This document shows, one piece after another, positions 1 to 64,000 of a DNA stretch of 64,000 bases; position 1 is the stretch's first letter, and the number at the start of each line of letters is the position of its first letter. Location: contig OY759316.1 of NCBI GenBank assembly GCA_963662275.1, positions 3,200,001 to 3,264,000 on the forward strand, written 5' to 3'. The translations under genes and the position numbers were made by a program. The DNA is from Candidatus Cloacimonadales bacterium. GTDB taxonomy: Bacteria; Cloacimonadota; Cloacimonadia; Cloacimonadales; DAONDQ01. Below the pieces are notes generated by a model. The model was not told where the DNA came from. It saw nothing but the letters and a program-made list of their open reading frames with translations, and did no database searches.

Positions 1-393
1 CTTCTAACCAATCCTGTACGCTTTATTGGTAATGATTTGAATTGGGTGAAAGGCATGGAATGCATCAAGATGGAATTGGGAGAACCGGATGATTCCGGTC
101 GTCGCAGACCTGAACCTGTCAAGGACTCGAACTTCATCATCGACACAGACCTAGTTATTGTAGCTCTCGGTACTGATCCGAATCCCATCATTTTCAATAC
201 AACTCCTGACCTGAAGAGAAATCGATGGGGCTATATCGATGTGAATCCTGATACAATGGAAACATCAAAGCCTAACGTCTATGCTGGTGGCGATATTGTC
301 ACAGGGAGCGCTACTGTCATTTTGGCAATGGGAGCGGGTAGAATAGCAGCACAGGCGATTCATAAGAAGCTTTCCGGAAAAGCTGCTAAGTAA
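1..393 (+). CDS. 3' part of NADPH-dependent glutamate synthase small-chain-like oxidoreductase (GltD/NfnB/SudA family); runs off the window start
   Basis: Frame is open from base 1 (LLTNPVRFIG...). Family motifs MELGEPDDSGRRRP and VYAGGDIVTGSATVILAMGAG. Confidence 0.85.
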   Translation, partial: LLTNPVRFIGNDLNWVKGMECIKMELGEPDDSGRRRPEPVKDSNFIIDTDLVIVALGTDPNPIIFNTTPDLKRNRWGYIDVNPDTMETSKPNVYAGGDIVTGSATVILAMGAGRIAAQAIHKKLSGKAAK

Positions 394-531
394 AGTTTAC
401 TTCGCTGTAGAGTTTATCTCAGGAAACTGCGTCTGCATTAATTGGAGTTTGCATAAAAGCTAAGGTTTTGAGCTTAGAAACTATATTAAGTTCACAATCA
501 GCTTTTCAAACTCTCCGACACTAAAGTGCCA

Positions 532-626
532 CCTCTCTTTATCCAAAGAGAGGAATGGATAAACAGCATTCTGTCTGATTTCCCTCCCTTTGGATAAAGG
601 GAGGGATTAAGGGAGAGTTTGATTCT
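532..626. repeat. Hairpin repeat family A (CCTCCCTTTGGATAAAGGGAGG), two copies
   Basis: 578-626 is identical to 50024-50072. An inverted copy lies at about 30590-30635 and related hairpins at about 7393-7420 and 49970-50240. Confidence 0.85.
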
Positions 627-682
627 GCAATTTGAACTCCAAATACTTTAATTTCACGGCACAGAATTCTAAAGAGGTAAAT

Positions 683-1057
683 GTGATATATGGTATAGGT
701 ACTGATTTGATTGAAGTTGAACGGGTAAAAAAGCAAGTGGAAAGTGATAACGGTTTTAAAGAACGTGTCTTCACAGAGGCAGAGATTGCGTACTGTGACA
801 GTAAACATCATAGATATCAGCATTATGCAGGAAGATTTGCAGCCAAAGAAGCTTTTATGAAGGCTTTGGGGACTGGATGGCAGGGTGGAGTTTCATTCCA
901 GGATATTGAAATAATCACTACTCCCAATGGAAAACCTGAATTAAAACTGCATGGAAAGACTGCAGAAATAACCGAAGGCAAGTTCATTCAATCTATGTTT
1001 GTTTCTCTTTCCCATTTATCCAGTTTTGCGATGGCAACAGTTGTATTGGAACAGTAA
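683..1057 (+). CDS. acpS: Holo-[acyl-carrier-protein] synthase
   Basis: GIGTDLIE, GRFAAKEAFMKALGTG and SLSH motifs. GTG start at 683 follows a GAGGT RBS. Confidence 0.95.
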   Translation: MIYGIGTDLIEVERVKKQVESDNGFKERVFTEAEIAYCDSKHHRYQHYAGRFAAKEAFMKALGTGWQGGVSFQDIEIITTPNGKPELKLHGKTAEITEGKFIQSMFVSLSHLSSFAMATVVLEQ

Positions 1058-1058
1058 A

Positions 1059-1616
1059 GCGTGGAGTAAGATGCCGATCCTACTGGTCTGCGTGGAGTAA
1101 GATGCCGATCCTACTGGTCTGCGTGGAGTAGGATGCCGATCCTACTGGTCTGCGTGGAGTAGGATGCCGATCCTACTGGTCTGCGTGGAGTAGGATGCCG
1201 ATCCTACTGGTCTGCGTGGAGTAAGATGCCGATCCTACTGGTCTGCGTGGAGTAAGATGCCGATCCTACTGGTCTGCGTGGAGTAAGATGCCGATCCTAC
1301 TGGTCTGCGTGGAGTAAGATGCCGATCCTACTGGTCTGCGTGGAGTAAGATGCCGATCCTACTGGTCTGCGTGGAGTAGGATGCCGATCCTACTGGTCTG
1401 CGTGGAGTAGGATGCCGATCCTACTGGTCTGCGTGGAGTAGGATGCCGATCCTACTGGTCTGCGTGGAGTAGGATGCCGATCCTACTGGTCTGCGTGGAG
1501 TAGGATGCCGATCCTACTGGTCTGCGTGGAGTAGGATGCCGATCCTACTGGTCTGCGTGGAGTAGGATGCCGATCTTACTGGTCTGCGTGGAGTAGGATG
1601 CCGATCCTACTGGTCT
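1059..1616 (+). repeat. Tandem array of 18 x 31-bp REP units GCGTGGAGTA(A/G)GATGCCGATCCTACTGGTCT
   Basis: Exact 31-bp period (starts 1059, 1090 ... 1586) with no spacers. Each unit is GTGG plus hairpin AGTAGGAT-GCCG-ATCCTACT. Confidence 0.97.
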
Positions 1617-1642
1617 TTTTTTAATCTTATTCGGAGGTATTC

Positions 1643-2317
1643 ATGGATAAGGACAACACTATTAGTCAGAATAGTTTACAGTATATTTATCGATCACGAA
1701 ATCTCCCCCATAAATATGATACAGACAAACCTATCTTCATAACTTATCGATTGAAATTTACAATTCCAAATTCTATAAAGGAAGAAATGAATCTTCGAAA
1801 GAAGGAATGGCAAAAAAAATATGCTAGCCTGCCTGAGTCTGAGAAGCCTAATGCGCTAAAACTTAATGAATTAGAAACATTTCGAAGATTCGACGAATTG
1901 CTTCATAAGTCAGATGAAGTTCCAAGACTTCTTCATAGGGTTGATTTAACGAATGTAATAATAGATAACTTTCATTACTTTAACAACCAAAGGTATCAAC
2001 TCCAGGCATTTTGCATTATGCCTAATCATGTACATGTTCTTATTAAACCTCTCAAACAACCTGACGGTGAGGTTTTTTCCTTAGCACATATCAATTACAC
2101 TTGGAAGAGATTCACTTCCAACAAAATAAATAAGATATTGAATAGAACAGGGAGTCTTTGGCAAGATGAGTCTTATGATCATCTTATTCAATCAGACAAT
2201 GAATTCTATGCTACTTTAGAGTATATCATCAACAATCCGATAAAAGCTGGATTAGTTGATCATTGGAAAGATTGGCATGGAACATGGATAAGGGAAGATT
2301 TGAAGAGCAGACAGTAG
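1643..2317 (+). CDS. REP-associated tyrosine transposase (RAYT, Y1 HUH family)
   Basis: RNLPH, IFITYRL, HUH motif CIMPNHVH, WQDESYDHLI and YIINNPIKAGL. Flanked by REPs in inverted orientation. Confidence 0.9.
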   Translation: MDKDNTISQNSLQYIYRSRNLPHKYDTDKPIFITYRLKFTIPNSIKEEMNLRKKEWQKKYASLPESEKPNALKLNELETFRRFDELLHKSDEVPRLLHRVDLTNVIIDNFHYFNNQRYQLQAFCIMPNHVHVLIKPLKQPDGEVFSLAHINYTWKRFTSNKINKILNRTGSLWQDESYDHLIQSDNEFYATLEYIINNPIKAGLVDHWKDWHGTWIREDLKSRQ

Positions 2318-2406
2318 GATCGGCATCCTACTCCACACTCAGCAGACAGTAGGATCGGCATCCTACTCCACATTCAGCAGACAGTAGGATCGGCATCCTA
2401 CTCCAC
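2306..2406 (-). repeat. Three inverted REP copies (35-bp period) downstream of RAYT
   Basis: AGTAGGATCGGCATCCTACTCCAC x3 is the reverse complement of the upstream REP. Units start at 2306, 2341 and 2376. Confidence 0.95.
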
Positions 2407-2413
2407 TACATAC

Positions 2414-3604
2414 TTACTTCAATATCCCTAATTCCTTTCCAATCTTCACAAAAGAGCTAATAGCACGATCAAGATGAAATAGGGAATGTGCTGCTGAAAG
2501 CTGAACACGGATGCGTGCTTTCCCCACAGGAACAACTGGATATGTGAATCCAATCACATATATTCCCTCTTCAAGAAGGCGATTCGCCATTTCCACGGCA
2601 AGATTCTCATCATGAATCATAACCGGTACAATCGCAGTATCACTTGGAATAATGTCAAATCCGGCTTCTATCATACCTTTTCGGAAGTAATTAGCGTTTG
2701 TGATGAGATGATTTCTAAAATTAGTTGTTTCAATAAGCATATCAATCACTTTCATGACAGCACCAACTATGGGAGGTGCAATCGTATTGGAAAATATATA
2801 CGGTCTGGAACGTTGTCGTAAATATTCAATGACATCCCTGCTACTGGATATGCAACCACCGGAAGACCCGCCAAGTGCTTTACCAAAAGTAGTTGTGATA
2901 ATATCTACACGTCCTTCAACACCACAATATTCAACAGTACCTCTTCCGGTATCACCGATATAACCCGTTGCATGGGAATCATCCACCAGGACAAGAGAAT
3001 CATACTTTTCTGCAAGATCACAGATTGTTTGAAGATTAGCAATATCTCCATCCATGGAGAAGACACCATCAGTGACGATTAGGCGATACTTCATGTCTTT
3101 CGCCTTAGTTAGGATATCCTCTAATTCTGTCATATCAGCATGTGTATAACGAAATCGCTGCGCTTTGCATAAACGAACACCATCAATGATGGAAGCATGA
3201 TTCAAAGCATCTGAGATGATCGCACAATCTTCATCAAGTAGAGGTTCGAACACTCCACCATTGGCATCAAAGCAGGAAGAATAGAGAATTGTGTCTTCCA
3301 TACCCAGAAACTTGGATACTTTCTTTTCCAGTTGTTTATGTATTTCCTGTGTTCCACAGATGAAACGTACCGAAGCCAAGCCAAATCCCCACTCATCGAG
3401 TGTCTTCTTTACAGCCTTAATGACTTCCGGATGATTTGCCAAGCCCAGGTAATTATTTGCACAGAAATTGATAACTTTTTCACCATCGACCAAGGCAATC
3501 TCTGCCCCTTGAGGTGTACCGAGGATACGTTCAGTTTTGAACATACCTGACGTATTTATTTGATCCAACTGTTTCCTGATATCTCCATGGAATCTTTTAG
3601 ACAT
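2414..3604 (-). CDS. kbl: Glycine C-acetyltransferase (2-amino-3-ketobutyrate CoA ligase)
   Basis: NFCANNYLGL, SVRFICGTQ, DGVFSMDG, DDSHATG, PLP lysine in TTFGKALGG, ARIRVQLSAAH. Confidence 0.93.
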   Translation of the reverse strand: MSKRFHGDIRKQLDQINTSGMFKTERILGTPQGAEIALVDGEKVINFCANNYLGLANHPEVIKAVKKTLDEWGFGLASVRFICGTQEIHKQLEKKVSKFLGMEDTILYSSCFDANGGVFEPLLDEDCAIISDALNHASIIDGVRLCKAQRFRYTHADMTELEDILTKAKDMKYRLIVTDGVFSMDGDIANLQTICDLAEKYDSLVLVDDSHATGYIGDTGRGTVEYCGVEGRVDIITTTFGKALGGSSGGCISSSRDVIEYLRQRSRPYIFSNTIAPPIVGAVMKVIDMLIETTNFRNHLITNANYFRKGMIEAGFDIIPSDTAIVPVMIHDENLAVEMANRLLEEGIYVIGFTYPVVPVGKARIRVQLSAAHSLFHLDRAISSFVKIGKELGILK

Positions 3605-3623
3605 GATAACCTCTTTTTTCTTT

Positions 3624-3777
3624 GTAGAGTAGGATTCCGATCCTACTGAATACTAAACTCATCGTGGAGTAGGATTCCGATCCTACTGAATACTAAACTT
3701 CAGCGTGTTACACTCAGACTCAATTAACTTCTTCACTAATAGTCAACTGTTCAGTAGGATCGGAATCCTACTCCACG
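3624..3777. repeat. REP variant cluster (TCCG loop): two direct copies and one inverted copy, REPIN-like
   Basis: GT(A/G)GAGTAGGATTCCGATCCTACTGAA at about 3624 and 3664; inverted copy at 3751-3777. Confidence 0.9.
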
Positions 3778-3850
3778 TTATTGAGACGTCTCAGCGTTTA
3801 CAGTAATTCTGTCAATAAAAACAAGCGCCTTTTCCATCTATGGAAAAAGC

Positions 3851-5711
3851 GAGACTGTTCAAAATTAACCTCCATTTTACGCAGCCTTATTGGTAGTGAC
3901 AGAGAAAAAGTGGTCTAAGTGCGACCAATCCACATTTTCTTGACATATGCGGGAGATATTTAAACTTGCTAAAAGTGATTCCTGACGCATGATTGGTTGA
4001 CCTTTATCGACCAGTTCTTTGAACCAAAGCGAAAACACAAGGTTGCGGGTGGTTTCTTCAGATTTTAGTCCAAATCTACCGGATGTCACCTTCTTGATTT
4101 TGCGGTTCCAGCGTTCAGAGACATTGGAAGTCAAACCTTTGCTGAGGTGTCTCCAATCACTAATGATATTGCTTTTGATGTATTCGGCGGCGGTTGGGGG
4201 AGTAATAGCTGTCAGGCTTGCGATACCCTTTTTCCTTCCGCCCGCCGTTTCTCTTCGGAAAGCTTTCATAATCCTCTTCTTAAAGAACTTGTCCCTGTCT
4301 TCAGGGAGATGACATTGACTGATTCTTTTGAAGAGATTTCGTATCTTATGGAACTTACAGAGTTGGTAATGGACTTTTGGAAACACTGTTTTTCTTGCAA
4401 CTGCTAACGATTTACTGCCATCACTGACAATCAGGGTTGGATCTTTCCTGTAGAGCTGTCTGAAGGTTCTGAAACATGCTTCGAATGATTCTTTCTTTGT
4501 GTCAGGATACAACTCACAAAACAGAGGGATGTGAGTCACAAAATCAACAATACTGATGACATAGTACGGAATACCTTTGATCTTCACATATTTCTCATCA
4601 ATGCTGATCTTTCCGCTCCACTTACCGATTGAGTTCAGAATCAGGCTCTGCAGGTCAGCGATTTCATGCCAGAGATTTGAGACTGTAGCTTTACAGGTGT
4701 TGAGCAGCAAAGCTATCGTCTCGAAGTTCATACCGCTTCCAACCAGGTAATGTACCAGCAGACACAGGTTCTTGCGTTCCAGACTATGGAACGGCTTTGC
4801 ATCGGCGGTTCTATGGGATGTATTGCCTTTAGCAGTCTTCATTTGTTCCAGGAGTCTGTCACAGATAACAGGTGTATTCTGCTGACCGGCAAGCAGTTTC
4901 AGCAGATGTACAGCATCACCGCCTACTGTCTTTTTCAGAAGAAGCTTCTGAGCTTGCTTAACTACAGACAGAGAATTGACCTGAGAAGCATATTTGCAGA
5001 AAGTGGTATAGGACATTTTAAAATCATGATGGCTGATGAACTCCTGATACATGACATTTAAAGGTAAAAGCAGGTTATTGATAACAAAATTCTCGATCTG
5101 AGGAATACACTCCAGCAGGTCAACTTTCCGGCTTAAATATGCCAGGATATCATGACCATGCTGCTCAAACTCTTGCCAGAAATTATGTACATTCCTGCGG
5201 TCTGCGTAGTTAAACAGATCAGCTATTTGCTGAAGTGTAAGGAGGTTGTCTCCGCCTATTCCTACTAATAAGCGTAGAAACGCTATTAAGAACTTGTGGT
5301 TTGATGTTGTCTCAGGCAAAGTGAATGAAAATGGTACGTTAATACTTACATGGTATTGGTTACTTTCATGACTAACACTTACCGCTTCTTGAATTGGAGT
5401 GTTTTTTTGTCATAATATCCTCCCTTTTGTTACCAGGTAACAAATGCCATTGAAGCTATAGCAAAAAACTTGTAAAGAACTATTTTATATGATTTTAACT
5501 ACACATTTAGTCAGAAACGGCTTCGAAACATTACTTATAATCGCGTGTTTTTCAATTTTAGTCAAAAAGCTTAACTTGTGATTTGGTGTCCTTAGCAGAG
5601 CTTATCTGTCAATTCTGGAAGGTATGTTAAATTATGACCGTTTCGACCACTTTTTTCAACTTGCTACTTTCTAACTTATTGAATATTATGAATAACTTCA
5701 TGAACAGTCTC
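3851..5711 (-). mobile_element. Insertion sequence, 1861 bp, with 11-bp TIRs and 8-bp target-site duplication
   Basis: GAGACTGTTCA (3851-3861) and TGAACAGTCTC (5701-5711). GAAAAAGC flanks both ends (3843-3850, 5712-5719). Confidence 0.92.
3877..5319 (-). CDS. DDE transposase (Mutator/IS256-like CxxH signature; first Asp in IS6-like context); true start may be ATG 5413 via a frameshift
   Basis: SIDEKYVKIKG, IVSDG, QLCKFH and NVSERWN motifs, inside a TIR-bounded element. Confidence 0.88.
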   Translation of the reverse strand: MPETTSNHKFLIAFLRLLVGIGGDNLLTLQQIADLFNYADRRNVHNFWQEFEQHGHDILAYLSRKVDLLECIPQIENFVINNLLLPLNVMYQEFISHHDFKMSYTTFCKYASQVNSLSVVKQAQKLLLKKTVGGDAVHLLKLLAGQQNTPVICDRLLEQMKTAKGNTSHRTADAKPFHSLERKNLCLLVHYLVGSGMNFETIALLLNTCKATVSNLWHEIADLQSLILNSIGKWSGKISIDEKYVKIKGIPYYVISIVDFVTHIPLFCELYPDTKKESFEACFRTFRQLYRKDPTLIVSDGSKSLAVARKTVFPKVHYQLCKFHKIRNLFKRISQCHLPEDRDKFFKKRIMKAFRRETAGGRKKGIASLTAITPPTAAEYIKSNIISDWRHLSKGLTSNVSERWNRKIKKVTSGRFGLKSEETTRNLVFSLWFKELVDKGQPIMRQESLLASLNISRICQENVDWSHLDHFFSVTTNKAA

Positions 5712-5757
5712 GAAAAAGCGCTTTAAATGTATTACTGAAGCTTATTCAGTGTAAATA

Positions 5758-7005
5758 TTATGAACTATACATTGCCATGATTTCATTCTTGGTTTTCCCA
5801 AGAATACCATATTTCTTTCCAACTTTAATGAATGCTGCCAGTGCTTTTTCGAGGTGATGCATCTCATGCGCTGCAGAGATCTGGGTACGAATTCTGGCTT
5901 TACCTTGTGGTACAACAGGGAAAAAGAAGCCTATTGCATAGACGCCTTCAGCATAGAGATCAGTTGCAAAGTCCTGTGACAGTTTCGAATCAAATAACAT
6001 CACGGGAACAATGGGAGTATCACCGGGTTGAATGATGAATCCGGCTTCAATGAGACCTTTTCTCCACCAGTTGGCACTGGCTTCCAACTTGTCCCTGCGT
6101 TCAGTTGTCTTGGAAAGGATATCCAAAACCCGAATTACACCGGCAACCACAGGTGGGGCAATAGTGTTTGAGAACAAATATGGACGTGCTTTCTGACGAC
6201 ACATCTCAACCAGTTCCTTCCGTCCGGATACGCATCCGCCGGAAGCACCGCCGAGACCTTTACCGAATGTGGTTGTGATGATGTCTATCTTGCCCATCAC
6301 GCCGCAAAGCTCATGCGTTCCTCTTCCGGTCTTACCGATAAAACCTGATGAATGTGAATCATCAACCAGCAGCATGGCATCATATTTTTCACATAATGCT
6401 ACCATTTCAGCAAGTTTTGCTGTATCGCCATCCATAGAGAAAACGCCATCTGTGATAACAAGCTTGTTGCGTTTGTCAGAATGGAGTTGAAGCTTCTCTT
6501 CCAAATGACCCATATCAGAATGCTTGAATGTATCCTGTACTGCCTTGCATAAGCGAATTCCATCGATCAGGGAAGCATGAACCAGACGATCTGATATCAT
6601 CACATCCTCTTCTGATAATATCGCTTCAAACACACCTGCATTTGCGTCCATACAGGAAGGGAAAAGAATAGTATCTTCAGTACCGAGGAATTCCGTCACT
6701 TTCCTTTCCAGCTCCTTATGTATATCCTGGGTTCCGCAAATGAAACGGACAGAGGACATACCGTACCCGCGGGCATCTAAACCTTCATGAGCAGCTTTGA
6801 CTACTTCAGGATGGCTGGATAATCCAAGATAATTATTAGCACATACATTTATGACTTTCTTCAGAGGGGCACCCGGAGGGAATTCAACTTCAATCTCTGC
6901 ATCCTGTACTGAATGAATGTAACGTTCAACCTTCAAGATACCTGCGTTCTTCAAGGCATCCACTTGTGCAGTATAAGTCGCTCTGACTTTATCGCTATAT
7001 GCCAT
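5758..7005 (-). CDS. Second alpha-oxoamine synthase (KBL-like, PLP-dependent class II)
   Basis: CANNYLGL, SVRFICGTQ, DDSHSSG, TTFGKGLGG. Starts 9 bp after the ACP gene stop. Confidence 0.9.
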   Translation of the reverse strand: MAYSDKVRATYTAQVDALKNAGILKVERYIHSVQDAEIEVEFPPGAPLKKVINVCANNYLGLSSHPEVVKAAHEGLDARGYGMSSVRFICGTQDIHKELERKVTEFLGTEDTILFPSCMDANAGVFEAILSEEDVMISDRLVHASLIDGIRLCKAVQDTFKHSDMGHLEEKLQLHSDKRNKLVITDGVFSMDGDTAKLAEMVALCEKYDAMLLVDDSHSSGFIGKTGRGTHELCGVMGKIDIITTTFGKGLGGASGGCVSGRKELVEMCRQKARPYLFSNTIAPPVVAGVIRVLDILSKTTERRDKLEASANWWRKGLIEAGFIIQPGDTPIVPVMLFDSKLSQDFATDLYAEGVYAIGFFFPVVPQGKARIRTQISAAHEMHHLEKALAAFIKVGKKYGILGKTKNEIMAMYSS

Positions 7006-7014
7006 TTCTCCTCC

Positions 7015-7263
7015 TTATTTAGCCAGGAATTCCTGAACGAGTTTCACAATTTTAGTTACACTATCAAAAGCTTCAGGGCTGGCTTTCTCATCAGGGATAG
7101 AAATTTTGTATTTGTTTTCCAGGAAGCGTTTCAGGGATACCATCGAGAAAGAATCTACTATACCACCTGAAATGAGTGGCGTATCAAAGCTTATTTCTTC
7201 ATCCGGATCTTCACAATATTCTTTGATCACATAGGCAAGAACGATGTCACGAATTTCTTCCAT
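7015..7263 (-). CDS. Acyl/aminoacyl carrier protein
   Basis: 82 aa, acidic, with phosphopantetheine motif GGIVDSFSMV. AAGGAG RBS. Confidence 0.9.
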   Translation of the reverse strand: MEEIRDIVLAYVIKEYCEDPDEEISFDTPLISGGIVDSFSMVSLKRFLENKYKISIPDEKASPEAFDSVTKIVKLVQEFLAK

Positions 7264-7429
7264 AATTAGTTAACTCCTTTATTGTTTTGGTTTTAATCTT
7301 TTGTGGCATAAGATTCCAATCTTATGATAATTAATTCCTTCATTTATTTTGTACTTTTTAATCGTCTTCAATGTTGATGTATGACCAAACTATCCCCCTT
7401 GATAAGGGGGGTAGGGGGGTCAACCTGTA

Positions 7430-9133
7430 TTAATCATCTTCAAGTGTAGATATATCACCGATTTCCTCACCCCATTCCTGGGCTTTCAGGACACGGCGCA
7501 TGATCTTACCACTGCGTGTTTTGGGCAAATTAGGCACAAATTCAATCTCTTGAGGCATGGCAAGAGGTGATAACTTCCTGCGAATGAAGTTCATGATATC
7601 CAAATCCATTTCATCACTTGCTTCGAAACCAGGTTTCAGACAGACAAAAGCCTTTACCACTTCCATATTGACGAAGTCAGGTTTGGAAACGACTGCTGAT
7701 TCAGCCACTGCGGGATGTTCCAGCAATGCGGACTCCACTTCGAATGGACTGACCAAATGACCGCCTGTATTGATGATATCATCATCACGACCCACAAACC
7801 AATAGTAGCCGTCCATATCAATGTAAGCTCTATCACCCGGGAGATACCAGCCGTTTTTGAACTTCGCCTGGTAGGTGGCTTCATTATTCCAATAGGTACG
7901 CATCATGGCAGGCCAGCCTGGTTTGAAACCGATCAAGCCGATCTTACCTGTTTCCGTGATCGGTTCAAATGTCTCGGTATCCACAACACAAGCTGTGATT
8001 CCCGGGAATGGTTTACCCATGGAACCTGGCTTTATCTTCATATCGGGTAAATTAGTAATCATGATGGAACCGGTCTCTGTCTGCCAATAGGAATCATGGA
8101 ATTTTAAACCAAATACCTTATCAGACCAGACTACAGCTTCTGAATTCAATGGTTCACCTACACTGGCTAAATGGCGAAGAGAGGAAAGATCGAAAGTCTT
8201 AATAATGTCGTCACCGGCTTTCATCAGGGAACGAATTGCTGTTGGAGCTGAATACCAGACAGTAATCTTATGCTTTTGAATGAAGCTATACCACGCATCG
8301 GCTGAAAAGCCTATATCATTCACGCATTGTGTCACACCCATTGACCAGGGTCCGATAATACCATAGGAAATACCGGTTACCCAGCCCGGATCGGCGGTGC
8401 ACCAATAAATATCATCATCCTTCAGATCCAATACCCATTTCGTAGTGAGATACTGGGAAATGAGTGAATAATGCACATGCTTCACACCTTTCGGCATGCC
8501 TGTTGTACCTGATGTATAATGTAAAAGAGAGGGAGATTCAGCATGTGTAGGATAAGATTCAAACACATCCACACGTTCTACCTCTTCCATATTGAAGGCG
8601 ACCTCACGTTCCTGCAGAGGGCTTTTCTGATTGTCATCAACAATGATGATATGTCGTAATTCAGGAAGCTTGTCGATGATCTTGCGAAGCTTGCCAACAT
8701 GCTTCTTCTGGGTGAAGACAGCACATGTACCTGCATTCTCCAAACGAACCAATAAAGATTCATCACCGAAGGCAGAGAATAATGGCTGCGCAGCACAGCC
8801 TGCCTTGAGAACTGAAACAACACCGATGTACAGTTCAGGGATTCTATCCATGAAAAGACAAATACGTTCTTCGGGCTTGATTCCTAATTTCTGGATAAAG
8901 GTCGCAACCGTATTACTGAGTTGGCGGATATCATTGTAGGTATACTGTTTGGCTTTCCCTCCAAGTCCTTCCCACTTCAGGGCAAGCTTATCGCCCTTTC
9001 CCTGTTTACAGATTCGATCTGTGCAATACCAGCCGATATTAATGACATTACCAGGCTTGTACTCGAGTTCTTTTTCGGCAATTTCCCAGGAAAAGTTTTT
9101 GAGTCTTTCGTCGTATGATCCAATATTTGACAT
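7430..9133 (-). CDS. Acetate--CoA ligase-like AMP-forming enzyme (AcsA type)
   Basis: YTSGTTGMPKG, WCTADPGWVTG, SVGEP, YWQTETG, PKTRSGKIMRR. Confidence 0.92.
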   Translation of the reverse strand: MSNIGSYDERLKNFSWEIAEKELEYKPGNVINIGWYCTDRICKQGKGDKLALKWEGLGGKAKQYTYNDIRQLSNTVATFIQKLGIKPEERICLFMDRIPELYIGVVSVLKAGCAAQPLFSAFGDESLLVRLENAGTCAVFTQKKHVGKLRKIIDKLPELRHIIIVDDNQKSPLQEREVAFNMEEVERVDVFESYPTHAESPSLLHYTSGTTGMPKGVKHVHYSLISQYLTTKWVLDLKDDDIYWCTADPGWVTGISYGIIGPWSMGVTQCVNDIGFSADAWYSFIQKHKITVWYSAPTAIRSLMKAGDDIIKTFDLSSLRHLASVGEPLNSEAVVWSDKVFGLKFHDSYWQTETGSIMITNLPDMKIKPGSMGKPFPGITACVVDTETFEPITETGKIGLIGFKPGWPAMMRTYWNNEATYQAKFKNGWYLPGDRAYIDMDGYYWFVGRDDDIINTGGHLVSPFEVESALLEHPAVAESAVVSKPDFVNMEVVKAFVCLKPGFEASDEMDLDIMNFIRRKLSPLAMPQEIEFVPNLPKTRSGKIMRRVLKAQEWGEEIGDISTLEDD

Positions 9134-9260
9134 ATCTTACACCCCTCTATCTTATTCAGTGATAATCAGAACCAAGATGAATTCTACTCATAAATTGTTT
9201 ATAAATTTGAATGTGATGATGTTTTTGTCAATAACAATTTAGAAGGCAATGAAGAAGGGG

Positions 9261-9495
9261 GTTAGGTGCTAGGTTCTAGGTGTTAGGTTCTAGTCCAGAA
9301 CAGCGCATGCGGAATATTAGCAATATTTGAACATATTCTTGATACCAGCTTCTATAGTAGTCATTCTTAAATTAATAACGACTATGCTTGGGCGTACGAG
9401 CTGTCACAGTGCAGATGTCGGTAGTCATCCTTGCGAGTGCGAGGATCCATCTTCTCCTCTTGAACCTAGCACCTGGAACCTAGCACCTGGAACCT
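9261..9495. repeat. Inverted pair of heptamer tandem arrays (TAGGTKC / GMACCTA)
   Basis: Array at 9261-9293 and reverse-complement array at 9462-9495. Same family as 30309-30717. Confidence 0.8.
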
Positions 9496-9500
9496 TTTAC

Positions 9501-11051
9501 TCACTTCACCAACATCATCTTCCTAACTTCCTGCTTCCCTGATGAAGAAATACGACAGAAATACAAGCTGGAAGCTACTGCATTACCATTGTCATCTTTC
9601 CCATTCCAAGTCACAGAATGCTGTCCAGCTATTTGGTTTTCATTGATAAGAGTCTTAACATGCTGACCTTTGATGTTATAGACCGATAGTTCTGTTAGCC
9701 CTTTTACAGGCAGGCTGTAGGAGATAGTTGTGGTGGGATTGAAGGGGTTTGGGTAGTTGGAAATAGAAACCAAGGATGATGAGGGAATGACGGTATCATC
9801 CGTTGTTGGTGTATTATTCTGAGCCAAATATGGATAGCCACCATTCAAATTGGCGTTGATTGACCACATGTCATCGGTTCCATTTGCGGTTTCACTAATA
9901 AAGTCCCATCCCGCATTCAGATATGTGCTGATGTCCTGCATTTGGGTTGTGGTGCAGCCAGTACCCCCGGCACTTGTGGATTGGCCACTGGTTTCGGTGT
10001 TCCAGAAGCTGCTAATAACTGATTCATTGCTACTATACCCCCCAAGTCCGCCAGTGCTGACTAGCCCAGTAACATTACCCGTGGCGTAGCAGTTGCTTAT
10101 GATACCTGTGTTACCCCCCACCAGACCACCGGTGTTTTGATAGCCACTTACACTACCGGTGGCATAGCAGTTGTCTATCGTGCCGTAGTTAGAACCCACC
10201 AGACCGCCGGCAGAGTTGTGTGCGTAAGGGCATGTAACACTACCTGTTGCGTAGCAGTTGCTGATTGTGCTCCCTTCGCTTAACCCCACTAGACCGCCAG
10301 TTTCACCAGAATGACCAGTAACACTGCAACTGGAGTTGCAGTTGTTGATTGTACTGTAAGTGTTATCCCCTGACAGACCACCGGTGTAAACATAGCCACT
10401 TACGCTACCGATGGTGTAGCAGTTGCTTATAGTACCACTATAGTTCTGCCCCACCAGTCCGCCAGTGTAATTTGTACCGGTCACTGTTCCTGTGGCGTAG
10501 CAGTTGTCTATGGATCCGTGGTTATTACCCACCAGTCCGCCGGTGCGCGTGTCTCTACCAATAATACTACCAGTGACATGGCAGTTGTTTATGGCACTAC
10601 CTTGGTTATCCCCCACCAGACCGCCGGTGTAATTATCGCCATGCACTTCCAAATTGTTCAATCCAAGATTAGCTAAGATGGCCTCATTTGTATTTCCAAA
10701 CATGCCTTGTAAGCTTATATATGGTCTATTAATGAATAAATTTAAAATTATATGTCCCTGACCATCGTAGTTGCCGGTAAAATTGACGTAATCAGTGCTG
10801 GAGTTATAATAACCAATCGGATTCCATCCTTGTCCCCAATTCCAATTCCGAGTATCGTTGGCATCAATATCGGCAGTCTGGACAAACCAACTACCCCAAC
10901 TGCTGCTGTTCTCACTGATCCATTGAAGATTATCCAAACTGGCTACATGATATGGGCTGGCTTCGGTTCCTTCACCAGCAGGCTGAACCGCCACCGCACT
11001 TAAAGTACATACACAGAAAATAAAAATCAAGGCCAAGCAAACTGCCTTCAA
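9501..11051 (-). CDS. Secreted GLUG-repeat protein with C-terminal FlgD-Ig/T9SS-type sorting domain
   Basis: Signal peptide; repeated NCYATGSVxG...TGGLVGxN; tail NYPNPFNP...RKMMLVK. Confidence 0.88.
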   Translation of the reverse strand: MKAVCLALIFIFCVCTLSAVAVQPAGEGTEASPYHVASLDNLQWISENSSSWGSWFVQTADIDANDTRNWNWGQGWNPIGYYNSSTDYVNFTGNYDGQGHIILNLFINRPYISLQGMFGNTNEAILANLGLNNLEVHGDNYTGGLVGDNQGSAINNCHVTGSIIGRDTRTGGLVGNNHGSIDNCYATGTVTGTNYTGGLVGQNYSGTISNCYTIGSVSGYVYTGGLSGDNTYSTINNCNSSCSVTGHSGETGGLVGLSEGSTISNCYATGSVTCPYAHNSAGGLVGSNYGTIDNCYATGSVSGYQNTGGLVGGNTGIISNCYATGNVTGLVSTGGLGGYSSNESVISSFWNTETSGQSTSAGGTGCTTTQMQDISTYLNAGWDFISETANGTDDMWSINANLNGGYPYLAQNNTPTTDDTVIPSSSLVSISNYPNPFNPTTTISYSLPVKGLTELSVYNIKGQHVKTLINENQIAGQHSVTWNGKDDNGNAVASSLYFCRISSSGKQEVRKMMLVK

Positions 11052-11176
11052 TATTCCTCCTAATGACTATGTTGAAAATTATCTTCCTACCAAATTCCTT
11101 TGTTGTCAAGCCTTTTCCTCTTCAGCCGTGAGTTCACTCCAACAATTCAAAAGCATACTGTACATGTGCAGATAGA

Positions 11177-11572
11177 GTCATGGATTCTCTCATCCGCATG
11201 AATGACAATAATGACGACAATCAAGTCCAGTATGGACGATAGATATTAACGACGGATTTCAATCCGCGATACGTGACCCATAGCGACCACTAGCCCGGTA
11301 CGGACGGCGATGAGTATGAGTGCATATAGTCCGGTACGTGATAGTGTAGTGTATCGTCGCGATTGGACTTTGATCTCTTGTGGTCAGTTGCCACCGGATT
11401 GAAATCCAGTGTTATTATCTTCTTTCCCTACGGGAATTGTCTTCATTTCACTCATATCATCGCATTGAAATCCAGTATTAGTATATGTCGTCAGTACCTG
11501 ACTAATCCGTAAGCAATCAATTTCACAGGATATCAATCCAGTGTTATTATCTTTCATCCCGTTGGGATTTAG
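11177..11572. repeat. Cluster of degenerate palindromic REP-like elements, a family distinct from the RAYT REPs
   Basis: Recurrent GGATTTCAATCC/GGATTGAAATCC; AATCCAGTGTTATTATC twice; small hairpins GTCCAGTATGGAC, TTCCCTACGGGAA, ATCCCGTTGGGAT. Confidence 0.65.
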
Positions 11573-11591
11573 AACAGCTCTAATTAATCAA

Positions 11592-12701
11592 TCAGTGAGC
11601 AGCCCTGCAAAGGCGCAAGCCTATGCTGTAGTCAGTGGTAGTCGCTACGTTGTTATAGCGGAAGGTATAATAACAGAAGCTTGCCCAGCCACCCCAATAG
11701 CCACCACGTCCTACACGGGTCAGCCCTGTTGTGGCTCCGTGCGGGTCTAACTGATCACCGCTGGGATAAGTACCCCTGATGTCCCAAACCCATTCATGGA
11801 CATTACCGCTCATATCGAATAGACCAAGTTCATTAGAAGCCAGATCGCCCACCGTATGCGTAGTATAATTTGCCTGTCCCCAATTCGTCCAAATCCATCC
11901 AACTTCATCGATATTGTCACTCCCGCTAAACTGGTATGCGTTGGGCTGATGTACCTGCAGTCCACCTCTCGCAGCGAACCACCATTCCATCTCAGTAGGC
12001 AGGCGATAACCGTTTGCATCCCAATTACAGGAGACATTCGTGTGGTTATTTATATCGGTATTCCAGCCCGTAGGCCAGCTTGGAGGATAAGAACCGAATG
12101 TTGAATAGGAATAACATGCTGTAAGACCTTCATTGATACTTCTTCTATTACAGTATTCAATGGCATTATACCACGAAACATTATAGACGGGATAATTGCT
12201 GCCGACTCCATAGCCGGTCGCAGGATTGATTCCCATCACAGCCTCATAACCGGACTGTGTAAGCTCATATTTATCTATATAGAAATCTGAGACGGTGACA
12301 TTAGATGTACCATTATTGAACATACCCCCGATTACATGAACCAGGCTATCATCTTCAGCGCAAACCTTAACTCTAAACTGGCTACCGATAATATTGTATG
12401 TCTCTGCTCCGATATTCCAGACGATATTCTTTCTATTCCCGGGTACGATTCCGGATCCGATATCTCCACTGAGGTTAGCACGAACCGGAATCAGAGTAAA
12501 AGAAACACCTGCATCAACCGAGACAATGACTGAGATCGTACAAGTGTCGGATTCAGCATCTGCGAGGTCATACGAAATATCTACAAGCATACTGTTGTCT
12601 GTACGCTGGATCATAGTTGCATTGATAACTGTAGGAGTTGAAGCTGCAAAGACAAATACTGTGAATAACAATAAACTGAATGAAATGATCATGTATTTCA
12701 T
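11592..12701 (-). CDS. Secreted FGE-sulfatase (SUMF1/C-type-lectin fold) domain protein with N-terminal Ig-like domain
   Basis: FYIDKYELTQ, PVYNVSW, GYRLPTEMEW, NELGLFDMSGNVHEW, RGGYW, IGLRL. ATG 12701 follows AAAGGAG. Confidence 0.9.
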   Translation of the reverse strand: MKYMIISFSLLLFTVFVFAASTPTVINATMIQRTDNSMLVDISYDLADAESDTCTISVIVSVDAGVSFTLIPVRANLSGDIGSGIVPGNRKNIVWNIGAETYNIIGSQFRVKVCAEDDSLVHVIGGMFNNGTSNVTVSDFYIDKYELTQSGYEAVMGINPATGYGVGSNYPVYNVSWYNAIEYCNRRSINEGLTACYSYSTFGSYPPSWPTGWNTDINNHTNVSCNWDANGYRLPTEMEWWFAARGGLQVHQPNAYQFSGSDNIDEVGWIWTNWGQANYTTHTVGDLASNELGLFDMSGNVHEWVWDIRGTYPSGDQLDPHGATTGLTRVGRGGYWGGWASFCYYTFRYNNVATTTDYSIGLRLCRAAH

Positions 12702-12717
12702 ATTATCTCCTTTCCTG

Positions 12718-13122
12718 CTACTTAAGTAAGACCAGTTTTTTGGTTTCATTTGCAGAAGGTGTGATCAGCTTATAAAAGTAGATACCGCTGCAGCAGTCTT
12801 TACCATCCCAGTTCAGGCTATGCACTCCTGCTGAAATTGGAAAGGATTTCACTGTCTGTCCCAGGATATTGAAGATAGTTACAGTCCCGATTTCTCCCAT
12901 CTTTATGGAAACGCTGATATTGACACTATGGCTATTATCAGTGTGGAAAGGATTAGGAAAGGCATTGTTCAGATGAGAAATTGCTATTGCAGGAATGATA
13001 TCATCATCAACAGCAACATCAGTGTTGTTTAGAATGGAGTTTTCTGTTGAAATCACAAATCCTGTCAGGGCAAAAATGCTTACTGTGAAGCAAAGCATAG
13101 CGATAAGAATGATTGTTTTCAT
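12718..13122 (-). CDS. Small secreted protein made almost entirely of a T9SS/FlgD-Ig-type sorting domain
   Basis: Signal peptide, a short linker, then AFPNPF...IFNILGQ.VK...WDG...SGIYFYKL...KKLVLLK. Confidence 0.82.
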   Translation of the reverse strand: MKTIILIAMLCFTVSIFALTGFVISTENSILNNTDVAVDDDIIPAIAISHLNNAFPNPFHTDNSHSVNISVSIKMGEIGTVTIFNILGQTVKSFPISAGVHSLNWDGKDCCSGIYFYKLITPSANETKKLVLLK

Positions 13123-13400
13123 GTTCGCGGCTCCTGTTCATATTATTTTAATAAATTCCCGATTCATCAAGATCGATACAAATAAGCAGTTAGAGATACT
13201 CAAATTAATTGGTTCACCGCAAAGAGAGTGGTTGAGTGATTATGCTCTGATTATTTGAATATGTTCGAGACATAAATCTCTCCCTTATCTATGAACTGCC
13301 GATTTTCTTGTCAATTTCTTTTACGATTAACTCCTGTAAATTGAGAATCAGACAATTCCGTTCTGGATTGTAACAAAATGTAGCACTTAAATTGCTTCCC

Positions 13401-13499
13401 TATGAGTTACAATATGATTACTATATCATTACGGTATTAATACGGTTTTTTACCGTAATGCTACCGTATTGCTACCGTATTGGTACCGTAATGCTCATA
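13401..13499. repeat. 11-bp-period inverted array forming a long imperfect hairpin
   Basis: TACCGTA(A/T)TG(C/G) x4 at 13451-13494, preceded by four degenerate inverted units at 13404-13447. Confidence 0.85.
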
Positions 13500-13527
13500 T
13501 GTGCCACTAAGACAAAATAAAGCCTTT

Positions 13528-13770
13528 CTGAAGTCCATTTTCCCTTTTAGCTAGATTGTAATCAACACTTTGATAGAGTAATTGAATTTCCCAGAAAATG
13601 AGTTTTCGTTAACGAGGATGAAAGGTCGGTTTGAACTTCCCTGAAAACAGGTTTTCGCTACCGAGGATGAAAATGTTGCTCATGAAGTCCACATGCCCTA
13701 TTAGTCAGAGGTTTATTGAAAGTGATCTTGGGCATATGAACTCCAGAGCTTAGCTTTCATGTAAACTCAA
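13528..13770. repeat. Dispersed modular repeat family B (MITE-like)
   Basis: GGTTTGAACTTCCCTGAAAA...TTTTCGCTACCGAGGATGAAAATGT and TGAACTCCA...CTTAGCTTTCATGTAAA recur inverted at about 30365-30570. Fragments at about 444-520 and 50100-50142. Confidence 0.75.
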
Positions 13771-13782
13771 GAAAGTGTGCAA

Positions 13783-15075
13783 CTACTTCCTCGAAATATT
13801 CACATCCTTGATCCTGATAAACGGTGCAATCGAGCCACCATCATTGATAGTTTCAGAAGAGATATCAGCGATATTATTGAACATCTCAATGAGATTTGCG
13901 CTCATCATGGTCTCACTGATAGGATATTGCAGTTTCCCGTTTTCAATATAATAGCTATTTTTAAGCACAGAGCTGAAATCGGTATTAGGATTTGGCGAAC
14001 CACCGGAATCACGAACACAGAGAACTCCCTTAGCTATATCTTTGATCATATCTTGAAGCTTAGTATTTCCTGTGCTGATTTTCCATCCCCCTGAATACCC
14101 AATAGTGCGTTGTTTTCCAACTTTATTGGCAGTAAATAAACTGATCGGATAGTGTTTCAAAACACCCTTTTCGAGAATGGGAGCATCAACGGCAAGATAG
14201 CCATCATAGGTAACAGGAGAAACATAACTAAACGCAGGATCGCTAGGTGTGGCATATAGGCTCAGTTTTTCATCAAACAGTTTCTGCTCCAGGTGATCGG
14301 GATACTTGCTTGTTTTCTTAATCAGGCTCGAATCACCAAATTGAGAATCGATCAACATTTCAACCATCGACATACTGACAAAAGGATATAAAATGACATC
14401 ACCGATGAAGTTTTCGGGGATAGGTTTGGTTACTGTCTGCTCGGTAATTTGTTTGATCAGATCATCCGTGAAATTCATGGAAAGAAGCGGTTGATCCAAG
14501 TCTTTGAAAGTGAACCCCGTATAATTGAAAGACGACATCTTTTTGCCTTCTTTAGCCGTAAACATCGTATTGAAACTGTAATATCCATTTTGTTCCTCAT
14601 AATCGACGCCATTACTATTGAGATAGAACCTGTGTTTTTTAAAATAGGACATCGTACCATCGAACTGGACAGTTGGATAACCTGTTTTCATCTGTTCAGA
14701 ATATTCAACTAAACGGTCACATAACTTATCGTAATCACCTTCCAAGGTTCCGGTTTTAAAACTTTTCGCCTCTTGAAAAGGGGCAATATCAAATGCTGGA
14801 TCCGGACTGGCAGAACTGATATCTACAAAGAGTCTGTCGATTGTTGTTTCGATGCTCGTTTTATCCAATTGGTTCAGTGTTGTATTTGCCTGCTTATGGT
14901 CTTTAATGATAGAGATGTTCATCGCAATACTATTCACTGAGCGGAGCAGGTTAAGCTCTTTATAAATGAGATTGAATTCTTCTTTATCAGATTTATTCAG
15001 AACCAGTTCGATCTTATCAGCACCTTTGTCTTTCAGCAATTGCATGGTGTTTTGGAGAATTTCGCGGTAGTTCAT
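13783..15075 (-). CDS. TldE/PmbA family protein
   Basis: Overlaps the tldD stop; C-terminal YYIENGKLQYPISETMMSANL pattern; no HExxxH. Confidence 0.85.
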   Translation of the reverse strand: MNYREILQNTMQLLKDKGADKIELVLNKSDKEEFNLIYKELNLLRSVNSIAMNISIIKDHKQANTTLNQLDKTSIETTIDRLFVDISSASPDPAFDIAPFQEAKSFKTGTLEGDYDKLCDRLVEYSEQMKTGYPTVQFDGTMSYFKKHRFYLNSNGVDYEEQNGYYSFNTMFTAKEGKKMSSFNYTGFTFKDLDQPLLSMNFTDDLIKQITEQTVTKPIPENFIGDVILYPFVSMSMVEMLIDSQFGDSSLIKKTSKYPDHLEQKLFDEKLSLYATPSDPAFSYVSPVTYDGYLAVDAPILEKGVLKHYPISLFTANKVGKQRTIGYSGGWKISTGNTKLQDMIKDIAKGVLCVRDSGGSPNPNTDFSSVLKNSYYIENGKLQYPISETMMSANLIEMFNNIADISSETINDGGSIAPFIRIKDVNISRK

Positions 15076-16454
15076 TGTTTACCCCCAATATTGACTTTAC
15101 ATTTGATAGCAGGACCACCCATCCCAACGGGGATTGGCTGTTTCTTTCCGCACATGCCGGCACAGCTCCAATCCATTTCATCAGAAATCATAGTAACGGT
15201 CTTTAGTAAATCAAAAGCAACACCGGATATAGTTGTTTCCTTGATTGCCTTCCCCAATTTACCTTTGATAATTTCATATCCAAGAGTGATGCCAAACATA
15301 AATTCGCTGGTCGAATCAGCCTGTCCGTTGCTTGGATCGATCAGATAGTAGCCATTTTCGATGGATGCAATCATTTCCTGCAATTTGTCCTTACCAGGAA
15401 CAATCATCGTATTTCGCATACGGATTAGAGGTTCATCACTAAAAGAATAAGCACGTGCATTGCCGGTTAACTTGTGTCCCATTCGTTGAGCGCTTTCCTT
15501 ATTGTGCATGAATGCGCGCAGGTAACCATCTCTGATTACAACGCAATCCTCCGCTCTGGTACCTTCATCATCAATAAAAACGGGAACCGGGCACATCTTA
15601 TTATCCCAAGTATTTGCCACATCAATCAGCGTTACCAGGGGATTGGCTACTTGCTGGTTTAGATAATCTCCGGCAATGGAACCATTTAGGACAAGATCAG
15701 CTTCCGTCGTGTGTCCTATTGCTTCATGGGCTAGGATACCGGCAAGTTTCGAATCAAGGACACATTCAAAAGTACCTGGTTTTGCAAAAACGGCTGCTTT
15801 TTTATCCATGAGTTGCTCATAGAGCTTATCAATTTTACTAAAGAGGGTCTCCGGTTTCTCAAAATTATCTTCAAACTGCCCAAATCCATCGAAGATGGCA
15901 TAATGCTGAATTGGTTCTGCATTATGGATGATATTAAAGACCACTACAAGAATAATCCTGGGTGTCATTGATTTCATAACACTATTATCTGTAGTAACAA
16001 TATACTTTTCCATTTCGTGGGAACTCATGGCGACTGTCCTTGAACTAAGATCAGGATATTTTGACTGGATATAAGCATCAATTGCATTTAAAAATTCGAT
16101 CTTACGAGCTGTAGTCCACAACTCCTTCTTGGTATAAAAAAGATATTCACCATGAGCCGGGCTGGATGGCAGTGACACATGATTACCCTTTAATCGTTTG
16201 CTAAGATATTGGGCATTTTCAGATGCCTTGTTTATGATGGATTGCATACTTTGGGGTGTAATATCAGGAGAGCTGGCAAGTCCCCAAGCCCCCTTCTCAA
16301 AAACCCTTGCCATCAACCCACCGGTAGCAGATAAGTTATTTTGGATCAAGGTTCCGTCATTCAAAACCAGAGATTGACTCCGATTCTCCTGGATTTTAAG
16401 TTCAGCATAGCTCAAACTAACAGGTAATAATTGTTTTAAATCAAATGAATTCAT
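15072..16454 (-). CDS. tldD: TldD metalloprotease
   Basis: HEAIGHTTEAD, TGNARA, PLIRMRNT, CGKKQPIPVGMGGP. ATG 16454 follows AGGAG. Confidence 0.92.
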   Translation of the reverse strand: MNSFDLKQLLPVSLSYAELKIQENRSQSLVLNDGTLIQNNLSATGGLMARVFEKGAWGLASSPDITPQSMQSIINKASENAQYLSKRLKGNHVSLPSSPAHGEYLFYTKKELWTTARKIEFLNAIDAYIQSKYPDLSSRTVAMSSHEMEKYIVTTDNSVMKSMTPRIILVVVFNIIHNAEPIQHYAIFDGFGQFEDNFEKPETLFSKIDKLYEQLMDKKAAVFAKPGTFECVLDSKLAGILAHEAIGHTTEADLVLNGSIAGDYLNQQVANPLVTLIDVANTWDNKMCPVPVFIDDEGTRAEDCVVIRDGYLRAFMHNKESAQRMGHKLTGNARAYSFSDEPLIRMRNTMIVPGKDKLQEMIASIENGYYLIDPSNGQADSTSEFMFGITLGYEIIKGKLGKAIKETTISGVAFDLLKTVTMISDEMDWSCAGMCGKKQPIPVGMGGPAIKCKVNIGGKQ

Positions 16455-16907
16455 TATGACTCCTAAAGAAATCTTCTTAGTAAGTACTGTGAGATTCAAG
16501 TAATTCTTGTCAATGTTTTTTACACACTTAACAATGATTGTGAGAATCGGATACTCGTAATACTTTACTATTGCTCTAAGGCATACGGAGTGTGCAAATG
16601 ACTAACCAAATATACATTGACATCACATAAATAGTCCTATTATTTGACGTACTGTCAATATAAGGAAATAAAAAATGAATTATAGTGGAATGTTCCATAA
16701 TCTTGAATTGTGGAAAGAATCGATTGTGTCTCCGATTATTTGCAAGAAAATCCCTTCAGATTTATTCTTAATTCCCTATAATCTCATGACCAATATTGAT
16801 ATCAGTTGCGGATATGGAAATGAGACTGTTTGAAACGAGACGAGGGAAAATTGAAAGCAATATTAAGTGTTAGCACTGATGAATTCAATATTTGGGAATC
16901 ATAATAA

Positions 16908-17366
16908 GTGTTTCAATTAAATATAGATATTCCCAAGCTGCTCAAAAAACGTGTTTCCAAATTTTTGGTAACTGGAACTGCGGGTGCTCTCATCAATCTT
17001 GCAGCCATGTTCCTGATCGTGAGAATATTTAAGATGACATCAGCTATTCAGAGCAATATAGCAAATTTGCTCAGTATTGAGGTCAGCATCTGGTTTAGTT
17101 TTATCATGAACCGGAATTGGACTTGGTCTGAACGACCTCTGTTCAGTAATCTCAAATTAGTGAAGCAATTTATGGTATTCCATATTGCTGTTGGGGCATC
17201 TGTTTTATTTCGAGCCGGGCTGTATCCTCTTCTGCAATTAACGGGGATGTACTATTTGGTTAATTCAGCCATTGGTATTGCCTTAGGTTCAATTATCAAC
17301 TACTTTTTCTTTGATAAACTGATCTTTATTGGACATAACTCAACGATTGAAAGGGAGGAAACTTGA
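16908..17366 (+). CDS. GtrA family flippase-like membrane protein
   Basis: Four hydrophobic segments; [27 protein letters not shown]. Confidence 0.85.
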
Positions 17367-18409
17367 AGACAGCATTGATAACCGGTCTAACCGGTCAGGA
17401 TGGATCATACCTTGCCGAATTACTTTTAGAAAAAGATTATAAAGTCTATGGAATGGTTAGGCGTTCTTCTTCATTTAATACTAGCCGAATAGATCATATA
17501 TTAAGCGATTCACATACACCTGAAATTAGATTGTTTCGCGAATACGGTGATCTATCTGATAGTTCCAATATTTCCAGGGTCATTGAAAGAATCAAACCAG
17601 ATGAAATTTACAATTTAGGAGCTCAGTCTCATGTTAGGGTTAGCTTTGATATTCCGGAATACACTGCCGATGTAAATGGCATTGGAGTATTAAGGGTTTT
17701 GGATGCGATCAGAGACACAAGAATTCAAACAAGGTTCTACCAAGCTTCCAGTAGTGAATTATTTGGCGATGCCCCAGCTCCACAAAATGAAAACACTAAT
17801 TTTCAACCGCGCAGCCCATATGCAATTTCCAAACTGTTTGGATATTGGACAACAGTAAACTATCGAGAAGCTTACAACATTTTTGCCTGTAATGGTATTC
17901 TATTTAATCATGAGTCCCCTCGTAGAGGAGGTACTTTTGTAACCAGAAAGATAACCAGGGGCATGGTACGCATTAAACTTGGTCAGTTAGATTGCTTATA
18001 TATGGGTAACATGAATGCACAACGGGATTGGGGTTATGCGAAAGATTTTATGGAAGGTATCTGGAGTATGCTGCAGCAAAACACTCCTGACGATTTTGTC
18101 TTAGCTACCGGAGAAACTCATACTGTCAGAGAATTCGCAGAGACGGTTGCTGGATTCTTGGATATCGATCTGGTCTGGAAGGGTTCTGGCATAGAAGAAA
18201 TAGGAATTGATAACAAAACGGGGAAAACAATTATTCGAATCGATCCATTCTTTTTTAGACCAACCGAAGTAAACTTGTTACAGGGAGATTATAGCAAAGC
18301 CAAGAGAATTCTCGGCTGGGAACCGAAAATATCATTTAAAGAGCTTGTTCGGATAATGGTTGAAGCTGATTATAATGATGTAAAAAAAGGTACGAACGCA
18401 AATGTCTAA
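17363..18409 (+). CDS. gmd: GDP-mannose 4,6-dehydratase
   Basis: [53 protein letters not shown]. Confidence 0.97.
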
Positions 18410-19613
18410 AGTATTAATAACCGGAGCAAGTGGTTATTTAGGCTTTAACCTGTTAAACTTCTTATCAACTCATGGATTCGACACAGTCGGGTTGGATATT
18501 CGGAATCCTTATAATCTGGAGCAAATCCATCTGGTTGATATCACGGATCAATCAAGTTTGGATGAATTGATTCATCGTGTTTGTCCCGATATCCTCATTC
18601 ATACTGCTGGTATAAAAAATATCGAATTGTGCGAAAAAGAACCTGATTTAACGTTCAGAACTAATATAGAAGCTACGACAAATATTATTAACTCCTTAGT
18701 TAAATCCAGTCCTCAAACAAAGCTAATTTTTATTTCATCAGATTATGTTTTTGACGGTGTGCGGGGAAATTATACAGAGTCCGACACCCCCAATCCCACT
18801 ACCGTTTATGGAAAATCCAAGCTTGCAGCGGAACAGCAGATTACAGATTCATCAATAAATCACCTCATCATAAGAACATCAAATCTTTTTGGCAAGGGAG
18901 GTGGGTTTTATGGCTTTGTAAAACAAGCAATTGAACATAATGAGAAGTTAGAAGCATATTCAGATACTTACTTTACTCCTACATATATTGATTATTTTAT
19001 GCATACCATTATTCGGGCAATCAAATTAAACACTAACGGTCTTCTTCATATCAGTGGCAGTCAAAGAGTTAACAGGTATCAATTTGCCCGATTAATCGCA
19101 GCGATATATGGAAAGGAGCAACTAATTACGCACTCAATACAGCCACCCATGGGATTCTTGGCAAAAGATTCATCCTTAGATAGTGCCTTAGCGGCTAAAA
19201 CGCTAAAAAGCTATCTACCTGATATTGAAACTGCCATTTATGTAGATCATGGATTTATTACTTTCCCATACTTTTCGCATATTGACGAAAGAGGCTCAAT
19301 ACTAGGCTCTTCCAATGAACAACAATGGGAAGAAATCAATTTTATTACTTCTATGAAAGGATCGGTTCGGGGTGGACACTACCATAAATCATGCATGGAA
19401 GGCATTCTAATCACAGAGGGAATTGTTGCTATCGTGTTTCGTGATACACGCAGCAAACAAGTTTACACGTTTACGGCAAAAAAGGGTAGTTTAATCAACA
19501 TACAACCTTATGTAGAACACACATTCACGGCATTAACGGATGTCAGTTGGGTCAATATGCTTACTCGGAAATTTGATCAGGAATTTCCGGATATCTATTC
19601 TTTTGTAGAGTAG
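18402..19613 (+). CDS. RmlD-like NDP-4-keto-6-deoxysugar reductase fused to a C-terminal cupin (FdtA/WxcM- or RmlC-like)
   Basis: [22 protein letters not shown]; then DERG and RGGHYH cupin motifs. Confidence 0.85.
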
Positions 19614-19706
19614 AATTCCGATACTGATGATATGGTGATATAACTTGTATCGCGACTTTGGATTCAGCAAGTATGGCATTTATTTAATATGGAAACTTTG
19701 AGGTAA

Positions 19707-20426
19707 ATGATGGCGTATAATCTTAATATAATAATTCCTGTTTATAATGAAGGTGAATTAATCGTCAAAACCATTAACGAGATTGAGAAATGTGTCAAAA
19801 CTTCGCATAATATCATCATCGTCTATGACATGGATGAAGATACATCAATTTCTTCGATCAAGCAAAGCAGCATTGATACCTTAAATATCAAACTAGTTAA
19901 AAATAAGTTTGGAAGAGGAGGTTTAAATGCTTTGAAATCCGGGTTTGATGAAATTGATGCCCCAGTTTTTATAGTCCTCATGGCTGACTTGGCAGACGAT
20001 ATTACTCAGATCGATAAGATGTATTTAATTCTATCAGAAGGTTTTGACGTAGTATGCGGATCAAGATATGTTCGTGGCGGTATGCAAATTGGTGGTGGCA
20101 GATTAAAAAAAACACTGTCACGATTGGCTGGTATCTCGCTTCATTATCTTATAGGTATTCCCACTCATGATATATCCAACAGTTTCAAGATGTATCGTTC
20201 TGAGGTGTTGCGAAGTATTAAGCTTGAAAGTTCAGCCGGATTCGAAATCATGATGGAGCTAATCATAAAAGCATATCTGAAAGGGTATAAAATATCTGAG
20301 ATACCTTCTACCTGGAAAGATAGAACTAGTGGCGACTCCAGATTCGATCTGCGTAAATGGTTGAAGCATTATATCAAATGGTATATTTATGCTATAAAAG
20401 GCAAATATTTTGGAGTGCAATCCTGA
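19707..20426 (+). CDS. GT2 polyprenyl-phosphate glycosyltransferase (DPM1/GtrB-like)
   Basis: IIIPVYNEG, MADLADD, VCGSRY, DISNSFKMYR, DRTSGDS. Confidence 0.9.
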   Translation: MMAYNLNIIIPVYNEGELIVKTINEIEKCVKTSHNIIIVYDMDEDTSISSIKQSSIDTLNIKLVKNKFGRGGLNALKSGFDEIDAPVFIVLMADLADDITQIDKMYLILSEGFDVVCGSRYVRGGMQIGGGRLKKTLSRLAGISLHYLIGIPTHDISNSFKMYRSEVLRSIKLESSAGFEIMMELIIKAYLKGYKISEIPSTWKDRTSGDSRFDLRKWLKHYIKWYIYAIKGKYFGVQS

Positions 20427-20505
20427 AGTAGTTCACAGATAATTCTGAGGATAGCATCATAGTAACATTGGGATGTATAGCTGTTTAAAGGAAATGTGAG
20501 AAATT

Positions 20506-22212
20506 ATGTCTAATACGAGCATTATATATATATTCGTTTTTGCTGCTGTTGTATTATCAATGGCGATATTTCTCTGGAGTTTTGATAAAGGATTCGATCT
20601 GACTGATGGAGGGTATTATGTATTGAGATATCAGCAAAACCAACCAATTGAACCAAGTAATTATTTATTTGACCATGTTTTAGTTAAAGCCATAATTCCA
20701 CCTTCCATGCGCTCAATTGAATCCTTACGGTATCTGGGATTATTGTTAAACATAATAAGCACGGCACTTTTTGCTTATGCAATATCCAAATTTTACAAAA
20801 AAATTCATGGTCATAAGATTAACCTTGCCTCATTGATATTAATGATGTTAGCTGGATTTGTATTATCTTATGCTGGAACGCCAAGCGACTTATCTTACAA
20901 TTCTTTAAATCAGTTCTTTCTGATCAGTGCTGTTGCTTTTCTCATTCTTTCTTTCCTTGAAGAAGGTTTCTTATCATTAGCCTTAGTATCTTTGACAGGA
21001 GTTGTTTGTAGCTTTCAATATCTAACCAAGCCAACATCTGGATTTTTAATGAGTTTGATCGGTGGATTAGTCTTATTATTATCCGGAAAGCCCCGCTGGT
21101 ACCGGATTTTATTCTTCTGGGGATCAAGCTTAATCGCATTGCTCCTTTTAAGCATATTACTTAAGCCAAATTTCATTGTTTATTATTATAATGCATATCA
21201 TAATGTGATTGCGGGGAATAGTCATAGTTTAAGGATGCTGATTAATTCAATTATAAATGCAGTTTTGTTGAATATTGAGGTATTTGAATTATCGCTAATT
21301 ATTGCCACAGTATTTTGGTTATCGTACCTGATACGTAATCAAAAAGTACTTTCTCGGATTTGTTGGTGGGCAGGAATATCTTTGATCATGCTCATATATG
21401 GTGTGCAAGTAATGCATCATATGCGTGGTAAAATGGTATATTCAGCGTTTCTTATTATGACCATAATATTAATGTTCATGAGTTGGCTGCTTCAATATGT
21501 AAAACCCCATTACTGCAAATCATACATAGGTTTTGCATTAAAGCCATATTACCGCTATATACCACTATTTCTGTTGCTATATATTATCCCTTATATTGGC
21601 GCATTTGGTTCTGATAACTCACTTGACTGGGGAGCCAAGTTCTACAATACATCATTTATGGGCTTGATTGTTCTATTAATGCCCTTCCAAAGACAAAAAC
21701 TAATCAAAGCAGCATTGATCTGTTTTTCGTTTTATTTAATTACCATTGGTCTGTTTCAATACGTACAATTCCCCTATAGATCCAGCCCCCTTTATACTCA
21801 AACTGAAAAATATAAAGGCATAAAGTATAATCCAGAGAAATATGTGTTTCTAAAAAAAACTGAAGCTATTTTGGCTAAACACAGGTTTAATCGTAACCAA
21901 GGTATGATTGTGGCTTATCATGAGCCAGGACTTGTTTATTTAATGGGCACTTTCCATCCTGGTGGTATCCTTTGGTCGGAACCTTTTCAACGGGGGTATT
22001 TCGAGAATCTCAAAAGAAGCACGCTTACATATAAACCAGTAATATTTGCCTTTGGAAATGAGCCTGGCAAGGAGTTCCAAACCAGCTTTAAGCGAGCAAC
22101 TGGATTGGATTTTCAAAAGGACTACAGGATAATAGAAACATATAAATCTTATGATGGAATAACACCGGTATATATATATTTCCCTTACTCTTCGGAAATG
22201 CCTTTGCTTTGA
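20506..22212 (+). CDS. Polytopic membrane protein, probable GT-C (GtrC-like) glycosyltransferase
   Basis: More than ten hydrophobic segments; GFDLTDGGYY after TM1; follows the GtrA and GT2 genes. Confidence 0.6.
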   Translation: MSNTSIIYIFVFAAVVLSMAIFLWSFDKGFDLTDGGYYVLRYQQNQPIEPSNYLFDHVLVKAIIPPSMRSIESLRYLGLLLNIISTALFAYAISKFYKKIHGHKINLASLILMMLAGFVLSYAGTPSDLSYNSLNQFFLISAVAFLILSFLEEGFLSLALVSLTGVVCSFQYLTKPTSGFLMSLIGGLVLLLSGKPRWYRILFFWGSSLIALLLLSILLKPNFIVYYYNAYHNVIAGNSHSLRMLINSIINAVLLNIEVFELSLIIATVFWLSYLIRNQKVLSRICWWAGISLIMLIYGVQVMHHMRGKMVYSAFLIMTIILMFMSWLLQYVKPHYCKSYIGFALKPYYRYIPLFLLLYIIPYIGAFGSDNSLDWGAKFYNTSFMGLIVLLMPFQRQKLIKAALICFSFYLITIGLFQYVQFPYRSSPLYTQTEKYKGIKYNPEKYVFLKKTEAILAKHRFNRNQGMIVAYHEPGLVYLMGTFHPGGILWSEPFQRGYFENLKRSTLTYKPVIFAFGNEPGKEFQTSFKRATGLDFQKDYRIIETYKSYDGITPVYIYFPYSSEMPLL

Positions 22213-22327
22213 TTATTCCGTATCATACTCGCTTTTATCTTAAGATTGTTTGCTCACAGCGAATGACAAAAACCGGCGATTAAATCTAGTTTATGCCTAT
22301 AATGTCTGTTCTTCGTTTGCTTCAATC

Positions 22328-22909
22328 TTATTTATTGATGAGGGGTTTACCAAAAGGTAATACAACTCTGCCAGCCTGGTCATTAATGATATTCGCCAAC
22401 ATCATATACATGGCTGCCGCGGCACAGACAATTAACTCATAACCTGCAACAACATTCCATTTAGGATCACCGAAATGACCGATAACTAATAGCATGAAAC
22501 CAAGCAGAAGAAGGAAAATGGTTAGAGACATCGCAGTGTGTATTCTTAATGAAGCTAAAAACATCACAAAAGTATAGATCATCCAGGCAAAAAGGTACCA
22601 GCCAATATCAGTAGTACTTGCCTTATATACTTCGAAGTGATTCAGTAGAAATATTATTCCCAATCCAATCCAGAAACTGCCGTAAGATACAAAAGCACTG
22701 TATCCGAAATTATTGCCCATCTTCTGTTCCTGAAAACCAGCTATCATTTGCGCCAAGCCACCGTAGATCAAACCAACAGCAAGGACAGGACCAATTCCGC
22801 ATAAACCGATGTTATGAAACTGTAAAATCAGAGTTGTCAGGGAGAAACCTGCAAGACCAACGACTGCAGGATTGGCGTATTTTCTTTCTTCCACGTTGAG
22901 CTCCTTCAT
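22328..22909 (-). CDS. Acetate uptake transporter, SatP/YaaH/GPR1 family
   Basis: ANPAVVGLAGF, YGGLAQ and SYGSFW signatures. Confidence 0.92.
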   Translation of the reverse strand: MKELNVEERKYANPAVVGLAGFSLTTLILQFHNIGLCGIGPVLAVGLIYGGLAQMIAGFQEQKMGNNFGYSAFVSYGSFWIGLGIIFLLNHFEVYKASTTDIGWYLFAWMIYTFVMFLASLRIHTAMSLTIFLLLLGFMLLVIGHFGDPKWNVVAGYELIVCAAAAMYMMLANIINDQAGRVVLPFGKPLINK

Positions 22910-22917
22910 TATTTTTT

Positions 22918-23631
22918 TTAGCGACTATTGATCAGCATTTTCATCGTACGAACGGATTCAGCGAGACCACTGAAAACAGCACGTGAAATGATACTGTGAC
23001 CTATATTGTATTCTTCGATTATCTGTAATTGAACCAATTGAACGATATTCTGATAATTAATTCCATGCCCGGCAATCACACGCATATTGGCTGCACGTAT
23101 GACTTTGCAAGCTTTTTCAATGCGTTTCAGTTCTTCAGCAACTTCCTTTGCATTCTTCGCATTCGCATACCTGCCTGTATGAATTTCAACTGCATTTGCT
23201 TTATAGCGATCTGCCAGCTTAATCATATCAAGATCAGGCTCAATAAATACAGATACTTCAATCCCAGCAGCTTGCAGGTCTGCAATTACGTCTTCAAATC
23301 GCCGAGAAGAAATATCCAACCCACCTTCAGTAGTAATTTCTTCACGTTTTTCCGGAACTAAAGTAACAATATGAGGTATAAGATTTTTGGCGATTGTCAC
23401 CATTTCCGGTGTTGCTGCCATTTCCAGGTTCAAGCGAGTCTGAATAGTATCTTTCAGTATTTTGATATCTCTATATTGGATATGCCGACGGTCTTCTCGA
23501 AGATGAACTGTGATTTGGTCTGCCCCATTCTGCTCTGCAATGAATGCTGCATAAACAGGATCAGGCTCTATTCCTAATCTTGCCTGTCTAATTGTAGCTA
23601 TGTGATCTATATTGATACCCAATTCAGCCAT
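22918..23631 (-). CDS. pdxJ: Pyridoxine 5'-phosphate synthase
   Basis: LGINIDHIATIRQAR, HLREDRRHI, LVPEKREEITTEGG, AGHG, NIGHSII. ATG 23631 follows GGAGGAG. Confidence 0.97.
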   Translation of the reverse strand: MAELGINIDHIATIRQARLGIEPDPVYAAFIAEQNGADQITVHLREDRRHIQYRDIKILKDTIQTRLNLEMAATPEMVTIAKNLIPHIVTLVPEKREEITTEGGLDISSRRFEDVIADLQAAGIEVSVFIEPDLDMIKLADRYKANAVEIHTGRYANAKNAKEVAEELKRIEKACKVIRAANMRVIAGHGINYQNIVQLVQLQIIEEYNIGHSIISRAVFSGLAESVRTMKMLINSR

Positions 23632-23653
23632 ATTGACTCCTCCATAAAAACTA

Positions 23654-23677
23654 ACAGCCGTCCAGGGAACGGCTGTC
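23654..23677 (-). terminator. Hairpin downstream of the tRNA
   Basis: ACAGCCGT...ACGGCTGT stem, followed on the minus strand by TAGTTTTT. Confidence 0.55.
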
Positions 23678-23682
23678 AATTA

Positions 23683-23770
23683 TGGTGCAGAAAGCGGGAC
23701 TTGAACCCGCACGCCCTTAACAGGCACAAGATCCTTAGTCTTGCGTGTCTGCCAATTCCACCACTTCTGC
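23683..23770 (-). tRNA. tRNA-Leu, anticodon AAG, CCA encoded
   Basis: Minus strand GCAGAAGTGGTGGAATTGGCAGACACG-CAAGA-CTAAGGA-TCTTG, long variable arm, GCGGGTTCAAGTCCCGC-TTTCTGCACCA. Lies directly after secG. Confidence 0.95.
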
Positions 23771-23778
23771 GCGAAAGT

Positions 23779-24099
23779 TTATTTCTTAACTGGAGCAGGT
23801 TTAGTAGTCTGCTTCAGTTCCTTGAATAGCTTGCTTTTTTGTTGATTGCTACTATTTCCGGTTAAATTCGAATGCTTCACTGTCAGAGCCAATATGATGC
23901 AGGAGCATAGAAATGCAGCACCAAAGATCTGAGTCCATTTTTTTAAAGCAGCGGAACCACCTGAACCACCCAGAACATTCTGAGCTGCTCCGCCAAGGTT
24001 GCTATCCAGTCCGCCTTTTGAGCTTTGTGACAAGATAATAAGTATAAGAATCACTGCGATCGCTACGTGTATCAAGAGTAATGTATAAAACAGTAACAT
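23779..24099 (-). CDS. secG: Preprotein translocase subunit SecG
   Basis: Two TM segments, ILSQSSKGG and a Gly-rich loop; followed by tRNA-Leu. Confidence 0.93.
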   Translation of the reverse strand: MLLFYTLLLIHVAIAVILILIILSQSSKGGLDSNLGGAAQNVLGGSGGSAALKKWTQIFGAAFLCSCIILALTVKHSNLTGNSSNQQKSKLFKELKQTTKPAPVKK

Positions 24100-24290
24100 T
24101 GCTTCTCCAACGTTATTTATTGTGCTTTTTTATTTGGTGCCTGCATATTGTCAATGAAAATTCAGATTTGTATATAAATCGTAAGATACAAGGTCAACAT
24201 TTCCCCTGCTGGCAGTTCAATTGCCAGTAGGAGTGATAGACAATAGACTTCAACTCAAGACTAATCTATATAACAAGTTACGTTTGGAAA

Positions 24291-24328
24291 AAAACAAAGC
24301 CTGTGGTTTCAATCACAGGCTTTTGTTT
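24291..24328. terminator. Intrinsic terminator, probably bidirectional
   Basis: AAAACAAAGCCTGTG...CACAGGCTTTTGTTT. Confidence 0.7.
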
Positions 24329-24413
24329 CGTGTTCTATTTCTTCGTTATCCGCGAAATCACTTCAGACGAAATATTAATTTGGACAGACGCATGATCTAT
24401 CCATTTAAAACAC

Positions 24414-27400
24414 TTATTTCAACATCAGCATTTTCTTCGTCAGGCATTTATCATTGGCGTTTAGACGATAATAATAAACACCACTGGCACAGGATTTTCC
24501 TCCATCGTCCTTCCCATCCCAAACGATACTATGTGTTCCCATAACCTGTTCCGTGTTGACGAGGTTTTTAACCACTTGCCCTTTGATATTAAATATGGAA
24601 AGAGTTACTTTTCCATCTTTAGGCATTTGATAGGATATCGTTGTATTGGGATTGAATGGATTAGGGTAATTTTGTGCAAGTAAGGTTTCAGTGATAATTG
24701 GTAGGATGCTATTTACATCTGATATTGTAATATAGTAGTATGGAGTGTTACCTTTTGTAGATGCCAGAGATTTATCATTTAAAGTATAAGTCTTCCTATT
24801 ATCAAACGCTGATTTAGTATTATAGTAGAATACTAAATGTGAATTTTCAGGTGTGATAACTTCTTCTGCATCCAGATAGGCACAGATTTGTACCAGGCTA
24901 TCAATAACAACACTTGCACCTTTACATACATCATTTACATAGAGACCAATTTCTGAAGGCTTCAAACCATTATTGGTAGTATTCAACTGAATATAAAGAG
25001 GAGTATAATCATCTTTTTCAGTAAATACAAAATTCTGAGGAATTGCTACTTTTTTCGGATCAACTGGCTGATCATTATTCCATGAAAAACTACAATTATG
25101 ATCAGCTTTAAGAATAACCATATCCTCATAATTAAGAACTGGTCTTCCACCAATATTACAAATCCAATTTCCATGAACATCTTTATCCAGGCACCAGTAT
25201 TGTGCCTTAATCTGTACCAGACGATCTGTAATTGCAGAAAGGGCAACTAAAGGATCAACACTCTCATGGCAGAAGTATCCAACCCAATTTTCTTCAAAAT
25301 TTCCTTCCAAATTTATTACGGTATGAGGACTCTGTATATAACCGGATGTAGGATTATAAACCGATCTTGATGGGGCAGTTAGAAATATTTTGTATCCTTG
25401 CATGCTATTGACGATCTCATTCCCATTGACTAGTGTTTCACCACTCCAGTATATGGATCGTTCTCTTTCAAACATGGGTTTATAGGATATCCGATCAAGC
25501 AATGCTTGATTTTTTACAATAGGACCAAAGAATTTACCATTAACTGTGTAGGAAGAAGTAATCCTATCCAGTACAGGGAAACTCATCCATTTGATCCCCC
25601 TGCCATCACCACCACTCACAAAGTCATAATTTTCATAATCATGAGTTATCGCTAACCTGCCACCGATGTCTGATGGTGATCCATCATCATCAAATATCGT
25701 TTGATCACCCTTATCTATACAAATCGATTTGATCGTTGTATTCCAGATAGGATCATATGTTGCTGATAAATTAGGATTCGAAGTGCTGTTTGTTGTTGGC
25801 AAAACATAATTTGTATTCTCGTCATTCATTAGCTTCGTGTTATACAATATATTGTAAGTGAATGTTGCAGGAGCATACATACTATATGCTACACGACCAC
25901 CATTTAGTAAGGCATTGCTAAATACGTTATTTTTAACAGTTACTCCCTGGTTAGTATATCGGAAAATACGAATAGCCCATTTTGCTAAATTGTTAAAAAT
26001 CGTATTATTCTGATACAACATAGGAGCAATTCCAGTTCCCTGAGAACAGGATTGTAAAAACACCGAAGGATCCGTATTCGTTCCATTTGGAGTGTAATTA
26101 TTGACGAATAAATTCCATTTTATGCTAATCTGCTTTGCATCAAATACTTTCAATGCATTTCCATCACCACCATAATTATCAGTCAGATTATTGTGACTGA
26201 ACGTAATATTTCCTGCTCCAGTTATCCCAACTGCACCAGAATACTTACCATTATTACTTGAGAATGTGTTATTATCCACCAAGATTTCACTTGATGTTTC
26301 ATTTTTGAGGAATAAAGCTCCATAACCACTATGATCAATTGGATGTAAACCCCACAAAACATTATTTGTGAAAGTTGAATATGTTACTGATCCTGCGCCT
26401 TCAAATTGAATACCTGCCCCATAAATTCCATCCTGTGCTGGATTTCCTCCCAAATTGTAAAAAGAACAGGTTACGATATTTAAAATAATTCTTGGAATTG
26501 TAGTTCCATCATCCAGCGAACAAGTAAATCTTATACCCTGCATGGCACTCGTAAATTTTAGATTCGAAAATATGTATGTGGAAGTCAGCGATGGTAATCC
26601 TTCATAATTGGGGAATGGATTCATAGAAATACAACTTCCAGCATTATCACCATCGATAATCACGTTAGTACCGTTACCTGTAATCGTAAATGAAGGAACA
26701 AAATAATTATCGTTTTCTGTTAGGAAATCAAGATTCAATGACTCTGTATAAGTACCATTCCCAACATAGATTTTTATTGGGCTATGATCATACAATCCAC
26801 TATCAATCAAACTATGAAGATATTCCAAGGCTGCGTTTATCGTTTCAAAACTACCTGTTGAATTAGCTGCAACTATGATTGCATTGTAATTAAACGGGAA
26901 GAGAGTAACTTGTACACCCGTAATTGAATTTGCAACACTTGTAGCTTCATTATAGTCTATATGGACATTCTTGAAGGTTGGCATGCAACCGGATTTCTCG
27001 AAGACTAGTCTGACATCTGCGTCTTGAAGTAGAGTATAAGGAACACTAAATGTTCCATCCGAATTTACATGATTAAAATCTAAGCTAGTAGGCAAGAGAA
27101 TACCGTTCACATAAGCTGAAATAGAAATATTGCTATAATTTGAAGCATGGACATTACCGGATATATAGCATATGGCACGATTATCTACTTTGAATGACCA
27201 ATCAAGAGCACGTTTAAATACATTATGAGTATTATTCTCTGAATAATCAGTATCTAGACAATGAGTCCATCCCCATTCGGGATCAGAGTATGATTGCTTT
27301 AACATGACTTGATCGAAATAGGAATGATCTGTAAGATAATCTTCAGATGTAACTCCCTGAGGAATCTGAATATTCGTATAGTTACTAAAATCCAATTGAT

Positions 27401-28910
27401 TATCAACAACATTCGGATTAGATTTACTCGTTGGTTTTAAATATAATGCTGATCGAGTTGGTGATATAATGGGATCGTAATCGAAGGGAATAATATCGTC
27501 ACTATTGAATCCCGTTGTTGACCCAGGTTGCGTATCATAATCCTCGGAGCCAACATCAAATTCGAAAAGCCCTGGGAAAAAGTAAAATACTAAAAAGCCT
27601 CCGTTGATATTACCAGATCTTGTGAGGCTGCCATTTGAAACAGCAAGACATTTAATGTCATTTTGCTTATATGGGAAACCAGGTCTCAAATTCAAAGGAT
27701 CAGAATTTAATGGAACTGTAGGTGTATCTATATGATCCTCTTCGTTTATTTCAGAAAATAATTTATTCGATTCGTATGTCCCATCAATATACGCTTGATT
27801 CAATTCAGAAGCTCCGGCATATTTATTGGTACGTATGAGTTGCTTTGAGGAAAATGAATTTATTCCTTGCTTTACGATACCGGTCGCTTTCAATAATTGA
27901 TTAGCGAGGGTACCATGATGTTCAAAAGCAGCCCATCCTGCCAAATTTAACGTATGATTAATATCGTCATTCTTCTGTTGAAGTTTTGCATTGAGTAATG
28001 AACCACGCTGAGGACTATCTATTGCAATATATTGTGAACAATAGTGAAGGAGATTATGCTCTTCAGCGAAAGCTAAGGCATATCTTGAGACTATACCACC
28101 CAAAGAAAATCCAGCAACTACTGTTCCTTCCGTTTTATGACCTGCATACGTGGAATGAACGTATTGCATCGCCATAAGGGTTGACATCGCATTTTGACGT
28201 ACGTCTCTTCGGCAATCTCTAAACATGAGAAGATAAATATCTTTCCCACTTAAATCCATATTCAGATGAGTCAGATGTTCTTCCCAATACGTAAATCGGC
28301 TTTTACTATTGACTGGGTCATCTCCATCAACAAAAAGCACTGGTTGGTTTATACCATTGAGAGTGAAATTATTCTGGAGATGATATAATTCATCACCATT
28401 TGGATTCTGATATACCGTATTTGTCGGAACGATTGAAAATTGCATCTTTTCTGATGCTGGAAAATCCCAAGCATCAGCGATTTCATCACCAAGTATATTA
28501 TTAACAGAAAACTCAAAATAATGCAAACCAAAACTTAGGTCCTGAATTGTATATACATTATGCAGATAAGCTCCTGCCAAGTTAAATATGAGATTGTGAG
28601 TTTCTCCTCCATCGATCTTCAGTTTGATGAGATAATTTCCATTGGCTAATCCAGAAGGTTTACCGATCTTAAAATCAACATCAACAGTCGATGTTATCGG
28701 AAGGCTAGAATTTACATAATGATTGTAATTACAGATCCCTAGGCAATCGGTTCCATCCAAATTCACTCCCAAAAAGTCATAATTAACTATACTGAATGTA
28801 CCGAGAGGCTCGGGAGGATAAACGACATCAACACCATTGGGACTAATATAAGTTTCCGCAAATAAGGTAGAAAAAAAGATTAGGCAAAAGAGAAGGAAAA
28901 TGTGTCTCAT
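24414..28910 (-). CDS. Large secreted protein: alpha/beta-hydrolase, beta-helix region and FlgD-Ig/T9SS tail
   Basis: Nucleophile elbow GFSLGG, IDSPQRG, Asn-rich beta-helix repeats, NYPNPFNP...KKMLMLK. Confidence 0.82.
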   Translation of the reverse strand: MRHIFLLFCLIFFSTLFAETYISPNGVDVVYPPEPLGTFSIVNYDFLGVNLDGTDCLGICNYNHYVNSSLPITSTVDVDFKIGKPSGLANGNYLIKLKIDGGETHNLIFNLAGAYLHNVYTIQDLSFGLHYFEFSVNNILGDEIADAWDFPASEKMQFSIVPTNTVYQNPNGDELYHLQNNFTLNGINQPVLFVDGDDPVNSKSRFTYWEEHLTHLNMDLSGKDIYLLMFRDCRRDVRQNAMSTLMAMQYVHSTYAGHKTEGTVVAGFSLGGIVSRYALAFAEEHNLLHYCSQYIAIDSPQRGSLLNAKLQQKNDDINHTLNLAGWAAFEHHGTLANQLLKATGIVKQGINSFSSKQLIRTNKYAGASELNQAYIDGTYESNKLFSEINEEDHIDTPTVPLNSDPLNLRPGFPYKQNDIKCLAVSNGSLTRSGNINGGFLVFYFFPGLFEFDVGSEDYDTQPGSTTGFNSDDIIPFDYDPIISPTRSALYLKPTSKSNPNVVDNQLDFSNYTNIQIPQGVTSEDYLTDHSYFDQVMLKQSYSDPEWGWTHCLDTDYSENNTHNVFKRALDWSFKVDNRAICYISGNVHASNYSNISISAYVNGILLPTSLDFNHVNSDGTFSVPYTLLQDADVRLVFEKSGCMPTFKNVHIDYNEATSVANSITGVQVTLFPFNYNAIIVAANSTGSFETINAALEYLHSLIDSGLYDHSPIKIYVGNGTYTESLNLDFLTENDNYFVPSFTITGNGTNVIIDGDNAGSCISMNPFPNYEGLPSLTSTYIFSNLKFTSAMQGIRFTCSLDDGTTIPRIILNIVTCSFYNLGGNPAQDGIYGAGIQFEGAGSVTYSTFTNNVLWGLHPIDHSGYGALFLKNETSSEILVDNNTFSSNNGKYSGAVGITGAGNITFSHNNLTDNYGGDGNALKVFDAKQISIKWNLFVNNYTPNGTNTDPSVFLQSCSQGTGIAPMLYQNNTIFNNLAKWAIRIFRYTNQGVTVKNNVFSNALLNGGRVAYSMYAPATFTYNILYNTKLMNDENTNYVLPTTNSTSNPNLSATYDPIWNTTIKSICIDKGDQTIFDDDGSPSDIGGRLAITHDYENYDFVSGGDGRGIKWMSFPVLDRITSSYTVNGKFFGPIVKNQALLDRISYKPMFERERSIYWSGETLVNGNEIVNSMQGYKIFLTAPSRSVYNPTSGYIQSPHTVINLEGNFEENWVGYFCHESVDPLVALSAITDRLVQIKAQYWCLDKDVHGNWICNIGGRPVLNYEDMVILKADHNCSFSWNNDQPVDPKKVAIPQNFVFTEKDDYTPLYIQLNTTNNGLKPSEIGLYVNDVCKGASVVIDSLVQICAYLDAEEVITPENSHLVFYYNTKSAFDNRKTYTLNDKSLASTKGNTPYYYITISDVNSILPIITETLLAQNYPNPFNPNTTISYQMPKDGKVTLSIFNIKGQVVKNLVNTEQVMGTHSIVWDGKDDGGKSCASGVYYYRLNANDKCLTKKMLMLK

Positions 28911-29285
28911 GTTTACTCCATTCATTACTCTAAAGTGAGAAATTTGTGATCATCAATACGAGGATCGGTTACTTTTGACGTTAAATTTTTGAACGCACTA
29001 ATCCCTATATGATATAAGTGGAATTATCGATGGTTGTTAGTGGACAGGATGAATTTAACTGATTGAATGATAATTAAATAAATTTATTGAATTGAGTTAT
29101 TTAACTTACGTTTATATTTAACATATAACTAAAGTGAATATTGAAATGAAGAGAAGTGAAGAGTAGAATTGAAAGACGAATAACAATAAAGTCGTTCAGT
29201 TCGAACGTCTGTCAATCAGTTTGTCAATCTACTGGGGTTTCTTGTTATTGTTAATTATTGGATATTACGATAACTTGTCCTTCAT

Positions 29286-30290
29286 TTATGGAGTCTCAAC
29301 TCCGACAGCTTTCCTTAACCTGGAAAGAGTTTGAGATGCTACTTCTCGAGCTTGTTCTGAACCTTTCTTTAACAAGCCATCAATGTAAACATGATCACTA
29401 ATGATTGCATCATATCTTTCCCGTAGAGGTTTCAGATGCTCATTCATCACTTCAAACAATTCCTGCTTTGCATGACCCCAACCCATTCCTCCAGCCAAGT
29501 AACGTTGTTGCAGAGCTTCAATCTGATCTGGTGTCCCAAACAATTTATAGAGGGAGAAGATACTGCTTTCCTCTGGGTCTTTGGCTTCTTCGAGAGTCTG
29601 GGAATTCGTCACGATCTTCATCAATGTCTTTCTCAATTCTTTTTCAGGAAGGAAGATTGGAATTGCGTTATTATAACTCTTACTCATTTTACGACCATCA
29701 AGACCAACTACGGTTGCAGTTTCTTTTGTCGCCAGCGGTGCTGGAATCTTCAGTAAAGGAGCCTGGTAGTTAAAATTGATACTCTCGGCAATATCCGAAG
29801 CCATTTCAAGATGCTGGAACTGATCTTTTCCGACAGGTACCACATCTGTATCAAAAAGAAGAATGTCTGCAGCCATGAGAACAGGATATGTGAACAGACC
29901 CATGTTTACATCTTCATCAATGTCTTTACCTGTTTCTTTATTTGACTGTACCATTGCTTTATAAGCATGAGCTCGATTCATCAAACCTTTCGGTGTAAAT
30001 GCCATGAGAATGATTGCCAATTCAAATGTCTCAGGAACAGCAGATTGCTTATAGAATAGCATAGTATTGGGATCAAGACCGCATGCTAACCAGGCTGCGG
30101 CTATTTCATAGATCATTTGACGCATAACTTCAGGATCGCGTACTTGGTTTAGGGCATGATAATCTGCGATAAAATACCTGGCTTCATATTCTTTAGCCAA
30201 TTCTATAGCAGGACGTATCGCACCGACATAATTTCCAATATGCGGAACACCTGTTGGTTTGATTCCGGTTAAAGCTATCTTTCGTGACAT
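29286..30290 (-). CDS. trpS: Tryptophan--tRNA ligase
   Basis: TGIKPTGVPHIGN, YPVLMAADIL, VPVGKDQ, KMSKS. Confidence 0.98.
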   Translation of the reverse strand: MSRKIALTGIKPTGVPHIGNYVGAIRPAIELAKEYEARYFIADYHALNQVRDPEVMRQMIYEIAAAWLACGLDPNTMLFYKQSAVPETFELAIILMAFTPKGLMNRAHAYKAMVQSNKETGKDIDEDVNMGLFTYPVLMAADILLFDTDVVPVGKDQFQHLEMASDIAESINFNYQAPLLKIPAPLATKETATVVGLDGRKMSKSYNNAIPIFLPEKELRKTLMKIVTNSQTLEEAKDPEESSIFSLYKLFGTPDQIEALQQRYLAGGMGWGHAKQELFEVMNEHLKPLRERYDAIISDHVYIDGLLKKGSEQAREVASQTLSRLRKAVGVETP

Positions 30291-30308
30291 TTATTCTCCC
30301 TTTGAAGA

Positions 30309-30717
30309 AGGTTCTAGGTTCTAGGTTCTAGGTGCTAGGTGTTAGGTGCTAGGTGCAGAGAAGAACTAAGGTTTGGAGTTCAAATTTCCAGCGAATCTAA
30401 TACGACTTCTCAAATAGAAGGAAATTCGGACTTTACATGAAAGCTAAGAGTTTGGAGTTCAATTTCCCAAGCAAAACTATCAATTACCACCTGGTTAAAA
30501 GGGAAATTGGACTTCAAACCGACATTTTCATCCTCGGTAGCGAAAATCCTTTTCAGGGAAGTTCAAACCATCTTTGGAAAAGAGAAGAGCAGAATCAAAC
30601 TCTCCCCTACCCCTCCCTTTATCCAAAGGGAGGGAGATAAGTCTCTATTTATCTTCTTCCTAGTACCTAACACCTAGCACCTAGTACCTAGCCACTAACA
30701 CCTAGCACCTAGCACCT
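30309..30717. repeat. Inverted heptamer arrays (30309-30356, 30659-30717) enclosing family B and family A repeats
   Basis: (AGGTKCT)n ... (CCTAGCA)n, with a family B copy and a family A hairpin between. Confidence 0.85.
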
Positions 30718-30741
30718 TCTGCAATTTTTTATTCTCTGCTG

Positions 30742-32049
30742 CTACTTCGTACTTCGCACTTCGAACTTCGCACTTCCTATGAGGTCATATTCCCAATGAT
30801 CGATGATCTCAAGTTTAACGATCTCACCTGGCTTGTATTTCCCTTTTGGAATGTATACTTTTCCGTCAATATCAGGGGCATCGAAATAGGTTCTTCCCAT
30901 CCATTGATATTCAGGTAATTCGCTTTTTCCGTCAATGATTACATCCAGTTTTTTACCAACAAATGAAGATAAGAATTCTGCTGAGATTTCTTGTTGAATC
31001 TGCATCAATTCATCTTTTCTTTTCTGCGCCATTTTCTTTGGGACAGGATGGGATTTCTTAGCAGCCGTTGTTCCTTCTTCTGAAGAATATGTGAAGATGC
31101 CTAATCTTCCGAATTTCTGTTCGCAAATGAACTGCTTCAATTCTTCAAAATGCTTCTCTGTCTCTCCGGGGAAACCTACTAACAGAGTGGTTCTCAGCAC
31201 TGCTCCTGGTATCTTTGTGCGAATCGTATCCAGCATATCAGTGATATTCTTTTTCGAATTACCACGATTCATACTTTTCAGAATTGTATCACTGATGTGC
31301 TGGATTGGTATTTCGAAGTACTTGCAAATCTTTGGTAAGCCGGCAATCGTATCAACCAACTGTTCCGTGATTCGATTCGGATGAAGATAGAGCAAGCGTA
31401 TCCATTGAATTCCCTCGATTTTATGCAGTTCTGTCAATAATCCGGGTAAACGTGATTCACCATACAGGTCTTCCCCATAGCGAGTGGTATCTTGGGCAGT
31501 CAGGATTAATTCTTTTACACCTTTATCAGCTAAAGATTGTGTTTCTTTCACTAATTGTTCAATTGATACACTCGTCAGACATCCGCGAATGGAAGGAATA
31601 GCACAATAACTGCACCAGTTATTGCAGCCATCGCTGATTCGAAGATAGGCATAATGACCAGGTGTCAGCAGCTTACGAGGAAAACCGCAATCAATGACTT
31701 CGGGAAAGAGGGTTTCAAAATTAGAGAAATCCTTCAGATCAATCCAATCATCCACTTCTGGAATCAACTTTTCGAGTTCTTCCCGATATCTCTTCACAAG
31801 ACAACCGGTCACAACAAGTCGTCTATTTTTGCCGTCATCTTTCCATGCTGCAGATTCAATGATTGTCTGTATCGCTTCTTCCCTCGCATCATTGATGAAA
31901 CCGCAGGTATTGATGATGATCATATCTGCCAGACTCTCGTCATCCGTATAGAAATAACCATGTGCTTCCGTGATACCGGCAAAAATCTCACTATCAATAA
32001 GATTCTTTGAGCATCCTAAGCTGATGATGTGATAGTACTTTTGTTCCAT
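30742..32049 (-). CDS. rimO: Ribosomal protein S12 methylthiotransferase
   Basis: SLGCSKNLIDSE, NTCGFI, radical-SAM motif CNNWCSYC, APDIDG TRAM domain. Confidence 0.96.
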   Translation of the reverse strand: MEQKYYHIISLGCSKNLIDSEIFAGITEAHGYFYTDDESLADMIIINTCGFINDAREEAIQTIIESAAWKDDGKNRRLVVTGCLVKRYREELEKLIPEVDDWIDLKDFSNFETLFPEVIDCGFPRKLLTPGHYAYLRISDGCNNWCSYCAIPSIRGCLTSVSIEQLVKETQSLADKGVKELILTAQDTTRYGEDLYGESRLPGLLTELHKIEGIQWIRLLYLHPNRITEQLVDTIAGLPKICKYFEIPIQHISDTILKSMNRGNSKKNITDMLDTIRTKIPGAVLRTTLLVGFPGETEKHFEELKQFICEQKFGRLGIFTYSSEEGTTAAKKSHPVPKKMAQKRKDELMQIQQEISAEFLSSFVGKKLDVIIDGKSELPEYQWMGRTYFDAPDIDGKVYIPKGKYKPGEIVKLEIIDHWEYDLIGSAKFEVRSTK

Positions 32050-32056
32050 TCAATCC

Positions 32057-33304
32057 TTAAGATAATAAATGAATGAACAGACCCGAGCGAAGTTTCGGTT
32101 CAAACCAGGTGGATTTGGGAGGCATGATCTCACCTGCATCTGCGATATCCATCAATTCATCCATTGAAGTTGGATACATGGCAAATGCTACCGCATCACG
32201 ACCGGAATCAACTCGTTTTTGCAATTCTTCTAATCCACGTATGCCACCTACAAAGTCAATTCTCTTTTCAGTACGCGGATCGTGTATTGCCAAAAGAGGT
32301 TCAAGCAGATTATCCTGCAATATAGAGACATCCAGGGATTTCACAGGGCTATGCGTAGGATATGTGCCTTTCTTGGCAGAAACGCAATACCACATACCAT
32401 GCAAGTACATCCCGAATTCATGTGTCTTCTGAGGATGATAAGGTTTGACTTTGCTGTATTCTTCAATGTTAAATTGCTTTTCTATGAGATTGATGAATTC
32501 CTGTACTGAATGACCATTCAAATCTTTCACAATACGATTATAATCCATAATCTTCAATTGGTTATCCGGAAAGATCACAGCCATGAAAAAGTTATATTCT
32601 TCCTGCCCGGTATAACCAGGATGCTGTTCCCTGCGAAGTTCACCAACCCTAACTGCAGAAGCAGTACGATGATGACCATCTGCAACATACAGATAATTCA
32701 TTTCTGAAAAAGCCTTTTGAATTGCAGCAATATCTTTTTCCTCTGACATCAGCCATAATGTATGGGCAACACCATCATCGGATACAAAATCATATGCAGG
32801 TTCGTCTTGGGCTATTCTGTTCACGATTGTATCTATGTCATCACGATGACGATAAGTAAAGAAGACCGGACTTGAATGTGCATCACAGGTATCCACATGC
32901 TTGATTCTGTCAGCTTCTTTTTCCTTACGTGTCAGTTCATGTTTTTTGATGGTTCCGTCCAGGTATTCATCCACAGAAGTGCAGCCGACAAGACCAAACT
33001 GCGCATGACCATTCATGATCTGGCGATAGATATAGAACATAGGCTTTTCGTCTTGAACCATAAGCCCTTTTTCTAAATAATTATATAAATTCTCTTTTGC
33101 TTTCTGATAGACTTTTTCATCATAAAGACTGATATCACGAGGAAGATCAACTTCAGGCTTTTCCACATGTATGAAACTAATCGGATTTTTCTTCACTTCA
33201 ACACGGGCTTCATCTGAATCCATGACATCATAGGGTAAAGAGGCAATTTCTTTGGCTTTATCCGGTATCGGTCTAACGGCTTTAAAAGGATGGAAAGTAG
33301 CCAT
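32057..33304 (-). CDS. DUF1015 family protein
   Basis: LPYDV, IKKHELT, YVADGHHR, MPPKSTWFEPKLRSGL. Confidence 0.9.
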   Translation of the reverse strand: MATFHPFKAVRPIPDKAKEIASLPYDVMDSDEARVEVKKNPISFIHVEKPEVDLPRDISLYDEKVYQKAKENLYNYLEKGLMVQDEKPMFYIYRQIMNGHAQFGLVGCTSVDEYLDGTIKKHELTRKEKEADRIKHVDTCDAHSSPVFFTYRHRDDIDTIVNRIAQDEPAYDFVSDDGVAHTLWLMSEEKDIAAIQKAFSEMNYLYVADGHHRTASAVRVGELRREQHPGYTGQEEYNFFMAVIFPDNQLKIMDYNRIVKDLNGHSVQEFINLIEKQFNIEEYSKVKPYHPQKTHEFGMYLHGMWYCVSAKKGTYPTHSPVKSLDVSILQDNLLEPLLAIHDPRTEKRIDFVGGIRGLEELQKRVDSGRDAVAFAMYPTSMDELMDIADAGEIMPPKSTWFEPKLRSGLFIHLLS

Positions 33305-33527
33305 GTGAATCTCCTTGAATGTTTTATTTCAAACACACTGGTGAGAGGTTTTCATGTCAAATGATTTTAGTTAGCCTGGGATATACTGCTTTGAGTTGAT
33401 TCTTCATAGCATCGACTAATCATTAGTGTTTTTAAGTTATGGCTTGATCTGTTTTGCATGAAAAGGCAACTGCCTATACTAGGAATTAAATGATAAATTC
33501 AAGTCTGATTCTGATATTGAATATATG

Positions 33528-33558
33528 AAACGGGCTACCCAAAATGAGTAACCCGTTT
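33528..33558 (-). terminator. Probable terminator after the C25 peptidase operon
   Basis: AAACGGG-CTAC...GTAA-CCCGTTT stem-loop about 35 bp past the stop. Confidence 0.5.
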
Positions 33559-33594
33559 ATTTCTCTAATCTCTAGTCTCTATCCCCTTCTGGCA

Positions 33595-36500
33595 CTATTT
33601 CAGCAATAGCATCTTATGAGCTAAGCTCTTTCCGGGAGTTTCCAAATTATAAAAATACACTCCCGATGCCACTTTTCTGCCATTATTATCATCTCCGTTC
33701 CATTTGACTTTATGATAACCCTGATCCATACTTCCATTAACCAATTGTTTAACCAATTGTCCCTTAATGTTATAGATATTCAGATTCACCTTTGAGCTTT
33801 TTGATAGACCAAATCTGATCGTAGTTTCAGGATTGAAAGGGTTGGGATAGTTCTGGTCTAGACATTCTTTTTCAGGAATTTGAGGTGTGGAATTAGATGA
33901 AGTTTTGAACAACAAACTTAACAGATGATCTGTACTTTGCTGCCAAGCTTCGAAACTTCTCGGTTTAAATTTAGCCATTCTACCAATGTATCCTGATTTA
34001 TCCCCATTCGCATCAATGGCTAGATACACGTCACCAAGATTAATCACTGCAAATACTGAATCAGCTAATGAAGGAGGATTGGATATTACATTTTCATAGA
34101 AAGCAATTGCCTCAGGATAATTTCCCATACGTATATCACAGAAATTAGACAAGTAATTTGTGATGAAATCAATTTCAGGGGCTATATGAAGACTGTCTTC
34201 CGTGTTATAATAGGTTTTCAGCGACAAATAATCAGGAATTCTCTTGCTAATACCTTTAAGTTTATCTTCAATACGAAGAAGAGCTTTTTCAGCTAAAATA
34301 ACATATGTCGATTTTGGAAAATTATGAATGATTTCTTTATATTCGAGACGTGCTTCATCAAATTCTTTTGTCATTTCGTGATCATATGCTTTCTTGTAGA
34401 GTTCTCCTACCATATCGCTTTCAACTATTTGATCATCATTAGGAATCCATTCGTGGTCATAATTAAACCATTCAGGCGGACTAAAATCAGTTGCAGGATT
34501 AAACGTACTACCCCAAAAATTAGAACCTAGATTTATTGGAGTGATATTTGTGGGGAGAGGATCATCATTATAAGTAAATAGTTTAACACAAGGTATATTA
34601 TGATCTTCAGATTCGACACAATTATAAATCATATATTCCGGTATAGAATCCAGAGTAAATCCAACTTGGTAAAAGTCACTCAATTGAACTTTCTGATATG
34701 GCAGATTATCGGGATCACCTCTAAGAGTCCAATTAGAATAATTTTGTCCTGAAACTCCAATCCCATTGGCAATTATTTGGTTGTTATCACCAATTGTGGC
34801 ATTAGATTGTATAAGATTAACGCCATTGGAATAATTGTATTCGATTTCATTATTTTCTATAAAATTCATTCCTGAGTTTCCGCTATATTCAATATTGAGT
34901 CCAGTATGATTATTATAGAATTTGTTGTTAAATATCTGATAACTTGGTATGTGATTCAAATAAATGGCATCCCCTTCATAATCGTGTATATAGCACCTTT
35001 CAACATCCAGATAGATCATCTGGTCATTCCCGGAAGATCGGCTGTCAATTCTGCTTTTGTTGAAATCACATCCAATAACATAGGCTATGCAATCAGTAAG
35101 AGTTAAATCTGAATTTAAGTTAGGTGAAGAGTTATTGTTAAATTCAAAATCGCTATTTTCCAAATCAAGACTTCCAGAAACACTTAATGGAGAATTAAAA
35201 TAATTCCCATTGTGTATTTCTACTCTACATTTTTTTAGAACGGTAGTACTATGTGCTATGTTGTTACCTGTAAACTGAAGAAGAGAATTTGACCCTTTTA
35301 TCTCTGCATTGGTAAAGCTGCATTCAGTCAAAGCAACAGCACTCTCATTGATTGTTAAGGCAGCAGAATCAAAAAGCGTACCATTAATACTACTTGAAGT
35401 ATTCTGCAGAAATAAGCCATCCCATGGATGGTTAGGAGTTGATTTGAAAGCTGCATTTATGCCAATAACTAATTCACCGGATACGATGATTCTATCACCA
35501 ATTACAATTCTATCATTCATTAAAACAGAGGCTTCGGAACCTGTAATTATAGAATTAGGAGAAATTGTCAGAGTTCCGTCTACCGTGATATTACTTCTAT
35601 GAACTAGATTGATCATGCCTGTTAGTGTAAGTGATGAACCTTCAGGGACAAACATATGTGTATCCAGATTAAGAATCTCATTTTGCGGGGAAGTGATCAC
35701 TATTTCACCTAATGCCACCTGCATCATATCAGGAATGTAATTATGCTTGTTAGCAGTGACTTTTGAATAACTAAGAGTTGTAATTGCGATACCCTCAGAA
35801 CTAGTTTGTACAATCCTTTTTTGTGTGTTGCTTTGAAAAACAACTGTTGCATTTGCTACATTAGCTCCATTTTGATCTTGAACCAATATTGTTGAGAAAT
35901 CAATAAATGAAATCACTAAACGATTAGGGACAGCAGACCATATATCCATATCCGGGTCACCTATATAGACCAGGCTATGGCGTGCATTTGTATATCCAGA
36001 ACTAAGTCTGGCAGCAGCAAAACTAGCTCCTCCATTCCAAGGATCGGCATTCTGAAATTGTTCTAAAACATGAGACGCAAATAGATTTTGGAGAAAACAA
36101 TTTTCCCAAAGATCACCCTTCATTCCTTCTCTGGTATTGCCAATATAAAGTGGTCCTCCAATTTCATGTTGAAATGACGTAAAAGCTTCTGCCATAGAAG
36201 GAAAACCACTTTCAGGATTATTGGGAATATTCCAGTCCCATTGAGCTGTGTCGCAACTGCTGGCAATAAAAATAGGATAACTCTCGTTTGGCTCGCTTAG
36301 ATCATCAAGTCCGTTAAAAGATTCATTTCCAATTTGATAAGAAGGGATGTTATAACGATCCAGGGAAGTTATGTAATTGCGGAACAATTCATCTCCCTGA
36401 GGTTGTGTTAAATTCGTAGGCCATGCAGCAATTGCCATTCGAGCTTTATTTCCATGGCAATTCAAGTCTATAATTCCAGGATATGATGACATGTCAGTAA

Positions 36501-37953
36501 TTATGTTCCTTCCGTAGGGTGTTAAATTACCGCCTTCTTCATAAATCGGTGTCCCGGGGATTAGTTCTCCATCATATGAACTTGAAGCGTCATGAGTATT
36601 GATTTGTGAAAAACCGTGGCTTAATAATGTCCTTGCTCCTGATCCGTTTGCTGCAAGAGATGCAGCAAGATAAAAGAAATTGCTCAAGTATCCAGCCCTG
36701 CCATTTCCCGGATTTTTTTCATATGCTAATACTTTTTCCACCCAATTTCTGATTGCATCATGACGGGTAGGGGAACCTGCCGGTGCATTCAATGTTGGCG
36801 GAATAATCAGCCTGCCGATAAACAGTTCCTGCGCATAATCTATGTTGTCATTATTTTGAGTATATCCATCTGGATTACTAAATTCTCCATAATAAGGATC
36901 ATTATTCCCATTCCAATCCCCATTAAAATCTGCGAAATACAAATCGGAAGGAATATGATTGAATTCCGGTTCACCGGGAACTTGTAAGAAACCCATATCA
37001 ATTGCTTTTCTTAATGGCGTGGAGCTATCAATACTGCCTACCATCAGGACATTGGCTAACCCGTGATGAAGCCATTGATATTCCAGGAATTTCCTGACTT
37101 TGCCAGCCGGATCATTGATGACATGAGATGATATGTCATCACCGCCTAGATTAGCAGCATAGATTTGATCATAAGTTAATACTCTCACGACATTACCTTT
37201 TTGTTCCTTCCAGTTAATAAAATCATCAAAGTAATTTTCAGTAGTGTGCGGACAGATGATCAGATAATTATAATAATTCGCATATTGTGGTAAGTGAGGG
37301 TCAACACAGAGTTCTGGAGTATTTCTATATAAATCAATATCTCCGGGATTACTCACTGAATTATACAGGTAAGCTTCATATTTGGGAATATCAACAGCAA
37401 AACGTGCCAGTGGATATACAGGTTGCATTGTTGAAGAAACAAGGTTAAGAGTGATTGAAATACTGGATACCATTACCAGTTTTTGTGATAGCGGATGATA
37501 GAGCAATGGATTGATTTCTATGGTCACAATATGGTTAGCGCCATCTATAAAACCATGCGATACCACTTTTGCATAACAATTTGGATACAAGGCATTGGAA
37601 TTGTAAATTAATGAATCCGGATTTGTGAAAACAGTACTCATTTCGTTATCATATCCCATGGTCTGTAAAGGTGCAACGTTATATGTACCAGATATAGAAA
37701 GTGTATCAGCTATGATATTTAAGCTGCCCACCTCCTGTTCCTTTGGAATGATTAAGTTAATGATCCGAACAGGTAATTTCGGACTCCCGACAACTGACGT
37801 TTGAGAACAGTTCTTCATTGAGATTTCTACAAAGTTACTTGATCTTGATGATGCGCTAACATCATTCCAGGTGAATGTTTCTGAATGAGACACGGCGTTC
37901 AGGTTCAAGAATACTAACGCCAGGAATAAAATAGTTAGAATTGTTGGTTTCAT
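33595..37953 (-). CDS. Secreted C25 (gingipain-like) cysteine peptidase with propeptide, beta-helix, TPR-like region and FlgD-Ig/T9SS tail
   Basis: GSPKLP propeptide, FINWKEQKG, SDLYFAD, IGRL, putative catalytic CHG and SSC, GDP, NYPNPFNP tail. Confidence 0.85.
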   Translation of the reverse strand: MKPTILTILFLALVFLNLNAVSHSETFTWNDVSASSRSSNFVEISMKNCSQTSVVGSPKLPVRIINLIIPKEQEVGSLNIIADTLSISGTYNVAPLQTMGYDNEMSTVFTNPDSLIYNSNALYPNCYAKVVSHGFIDGANHIVTIEINPLLYHPLSQKLVMVSSISITLNLVSSTMQPVYPLARFAVDIPKYEAYLYNSVSNPGDIDLYRNTPELCVDPHLPQYANYYNYLIICPHTTENYFDDFINWKEQKGNVVRVLTYDQIYAANLGGDDISSHVINDPAGKVRKFLEYQWLHHGLANVLMVGSIDSSTPLRKAIDMGFLQVPGEPEFNHIPSDLYFADFNGDWNGNNDPYYGEFSNPDGYTQNNDNIDYAQELFIGRLIIPPTLNAPAGSPTRHDAIRNWVEKVLAYEKNPGNGRAGYLSNFFYLAASLAANGSGARTLLSHGFSQINTHDASSSYDGELIPGTPIYEEGGNLTPYGRNIITDMSSYPGIIDLNCHGNKARMAIAAWPTNLTQPQGDELFRNYITSLDRYNIPSYQIGNESFNGLDDLSEPNESYPIFIASSCDTAQWDWNIPNNPESGFPSMAEAFTSFQHEIGGPLYIGNTREGMKGDLWENCFLQNLFASHVLEQFQNADPWNGGASFAAARLSSGYTNARHSLVYIGDPDMDIWSAVPNRLVISFIDFSTILVQDQNGANVANATVVFQSNTQKRIVQTSSEGIAITTLSYSKVTANKHNYIPDMMQVALGEIVITSPQNEILNLDTHMFVPEGSSLTLTGMINLVHRSNITVDGTLTISPNSIITGSEASVLMNDRIVIGDRIIVSGELVIGINAAFKSTPNHPWDGLFLQNTSSSINGTLFDSAALTINESAVALTECSFTNAEIKGSNSLLQFTGNNIAHSTTVLKKCRVEIHNGNYFNSPLSVSGSLDLENSDFEFNNNSSPNLNSDLTLTDCIAYVIGCDFNKSRIDSRSSGNDQMIYLDVERCYIHDYEGDAIYLNHIPSYQIFNNKFYNNHTGLNIEYSGNSGMNFIENNEIEYNYSNGVNLIQSNATIGDNNQIIANGIGVSGQNYSNWTLRGDPDNLPYQKVQLSDFYQVGFTLDSIPEYMIYNCVESEDHNIPCVKLFTYNDDPLPTNITPINLGSNFWGSTFNPATDFSPPEWFNYDHEWIPNDDQIVESDMVGELYKKAYDHEMTKEFDEARLEYKEIIHNFPKSTYVILAEKALLRIEDKLKGISKRIPDYLSLKTYYNTEDSLHIAPEIDFITNYLSNFCDIRMGNYPEAIAFYENVISNPPSLADSVFAVINLGDVYLAIDANGDKSGYIGRMAKFKPRSFEAWQQSTDHLLSLLFKTSSNSTPQIPEKECLDQNYPNPFNPETTIRFGLSKSSKVNLNIYNIKGQLVKQLVNGSMDQGYHKVKWNGDDNNGRKVASGVYFYNLETPGKSLAHKMLLLK

Positions 37954-37970
37954 GGTTCCTCCTTGTTTTT

Positions 37971-39602
37971 TTACTCCGAATAAACTAATTTCGAAGTATA
38001 TTTCTCGTTATCGTTCCCTGTAATTTTTAATAAATATATGCCGTGGCTTAGATGCAGGTCTTTGTTCCCTTTAACGTCCCAAATATATGAATCTGATCTG
38101 ATGTTTTTTTGGTTAAAGACCCTCCTGCCCCTGAGATCAAAGATGCTTATGTCGTAAATTGCCTGCGGTTGTTTATTCAGGAATTTGACATTTACTTTAT
38201 CATGAAATGGATTGGGATAGCATGCAATTGATTTACTTGGAATTGGTTGTGTCTCATCATCATTTCCCACAGAATGTTCCGAAAGAATGGTAGCGAAATT
38301 CACAACAGGTTCAGGTGAGTATTCATTTGAAAATACAAAAAACTCAGGGAATCCATCGTGATTTATGTCTCCAAGATAATAACAATAGCCATATTCATTA
38401 AAAACAAAATCTCCGGAATTCACAAAATCATAATTTAAATCCAAAGCTGAATCATTTTGAGTAAAAACAGAAAAATATCCCAGACGAGGTCCATCAGTCG
38501 TTAATTGATCTTGTTGAACACAAAAATCTATAAATGCATCATCGTTAAAATTACAATAAGATTGCAAATGCCTCCCAATTCGAACAGGGAAAATATTAGA
38601 ATGAATTGACAGAGAATTAAAATCAACTCCTCCATAAATAACGTTCAAAATTGAAGAAGTGGTAGAATAAGATAAATAAGATATGTCATCGAAACTATCT
38701 CCGTTCAAATCACCATTCGCTAATAATTTAGAATCCATCCCTCCATTTATATCATTTCCAATAATCGTTTCAAAAACCGGTATGCTGCTTAGAGTTTCTC
38801 CTCCAGCATAGATATCCAGGATGTAATTATAATTACCTGTTCCAGTAATTGGTACCTGCCTGGTCAGAACTATATCATCATAACCGTCACCATTGATGTC
38901 ACCTGCTGCCAAACCCCTGCCTAAATATTCTCCATCTGCGGTTCCCAGCTTATACCAGGCACAATTAGCACTGAATTGCTGACCTCCAAAAAAGACAAAA
39001 ACAGCTCCAGTATGTATCCCTGATGGTCCGGAACCGCTCACTATTAAATCATCATAACCATCACCATTGAGATTACAACCGGTAATAATATTCCCACCAA
39101 ACCACAAACCCCAACTATCACCGGGATAGTCTGCACCATATAACACAACGTCGGGAGTTTCTGAAATCGAAGTTCCGCCATAATAAATAGAAACAGCTCC
39201 GCTATTATCAGGACCATAGCCAGATGAACTCACCACCAGGTCATCAATGCCGTCACCATTTAAATCACCGGAATATGATAAGGTCGCACCATAATCTCCA
39301 CTTACCTCAGGTGGGGCTATCAGTATCTGATCAGGTACTGAAGCAGCGGTTGGAATTGAATGATAGATATATATTTTCCGATAATTCCCCTCTTCTTCAT
39401 TTAAACAAGAGAATATCAGATCAGGCGTTCCGTCTCCATTGATATCGCCGTTAGCTTCCACATTCGGCATAAAGTCATGCCCCCAGGGACAATTGAAACG
39501 CACAATTTCCTGCAAGGCTGTTTGAGCAAATAAAAGTAGCGGGCAAACAGTGATAAGAAATGACAAAATCAATATTCTATAAAAAAATGTATGCTGTTTC
39601 AT
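37971..39602 (-). CDS. Secreted FG-GAP repeat protein with sorting tail (copy A)
   Basis: Repeated GD(I/L)NGDG.DD motifs; signal peptide; YPNPF tail. Confidence 0.9.
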   Translation of the reverse strand: MKQHTFFYRILILSFLITVCPLLLFAQTALQEIVRFNCPWGHDFMPNVEANGDINGDGTPDLIFSCLNEEEGNYRKIYIYHSIPTAASVPDQILIAPPEVSGDYGATLSYSGDLNGDGIDDLVVSSSGYGPDNSGAVSIYYGGTSISETPDVVLYGADYPGDSWGLWFGGNIITGCNLNGDGYDDLIVSGSGPSGIHTGAVFVFFGGQQFSANCAWYKLGTADGEYLGRGLAAGDINGDGYDDIVLTRQVPITGTGNYNYILDIYAGGETLSSIPVFETIIGNDINGGMDSKLLANGDLNGDSFDDISYLSYSTTSSILNVIYGGVDFNSLSIHSNIFPVRIGRHLQSYCNFNDDAFIDFCVQQDQLTTDGPRLGYFSVFTQNDSALDLNYDFVNSGDFVFNEYGYCYYLGDINHDGFPEFFVFSNEYSPEPVVNFATILSEHSVGNDDETQPIPSKSIACYPNPFHDKVNVKFLNKQPQAIYDISIFDLRGRRVFNQKNIRSDSYIWDVKGNKDLHLSHGIYLLKITGNDNEKYTSKLVYSE

Positions 39603-39620
39603 GGTTCCTCCTTGTAGAAA

Positions 39621-41261
39621 TTACTCCGAATAAACTAATTTCGAAGTATATATCTTGTTATCGTTCCCTGTAATTTTTAATAAATATATGCCGTGGCTTA
39701 GATGCAGGTCTTTGTTCCCTTTAACGTCCCAAATATATGAATCTGATCTGATGTTTTTTTGGTTAAAGACCCTCCTGCCCCTGAGATCAAAGATGCTTAT
39801 GTCGTAAATTGCCTGCGGTTGTTTATTCAGGAATTTGACATTTACTTTATCATGAAATGGATTGGGATAGCATACAATTGATTTACTTGGTATAGGCTGA
39901 ATTTCATCTTCATTTCCCACAGAATGTTCCGAAAGAATGGTAGCGAAATTCACATATCCTTGAATCATATTGTCTTGTGAGAAGACGAAAAACTCTGGAA
40001 AACCATCATGGTTCATATCTCCTAAATAATAACCATAGCCGTAACCATTATTAATGTGGTCTCCAGCATTTACGAAATCATAGTTCAAATCAAAGATCGA
40101 ACTATTTTGAGCAAATAATGTCAAGTAACCCATTTCAGGTCCATCTGGCGTTAGTTGAGATTGCTGCATACAAAAATCAGAAAACTGATCATTATTCAAG
40201 TTGCAGTAATATTCTAATTGTCTTCCAATACGAGACGGAAAATTGTAATCATCTATTGTGAGTGCATTGAAATCATTGCCTCCATAAATAACCTTCAAAG
40301 TTGCTTCAGTCGCCGTATTATACAATATAACAATATCATCAAAGCCATCATCATTCAAATCCCCATTTGCCAATATTTTTCCCGTGACTTGTGAATAAAT
40401 TGTCTCATCGATAAAAATTGTCTCGTAGGCAGAAGAAGAAATTATGTTTGTTCCACCCGCATAGATATCCAAGACATCATTATAATCAGTTCCACTTTCA
40501 TTCAACACCTTCCTGGTCAGAACTATATCATCATAACCGTCACCATTGATGTCACCTGTGGCTAACCCCCTTCCCAAATTTTCTTCATCTGCTGTTCCCA
40601 GCTTATACCAGGCACAGTTGGCACTGAACTGCTGACCTCCTAAAAAGACATAAACACCACCGGTATGTATGCCTGATGGTCCGGAACCGCTCACTATTAA
40701 ATCATCATAGCCATCTCCATTCAGGTCACATCCTGTAATAATTTGATCACCAAAAGACAAACCCCAACTATCTCAGGGATAATCTTCACCGTATAAAACA
40801 ATATCAGGTTGTTCTGAGATAATATTTCCACCAAAATATATTGAAACTGCTCCACTATGATCCGGTCCATAAGCCACAGAACTTACTGCCAGGTCATCAA
40901 TGCCGTCTCCATTTAAATCACCGGAATATGAAAAACTAGCTCCGAACAGACCCATAACCATAGAGGGAGCCGTCAGTATCTGATCCGGTATAGATATATT
41001 TGTTGGAATTGTGTGATATATAAATATCTTGCGATCATATGAATTACTCTGATCATCATTGGAACATGCAAAAAGCAAATCAGGCGTTCCGTCTCCATTG
41101 ATATCGCCGTTAGCTTCCACATTCGGCATAAAGTCATGCCCCCAGGGACAATCAAAACGGATAATTTCCTGCAAGGCTGTTTGAGCAAATAAAAGTAGTG
41201 GGCAAACTGTGATAAGAAATGACAAATTCAATATTCTATAAAAAAATGTATGCTGTTTCAT
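39621..41261 (-). pseudogene. FG-GAP protein copy B, interrupted by one in-frame TGA at 40773-40775
   Basis: ORFs 40773..41261 and 39621..40760 share a frame and read DYP*DSWGL, where the paralogues read DYPGD(S/T)W. Confidence 0.85.
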
Positions 41262-41279
41262 GGTTCCTCCTTGTAGAAA

Positions 41280-42911
41280 TTACTCCGAATAAACTAATTT
41301 CGAAGTATATATCTTGTTATCGTTCCCTGTAATTTTTAATAAATATATGCCGTGGCTTAGATGCAGGTCTTTGTTTCCTTTAACGTCCCAAATATATGAA
41401 TCTGATTTGATGTTTTTTTGGTTAAAGACCCTCCTGCCCCTGATATCAAAGACACCTATATCGTAACTCGTATACTGTTGTTTATTCATAATTTTAATAT
41501 TCACTTGATCACGAAATGGATTGGGAAAACATCGAATTGGAGAGGCGGGTATAGGCTGAATTTCATCACTATTTCCTACATAACTTTCTGTTAGTATTGT
41601 CGCATAATTGATGTAATCTGAATCAAAAGAACCTTCCCTGGAAATAACGAAAAATTCAGGATGACCATCCAGGTTCATATCACCGAGATAATATCCAAAT
41701 CCGTATTGATTATGTGCATGTGTTCCACAATTCATGAAATCATAATTCAAGTCCAATGTATTGCTATTTTGGGTAAATACGGTAAAGTAACCTATTTCAG
41801 GAGACCCTAGCGCTAAGGCATCCTGTTGTGCACAGAAATCTGTAAACAAATCATTATTCAGATTGCAATAATACTGCATTGATAAACCAATACGAAGAGG
41901 TAGTGGATAATCTTGGACAGACAGTGAACTAAAATCACTACCCCCATATATAACTTTCACGATTGCATCTGTTAAAGTATAATACATGAATAAGATATCA
42001 TCGAAACCATCACCATTCAAGTCACCATTTGCCAGAATATTGCCAGATATTCCAGAACTATGATCATTAACCAATATTTTCTCATATACTGGAGATGAAC
42101 TTAGTGTATGTCCCCCGGCATAGATATCTATGATTTCATTTGGATATGTTTGCTCTTGGCTCTGAACTTTCCTGGTCAGGACTATATCATCAAAACCATC
42201 ACCGTTGATATCTCCAGTAGCTAGTCCTTGACCTAAATACTCATATAGGGATGTGCCTGCCAAGTATAAGGCGCAGTTTGTACTGAACTGCTGCCCGCCT
42301 AGGAATACATAAACACTGCCGGTATGTATTCCTGAAGGTCCTGAACCATAAACTACGAGATCGTTGATTCCATCTCCATTGAGATCACAGTCCGTGAGCA
42401 AATTTGAACCAAAAAAAAGAGCCCATGTATCCCCAGGGTAGTCTTCCCCGTAAAGCATAACATCCGGCTGTTCTGAAATAGTATTTCCTCCATAATAAAT
42501 GGATACTGCTCCAGATTGAACTTCACCATAATCAACACTACTAACCACCAGGTCATCAATGCTGTCACCATTTAAATCACCGCCATAGGCAAGACTACCT
42601 CCAAATCCCCCATGATTCTGCTGGATGGCTGTTAGTATTTGGTCAGGTATCATATTACTATTTGGGATCGAATAATAAATATAAATTCTCCCATTCTCCG
42701 GATGGATATCATTTGGGTTGAAACAAGTGAAGATTAGATCAGGGCACCCATCACCATTGATATCTCCATTCCCCTGAACTATATGGGAGAAACAATTCCC
42801 CCAGGGACAATTGAAACGCACAATTTCCTGTAATGCTGCCTGAGCATTCAGAACGGTTGATGTGAGTAAAACCAGAAAAGACAATAATGCAATTTGTTTA
42901 AGTGATTTCAT
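41280..42911 (-). CDS. Secreted FG-GAP repeat protein with sorting tail (copy C)
   Basis: Collinear with copy A. Signal peptide begins MKSLKQ at 42911 after GGGAG. Confidence 0.88.
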   Translation of the reverse strand: MKSLKQIALLSFLVLLTSTVLNAQAALQEIVRFNCPWGNCFSHIVQGNGDINGDGCPDLIFTCFNPNDIHPENGRIYIYYSIPNSNMIPDQILTAIQQNHGGFGGSLAYGGDLNGDSIDDLVVSSVDYGEVQSGAVSIYYGGNTISEQPDVMLYGEDYPGDTWALFFGSNLLTDCDLNGDGINDLVVYGSGPSGIHTGSVYVFLGGQQFSTNCALYLAGTSLYEYLGQGLATGDINGDGFDDIVLTRKVQSQEQTYPNEIIDIYAGGHTLSSSPVYEKILVNDHSSGISGNILANGDLNGDGFDDILFMYYTLTDAIVKVIYGGSDFSSLSVQDYPLPLRIGLSMQYYCNLNNDLFTDFCAQQDALALGSPEIGYFTVFTQNSNTLDLNYDFMNCGTHAHNQYGFGYYLGDMNLDGHPEFFVISREGSFDSDYINYATILTESYVGNSDEIQPIPASPIRCFPNPFRDQVNIKIMNKQQYTSYDIGVFDIRGRRVFNQKNIKSDSYIWDVKGNKDLHLSHGIYLLKITGNDNKIYTSKLVYSE

Positions 42912-43253
42912 GGGTAACTCCCGGATTGTAGGAAGCAGACAGCATAATTTGGTGTATTTTATAACTGGGAGCATATCTGTAATTGATTCGATATCTAAAC
43001 AGATGTTTCGTCTTACAACAAAGCGATCTCTGTGTAATGAACATCTTCGCCTCCCAGTCTCGATTTCTAATTGTAGCCCAATCAAGTTTAGCTTCTATTA
43101 TGTATACTATTCGTATTATATATTTTCGTCAAGTTAATTATTTACCTGGCTGCTGTGTTTTCAAAGTATCTGACAGAGTGATATAAATTCCTGTAACTTT
43201 TCATCCCCAACGCTTTCAAGTAAGTTCAATAGATATATAGAATTGCCCTTAAT

Positions 43254-43391
43254 TACTACCTGTTTCAATCCTGTTTCATACCAGTTTCATTCCTGTTTCA
43301 TACCAGTTTCATTCCTGTTTCATTCCTGTTTCGTAAAACAGGAATGAGATTAGTATGGAATTAGTATGAGATTGGATTTAGATTGGTAGTA
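43254..43391. repeat. 11-bp-period inverted array forming a long imperfect hairpin
   Basis: CC(T/A)GTTTCA(A/T)(T/A) x7, then five degenerate inverted units; closed by TACTACC/GGTAGTA. Confidence 0.88.
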
Positions 43392-43456
43392 TCTTATCGT
43401 TATCCTTGGGGAATGGGTAGGAATAGATAAGTATTTATATTGTATTTATATGTTCA

Positions 43457-44317
43457 TCAGGTAGTCTCACCCGTTTTGGGGAGGGCTTTCGAAATAGGAA
43501 TAAGGTCGTAACCCAAGTCTTTGACTTGCTGAATAAAGGATTGTATTTGCTCAAGCTTCCTGGCATTATGACAATGACCTATCACGATTACAGTACCGGT
43601 TGCTGCACCAATCTTCTCTAAATCCTTGATCTTGGCTATTGTGTTTTCCGGTGAAGTATCGGGTACATCCAGGAATATCCTGCGTCTGGCAGTAGGAATA
43701 CCTACTTGATTTGCTGCCTTTGCCACCATAGATTCGGAAGTTGTTGCGCTATCGATGAAGAACATGTTATGTTTCTTCAGCACTTGCAGGACTGCAATCA
43801 TATTTGCAAGATTTCCGGTAATAGCACTGCCTTCATGATTATTTGCCCCAATGCAATATGGCAGTTCATCGATATAATCTTCCACTCTCTGTGAAATTTG
43901 ATCGCCTGTCATGGACATCAGGATAGCATTGGAACCTGGATTGTTTTCTTTGAAATTAATGGGTTGCATCGGTATATGAATAATCGTCTCATGACCGGAG
44001 GCAACCGCTTTTTTCATTGCGGTTTTCGAATATGCAAGCCCAGGCATAATCGCAAAGGAGACTTTCGAATCAAGCTCACAGAATGCTTGGAGTAAATCTC
44101 CCCCATTAGCGCCGAAATCATCGATAATTAAAGCAACTTTAATGTTCCCTGAATTTTCCTGGGGTGTTTCCTGTTTTATTTTTGGTTTTTTATGTTCAGT
44201 TTGTTTCTTTTCGACTTTTGGCATTTCAGAAATCTCAGTTTTCTGTTTACATGAATTAAGTGTCATTGCTGCAATCATGATCATAGCCAGGATGATCGTT
44301 ACATAAAATAGTTTCAC
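43457..44317 (-). CDS. Divergent polysaccharide deacetylase family lipoprotein (YibQ-like)
   Basis: IIDDFG, HIPMQP, GANNHEGS, FFIDSAT, FLD, IGH. Lipobox LNSC. GTG start follows GGAGGAG. Confidence 0.88.
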   Translation of the reverse strand: MKLFYVTIILAMIMIAAMTLNSCKQKTEISEMPKVEKKQTEHKKPKIKQETPQENSGNIKVALIIDDFGANGGDLLQAFCELDSKVSFAIMPGLAYSKTAMKKAVASGHETIIHIPMQPINFKENNPGSNAILMSMTGDQISQRVEDYIDELPYCIGANNHEGSAITGNLANMIAVLQVLKKHNMFFIDSATTSESMVAKAANQVGIPTARRRIFLDVPDTSPENTIAKIKDLEKIGAATGTVIVIGHCHNARKLEQIQSFIQQVKDLGYDLIPISKALPKTGETT

Positions 44318-44321
44318 AGTA

Positions 44322-44834
44322 TTACTCCTCCGTTGACCTTTGAAATTGTATTTTCGCGCCTGCTTCAATATTAAATTTCTTACAATAACCTGCATTCACT
44401 TCCACCACATATAGAGCTGGTTTTTCGGAAGAAATCTGAGCTTCACTAAAAGGAACTGCATCATAAGCAATATGCACGATCTGTAAATCTTCATCAACAA
44501 AGATCATATCAAGAGGAAGAATCGTGTCCTTCATCCAGAAATTTTCAACTTTCTGATAATCGAAAATGAACAGCATTCCCTGGTTCTCTTCCATCGTAGC
44601 TCTAGCCATTAACCCCTTTTCCCTGGTATATTCTGTAGCTGCAATTTCAATATCCAGCTTAGAAATAACCTTGTTTTCCTGAGACAGAAATGACAGTTCA
44701 CCTTGTTTTTGAAAGATGATTTTCTCATTATCTGAATCTGTTTCAATAGGGGGCTTTTTTATAAATTGAAAATAGCCGAAAGCCATTACGCTTAATAATA
44801 GTAAGAAGATAATGATTCTAACTCTCTTCTTCAT
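44322..44834 (-). CDS. DUF192 family protein
   Basis: EIA...REKGLM.R, GMLFIF, FWMKDT.LPLDMIF, YVVEVNAG. Confidence 0.9.
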   Translation of the reverse strand: MKKRVRIIIFLLLLSVMAFGYFQFIKKPPIETDSDNEKIIFQKQGELSFLSQENKVISKLDIEIAATEYTREKGLMARATMEENQGMLFIFDYQKVENFWMKDTILPLDMIFVDEDLQIVHIAYDAVPFSEAQISSEKPALYVVEVNAGYCKKFNIEAGAKIQFQRSTEE

Positions 44835-44870
44835 GCCTCGTTTTGTGTCCTTATTCTTAGGAATTTTCAT

Positions 44871-47789
44871 TTATTTAATTAATAGCATTTTTCGGTTAAA
44901 GTGCTGGTCTTCTGTCTCTAATCGACAAAAATACATACCACTCGCTACTGGACTACCATTATCGTCTGTTCCATTCCAAGTAAGATGATAAGTGCCTGCC
45001 TCTTGTTTACTATTCACAAGAGTCCTTACTTTTTCTCCCCGTATATTATAGATAACCAGCTTTATCTGTCCCTGTTTGGAAAGATCAAAACTGATATTGG
45101 TTCCAGGATTGAAAGGATTCGGGTAATTCTGGTTAAGATAAGATACTGTAGGTACGGCAATAGGATCGGTAACGGGTAAACTATCAACAACTAATGTCCT
45201 GGGTGTCTCATTCACAATCAGATTCGCTGTGAAAGGATTCTGAGCATTGATCAAAGGAATTGTCGTTGTAAATACGTCTACAGAACCCTGCACCATTTGA
45301 GTTGATGCATATCCAAGCATCAAGCTGTTACTTTGAATATTTGATGAGGTTAGCAGATCAATGAAGTTTAGTGAATTGTTTAATCTAAAATTACTATCCA
45401 TTACTGTTGGTAATAGGGTCGCATTAAGAGCAAATAAATACTCAAAATGGAGTACATTCAGAAATAATTGTGATACAGAATTCGAAATACTGATAACAGG
45501 ATCTGAGTAAGTGATCGCTGTTCCTGATTGAACTGGCATTTGTGAGAGATCACCTTTCAAGTAGCGTAAAATTAAGGAAGCATCCATTGCAAGCACATTT
45601 CCATCATTATTTGTATCTGCCCTGTCAAGGCGATTATCTGTCCAAGGGCGAGGATCAATGGATGGCAAGGGATCCAGTCCGACAGAATAATCAAGTACTG
45701 CCTGTGCATCAGCTTTGGTAATTATACCGTCATTATCTACATCTCCCCATGTAATCAAATTCAACTGGTTTCCATTGACCACGATATCATCAATGTGAAT
45801 ACCATCAAAAATATGTCCTGCAGCATCTGTTGTCATGCGGAATCTGAGGTAACAGTGACGTCCTATAAAGTCAGCAAGAGAATAGGATACCATCATCCAA
45901 TCATGATTACCGTCGTATGTAGCCAGGGGAATCCATGTCGTTCCATTACTGGAAACCTCGAAATATCCATAATCGTGAGAGGATTCTAAATCATATTTTA
46001 CACGGAAAGAGATTGTAGGATTCACTATGTTCAGTAAGCTGATCGGTTGAATGAGATAGGCAAAGACTTCCTGGCTATCTACATAATTTTCACCAGGTGA
46101 GTCTGTCAGGTCATGATTTGAGTCTGTCTCCTGTATTCCCCAAGTACCTGTAACCTGCCATAAACTGAGTCCATTCTCAAAATGTTCCTCGAAAATGGCT
46201 GGCTGTAAAACAATGATAGTCGGATATTGATTTCCCACATTCCAAGCATACTGCATATTGAACCTAGTCATACCATTCAATGTGACGGTTAATGTATATA
46301 ACCCTAATGGAAGGTTTTGAAATACAAAATACCCATCAGTATCTGTTTGAACTGAAGGTATTCGGGTCGTGCTCAATTCGACAGTTGCTCCCGGTATTGC
46401 CAAGCCATTCATATCTTTCACATAACCAACGAAGTCAGCCTCTACGATGGTTTGAAGTCTAAAATCTATGGTTGTCCCATTATTTGCACTGACAACAACA
46501 TTGTTTATCGTTTCGGAGACATATCCTGGGGCAGAAGCAGTGATGTTGTATGTACCGGGTAAGAGTATTCTATGATAATCACCAACGTCCGAATCTGTTG
46601 ATATATCCTTATCAATTCCTTCGATATGAAGTGTAGCTGCCAAAGGATGAAACAAGGCATCTGTCACTTCTCCCTTAATTCCCTGTTGGGCATATTCAAT
46701 GTAAGAGAGTAGTGATTCCTGGTTTTGCATCCAGTAAGTTGGTAAGGTGGAAGCATTAGGCCAGTAATCATAACTGACTTCACATGTAATATCCAGGCAA
46801 TTGTAATAATAATAGATCCAATCAATGATGCTGCCATAAACCTGATACCAGGCATATCCGTTTGTAATGCCATGCAAATAATCGGTACTATTCCACATTG
46901 GATCATTATGACTGGTGTATTCTTCCGAAATATTAATATATAGGTCATTATCAGGCGCCAGTTCAGCAATCTTATCCCACGGATAATTCATCACCAAATT
47001 ACCACAATGGTAATTCAAAGCCAGGTTAATAGTATGCTGAGCAGCAAAGTTCATTTGAGCTGCAATTTCCGGTTCCCTACCTTCTGTAGTATTGACAGGA
47101 TCATCAACAAAATCAGGGAAATGCCGATTCAAATCTACATTATGAGCATTTTCACGCTGCATGAGAACATAACCATCCGGATTAAATAAAGGATTGATCC
47201 ATAATTCTGTGTTATTTACAATATTAGCAATTCTGGTATCAGCGGTATATCGAGTTGTCAGTAACTGGATCAATCGAATCAATAGATCATAGCCAACAAC
47301 TTCATTTCCATGCATCGCTGCATCCAATTTTACTTCCGGTTCATTTTCCTCTAAACTGACATTATCCGATATCTTCAACATATAAATAGGTCTATTTTGA
47401 ACCGTTGTGCCAATGGTAACAAGTTGGCAGATACTTGAGTATTGAGTCGCTGTGGACTGCAAGAATGCAACAAATTCATCATAGGAATAATAAGCATTCA
47501 TGGGATCACGAGTATCTTTTGTTTCCGCCCACAGTTGTTCTGCATAAGCTTTCGCCAGGTTGGGTAATTCAACGATTTCAAATCCTCTTTGTTGAAGAAC
47601 TTGAAACTGTTCTCTCGTTACCCAGGTTTGGATCACTTGATTCGATACGCTTTCAATGCTGATATCCAAGCTATTTAAAGTCTTAACATCGTCTTGAATA
47701 TTAGAACTGGTTATATTTGCAGGAAAAGTTGATGCATATAGAATGAAAGAAATATGAATAAATACAAATAAGAGAATGAGTTGTTTCAT
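44871..47789 (-). CDS. Secreted M14 zinc carboxypeptidase with CarboxypepD-reg domains, dockerin-like module and FlgD-Ig/T9SS tail
   Basis: MHGNE, NPDG, DLNRHF, NYH, CEVS; paired DVDNDG and DTNNDG loops; NYPNPFNP tail. Confidence 0.9.
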   Translation of the reverse strand: MKQLILLFVFIHISFILYASTFPANITSSNIQDDVKTLNSLDISIESVSNQVIQTWVTREQFQVLQQRGFEIVELPNLAKAYAEQLWAETKDTRDPMNAYYSYDEFVAFLQSTATQYSSICQLVTIGTTVQNRPIYMLKISDNVSLEENEPEVKLDAAMHGNEVVGYDLLIRLIQLLTTRYTADTRIANIVNNTELWINPLFNPDGYVLMQRENAHNVDLNRHFPDFVDDPVNTTEGREPEIAAQMNFAAQHTINLALNYHCGNLVMNYPWDKIAELAPDNDLYINISEEYTSHNDPMWNSTDYLHGITNGYAWYQVYGSIIDWIYYYYNCLDITCEVSYDYWPNASTLPTYWMQNQESLLSYIEYAQQGIKGEVTDALFHPLAATLHIEGIDKDISTDSDVGDYHRILLPGTYNITASAPGYVSETINNVVVSANNGTTIDFRLQTIVEADFVGYVKDMNGLAIPGATVELSTTRIPSVQTDTDGYFVFQNLPLGLYTLTVTLNGMTRFNMQYAWNVGNQYPTIIVLQPAIFEEHFENGLSLWQVTGTWGIQETDSNHDLTDSPGENYVDSQEVFAYLIQPISLLNIVNPTISFRVKYDLESSHDYGYFEVSSNGTTWIPLATYDGNHDWMMVSYSLADFIGRHCYLRFRMTTDAAGHIFDGIHIDDIVVNGNQLNLITWGDVDNDGIITKADAQAVLDYSVGLDPLPSIDPRPWTDNRLDRADTNNDGNVLAMDASLILRYLKGDLSQMPVQSGTAITYSDPVISISNSVSQLFLNVLHFEYLFALNATLLPTVMDSNFRLNNSLNFIDLLTSSNIQSNSLMLGYASTQMVQGSVDVFTTTIPLINAQNPFTANLIVNETPRTLVVDSLPVTDPIAVPTVSYLNQNYPNPFNPGTNISFDLSKQGQIKLVIYNIRGEKVRTLVNSKQEAGTYHLTWNGTDDNGSPVASGMYFCRLETEDQHFNRKMLLIK

Positions 47790-47852
47790 CTGGAACATCC
47801 TTGAATCTTTTGCTTCATATTTAGAAATGGGAGGAAATGGCAAGAAAAAAAA

Positions 47853-47950
47853 GAGCCAAGTGACCAACTGCACATGATAAACACCTCTTAATGCTGCTTT
47901 CTTCCGAATCTGACATGGTTCGTGGGCTGCCATTGCGTTGGGCTTGGCTC
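47853..47950 (-). ncRNA. ffs: Small SRP RNA (4.5S)
   Basis: Minus strand GAGCCAAG...GAACCATGTCAGATTCGGAAGAAAGCAGCAT...CTTGGCTC: GGAA tetraloop, AGCAG motif, paired ends, followed by a U-tract. Confidence 0.9.
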
Positions 47951-48029
47951 ATTTTGAGGAAAAATGGAGGGGTTCTTGTGTCAAGGAGAAAGTCATTTGA
48001 TCTTAAAATAGTCTGATGCTCCGTAGTAC

Positions 48030-48222
48030 TTATCCACAAAACAGGGATTATCTTCAAGTTCCATATTTTATTGCATAACAATGAGATATGGCTATTTCTT
48101 TAAATTATTCACAAGTTATACACATGTTATACACATGGGATTAGACATTGCTAACTGTCGGTTTATTTAACAATTACAAGCTTTGCCCTGAGGTTTACTC
48201 CATCTCCTGTAATTGTGGATAA
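48030..48222. promoter_or_regulatory. DnaA-box cluster
   Basis: TTATCCACA 48030, TTATTCACA 48105, TTATACACA 48116 and 48127, TGTGGATAA 48214. Confidence 0.7.
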
Positions 48223-49896
48223 GTATATCCCGGATGATAGATTCTTCAGTTCTTGTAGAGATTGCATATGCAGGATGATTTCTCCATTACTATTCCTTTT
48301 GTAGGGAGAAAAATCATACTGATGAGAGAACATTCTTTTTCCTGTGATATCAAAGATGGAAAATAGATACTTAGGATTGATTAGCGGTACGCACAAGTGC
48401 AGCTTAGCTGTGTCCAGATCTTTTATAGGAGTAGGTGAAAAATACATTTGGATACCAGGTTGTTTAAAAGTGCATTCCAGAGTGTCAGGAAGGCTAACAT
48501 TGCCAGCTTCATCAATTGAATAGATAAAAACTGTCTCATTTTGGGTAATAGGTAAAACCACTGATGTCCCGTTAATATTATATACTGTTAGATCGAGATT
48601 ATTCTGTACATTTCTAATTCTAGCCTTATATACTAATAAATCAGGATCCGGAGCAGGAGACCAAGTCACATATAAAGAATTCATCTCTTGATAGGCACTG
48701 GTAATATGGGGTGATAAGGGTGGAACTATGTCAGGTGAATTATAACTGTTCAGAAAAGCAGACCAACTGGTCTCAGCAAAATCCAGGTAACCATAATGTT
48801 GCCACAAGCCACCAAACACATCAGGAGTAATGGGAAACCAGATCGTAGTATACCCAATAGAATTATCATTGTAATTATTGTATTGAACAGGATAAACTTC
48901 ATCAAACATGAATAGCACTTCCGAAGCATCATTCGTCAATCCAGGATCGATAGCACTATTCTTAATTTTATTCAGATATTCATGTAAGTCAATATCAGCA
49001 TCTAAATCATTGAAAGTAACACAACTATTCCTAATAGGTACCAAGAGATTTGCCTGGGTTTTCCACACATTAGAGAAGCTGTTGATTGCATCCCTAAGAG
49101 TATTGAAATTTGAACAATCCGCATAAGAACAGGAGGCTTTGGTCATATCATTGCTCTGATTCTGGCTCTGCCAGGGGTTATACGAATTCACATATAAACT
49201 CGGAATTAGAGCAGCTAGAGCGGATGGTGTGGTATTACCGTGTATCGAATTCAATATCTCAGTATATGGAAATCCATGAACTGGGACAAGATATTCTGAG
49301 CCAATCACATAATCACAATTCCGATATACTTCGTTCAAGACCTCGATGGATTGCATGCTGCAGGCATCAAATAATAGAATATCGACTTTCGGAATACTGG
49401 AAATTGCTGCTTTTAATTCTCCATTCCAAACTTCAATTGCGCTATGTGACGTGGCATCTGTACAAATCCATTTGGAATTATTCTCTTTATACCAGCTATT
49501 CCCATGTGACCATAAAACCAACATTTTATGTGTTGAAGAATACTTGTCGAAACCCCATTTGGCAAAATCTATTATATTATGATAATCTCCCGAATCGATC
49601 TCACCCAAATCCCTGACAACGGGCGATGAAATATGATTCAGCATGTCATCATGTCGAATCTTATATCTTCGAGCACCTGGTGTTTCACTGTTCACGGATT
49701 CATCGATTTGAACAACGACATTGACATTTGACCCGAAATCCGCTGCTTCCATTTCATTGATATCTTCTATTGCATTTACATTTAAACCATTATCGGCAGC
49801 CATATAGACGAGAATCGTCCAATCAGCAGCAGATAATTTCACTGCGCTGAGGAGGAGGATTACGAGTAGTAAAAACACTAGTCTTTTTATTTTCAA
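48163..49896 (-). CDS. Clostripain-family (C11) peptidase with a divergent sorting tail
   Basis: WTILVYMAADN, putative catalytic WSHG and FDAC, GSE; tail IFDITGK...LSSGIY. Confidence 0.9.
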   Translation of the reverse strand: MKIKRLVFLLLVILLLSAVKLSAADWTILVYMAADNGLNVNAIEDINEMEAADFGSNVNVVVQIDESVNSETPGARRYKIRHDDMLNHISSPVVRDLGEIDSGDYHNIIDFAKWGFDKYSSTHKMLVLWSHGNSWYKENNSKWICTDATSHSAIEVWNGELKAAISSIPKVDILLFDACSMQSIEVLNEVYRNCDYVIGSEYLVPVHGFPYTEILNSIHGNTTPSALAALIPSLYVNSYNPWQSQNQSNDMTKASCSYADCSNFNTLRDAINSFSNVWKTQANLLVPIRNSCVTFNDLDADIDLHEYLNKIKNSAIDPGLTNDASEVLFMFDEVYPVQYNNYNDNSIGYTTIWFPITPDVFGGLWQHYGYLDFAETSWSAFLNSYNSPDIVPPLSPHITSAYQEMNSLYVTWSPAPDPDLLVYKARIRNVQNNLDLTVYNINGTSVVLPITQNETVFIYSIDEAGNVSLPDTLECTFKQPGIQMYFSPTPIKDLDTAKLHLCVPLINPKYLFSIFDITGKRMFSHQYDFSPYKRNSNGEIILHMQSLQELKNLSSGIYLSTITGDGVNLRAKLVIVK

Positions 49897-49961
49897 TGCC
49901 TGATTTCCTCTTTGATCTCTCTCCCTTTAGTTTAAGGGAGATCTGGACGAGACACCGTATC

Positions 49962-50241
49962 CTGTCTGATTTCCCTCCCTTTGGATAAAGGGAGGAATGG
50001 TCTGTCAACTGGCATGTTGTCCCATTTCCCTCCCTTTGGATAAAGGGAGGGATTAAGGGAGAGTTTGATTCTCTTCTCTTCTCTATATTCATATTACAAC
50101 GTTGAACTCCGCACTCTCAAATAGCTTTTTCAAACTCTCCGACCTGTACTTCGACTCCGCTCAGTAACCGCTACTCCCTATCCAAAGGGAGGAATTAATT
50201 TCAAAGATAGACCCCCCTACCCCCCTTCCCAAGGGGGGATT
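49962..50241. repeat. Cluster of family A hairpins and other repeat fragments
   Basis: CCTCCCTTTGGATAAAGGGAGG twice, TCCCTATCCAAAGGGAGG, CCCCCTTCCCAAGGGGGG. Confidence 0.8.
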
Positions 50242-50244
50242 TCC

Positions 50245-50356
50245 CTGTACCCTGTCCGCTGTACGCTGTACCCTGTCCGCTATTCCCTACTCCCTGTCCG
50301 CTGTACGCTGTACCCTGTCCGCTATTCCCTATTCCCTATTCCCTACTCCCTACTCC
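50245..50356. repeat. Heptamer tandem array of 16 units (CTGTACC/CTGTCCG/CTATTCC/CTACTCC)
   Basis: Continuous 7-bp period running into the buk stop codon. Confidence 0.85.
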
Positions 50357-51437
50357 CTTCAGCAAAGTATTCTCCAGCAGATTCAAATCCTTTAAGGACA
50401 CGAACTGCACCTTGACTGAGAGCTTCCATTTCCTTCTCACCAGGATAAATATGCAGTTTTGCAATAAAACCAACCCGCTCTTCTATTTGTCTCACTAACT
50501 TTTTATTATAAACAAGACCACCAGACATGAAGATAGCATCCACTTTTCCTTTCAGTACAGCAGCACTGGCTCCAATCTCCTTGGAAACCTGGTAACAAAG
50601 AGCATCTTGGATGAAATCAGCATACTGATCACCTTTTTCGATACGCTCCTGGACTTCCAATCCGCTATCGGTTCCAAGGTAGGACATATAGCCACCTTCT
50701 TTTGTCAATAATGTACACATTTGTTTGTATGAATACTTCCCAGAATATGCCATTTCAAGCAAATCACCAATTGGAAGAGCTCCTGCACGCTGAGGAGAGA
50801 ATGGTCCCATTCCCAGAAGTGCGTTATTCACATCGACTACCCGCCCATGTTTTATGGCAGCAACAGATATTCCGCCACCCATGTGCACACCGATCATATT
50901 AATCTGATCAAAATCCTTACGAAGTTCATGAGCTAATAGACGTGCAATGTAGCGAATGTTGAGAGCATGAAGCAGTGATTTTCTTTCGATTTCCTTGATA
51001 CCGGAAATACGGGCAATATCCTCAAACTCATCTACGACAACAGGATCAACAATGTACCCAGGAATGTGATATTCTTCAGCAATTGCCTTCGCAATGAAAG
51101 CCCCAAGATTCGATGCATGAATGCGTCCCCACATCGAAGGGTCTTTGAGGTCTGTCAACATCTGTTCATTGATTACGAATGTACCACCATGTACAGGACG
51201 AACCAGACCGCCACGACCTACAACTGCTTCCAGGGTTTCGGGAGGCACATTATTCTCTTTCATCGCCTGCAATACCAATCCCTTTCGGAAATCATACTGC
51301 TCAATAATCCCTCCAAAAGGTTCAAGTTCAGAAGGTTCATGGCGTAAGGTAACAGTAAAAACAGGAGTCATGTCATCATATACGGCAATCTTCGTAGATG
51401 TAGAACCGGGGTTGATCGCAAGAACACGATACTTCAT
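50343..51437 (-). CDS. buk: Butyrate kinase
   Basis: INPGSTSTK, GRGG, HASNLG, DPVVVDE, HALN, HMGGGIS, PGEKEM. Confidence 0.96.
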   Translation of the reverse strand: MKYRVLAINPGSTSTKIAVYDDMTPVFTVTLRHEPSELEPFGGIIEQYDFRKGLVLQAMKENNVPPETLEAVVGRGGLVRPVHGGTFVINEQMLTDLKDPSMWGRIHASNLGAFIAKAIAEEYHIPGYIVDPVVVDEFEDIARISGIKEIERKSLLHALNIRYIARLLAHELRKDFDQINMIGVHMGGGISVAAIKHGRVVDVNNALLGMGPFSPQRAGALPIGDLLEMAYSGKYSYKQMCTLLTKEGGYMSYLGTDSGLEVQERIEKGDQYADFIQDALCYQVSKEIGASAAVLKGKVDAIFMSGGLVYNKKLVRQIEERVGFIAKLHIYPGEKEMEALSQGAVRVLKGFESAGEYFAEGSRE

Positions 51438-51944
51438 TCCATCCTCCATAGATTTTTTTCTGCCAACCTTTAAGAAAAATTATAATGGGTCAATGAAATT
51501 TATGGGAATTACTGTAATTGATAATGTGATCGGATAAAATTAAACTCTACTCTCATTCTTTTATTATGCTCAATCACTGCTTGATTAGTGATTTCTTCGT
51601 AATGACGTAAATCAATTTCTCAAAAAAGATTTATCTTCCTATGCCATAGAGTTTCATTATTCAGCATCAACAAGTTTAGATTCTATGATTTGTATCACAT
51701 TCTTCAACATCAATTCTGCTGTATTTTTATTCAGATCATAACATTGAACAGAAGTCCATGCCTGAACTCTCTGTCATGCAGAAAGTTTCAGCTTCAAGGT
51801 ACAAGTGCCAGTGTAAAGCAGAATCAATTTTTTCCCAAAGCTTCAGCTTGAAATTTCATGGAAACACCCTCCTCGGGTAGAAGGTTAATTAAATCATTTG
51901 ACATTGTTGTTAGTTCAAATATACGTTTCTTTAAGAGGTGAAAT

Positions 51945-53045
51945 ATGAAAAAGCGCATCCTTGTAGCCACGGGTGGTGGAGATTGCCCTGGATTAAATGC
52001 AGTCATCCGTGGAATCGTAAAAAGAGCAGATCTGGATAATGAAAAATGGGAAGTTCTAGGTAGCATTGACGCATTTAACGGTGTTCTTATCGAACCGATG
52101 AATCTGATGGTATTGGATAGTAAAGCTGTAGCCGGAATCCATGTGATGGGTGGAACGATCATTGGGACAACGAATAAAGGCGGTCCTTTTGCCTGGCCTA
52201 TCAAGAATACAGATGGAACTTGGTCAACCGTGGATAGATCGGATGAGTTGATCAGGCTTCTTCAGATACAAAATATTGATGCTGTAATTAATATCGGTGG
52301 TGATGGTTCACAGCGTATCTCGCAGGGATTGTACGAAAAAGGGTGTCCCATTATCGGTGTTCCTAAAACCATAGATAATGACCTATGCGACACAGATTTT
52401 ACTTTTGGTTTCCAGACGGCGGTAGATATTGCCACAGATGCTGTTGATAAGCTTGTAACCACCGCTGCCAGTCATCATCGTATTTTGATCTTGGAAGTTA
52501 TGGGACGATATGCAGGTTGGATTGCTCTTCATGCTTCGATTGCAGGTGGTGCAGAAGTTTGCCTGATACCGGAAATTCCTTATGATATAGATAAAATTAT
52601 CGCATCCCTGCATCATCGGTTATCACATGGTAAGGGATTTGCCAATATTGTGATTGCTGAAGGTGCGCACTCTATCGACAAAGGAATGTCATTCCATGGA
52701 GATAAAGAAGTTGGTGCTACTGAGAAAAAATTGGAAGGGGCTGCACTCAGATTATCTTCTGAATTAAAAAAAGCCGGCTTGGATCTTGACATCAGGGAAA
52801 CCATTCTCGGTCATCTGCAGCGTGGAGGACGTCCAAACGCCTTTGATCGGATTCTTGCCACTCAATTCGGAGTGAAAGCTTTTGAAATGGTGAAAGCGCA
52901 ACAATGGGGACAAATGGTTTCCTATCATCATCCGGATATCGTTTCCGTACCAATCAAGAAAGCGATATCAGAATATCACCTGGTAGATATCAATTCAGAT
53001 TTAATTAAAACAGCTCGAGGTATAGGAATAAATTTAGGAGATTAA
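51945..53045 (+). CDS. pfkA: 6-phosphofructokinase (GGDG/PKTIDND type)
   Basis: TGGGDCPGLN, GGDGS, PKTIDND, EVMGR, LGHLQRGG. Confidence 0.93.
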   Translation: MKKRILVATGGGDCPGLNAVIRGIVKRADLDNEKWEVLGSIDAFNGVLIEPMNLMVLDSKAVAGIHVMGGTIIGTTNKGGPFAWPIKNTDGTWSTVDRSDELIRLLQIQNIDAVINIGGDGSQRISQGLYEKGCPIIGVPKTIDNDLCDTDFTFGFQTAVDIATDAVDKLVTTAASHHRILILEVMGRYAGWIALHASIAGGAEVCLIPEIPYDIDKIIASLHHRLSHGKGFANIVIAEGAHSIDKGMSFHGDKEVGATEKKLEGAALRLSSELKKAGLDLDIRETILGHLQRGGRPNAFDRILATQFGVKAFEMVKAQQWGQMVSYHHPDIVSVPIKKAISEYHLVDINSDLIKTARGIGINLGD

Positions 53046-53048
53046 GAA

Positions 53049-54938
53049 ATGGAAAAACTCACACAAGAACAATTAATAACCATAGCAAACCAGGCAAAAC
53101 TGGCACGCAGCCATATATTAAAAATGACTACTCTCGCCAATTCAGGTCATCTCGGTGGTTCCTTGTCAACAATCGATATGATGATGACTTTGTATCATAT
53201 GATTAAAGTGGATCCAAAGAATCCGGATTGGGATAGGAGAGATCGGGTGATCATCAGTAATGGACACATTTCCCCAGCGGTTTATTCGACTTTGGGACAA
53301 CTGGGTTTCTTCCCTATTGATGATGCCGTCACTCATTTCCGCCAAGCTGGCAGTATTTATGAAGGACATGTTGAAAGAGACGTTCCCGGAGTCGAATGGG
53401 GTACCGGAAACCTGGGGCAGGGTCTTTCTGCTGCAGTTGGGATGGCTCTGGCATGCAGAATGCACAATATCGATAATCATTTTTATGTATTCATGGGAGA
53501 TGGTGAACAACAGAAAGGACAAATCAGTGAAGCGCGACGTTTTGCTTTTAAATATGGTTTGAAGAATATCACAGTCTTGATTGATTACAATCAGTTACAG
53601 ATCAGCGGCAATATACATCGTGTGATGCCACAAAACATCATTGAGAATTTTGTTTCCGATGGTTGGGATTTCATCGAAGTACAAGGACATGATATCGGTC
53701 AAATTGGTAATGCGCTTCTGAAAACACAACACAGCAATGCCCCCACATTGATTTTAGGTCATACAATTATGGGGAAAGGTGTTCCCTTCATCGAGAACCA
53801 GGAAAAGTATCATGGATCCCCACTGACAGAGGCGCAATTAGCAGAAGCTCTACAAATACTGGGGTTTGAAAATGATCTTCCCCGTTTTAAAGAGAAAAGA
53901 AATTCTGCAACATTGCACTGTTTTCACAGGGAATTTGGGTTCAAACCTGAAATCAAGATAGGTTCAAAACACATCTATGATAAAGCAACGGATAATCGTT
54001 CCGCATGGGGAACGGCAATTGCTGAACTTGCAGTTTTGAATATTGATTCAAAAACGCCAATTGCTGTTTTTGACTGTGATCTCCAGGCAAGCGTAAAAAC
54101 TGGAGATTTTGAGAAAGCAACACCCAAAGCATTTTTCCAGGGTGGCATTATGGAGCACAATACAGCAGTCATGGCAGGTGCTATGTCAACAGTCGGAGTC
54201 CAAGCTTTTTGGGCTGAATTCGGTGTATTCGGAATAGATGAAGTCTATAATATGCAACGATTGAATGATATCAATAAAGCAAATATCAAACTAATAACCA
54301 CGCATGTCGGAATAGATGTCGGTGAAGATGGTAAAACGCACCAGTGTATCGATTATGTGGGTTTAATGCATAATCTATATCACTTCAAGGTAATCGTTCC
54401 AGCAGACCCGAATCAGACCGATCAGGCAGTCAGATGGGCTGCTTCCATATATGGAAACGTGCTCATTGCGATGGGACGTTCCAAACTAGATATTATTCGG
54501 AAAATGGATGGTTCAATATACTATGATGCAAATCATGAATTCGTATATGGAAAGGCAGACCAGCTTCGTGAAGGCAAGAAAGCAGCATTATTTGTTACTG
54601 GCACTCCGGCACCGAGAGCTGTAAAAGTAATCGATCTGCTTGCCTCAGAAGGTATCGATATCCAATTATGGAATATGGCAACACCATTGTCTATGGACGA
54701 TATTGCACTACAAAAAGCTGCAAAAACGGGATTAATCTTTACTTATGAAGATCATAATTCCCAAACTGGAATGGGTGCTATCATAACTAATAGACTGAAT
54801 GAATTGAACTTATTCGTACCGGTCATTAAGTTTGGCGTTGAAGATTATGCCTGTTCAGGTGCATCTGATGATGTATTCAAGCTATGTAAATTAGATGAAG
54901 ATTCGATATACAGAAGAATAAAGAAACATCTTTCCTAA
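53049..54938 (+). CDS. tkt: Transketolase
   Basis: SGHLGGSLS, SNGH, TPP motif GDGE...N, GIMEHN, GEDGKTHQ. Confidence 0.93.
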   Translation: MEKLTQEQLITIANQAKLARSHILKMTTLANSGHLGGSLSTIDMMMTLYHMIKVDPKNPDWDRRDRVIISNGHISPAVYSTLGQLGFFPIDDAVTHFRQAGSIYEGHVERDVPGVEWGTGNLGQGLSAAVGMALACRMHNIDNHFYVFMGDGEQQKGQISEARRFAFKYGLKNITVLIDYNQLQISGNIHRVMPQNIIENFVSDGWDFIEVQGHDIGQIGNALLKTQHSNAPTLILGHTIMGKGVPFIENQEKYHGSPLTEAQLAEALQILGFENDLPRFKEKRNSATLHCFHREFGFKPEIKIGSKHIYDKATDNRSAWGTAIAELAVLNIDSKTPIAVFDCDLQASVKTGDFEKATPKAFFQGGIMEHNTAVMAGAMSTVGVQAFWAEFGVFGIDEVYNMQRLNDINKANIKLITTHVGIDVGEDGKTHQCIDYVGLMHNLYHFKVIVPADPNQTDQAVRWAASIYGNVLIAMGRSKLDIIRKMDGSIYYDANHEFVYGKADQLREGKKAALFVTGTPAPRAVKVIDLLASEGIDIQLWNMATPLSMDDIALQKAAKTGLIFTYEDHNSQTGMGAIITNRLNELNLFVPVIKFGVEDYACSGASDDVFKLCKLDEDSIYRRIKKHLS

Positions 54939-55041
54939 ATTGAGAAAAGCAAGTTTCTTTAGGACTAAGATAAGCGAGGATTTACGCTATATGCTGAATA
55001 TTTTTCAGATCACTGACTAGAAAGTTTGAAAATAGAATAGC

Positions 55042-55078
55042 ATAAAAAAAGGGGGACTTAAAGTCCCCCTTTTTCATA
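55042..55078. terminator. Bidirectional intrinsic terminator between convergent genes
   Basis: AAAAAAAGGGGGACTT-A-AAGTCCCCCTTTTT. Confidence 0.9.
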
Positions 55079-55087
55079 TAGCATTAC

Positions 55088-57460
55088 TTATTTAGCTCCG
55101 TAAACATCCGTAAAGATCTGACTGAACATGCTTTTCATGTCATCAGTTTTCATGTATGATAAAGGAAATGTAAATAAGTAGCATTTATTGTAACTGTTCT
55201 GTGTCGTATACTTTAATGCCACAGGTTTTGTTGTATATAAGTCATAATCTGCCTGTGTAGGTGAGTAATTATCCTGTCCCGGAGTTTTTGACCCATATTT
55301 GTAAAGGCTAACTGCTCCAGGAGCAATCTGATTGATATATGAAACAGCCCCCAAACCGTGTCTATTGGAAATTATCGCATAGAAAGGAGTCGTCAATTCA
55401 AGATTTACATCCGGATACTGACTAACAAGAGAAACTCCTTTAATAAACCATGGTTTCGCTGTATAACTACTCCCTGGAATACTTAAAATAGCAGAAGTAA
55501 CATCACCAACTCCAAAATATTCTGTCAGAAGATTCACTTGATTATTATCTGTTTCTTTCTTTACAAATAAATCGCTAAGCGCTGTGAGATTACTGCATCC
55601 GGAAATAACCATATTCCCGCCACTATTCAGATACAGAGATAAAGCATCGTATTCTTTCACCAAATTAGCAGTATTGGTGCCAGCACCAGCGTCAGCATGA
55701 TAGATAATCAATTTGTATTTTTGCAGATCAGAATATGAAACTTTACGTAAACGAATGTCCGTATTAGTAACACTCAAGCTTTGATAATCAATTTGCGCAC
55801 CAGTAGCTCCATGTTGTGCAAGAGCATCCGAAATAAAGGACGTATAAAGTGAATCTGTTTTTACATCAGGTGTATAGGCTTGGTTTGCGTCATCGTCCCA
55901 TACCAGGACATCCTTACGCTGTTCTTTTGGTAATGGATCGGCAAGATAAAAACTAAATACTGCAGGTGTTGGATCAGTGATGTCCTGTAAGTCTCTCGCT
56001 CGTACTTCAAAAGTGTGCAATCCGGGACTCAAATTCGTTAACACGATACTCTGTGCTATTGGATCGGTAAGATTTAATCTCAACCATCTTGTAGTACCGT
56101 CAGGATCAGTAAAAATATGACTAGCCAGAGGTGGGAAGTTATATGGCTGTCCATCAAGACGAATATCAAAACCTGTAACTTCGCTGTAATAATTAATATC
56201 TGTTGAAGAATCAAGAAGGGTGTCTAATTTTCTATCAAAAGGATAATCAGTAATTGTAATTAATCCTGTCCCAGAAATTTTCCCATATTCTCCATGCCAA
56301 CCCCAGCGGAGCGTAACTTTTAGATTTGGACTATAAACAGCAGCATATCTTCCCTCTTTATCTTTAAAGAAAGGAGTTGCATAATGAGCAATACTGCCTG
56401 AAAAGGTTAAAGGCCAAACTTCCGGTATAGCTGCATTAACATAGTTGTAATCTAAATAATGATTATCTCCAACAGCATAAACTCTCTCCATATAAAACAT
56501 AGTTTGAGGATTGTAACCGTCTTTAACGGCAAACCTAAGTATGCCCAATTCTGATTTAATACCTGCAAGATCATAGGCACGTGCTTTAATGATTGTTTTG
56601 GTTTTCTGGACTTCACCCTCAAAATCAGCATGCAGCGCAGGGTTTGTAAGCTTTGTCAGTAAATATTCATTGTTTTTGGCTAATCCTGCTGTACTAATCC
56701 AGTTTGGAGTTCTTAAAGTTACCTCATTCGTAGTCAAATTTGAATCATATATAGCAAATTCATAATGCGTAGCAATAGAGGTCAGGAAGGGATCAGAATC
56801 AATAATACCAAAGCTCAGTTTCAAACCGGAACCAACAGGACCACCATTCGGGTTACCCTTTGTTGTTGTTAACGTAACTTGTGGAGTCCTGGAAGTAGCA
56901 TGGAAATAGCGAATAACTTTATTACTGATTGTGTTCCGATTATCAATACAGATAATTTCAAACTGACTGATTTTAGGAAGAGAATCTCCATTGGCATTAG
57001 CCGCAGGAAAATTGATTGTAGCATATTTTTGTAGAGTCCAGATACTCTTTTTAGCATTCGGACTGTCTAATGGTATGGATTGATCAGCACCTGGCTTATA
57101 ATGCAATGCCCACCCGTATTTGTTTGGTGAAATAGCTTTCACTTCACTAGGTGTAAACTCTCCGGTTGCGTCAATTGTTGTATAGCCTGGCGTTGGTATA
57201 GGATCTCCATTTTTATCCAAGACACGGAAAGCAAATCCTTTTATCGAACCGTCAACGTCAGTCGCATTCCAATAGATTTTGGCTTGGAATGATTGAAGAG
57301 GGAGATTTGTAGAATCCGCAGCTCCCTCATATGAAGTAATCTGGATGGTGGGAGCAACATTTGCTTTCAATTTACCTTTGTCACAGCCTGTAATCAGCAT
57401 CATAGACATGAGCAAAAGAAAAATTGCTATAATCGACGTACTCTGGATAACTTTCCGCAT
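55088..57460 (-). CDS. Large lipoprotein of unknown function with Ig/FN3-like modules
   Basis: Lipobox ITGC; Ig-like PGLHTFEVRARD..DPTPA motif; GGAGG RBS before ATG 57460. Confidence 0.75.
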   Translation of the reverse strand: MRKVIQSTSIIAIFLLLMSMMLITGCDKGKLKANVAPTIQITSYEGAADSTNLPLQSFQAKIYWNATDVDGSIKGFAFRVLDKNGDPIPTPGYTTIDATGEFTPSEVKAISPNKYGWALHYKPGADQSIPLDSPNAKKSIWTLQKYATINFPAANANGDSLPKISQFEIICIDNRNTISNKVIRYFHATSRTPQVTLTTTKGNPNGGPVGSGLKLSFGIIDSDPFLTSIATHYEFAIYDSNLTTNEVTLRTPNWISTAGLAKNNEYLLTKLTNPALHADFEGEVQKTKTIIKARAYDLAGIKSELGILRFAVKDGYNPQTMFYMERVYAVGDNHYLDYNYVNAAIPEVWPLTFSGSIAHYATPFFKDKEGRYAAVYSPNLKVTLRWGWHGEYGKISGTGLITITDYPFDRKLDTLLDSSTDINYYSEVTGFDIRLDGQPYNFPPLASHIFTDPDGTTRWLRLNLTDPIAQSIVLTNLSPGLHTFEVRARDLQDITDPTPAVFSFYLADPLPKEQRKDVLVWDDDANQAYTPDVKTDSLYTSFISDALAQHGATGAQIDYQSLSVTNTDIRLRKVSYSDLQKYKLIIYHADAGAGTNTANLVKEYDALSLYLNSGGNMVISGCSNLTALSDLFVKKETDNNQVNLLTEYFGVGDVTSAILSIPGSSYTAKPWFIKGVSLVSQYPDVNLELTTPFYAIISNRHGLGAVSYINQIAPGAVSLYKYGSKTPGQDNYSPTQADYDLYTTKPVALKYTTQNSYNKCYLFTFPLSYMKTDDMKSMFSQIFTDVYGAK

Positions 57461-57539
57461 ACTATCCTCCAATATCTTATCTATCTGTTAAATGCAATTT
57501 TTGAACTTTATTTCCATTTAATTTAATTCAGTCAATAAA

Positions 57540-58412
57540 TTATTTAGCTTTTTCTTGGGAATCTTTCGCCTGGAGCGTATTTTTAAGCAACCGGTATGTT
57601 GTAACACTACCCACTCCCCCTGGAACAGGAGAGATTGCTTGAGCAGTATCCAGACAATCATGATAATCTACATCGCCCACATAAGAGGCATTAGAATCAG
57701 CATCGATCACTTCATTTATACCTACATCCAGGACAATAGCTCCTTGTTTCAGCATATTGTGTGTGACATATTTTGGTTTACCAATGGCAACAATTAAGAT
57801 ATCTGCCTGACAAGTGATTTCTTGCATATTCGGAGTTTGGCTATGGCAAACAGAAACTGTTGCATTTCCCAATTTTGCTTTTTGAAGCAGCAAATTCGCC
57901 AAAGGCTTTCCCACGATACAACTCCTTCCGATGATTACTACATGCTTTCCTTTCGGATCGATTTTGTAGTAATCCATCATTTCCAGAACGGCTGCAGGTG
58001 TGCAAGGAATAAGTCCATCATTTTCCAGAATGATATTGCCTAGATTGAAAGGATGAAGACCATCAACATCTTTGGACGGGTCAATAGCTAAAACGATTTG
58101 CTCTTCATCTATCAATGCGGGTAAAGGCTTTTGCAGCATAATACCGTTTATCTGTGAATCCTGGTTGAGTTGATAAACAAGCTGTTTCAATTCAGCTTGA
58201 GAAGTGTCTATGGGAAGACGATGCACATTGATAATGATACCAACTTTTGCTCCCTGTTTTTCAACATTTTGCACATAGAAGCGGGAAGCTGGTTCGTCAC
58301 CTAAAACGATTATATCTAATCGGGGTTTTACTAGTAAATGCTCGATTTCTGTGGCTAGTGCAGCATATTTTTCCTTGAGAAGTGGCTTTGCACTTAAAAT
58401 GATTGTATTCAC
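57540..58412 (-). CDS. folD: Methylenetetrahydrofolate dehydrogenase/cyclohydrolase
   Basis: KDVDGLHP, PCTP, GRS.IVGKP, DVGIN, PVPGGVG. Confidence 0.96.
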   Translation of the reverse strand: MNTIILSAKPLLKEKYAALATEIEHLLVKPRLDIIVLGDEPASRFYVQNVEKQGAKVGIIINVHRLPIDTSQAELKQLVYQLNQDSQINGIMLQKPLPALIDEEQIVLAIDPSKDVDGLHPFNLGNIILENDGLIPCTPAAVLEMMDYYKIDPKGKHVVIIGRSCIVGKPLANLLLQKAKLGNATVSVCHSQTPNMQEITCQADILIVAIGKPKYVTHNMLKQGAIVLDVGINEVIDADSNASYVGDVDYHDCLDTAQAISPVPGGVGSVTTYRLLKNTLQAKDSQEKAK

Positions 58413-59188
58413 ACTTTATTTCTCACTCGTTTGATGCATGTTGCCAATCCTGTATCTGCATTGATTTCGATGATTACACCGTTAACTTGGTTTCCACTAT
58501 CTGCAACTTCATATCTTAACGGCATTCCAGTAGTCATTTTAGCAATAATGATTTCTTTTTTAATACCAATGACTGAATCATGAGGTCCAGTCATACCTGC
58601 ATCAGTAAGATATGCAGTTCCGTTAGGTAAGATTTCCTCGTCTGCTGTCTGAATATGAGTATGAGTACCTATCATGGCACTTATTCTGCCATCAAAATTC
58701 AAACCGAAAGCTCTTTTTTCAGCAGTGGATTCAGCGTGGAAATCGACGAAAATATTCCTAGTATGTTCATTTAAAATGGGTAAAAGCTCTTCCATAATAA
58801 AGTAAGGTGAAAGAGCAGTAGTCATAAAAGCCTGACCGACAAGAGATACAACAGCTAGTTTCTCACCGTTTGCACAGTTTGCCAGGATATATTGATATCC
58901 AATCGCACCTGAAGGATAATTCGCAGGTCTGATGATTCGTTTTTCATTCCGAATATATTCATGAGACTCCTGTTTATCCCACAAGTGGTTTCCGCTGGTA
59001 AGGACATCGATTCCTGCGGTGAAAAGCTCTTTTGCAGTACGTTCTGTGACACCACGTCCATCGGCAATGTTCTCACAATTTGCAATGCAGATATCAATCT
59101 CATTTTCCTTTCGAAGATAGGGAACATAATCCTGAGCGATTGCTCGCCCAGGTTTTCCAAATATATCACCTAAAAATAAGATTCGCAT
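58409..59188 (-). CDS. ymdB: YmdB-like metallophosphoesterase
   Basis: GDIFGKPGR, NCEN, SGNH, DFHAESTAEK, GTHTH; follows rny. Confidence 0.93.
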   Translation of the reverse strand: MRILFLGDIFGKPGRAIAQDYVPYLRKENEIDICIANCENIADGRGVTERTAKELFTAGIDVLTSGNHLWDKQESHEYIRNEKRIIRPANYPSGAIGYQYILANCANGEKLAVVSLVGQAFMTTALSPYFIMEELLPILNEHTRNIFVDFHAESTAEKRAFGLNFDGRISAMIGTHTHIQTADEEILPNGTAYLTDAGMTGPHDSVIGIKKEIIIAKMTTGMPLRYEVADSGNQVNGVIIEINADTGLATCIKRVRNKV

Positions 59189-60747
59189 TATTTCGCCACA
59201 GCAACTTGCCTTGTTTCTCGAATCACAGTTACCTTGATTTGACCTGGATATTGCATTTCCTTTTCAATCCGGGCAGCGATATCTGTAGCAATAAATACTG
59301 TCTGATTATCATCCACCGTACTCGGTTCAACCATGATGCGTAATTCACGACCAGCTTGAATCGCATAGGATTTATTAACGCCTTCAATTGAATTGGCGAT
59401 TTCTTCTAATTTAGCTAAACGAGTCATATAGGTTTCCAGCATTTCACGACGCGCTCCGGGTCTTGCCCCGGAAATAGCATCAGATGCCTGCGCAAGAGCA
59501 GCATAAATAGAAATGGGTTCCACTTCTTCATGATGTGCTTCAATAGCATTCACAATGATCTTACTTTCTCCATTTTTCCTGGCAATATTGGCACCGAGAG
59601 CAGCATGAGAACCATCAAATTCATGGTCAATAGCTTTCCCCAGGTCATGTAATAGACCGGCTCTTCTGGCAATTTCCTGATCCAGACCAAGTTCTACGGC
59701 AAGAATACCACATATCCAAGCAGTTTCGATTGAATGTTGAAGAACGTTCTGTCCATAACTGGTACGGTAATGGAGACGACCCAAAAGTTTGATTAGGTTT
59801 GGAGATATTGTATGAATATTGGTTTCCAGCAAAGCTTTTTCACCAATGCGGATAAGATTTTCATCCATTTCCTTACGCGTTTTTTCCAGTACTTCTTCAA
59901 TACGTCCGGGATGAATACGACCGTCAAGTATCAGTTTTTCTAAGCTCAGACGGGCAATCTCACGTCTGACTGGATCAAAACAGGATAGAACCACTGCTTC
60001 AGGAGTATCGTCAATAATCAAATCAACCCCGGAAGCTTTCTCAAAGGCACGGATATTCCTGCCTTCGCGACCGATAATTCTTCCCTTCATCTCATCAGTT
60101 GGAAGAGAGACTACTGATACAGTAGTTTCAGATACATGATCGACTGCCATCCTTTGAATCGCAGTGGAGAGTATTTCAGCAGCCTTGGTGGTAGCATCCA
60201 GTTTCAATTGTTCCAGCATTTGCCTGACATCCGCAGCAGCTTGGATCTTAGCAGCTCCCAGTAATTCTTCACGAAGAGTCTGTAATGCTTCTTCCCTGGA
60301 CATTCCGGCAATTTCAGATAATTTATCTCTTTGATTTGCAATGATCTGTTCCAATTCCTCTTTCTTAAATTGGACTTCATCTTCCTTGACTTTGAAATTC
60401 TTTTCGATATCCATAAGGTTGGATTCTTTCTTATCCAGTGATTCCATTCGCTTATCAAGACTCAAAGCACGCTCGTTATATCGTTTTTCCATAGCGCGTA
60501 ATTCTTTTTGTCTTTCTTTGATTTCTTCTTCGTAAGTATTCTTTTTGCGGTACCATTCGTCTTTTGCTTCTAGAATTGTTTGCTTTTTCTGATTCTCAGT
60601 TTCAATTTTAGTATCTTCGATTAGTTTGGTCGAAATTTGCTTGGCATGAGAAATCATATTTAAAGCACGATTTCTTTGCGTGAAATAGATGACGAGTGAA
60701 ATACAAAAACCGGCTATGATACCGATTATTATGTATATAATTGTCAT
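59188..60747 (-). CDS. rny: Ribonuclease Y
   Basis: N-terminal TM and coiled coil; KH motif KGRIIGREGRNIR; HD motif LLHDLGK. Confidence 0.97.
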   Translation of the reverse strand: MTIIYIIIGIIAGFCISLVIYFTQRNRALNMISHAKQISTKLIEDTKIETENQKKQTILEAKDEWYRKKNTYEEEIKERQKELRAMEKRYNERALSLDKRMESLDKKESNLMDIEKNFKVKEDEVQFKKEELEQIIANQRDKLSEIAGMSREEALQTLREELLGAAKIQAAADVRQMLEQLKLDATTKAAEILSTAIQRMAVDHVSETTVSVVSLPTDEMKGRIIGREGRNIRAFEKASGVDLIIDDTPEAVVLSCFDPVRREIARLSLEKLILDGRIHPGRIEEVLEKTRKEMDENLIRIGEKALLETNIHTISPNLIKLLGRLHYRTSYGQNVLQHSIETAWICGILAVELGLDQEIARRAGLLHDLGKAIDHEFDGSHAALGANIARKNGESKIIVNAIEAHHEEVEPISIYAALAQASDAISGARPGARREMLETYMTRLAKLEEIANSIEGVNKSYAIQAGRELRIMVEPSTVDDNQTVFIATDIAARIEKEMQYPGQIKVTVIRETRQVAVAK

Positions 60748-60769
60748 TGTTACCTCTTCATTTTATTAA

Positions 60770-60935
60770 CCCGCAGTACCGTGTATGCTTGTCACTGATG
60801 AACCTTTTTTTTAAAGTGGGCATCTACCTTATCAGCTTTACCAATCCGGCTCGAAACCGGCTTAAGTGCTACCGGAGGCTCGATTCCCTCATCAAGCGTG
60901 GTTCTTTTTACAAAACATATCACAAATACTGCAGG
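60770..60935 (-). ncRNA. ssrS: 6S RNA
   Basis: Typical zapA-6S-rny position. Ends pair (CCTGCAGTAT / GTACTGCGGG), with GAACC/GGTTC, a central bulge and a terminal CCGGTTTCGAGCCGG stem. Confidence 0.8.
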
Positions 60936-60938
60936 AGA

Positions 60939-61214
60939 TTAAATATCATTATCCGAAATAAATGTAGAAATCAGTTTATTGAGACGGTCAATTTCCTCTT
61001 TTAGAGATACGTTCAAATCTTGCAAATCGATCAAGTGTTCAGATAAGTTCAAGGAATTAAGGATGAGCAGTTTATTCTGATCAATGATGTCATATTTATC
61101 ATTCAGTTCTTCCAATTGCTCATTTAGTGAATTGGCAATCCGAATGATTTTGTCAGGATCATCTCCACGTAATTTAAACTTTCGACCGTAAATTTCAACT
61201 TCAACTGATTTCAT
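60939..61214 (-). CDS. zapA: Cell division protein ZapA
   Basis: VEVEIYGRKFKL, then LIL.SLNL and a coiled coil; pheT-zapA-6S-rny synteny. Confidence 0.88.
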   Translation of the reverse strand: MKSVEVEIYGRKFKLRGDDPDKIIRIANSLNEQLEELNDKYDIIDQNKLLILNSLNLSEHLIDLQDLNVSLKEEIDRLNKLISTFISDNDI

Positions 61215-61219
61215 CAAAT

Positions 61220-61543
61220 TCATTTTTCGGTCAGGGGAATCAGTTCATCGATCTGGGAAGTCAATTCATTGTCCAACTCTTCAAATTTGTTGATAAGATC
61301 GAACATATCCTCATTCTTCGATTCCAGGTCAGATAGTTGTCTTGTTTTATCTAGCAGTTGTTTATTTGTTTCATTCAACTGCTGATTTAAGTCTGTTTCT
61401 TTGTCTTTGGAATTCGACAATTCCTCTTTCAATTTTGCATACTCTGTTTCCAGGATGTCATATTTCTTCTTCATTTCTGAATAACCGTCGATTAATTTCT
61501 GTATTTTTTCCTGTAATCCAAATGCCGGTTTGTTATCAGTCAT
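61220..61543 (-). CDS. Coiled-coil protein (ZapB-like)
   Basis: Continuous heptads (LQEKIQKLI...), located between pheT and zapA. Confidence 0.65.
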   Translation of the reverse strand: MTDNKPAFGLQEKIQKLIDGYSEMKKKYDILETEYAKLKEELSNSKDKETDLNQQLNETNKQLLDKTRQLSDLESKNEDMFDLINKFEELDNELTSQIDELIPLTEK

Positions 61544-61546
61544 AGA

Positions 61547-63952
61547 TCACCTCATCTCTATGTTAAATTTTGTTTCTAGATTTCTAATAATTTTTTTTAT
61601 CATAAGATCGATTGTCTCATCCGTCAAGGTTTTTTCGTTAGAACCGATAATTAAGTTCATACTAACGCTATGCCATCCGGTTGGAAATTGCTTCCCTTCA
61701 TAGATATCGAAAAGTTCAACAGCCCTCAGTAATTCAATATTAGAAGTACGAATCTCATCCATAACGGTTCCGATTGACATAGATTGGGATATCAAAAAAG
61801 ATAGATCCCTCTGAACAGTTGGGTACTTGACGATTTCATGGAATGTATGAGAAACTTGTGGTTTGAGTTCCAGTAATCCATCAATATTGAAATCAAATAT
61901 CCAAGCATCCTGCTTGAAATCTGTCACTTCCAAGTCAAATTCTGCAAGGATTTTAGGATCAAGTTTACCGAATGAACCCAGACAAAATTCTCCACTCCAT
62001 ACATCGATTCCATTATCATTTAGAAAGAAAGGTTCGCATGATGTTCTAAAACTTGTATTTTCGATATGAAGCAGAGCAAACATATCTTCAAAGATTCCTT
62101 TCAGATCGTAGAAATCGAAGGACTGCGTTTTATCCTTCCAATGTATGGGATGAGCTTGTCCGGTGATAAAGCCGGAGATACGGTAAGGTTCAACTGCAAA
62201 GCCATCCTTCTTGGGGTGGAATACTTTATTGAGTTCGAAAAACTTGATGTTCTCTTCCCCATGATTGATATTATAAATAGCATTCTTGATCAACTGCGGA
62301 ATGAGAGTGGAACGCATAATACTGGCATTACCAGCTTGAGGGTTTAATATTTTAACAGGATTGCTTCGACTATCAGATTCTGATAAACGAAGCTTGGTTA
62401 ATAATTCCGGATCACTGAAACTTGTATTTATCACTTCATAAAAACCGATAGCTACAAAATAATCCTTCAGCTTCCTGTGGAGATAGAATTTATCCCAATT
62501 CATAATATCTGGAAGTCTTGGCTTTTCCTCTTTCGGATTATAGCCATGAAGACGGATAACCTCTTCAATTAAGTCTATCTCACGTGTCAGGTCTTTGCGA
62601 TAATCCGGTACTTCAAATAATAAAGCACTTTTCTCTTCACCCTTATAGATCAATCCTAGTGCCTGTAAATAAAAAATAATCGTTGGGTTATCGATTGTTA
62701 TCGCCATTAGCTTCCTGACTCTCTCCGGTCTTAAGCTGACAATCCATGAAGGTTTCGGATTGGGGTAACTATCAAGCACTCCTGCACATAATTCTCCACC
62801 TGCTACAGCGAGTATCAGTTCAGCAGCTCGAGCACTGACCACTTCTGCTTTTTCTGCGGATAGATTACGTTCAAAACGATAGGATGAATCAGTAAATATG
62901 TGATAACGATTGGAAGTCCTGCGAATAGTAGCATAGTCGAAACAGGCTGCTTCCAACACGATATTTGTTGTTGTTTCCGTGATATGTGAATTCTTCCCCC
63001 CAATGACACCTGCGAGTGCACTGGGTTTCTTACCGTCGGCAATGACAAGATCATCCGTTGTCAGATTGTATTCTTTTCCGTCAAGAGCTGGGAATAATTC
63101 ATTATTAACCGCTCTCCTGACAACGATTCGATGTTCCTGGAGCAGATCATAATCAAAGGCATGAAGAGGATGACCCATTTCAAACATGACAAAATTGGTG
63201 ACATCCACGACATTATTGATGGGTCTTGAACCTATAGCAATTAAATGTCTCTTTAGCCAATCAGGTGATTCCTGTATCTTCACATTACGAATCATACGGG
63301 CTAAGTAACGCGGACAACGCTCCGGTTCCAAGTTTTCCAGTTGCAGATATTTTTCAATGGGTTCATACTGTGTTAATTGTGGTTTACAAGGTAAATGCAG
63401 GGGTTTTTGCAGTAACGCTGACAGATCACGGGCTATTCCAATCATACCAAGTAAATCAGCTCGATTGGGAGTAATTTCTACTTCGATGACGGTATCTGCA
63501 ATATTCAGATAATCAACTACACTGACACCTAAAAGCGCATCTGACGGTAACTCAATGATGCCACTATGATCCTCTGAAATCTTCAATTCCTGTTCTGAAC
63601 AGATCATCCCATAGGATTCAACCCCCCTGAGTTTGACCTTTTTCAGTACAATATCACCAATCTTAGTGCCAATAGGAGCAAAAGCAACTTTCAATCCCTT
63701 TCGACAATTTGAAGCTCCGCAGACAACATCCAGTTGTTCTGTACCGGTATTCACAACACAATGAGATAGATGATTTGATCCTTCCACCGGTTCACATAGA
63801 AGTATTTCAGCCACGACAACAGAACGGATATCTTCACCGATCGACTGCACAGCTTCCACTTCGATACCAGCAAAAGTAAGTTTATCTTCAAGCTCTTTTT
63901 GTCCTAAGTCAATATCTATATACTCTTTCAGCCATTTTACACTGATTTGCAT
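61547..63952 (-). CDS. pheT: Phenylalanine--tRNA ligase beta subunit
   Basis: VVCGA, LRGVESYGMICS, TPNRAD, INNVVD, HAFD, REIDLIEEV, RDLS. Confidence 0.98.
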   Translation of the reverse strand: MQISVKWLKEYIDIDLGQKELEDKLTFAGIEVEAVQSIGEDIRSVVVAEILLCEPVEGSNHLSHCVVNTGTEQLDVVCGASNCRKGLKVAFAPIGTKIGDIVLKKVKLRGVESYGMICSEQELKISEDHSGIIELPSDALLGVSVVDYLNIADTVIEVEITPNRADLLGMIGIARDLSALLQKPLHLPCKPQLTQYEPIEKYLQLENLEPERCPRYLARMIRNVKIQESPDWLKRHLIAIGSRPINNVVDVTNFVMFEMGHPLHAFDYDLLQEHRIVVRRAVNNELFPALDGKEYNLTTDDLVIADGKKPSALAGVIGGKNSHITETTTNIVLEAACFDYATIRRTSNRYHIFTDSSYRFERNLSAEKAEVVSARAAELILAVAGGELCAGVLDSYPNPKPSWIVSLRPERVRKLMAITIDNPTIIFYLQALGLIYKGEEKSALLFEVPDYRKDLTREIDLIEEVIRLHGYNPKEEKPRLPDIMNWDKFYLHRKLKDYFVAIGFYEVINTSFSDPELLTKLRLSESDSRSNPVKILNPQAGNASIMRSTLIPQLIKNAIYNINHGEENIKFFELNKVFHPKKDGFAVEPYRISGFITGQAHPIHWKDKTQSFDFYDLKGIFEDMFALLHIENTSFRTSCEPFFLNDNGIDVWSGEFCLGSFGKLDPKILAEFDLEVTDFKQDAWIFDFNIDGLLELKPQVSHTFHEIVKYPTVQRDLSFLISQSMSIGTVMDEIRTSNIELLRAVELFDIYEGKQFPTGWHSVSMNLIIGSNEKTLTDETIDLMIKKIIRNLETKFNIEMR

Positions 63953-64000
63953 GCTTATCTACCTGTTTTCCTTATCTGCCTTCGCACTTCTCACTTCGTA

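Follow-up and report, generated by a model that had tools for sequence, protein, structure and literature searches.

Organization of the locus

Within the window, the whole 64,000-nucleotide stretch of DNA analyzed here, neighboring genes encode a ligase, a carrier protein (ACP), and an alpha-oxoamine synthase, and an IS element, a second kbl, and acpS lie close by (Table 1). An earlier sequence-only reading had described the trio as co-oriented, with tight spacing between its last two genes and acpS about 1.4 kb beyond the second kbl. That layout is accurate: all three genes are on the minus strand, the synthase starts 9 bp past the ACP stop codon, and the gap between the second kbl and acpS is 1357 bp. 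The IS element ends in 12-nt perfect terminal inverted repeats (3850-3861 and 5701-5712). The window's two kbl genes are parted by nothing but this insertion; in a same-genus genome (G001), 135 bp lie between them. Of 11 loci compared with Rfam, the window's own among them, none gave a riboswitch, and one tRNA was the sole match; scans for promoters and terminators yielded nothing informative.

Table 1. Genes and features at the locus, in window positions
Feature	Position	Strand	Details
AcsA-type AMP-forming ligase (Bacillus-type, short)	7430-9133	minus	567 aa; AMP-binding and AMP-binding_C
Carrier protein (ACP), stand-alone	7015-7263	minus	82 aa
Kbl-type alpha-oxoamine synthase (trio synthase)	5758-7005	minus	415 aa; TIGR01822 match
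IS element between the two kbl paralogs	3850-5712	minus	transposase ORF 3877-5319; MULE, Transposase_mut, IS256-like
Second kbl, canonical type	2414-3604	minus	NF005394 and TIGR01822 matches
acpS, holo-ACP synthase	632-1057	plus	genome's only PF01648 gene

Conservation of the trio and its neighbors

A survey of gene neighborhoods, which the sequence-only reading had proposed, revealed a real and strongly conserved unit in the order, in other phyla, and in metagenomes. Among 41 Cloacimonadales genomes, the window's own counted, one and the same set of 12 carries the ACP (68 to 100% identity), the ligase (73 to 100%), and the trio-type synthase, with none of the three found outside it. An Acs homolog is absent altogether (E ≤ 1e-60) from 27 of the 29 trio-less genomes, so the ligase travels with the ACP and synthase and is not a general Acs. 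For other phyla we used the 80 top-scoring ACP matches out of at least 585, which is not a random sample. Where these 80 loci offer at least 2,300 bp of room, the ligase lies upstream of the ACP in 62 of 66 cases, 61 of them within 600 bp; where they offer at least 1,500 bp, the trio synthase follows the ACP by no more than 300 bp in 72 of 73. The median gaps are 69 bp (ligase to ACP) and 18 bp (ACP to synthase). In 80 metagenome loci, likewise best-scoring rather than random matches, ligase then ACP is found in 56, and the synthase in 35 of the 37 of those with room. The genes keep one fixed order in more than 8 phyla, with a spacing of 9 to 18 bp, and the trio arrangement is far beyond chance. 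There are exceptions: two loci (L095 and L111) have acpS-ACP-synthase with no trio-type ligase anywhere in their possibly incomplete genomes, only a canonical Acs at 38% identity, and two metagenome loci (L155 and L173) retain the ligase and ACP but have a degraded synthase or none.

Judged by sequence alone, the ligase and synthase could be ordinary CoA-dependent enzymes, the former an acetyl-CoA synthetase and the latter an additional glycine C-acetyltransferase in the Tdh-Kbl pathway of threonine. The carrier protein would then do something else, for example serve as donor in some unrelated acyl transfer, or be a subunit with a regulatory or structural role. The two genomes that keep ACP and synthase without a dedicated ligase fit this explanation, but the perfect three-gene co-occurrence (12/12 versus 0/29 genomes) and the order and close spacing held across phyla argue against it, and together with the evidence below they lead us to regard it as unlikely.

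The recurring neighbors of the module are tdh, kbl, acpS, and an acetate transporter. Of the full-flank loci in other lineages, 32 of 44 have acpS immediately before the ligase, as do 6 of 11 same-order relatives. The transporter, SatP, matches NF038013 (acetate uptake transporter) and occurs in 14 of the 44 full-flank loci, and a Pat-type acetyltransferase is a neighbor in 9 of 80 loci. The window's genome has an SDR-type L-threonine 3-dehydrogenase, and co-occurrence with tdh, suggested earlier as a check, is seen within the locus itself in 8 of 11 same-order relatives, where a match of 412 bits to solved L-threonine 3-dehydrogenases confirms what tdh encodes. The second kbl (NF005394, 624.5 bits; TIGR01822, 619.7 bits) encodes a protein with 57% identity to the trio synthase and has orthologs (62 to 87% identity) in 29 of the 41 same-order genomes. 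It had been supposed that this catabolic kbl is kept separate from the trio, but it belongs to the conserved neighborhood in 28 of 44 full-flank loci.

An acetate-type ligase tied to a carrier protein

The ligase had been read as acetate-type, and its pocket residues bear this out: V252, T253, V325, and W350 align to the identical residues V310, T311, V386, and W414 of S. enterica Acs, which form the acetate pocket. The motifs WVTG (251-254) and YWQTETG (349-355) are present, and the A10 lysine K543 (SGKIMRR) is invariant among trio ligases. The protein, the sole Acs-like gene product of the genome, scores 754.5 bits against the acetate--CoA ligase model NF003313 (cutoff 729) and 493.5 bits against the long-Acs model TIGR02188, below its cutoff of 724.95; its closest PDB match is an acetyl-CoA synthetase (9g79_B, 550 bits). 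We found no sign of a long-chain fatty acid ligase, as models for such enzymes score far below their cutoffs and Trp350 of the acetate-type pocket is present.

A carrier-dependent module might nevertheless work on other substrates, with propionate or another small acid, a non-glycine amino acid, or both, giving a distinct amino-ketone. Such a product could act as a signal, lead on to a pyrazine, or serve as an aminopropanol-type building block, and the module would then stand away from the threonine-glycine node. Acs-type pockets do tolerate propionate, which favors this alternative, but the identity of all four pocket residues to Acs speaks for acetate.

The ligase also carries evidence on both sides of the question of CoA. 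Both it and the synthase clear the curated cutoffs of CoA-dependent families (acetate--CoA ligase and Kbl), which counts against a carrier-dependent reading, and known catalytic and substrate residues are all retained. R518, which aligns to the CoA-contacting R584 of S. enterica Acs, is invariant. Against CoA dependence, subfamily-specific changes adjoin the active site. The loop aligned with the Acs R191/R194 region has a basic cluster specific to trio ligases (K144/H145/R150), and position 528, a conserved R/K in ACP-less homologs, has lost this residue in trio ligases. ACP-linked ligases form their own clade, and the ACP-less homologs are a separate group, with 18 from the metagenome set (at most 57% identity) falling outside the ACP-linked clade. 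We also considered a Leu at the S. enterica Acs R526 position as a trio marker; it is invariant in trio ligases, yet it is common to many short Acs-like representatives and so is not diagnostic.

Natural in-frame fusions of ligase and ACP give further support to a tie between the two proteins. Two are full length, P0287 (659 aa; 6 member sequences from 5 contigs) and P0288 (664 aa), and P0286 and P0282 are partial. P0287 and P0288 share only 75% identity with the junction kept in both, and this persistence across 25% divergence is difficult to square with an unconnected carrier. The ACP part of the fusion has 55% identity to the window's ACP. Fusion is rare, since none was found among the 56 metagenome loci with ligase and ACP. 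Three further candidates (P0283, P0284, and P0280) were left out of the count because they resemble frameshifted or chimeric gene calls. We propose that the ligase is an acetate:holo-ACP ligase.

The carrier protein

The ACP has the motif GGIVDSF at residues 33-39, in which Ser38 is invariant (GGIVDSFSMVSL). D37-S38-F39 is invariant in both the 13-sequence and the 30-sequence sets, and the Ser is the predicted phosphopantetheine attachment position. Identity is 68 to 90% in 11 same-order genomes and 68 to 85% in other phyla. The protein scores just below the PF00550 gathering score (20.2 versus 20.8 bits), and its strongest NCBIfam match, ACP_for_OlsHI, is also below cutoff (60.6 versus 130 bits). 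A link to the OlsH/OlsI ACP was set aside, as it consists of this sub-threshold match and the term "acyl carrier protein" is absent from the text of the OlsH paper. The idea that acpS encodes a phosphopantetheinyl transferase dedicated to the trio was not borne out, as it is the only such enzyme in the genome.

The genome also encodes a related carrier that serves a DltB-like MBOAT cassette, and this is compatible with another job for the trio carrier and thus with CoA-dependent enzymes. It also raises the thought that membrane-bound O-acyltransferases are the main destination of the acetate that the ligase loads onto carriers, leaving the Kbl paralog as a side consumer. This paralog of the carrier (38% identity) precedes the MBOAT genes with no ligase of its own, and MBOAT-type carriers occur in 6 of 12 trio genomes versus 0 of 29 trio-less genomes in the 41-genome sample. 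At the scale of the phylum, however, 22 of 31 genomes with an MBOAT-type carrier show no trio-type carrier. Dependence of the cassette on the trio ligase thus seemed to hold in 41 genomes, failed in 232, and is largely refuted, and we consider this role highly improbable.

A Kbl-type synthase with clade-specific changes

The assignment of the synthase to the Kbl type stands, both by score and by every mapped active-site residue. It passes the TIGR01822 Kbl model (561.7 bits, cutoff 493) and NF005394 (559.2 bits, cutoff 460), matches solved Kbl structures at 448 bits, contains the motifs CANNYLGL and RFICGT, and fails the serine palmitoyltransferase (SPT) models (306.8 versus 640, 282.3 versus 500, and 228.6 versus 670 bits). 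The CnKBL study gives the PLP lysine and cavity residues as K246, S187, N52, V81, H138, H215, L274, F275, and R370 (PMC9814548). By alignment to 7bxp_A, whose chain numbering is that of the paper plus 4, their counterparts are K249, S190, N57, V86, H143, H218, L277, F278, and R373, all invariant in 33 trio synthases.

In a quick tree (LG+G4), the trio synthases form a clade of 62 rows (SH-aLRT 100) nested among Kbl-like rows. Invariant changes specific to this clade lie by the PLP-stacking His and in the SCFDAN loop; NHAS becomes VHAS (V142), along with R140, P116, and M119. These changes could point to substrates other than acetate and glycine, as could the chemistry of the presumed product: when thiolysis is limiting, 2-amino-3-oxobutanoate readily gives aminoacetone and pyrazines, according to the CnKBL paper (PMC9814548). 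However, the Kbl cavity keeps all seven of its glycine- or threonine-holding residues, no tailoring gene (reductase, transaminase, or other) was found conserved beside the module, and the recurring neighbors are those listed above. We therefore judge a module with other substrates to be quite improbable. Trio synthases and Kbl are alike in net charge and pI. A predicted complex of two synthase chains with the ACP scored 0.13 against a mark of 0.32, which counts neither for nor against binding. We propose that the synthase is an acetyl-ACP-dependent glycine C-acetyltransferase.

A proposed acetyl-ACP route and its relatives

The most likely reading of the sequences is that (acpS)-ligase-ACP-Kbl' is a conserved module in which the acetyl group is carried on a private carrier protein instead of CoA. 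AcpS would prime the small dedicated carrier, which would replace coenzyme A as acetyl carrier. As the pocket residues and natural fusions suggest, the AcsA-type ligase would interconvert acetate, ATP, and holo-ACP with acetyl-S-ACP, AMP, and PPi. The Kbl paralog would interconvert acetyl-S-ACP and glycine with 2-amino-3-oxobutanoate and holo-ACP, a step suggested by gene order, co-occurrence, and the retained Kbl catalytic residues, and the SDR-type L-threonine 3-dehydrogenase would connect 2-amino-3-oxobutanoate with L-threonine. We lean toward this specific scheme of acetate, glycine, and threonine. Running on a thioester pool of its own, it would have the net reaction threonine + NAD+ + AMP + PPi <-> glycine + acetate + NADH + ATP.

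There is precedent for using ATP and free acetate to acetylate a thiol carried on a protein, in CitC and MadH of citrate lyase and malonate decarboxylase. These belong to a family unrelated to the trio ligase and act on another prosthetic group, and their acetyl-carrier serves acyl exchange, not a PLP-dependent condensation.

The trio shares features with Tdh-Kbl threonine degradation (TIGR01822; 1FC4, 7BXP): the synthase passes the Kbl cutoff and keeps the PLP lysine and cavity, and an SDR-type Tdh is in the genome and adjoins the module in 8 of 11 relatives. Unlike Kbl, which uses free CoA and acetyl-CoA, the trio synthase is a separate clade that follows a carrier gene (72 of 73 loci among the best 80), with invariant changes adjoining its active site. 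The ligase similarly resembles the Bacillus subtilis-type short AcsA (NF003313; 9g79) in best family and PDB match, acetate pocket, and catalytic lysine, and is sometimes adjoined by a Pat-type acetyltransferase (9/80 loci). It differs from AcsA in its own ACP-linked clade, its fusion to the carrier in some lineages, and the R191/R194-aligned loop and position 528.

The closest likeness in architecture is the AasR-AcpR-SPT system of Caulobacter crescentus and other Rhodobacteria, whose three genes co-occur (PMC9386255). AasR is described as an ANL-family ligase that acylates only a specialized small ACP, with an SPT that favors acyl-ACP over acyl-CoA (PMC9386255). The comparison with ligase-ACP-SPT loci made in the sequence-only reading holds at this level, as genes for a ligase, a small ACP, and an alpha-oxoamine synthase are found together and clustered here too. 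However, that system, as described there, uses a long-chain fatty acid and serine to make a sphingoid base (PMC9386255), whereas the trio has an acetate pocket and a Kbl-type synthase, and lipid genes are not linked to it. Literature searches on the gene combination, covering main texts, found no described pathway of this form, in line with the earlier claim, and the trio is apparently a tightly conserved module of uncultured anaerobes that is new to the literature.

The usual annotation of these genes is acetate--CoA ligase, acyl carrier protein, and glycine C-acetyltransferase, so metabolic reconstructions of Cloacimonadota, Bacteroidales, Zixibacteria, Aminicenantes, Delongbacteria, Elusimicrobiota, and KSB1 take the trio for routine activation of acetate and degradation of threonine. 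A private acetyl carrier would make this reading wrong for hundreds of species in anaerobic digesters and sediments. The short list of ACP-dependent alpha-oxoamine synthases would then gain a two-carbon case from central metabolism, and the acyl-ACP synthetases an acetate-specific member.

Direction and physiological role

It had been predicted that thrABC might be absent, but every one of the order's 12 trio genomes has a thrC-family match (10 above the curated cutoff), which rules out the trio as a replacement for threonine synthesis. Replacement of Pta-Ack is ruled out as well, with ackA over cutoff in 37 of 41 genomes, including all 12 with the trio. The window's genome itself carries ackA, the canonical kbl, and thrC, so the module is redundant in either direction, and no complementary gene loss hinting at its role was found across the order (ackA in 41 genomes, thrC in the 12 trio genomes).

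Judged from sequence, the module may run toward synthesis of the amino-ketone or toward threonine breakdown, with about equal probability. Acetate activation fits the SatP and Pat-type acetyltransferase genes in some neighborhoods. Threonine breakdown with ATP gain fits the link to tdh, two genomes with no Kbl-type enzyme found besides the trio synthase, and reversed Acs as a precedent in syntrophs. Under such breakdown, threonine would yield glycine and acetyl-S-ACP, and the ligase, running backwards, would make ATP from AMP and PPi, a tentative idea that we place on the doubtful side. With threonine split on the ACP and the ligase reversed, the thioester would not pass into the pool of CoA, and the free-CoA level would have no bearing on the thiolysis of 2-amino-3-oxobutanoate, an unstable compound. 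If true, this would be the first substrate-level phosphorylation route running on an acyl carrier protein. The AMP-forming Acs1 of Syntrophus aciditrophicus is described as running in reverse to make ATP from a thioester, AMP, and PPi (PMC4992975). It thus provides, in a syntrophic anaerobe, the same reaction that the catabolic reading needs, though it acts on acetyl-CoA without a carrier protein, unlike the proposed trio route (PMC4992975).

Organization and conservation of the module

The AcsA-type ligase, the carrier protein and the Kbl-type alpha-oxoamine synthase of the module sit at a locus where five genes run on the minus strand and one on the plus strand (see the table), and the synthase starts 9 bp past the carrier stop codon. 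The sequence-only reading had described this trio from its motifs, and the observation is borne out, with each quoted motif found in place. The ligase scores 754.5 bits against NF003313 (acetate--CoA ligase, short Bacillus/archaeal type; cutoff, 729) and does not reach the cutoff of the long-Acs model TIGR02188. The carrier falls slightly below the Pfam PP-binding threshold (20.2 versus 20.8 bits); its top NCBIfam matches are the specialized carriers ACP_for_OlsHI, AmcB, and DltC, every one under cutoff.

Features of the locus and its surroundings (window positions)
Feature	Position	Strand	Remarks
Ligase, 567 aa	7430-9133	-	AMP-binding and AMP-binding_C domains
Carrier protein, 82 aa	7015-7263	-	GGIVDSF motif
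Kbl-type (trio) synthase, 415 aa	5758-7005	-	Both Kbl models passed
IS element	3850-5712	-	480-aa MULE/IS256-like transposase ORF, 3877-5319
IS terminal inverted repeats	3850-3861, 5701-5712		12 nt, perfect
Second (canonical) kbl	2414-3604	-	57% identity to trio synthase
acpS	632-1057	+	Sole PF01648 gene of the genome (4.38 Mb, single contig)
REP-associated tyrosine transposase gene	1643-2317	+	NF047646, 76.7 bits, slightly below cutoff of 80
Palindromic repeat (~40 nt), four copies	3619-3777		Between kbl and IS; two direct, two inverted
Palindromic repeat, fifth copy	1592-1611		Next to the tyrosine transposase gene
GLUG-repeat protein	9501-11051		T9SS-sorted; upstream of ligase
FGE-sulfatase/GldK-like protein	11592-12749		Upstream of ligase
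Small Por_Secre_tail protein	12718-13122		T9SS-sorted; upstream of ligase

We surveyed 41 genomes of the same order, the window's own included. The carrier (68 to 100% identity) occurs in 12 of them, and the ligase (73 to 100% identity) and the trio-type synthase (54 to 58% identity to the canonical paralogue) occur in the same 12. The trio is missing from 29 genomes; at E ≤ 1e-60, an Acs homologue is also missing from 27 of these, and the other two have a canonical Acs at 37% identity. The ligase immediately precedes the carrier in 8 of the 11 relatives' loci; in three genomes of one genus, the two are about 4 kb apart, with lipoprotein genes between. The relatives' loci also include tdh (8/11) and acpS (6/11). 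Across the order, the SDR-type threonine dehydrogenase, an assignment backed by a 412-bit match to solved L-threonine 3-dehydrogenases, occurs in 40/41 genomes, and the canonical kbl (62 to 87% identity) occurs in 29/41, being absent from two trio genomes, G015 and G037.

Searched with an alignment of the carriers, a one-genome-per-species collection gave at least 585 matching stretches. The best 80 of these, 68 to 85% identical to the window's carrier, are labeled as Bacteroidota, Delongbacteria, Zixibacteria, Aminicenantes/Acidobacteriota, Elusimicrobiota, KSB1, Ignavibacteriales, Bipolaricaulota, and others. One locus labeled Draconibacterium orientale hints that a cultivable organism with the module may be found in the Prolixibacteraceae. 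The 80 are the top-scoring matches, not a random draw, so their fractions apply to the carrier's close relatives. Of the best 80 loci, 66 leave at least 2,300 bp upstream, and 62 of these have the ligase there (61 at a distance of no more than 600 bp); 73 leave at least 1,500 bp downstream, and 72 of these have a trio-type synthase no more than 300 bp away. The conservation that the sequence-only reading set as a check on its proposal is seen, both as all three genes in 12 of 41 same-order genomes and as a fixed order in other phyla. Full flanks are available for 44 of the best 80 loci, and these include acpS (32), a second kbl-like gene (28), an acetate uptake-type transporter gene, SatP, matching NF038013 (14), a Pat-type acetyltransferase gene (5), and tdh (4). 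In four loci the ligase is absent upstream, and in one it is 5.3 kb off; three of these genomes have a trio-type ligase elsewhere or, on the same contig, further upstream. No trio-type ligase, only a canonical Acs at 38% identity, was found in the genomes of loci L095 and L111, which may be incomplete; both loci keep acpS-ACP-synthase, with the ligase gene gone from between. Near the module in 9/80 loci (e.g., L082, L097, and L063) is an 894-aa Pat-type protein with an ADP-forming acyl-CoA synthetase-like part and a C-terminal GNAT domain; the window's genome has a Pat-type 897-aa open frame away from the module (G000:C1:3455309-3455719).

Ligase-carrier fusions and a carrier-linked ligase clade

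Searching for the carrier within longer proteins gave 16 matches. Two of them, P0287 (659 aa; six member sequences, five contigs) and P0288 (664 aa), are ligase-carrier fusions of full length, cleanly in frame; the two share 75% identity from end to end and both retain the junction. The carrier part of the fusion has 55% identity to the window's carrier. P0286 and P0282 represent the fusion in partial form, and three further apparent fusions were discarded because they resemble frameshifted gene calls. Metagenome contigs scanned with P0288 yielded 80 loci, with ligase then carrier in 56, as separate ORFs in every case, and with the synthase also present in 35 of the 37 ligase-carrier loci with room. 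The module is widely distributed and experimentally tractable.

Eighteen metagenome ligase homologues, at most 57% identical to the window's ligase, have no downstream carrier, many with 2 to 4 kb of room. In a FastTree phylogeny, all 18 fall outside the clade of 79 carrier-linked or fused ligases, whose sole other rows are two loci, L187 and L192, that are rearranged or truncated. Seventeen positions separate the two groups, including a basic K144/H145/R150 cluster, in a loop aligning with the Acs R191/R194 region, and Q528, which is R or K in the carrier-less homologues. A further ligase homologue, P0127 (949 aa), carries a LAGLIDADG-domain intein within its AMP-binding domain.

Predicted chemistry and relation to known systems

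Ligase residues V252, T253, V325, and W350 align with V310, T311, V386, and W414 of Salmonella enterica Acs (2p2f; numbering verified by counting to K609), which we take to line the acetate pocket. The A10 lysine, K543, is invariant. For the synthase, we used an alignment to Cupriavidus necator Kbl (7bxp; chain numbering is the paper's + 4), for which PMC9814548 names the PLP lysine, S187, and seven cavity residues. All residues named there are kept, as K249, S190, N57, V86, H143, H218, L277, F278, and R373, and all nine are invariant in 33 trio synthases. Retention of these acetate and Kbl residues makes acetate activation and a glycine/2-amino-3-oxobutanoate reaction the most likely chemistry of the module.

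In a quick tree (LG+G4), the 62 rows of trio synthases, labeled by at least 70% identity, which coincided with a place right after the carrier, form a single clade, supported by an SH-aLRT of 100 and embedded among Kbl-like rows. Thirty-one positions reach at least 90% conservation in trio synthases and are rare in Kbl. Right before the PLP-stacking His, N is replaced by V (NHAS to VHAS); further specific changes are E to R140, S to P116, F to M119, and a C-terminal extension. From the subfamily-specific changes in both synthase and ligase, we infer a putatively remodeled thiol-acceptor side.

Of the systems described so far, AasR-AcpR-SPT of Rhodobacteria comes nearest. In it, according to PMC9386255, a specialized acyl-ACP synthetase acylates solely the small ACP that belongs with it, and the alpha-oxoamine synthase favors the resulting acyl-ACP. 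The module has this logic in common but differs in its predicted two-carbon acid, glycine, and Kbl-type enzyme. Because the trio synthase does not pass the SPT models, the module would work like AasR-AcpR-SPT without belonging to it. By score and residues, the synthase is a member of the Kbl family and the ligase of the short-AcsA family; in both cases, the CoA use that defines the family is what is in doubt. A full-text literature search (main texts) found no description of this gene combination.

A proposed private acetyl shuttle and its direction

The simplest account is that the module acts as a private acetyl shuttle. The carrier would be primed by AcpS, the ligase would interconvert acetate and acetyl-S-carrier, and the Kbl paralogue would interconvert acetyl-S-carrier plus glycine and 2-amino-3-oxobutanoate, which Tdh would connect to threonine. 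We infer every one of these chemical steps, alongside the observed conservation, co-occurrence, fusion, and retained residues. The sequence-only reading had proposed a carrier-dependent pathway and suggested looking for an absence of thrABC. Its interpretation is partly supported; a module that stands in for thrABC is not supported, because a thrC-family match occurs in all 12 trio genomes (10 above cutoff), with 21 of the 29 trio-less genomes also having one.

The shuttle could run either way. Acetate activation is favored by SatP directly 3' of the synthase in 14/44 loci (among the best 80 of at least 585), by a nearby Pat-type acetyltransferase (9/80 loci), and by the customary direction of AMP-forming ligases. 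Threonine breakdown is favored by the tdh linkage, by two same-order genomes where no enzyme other than the trio synthase reaches 50% identity to Kbl, and by the fermentative, syntrophic lifestyle of the phyla carrying the module. A reverse-running, ATP-forming Acs (PMC4992975) is a precedent that also speaks for breakdown. The same direction is suggested by two points in PMC9814548: Kbl activity depends on how much CoA is present, and 2-amino-3-oxobutanoate otherwise breaks down into aminoacetone and pyrazines. Phyletic tests of thrC and ackA across the 41 same-order genomes do not help settle the direction; ackA is above cutoff in 37/41, and the window's own genome has both genes.

Mobile elements, neighbors, and paralogues

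In the same-genus genome G001, the kbl paralogues are only 135 bp apart, so the IS that separates them in the window is a recent insertion into a conserved kbl pair. The palindromic repeats (core GTAGGATTCCGATCCTAC) and the tyrosine transposase gene look like a REP/RAYT system. The upstream neighbors at 9501-13122 are not conserved together with the module.

Elsewhere in the window's genome, an MBOAT cassette (G000:C1:2581314-2586300; locus L125 8315-13305) has a carrier paralogue of 76 aa (38% identity to the trio ACP), after which come a pair of DltB-like MBOAT genes and a pair of membrane proteins outside any known family, with no ligase nearby. This cassette occurs in 31/232 genomes of the phylum, mostly without the trio. 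The genome also encodes a third alpha-oxoamine synthase (G000:C1:2701283-2702401; locus L003 1405-2592) with no adjoining carrier; its nearest model is the CFB-group serine palmitoyltransferase (587.9 bits; cutoff, 640), and the enzyme is possibly of the sphingolipid or sulfonolipid type.
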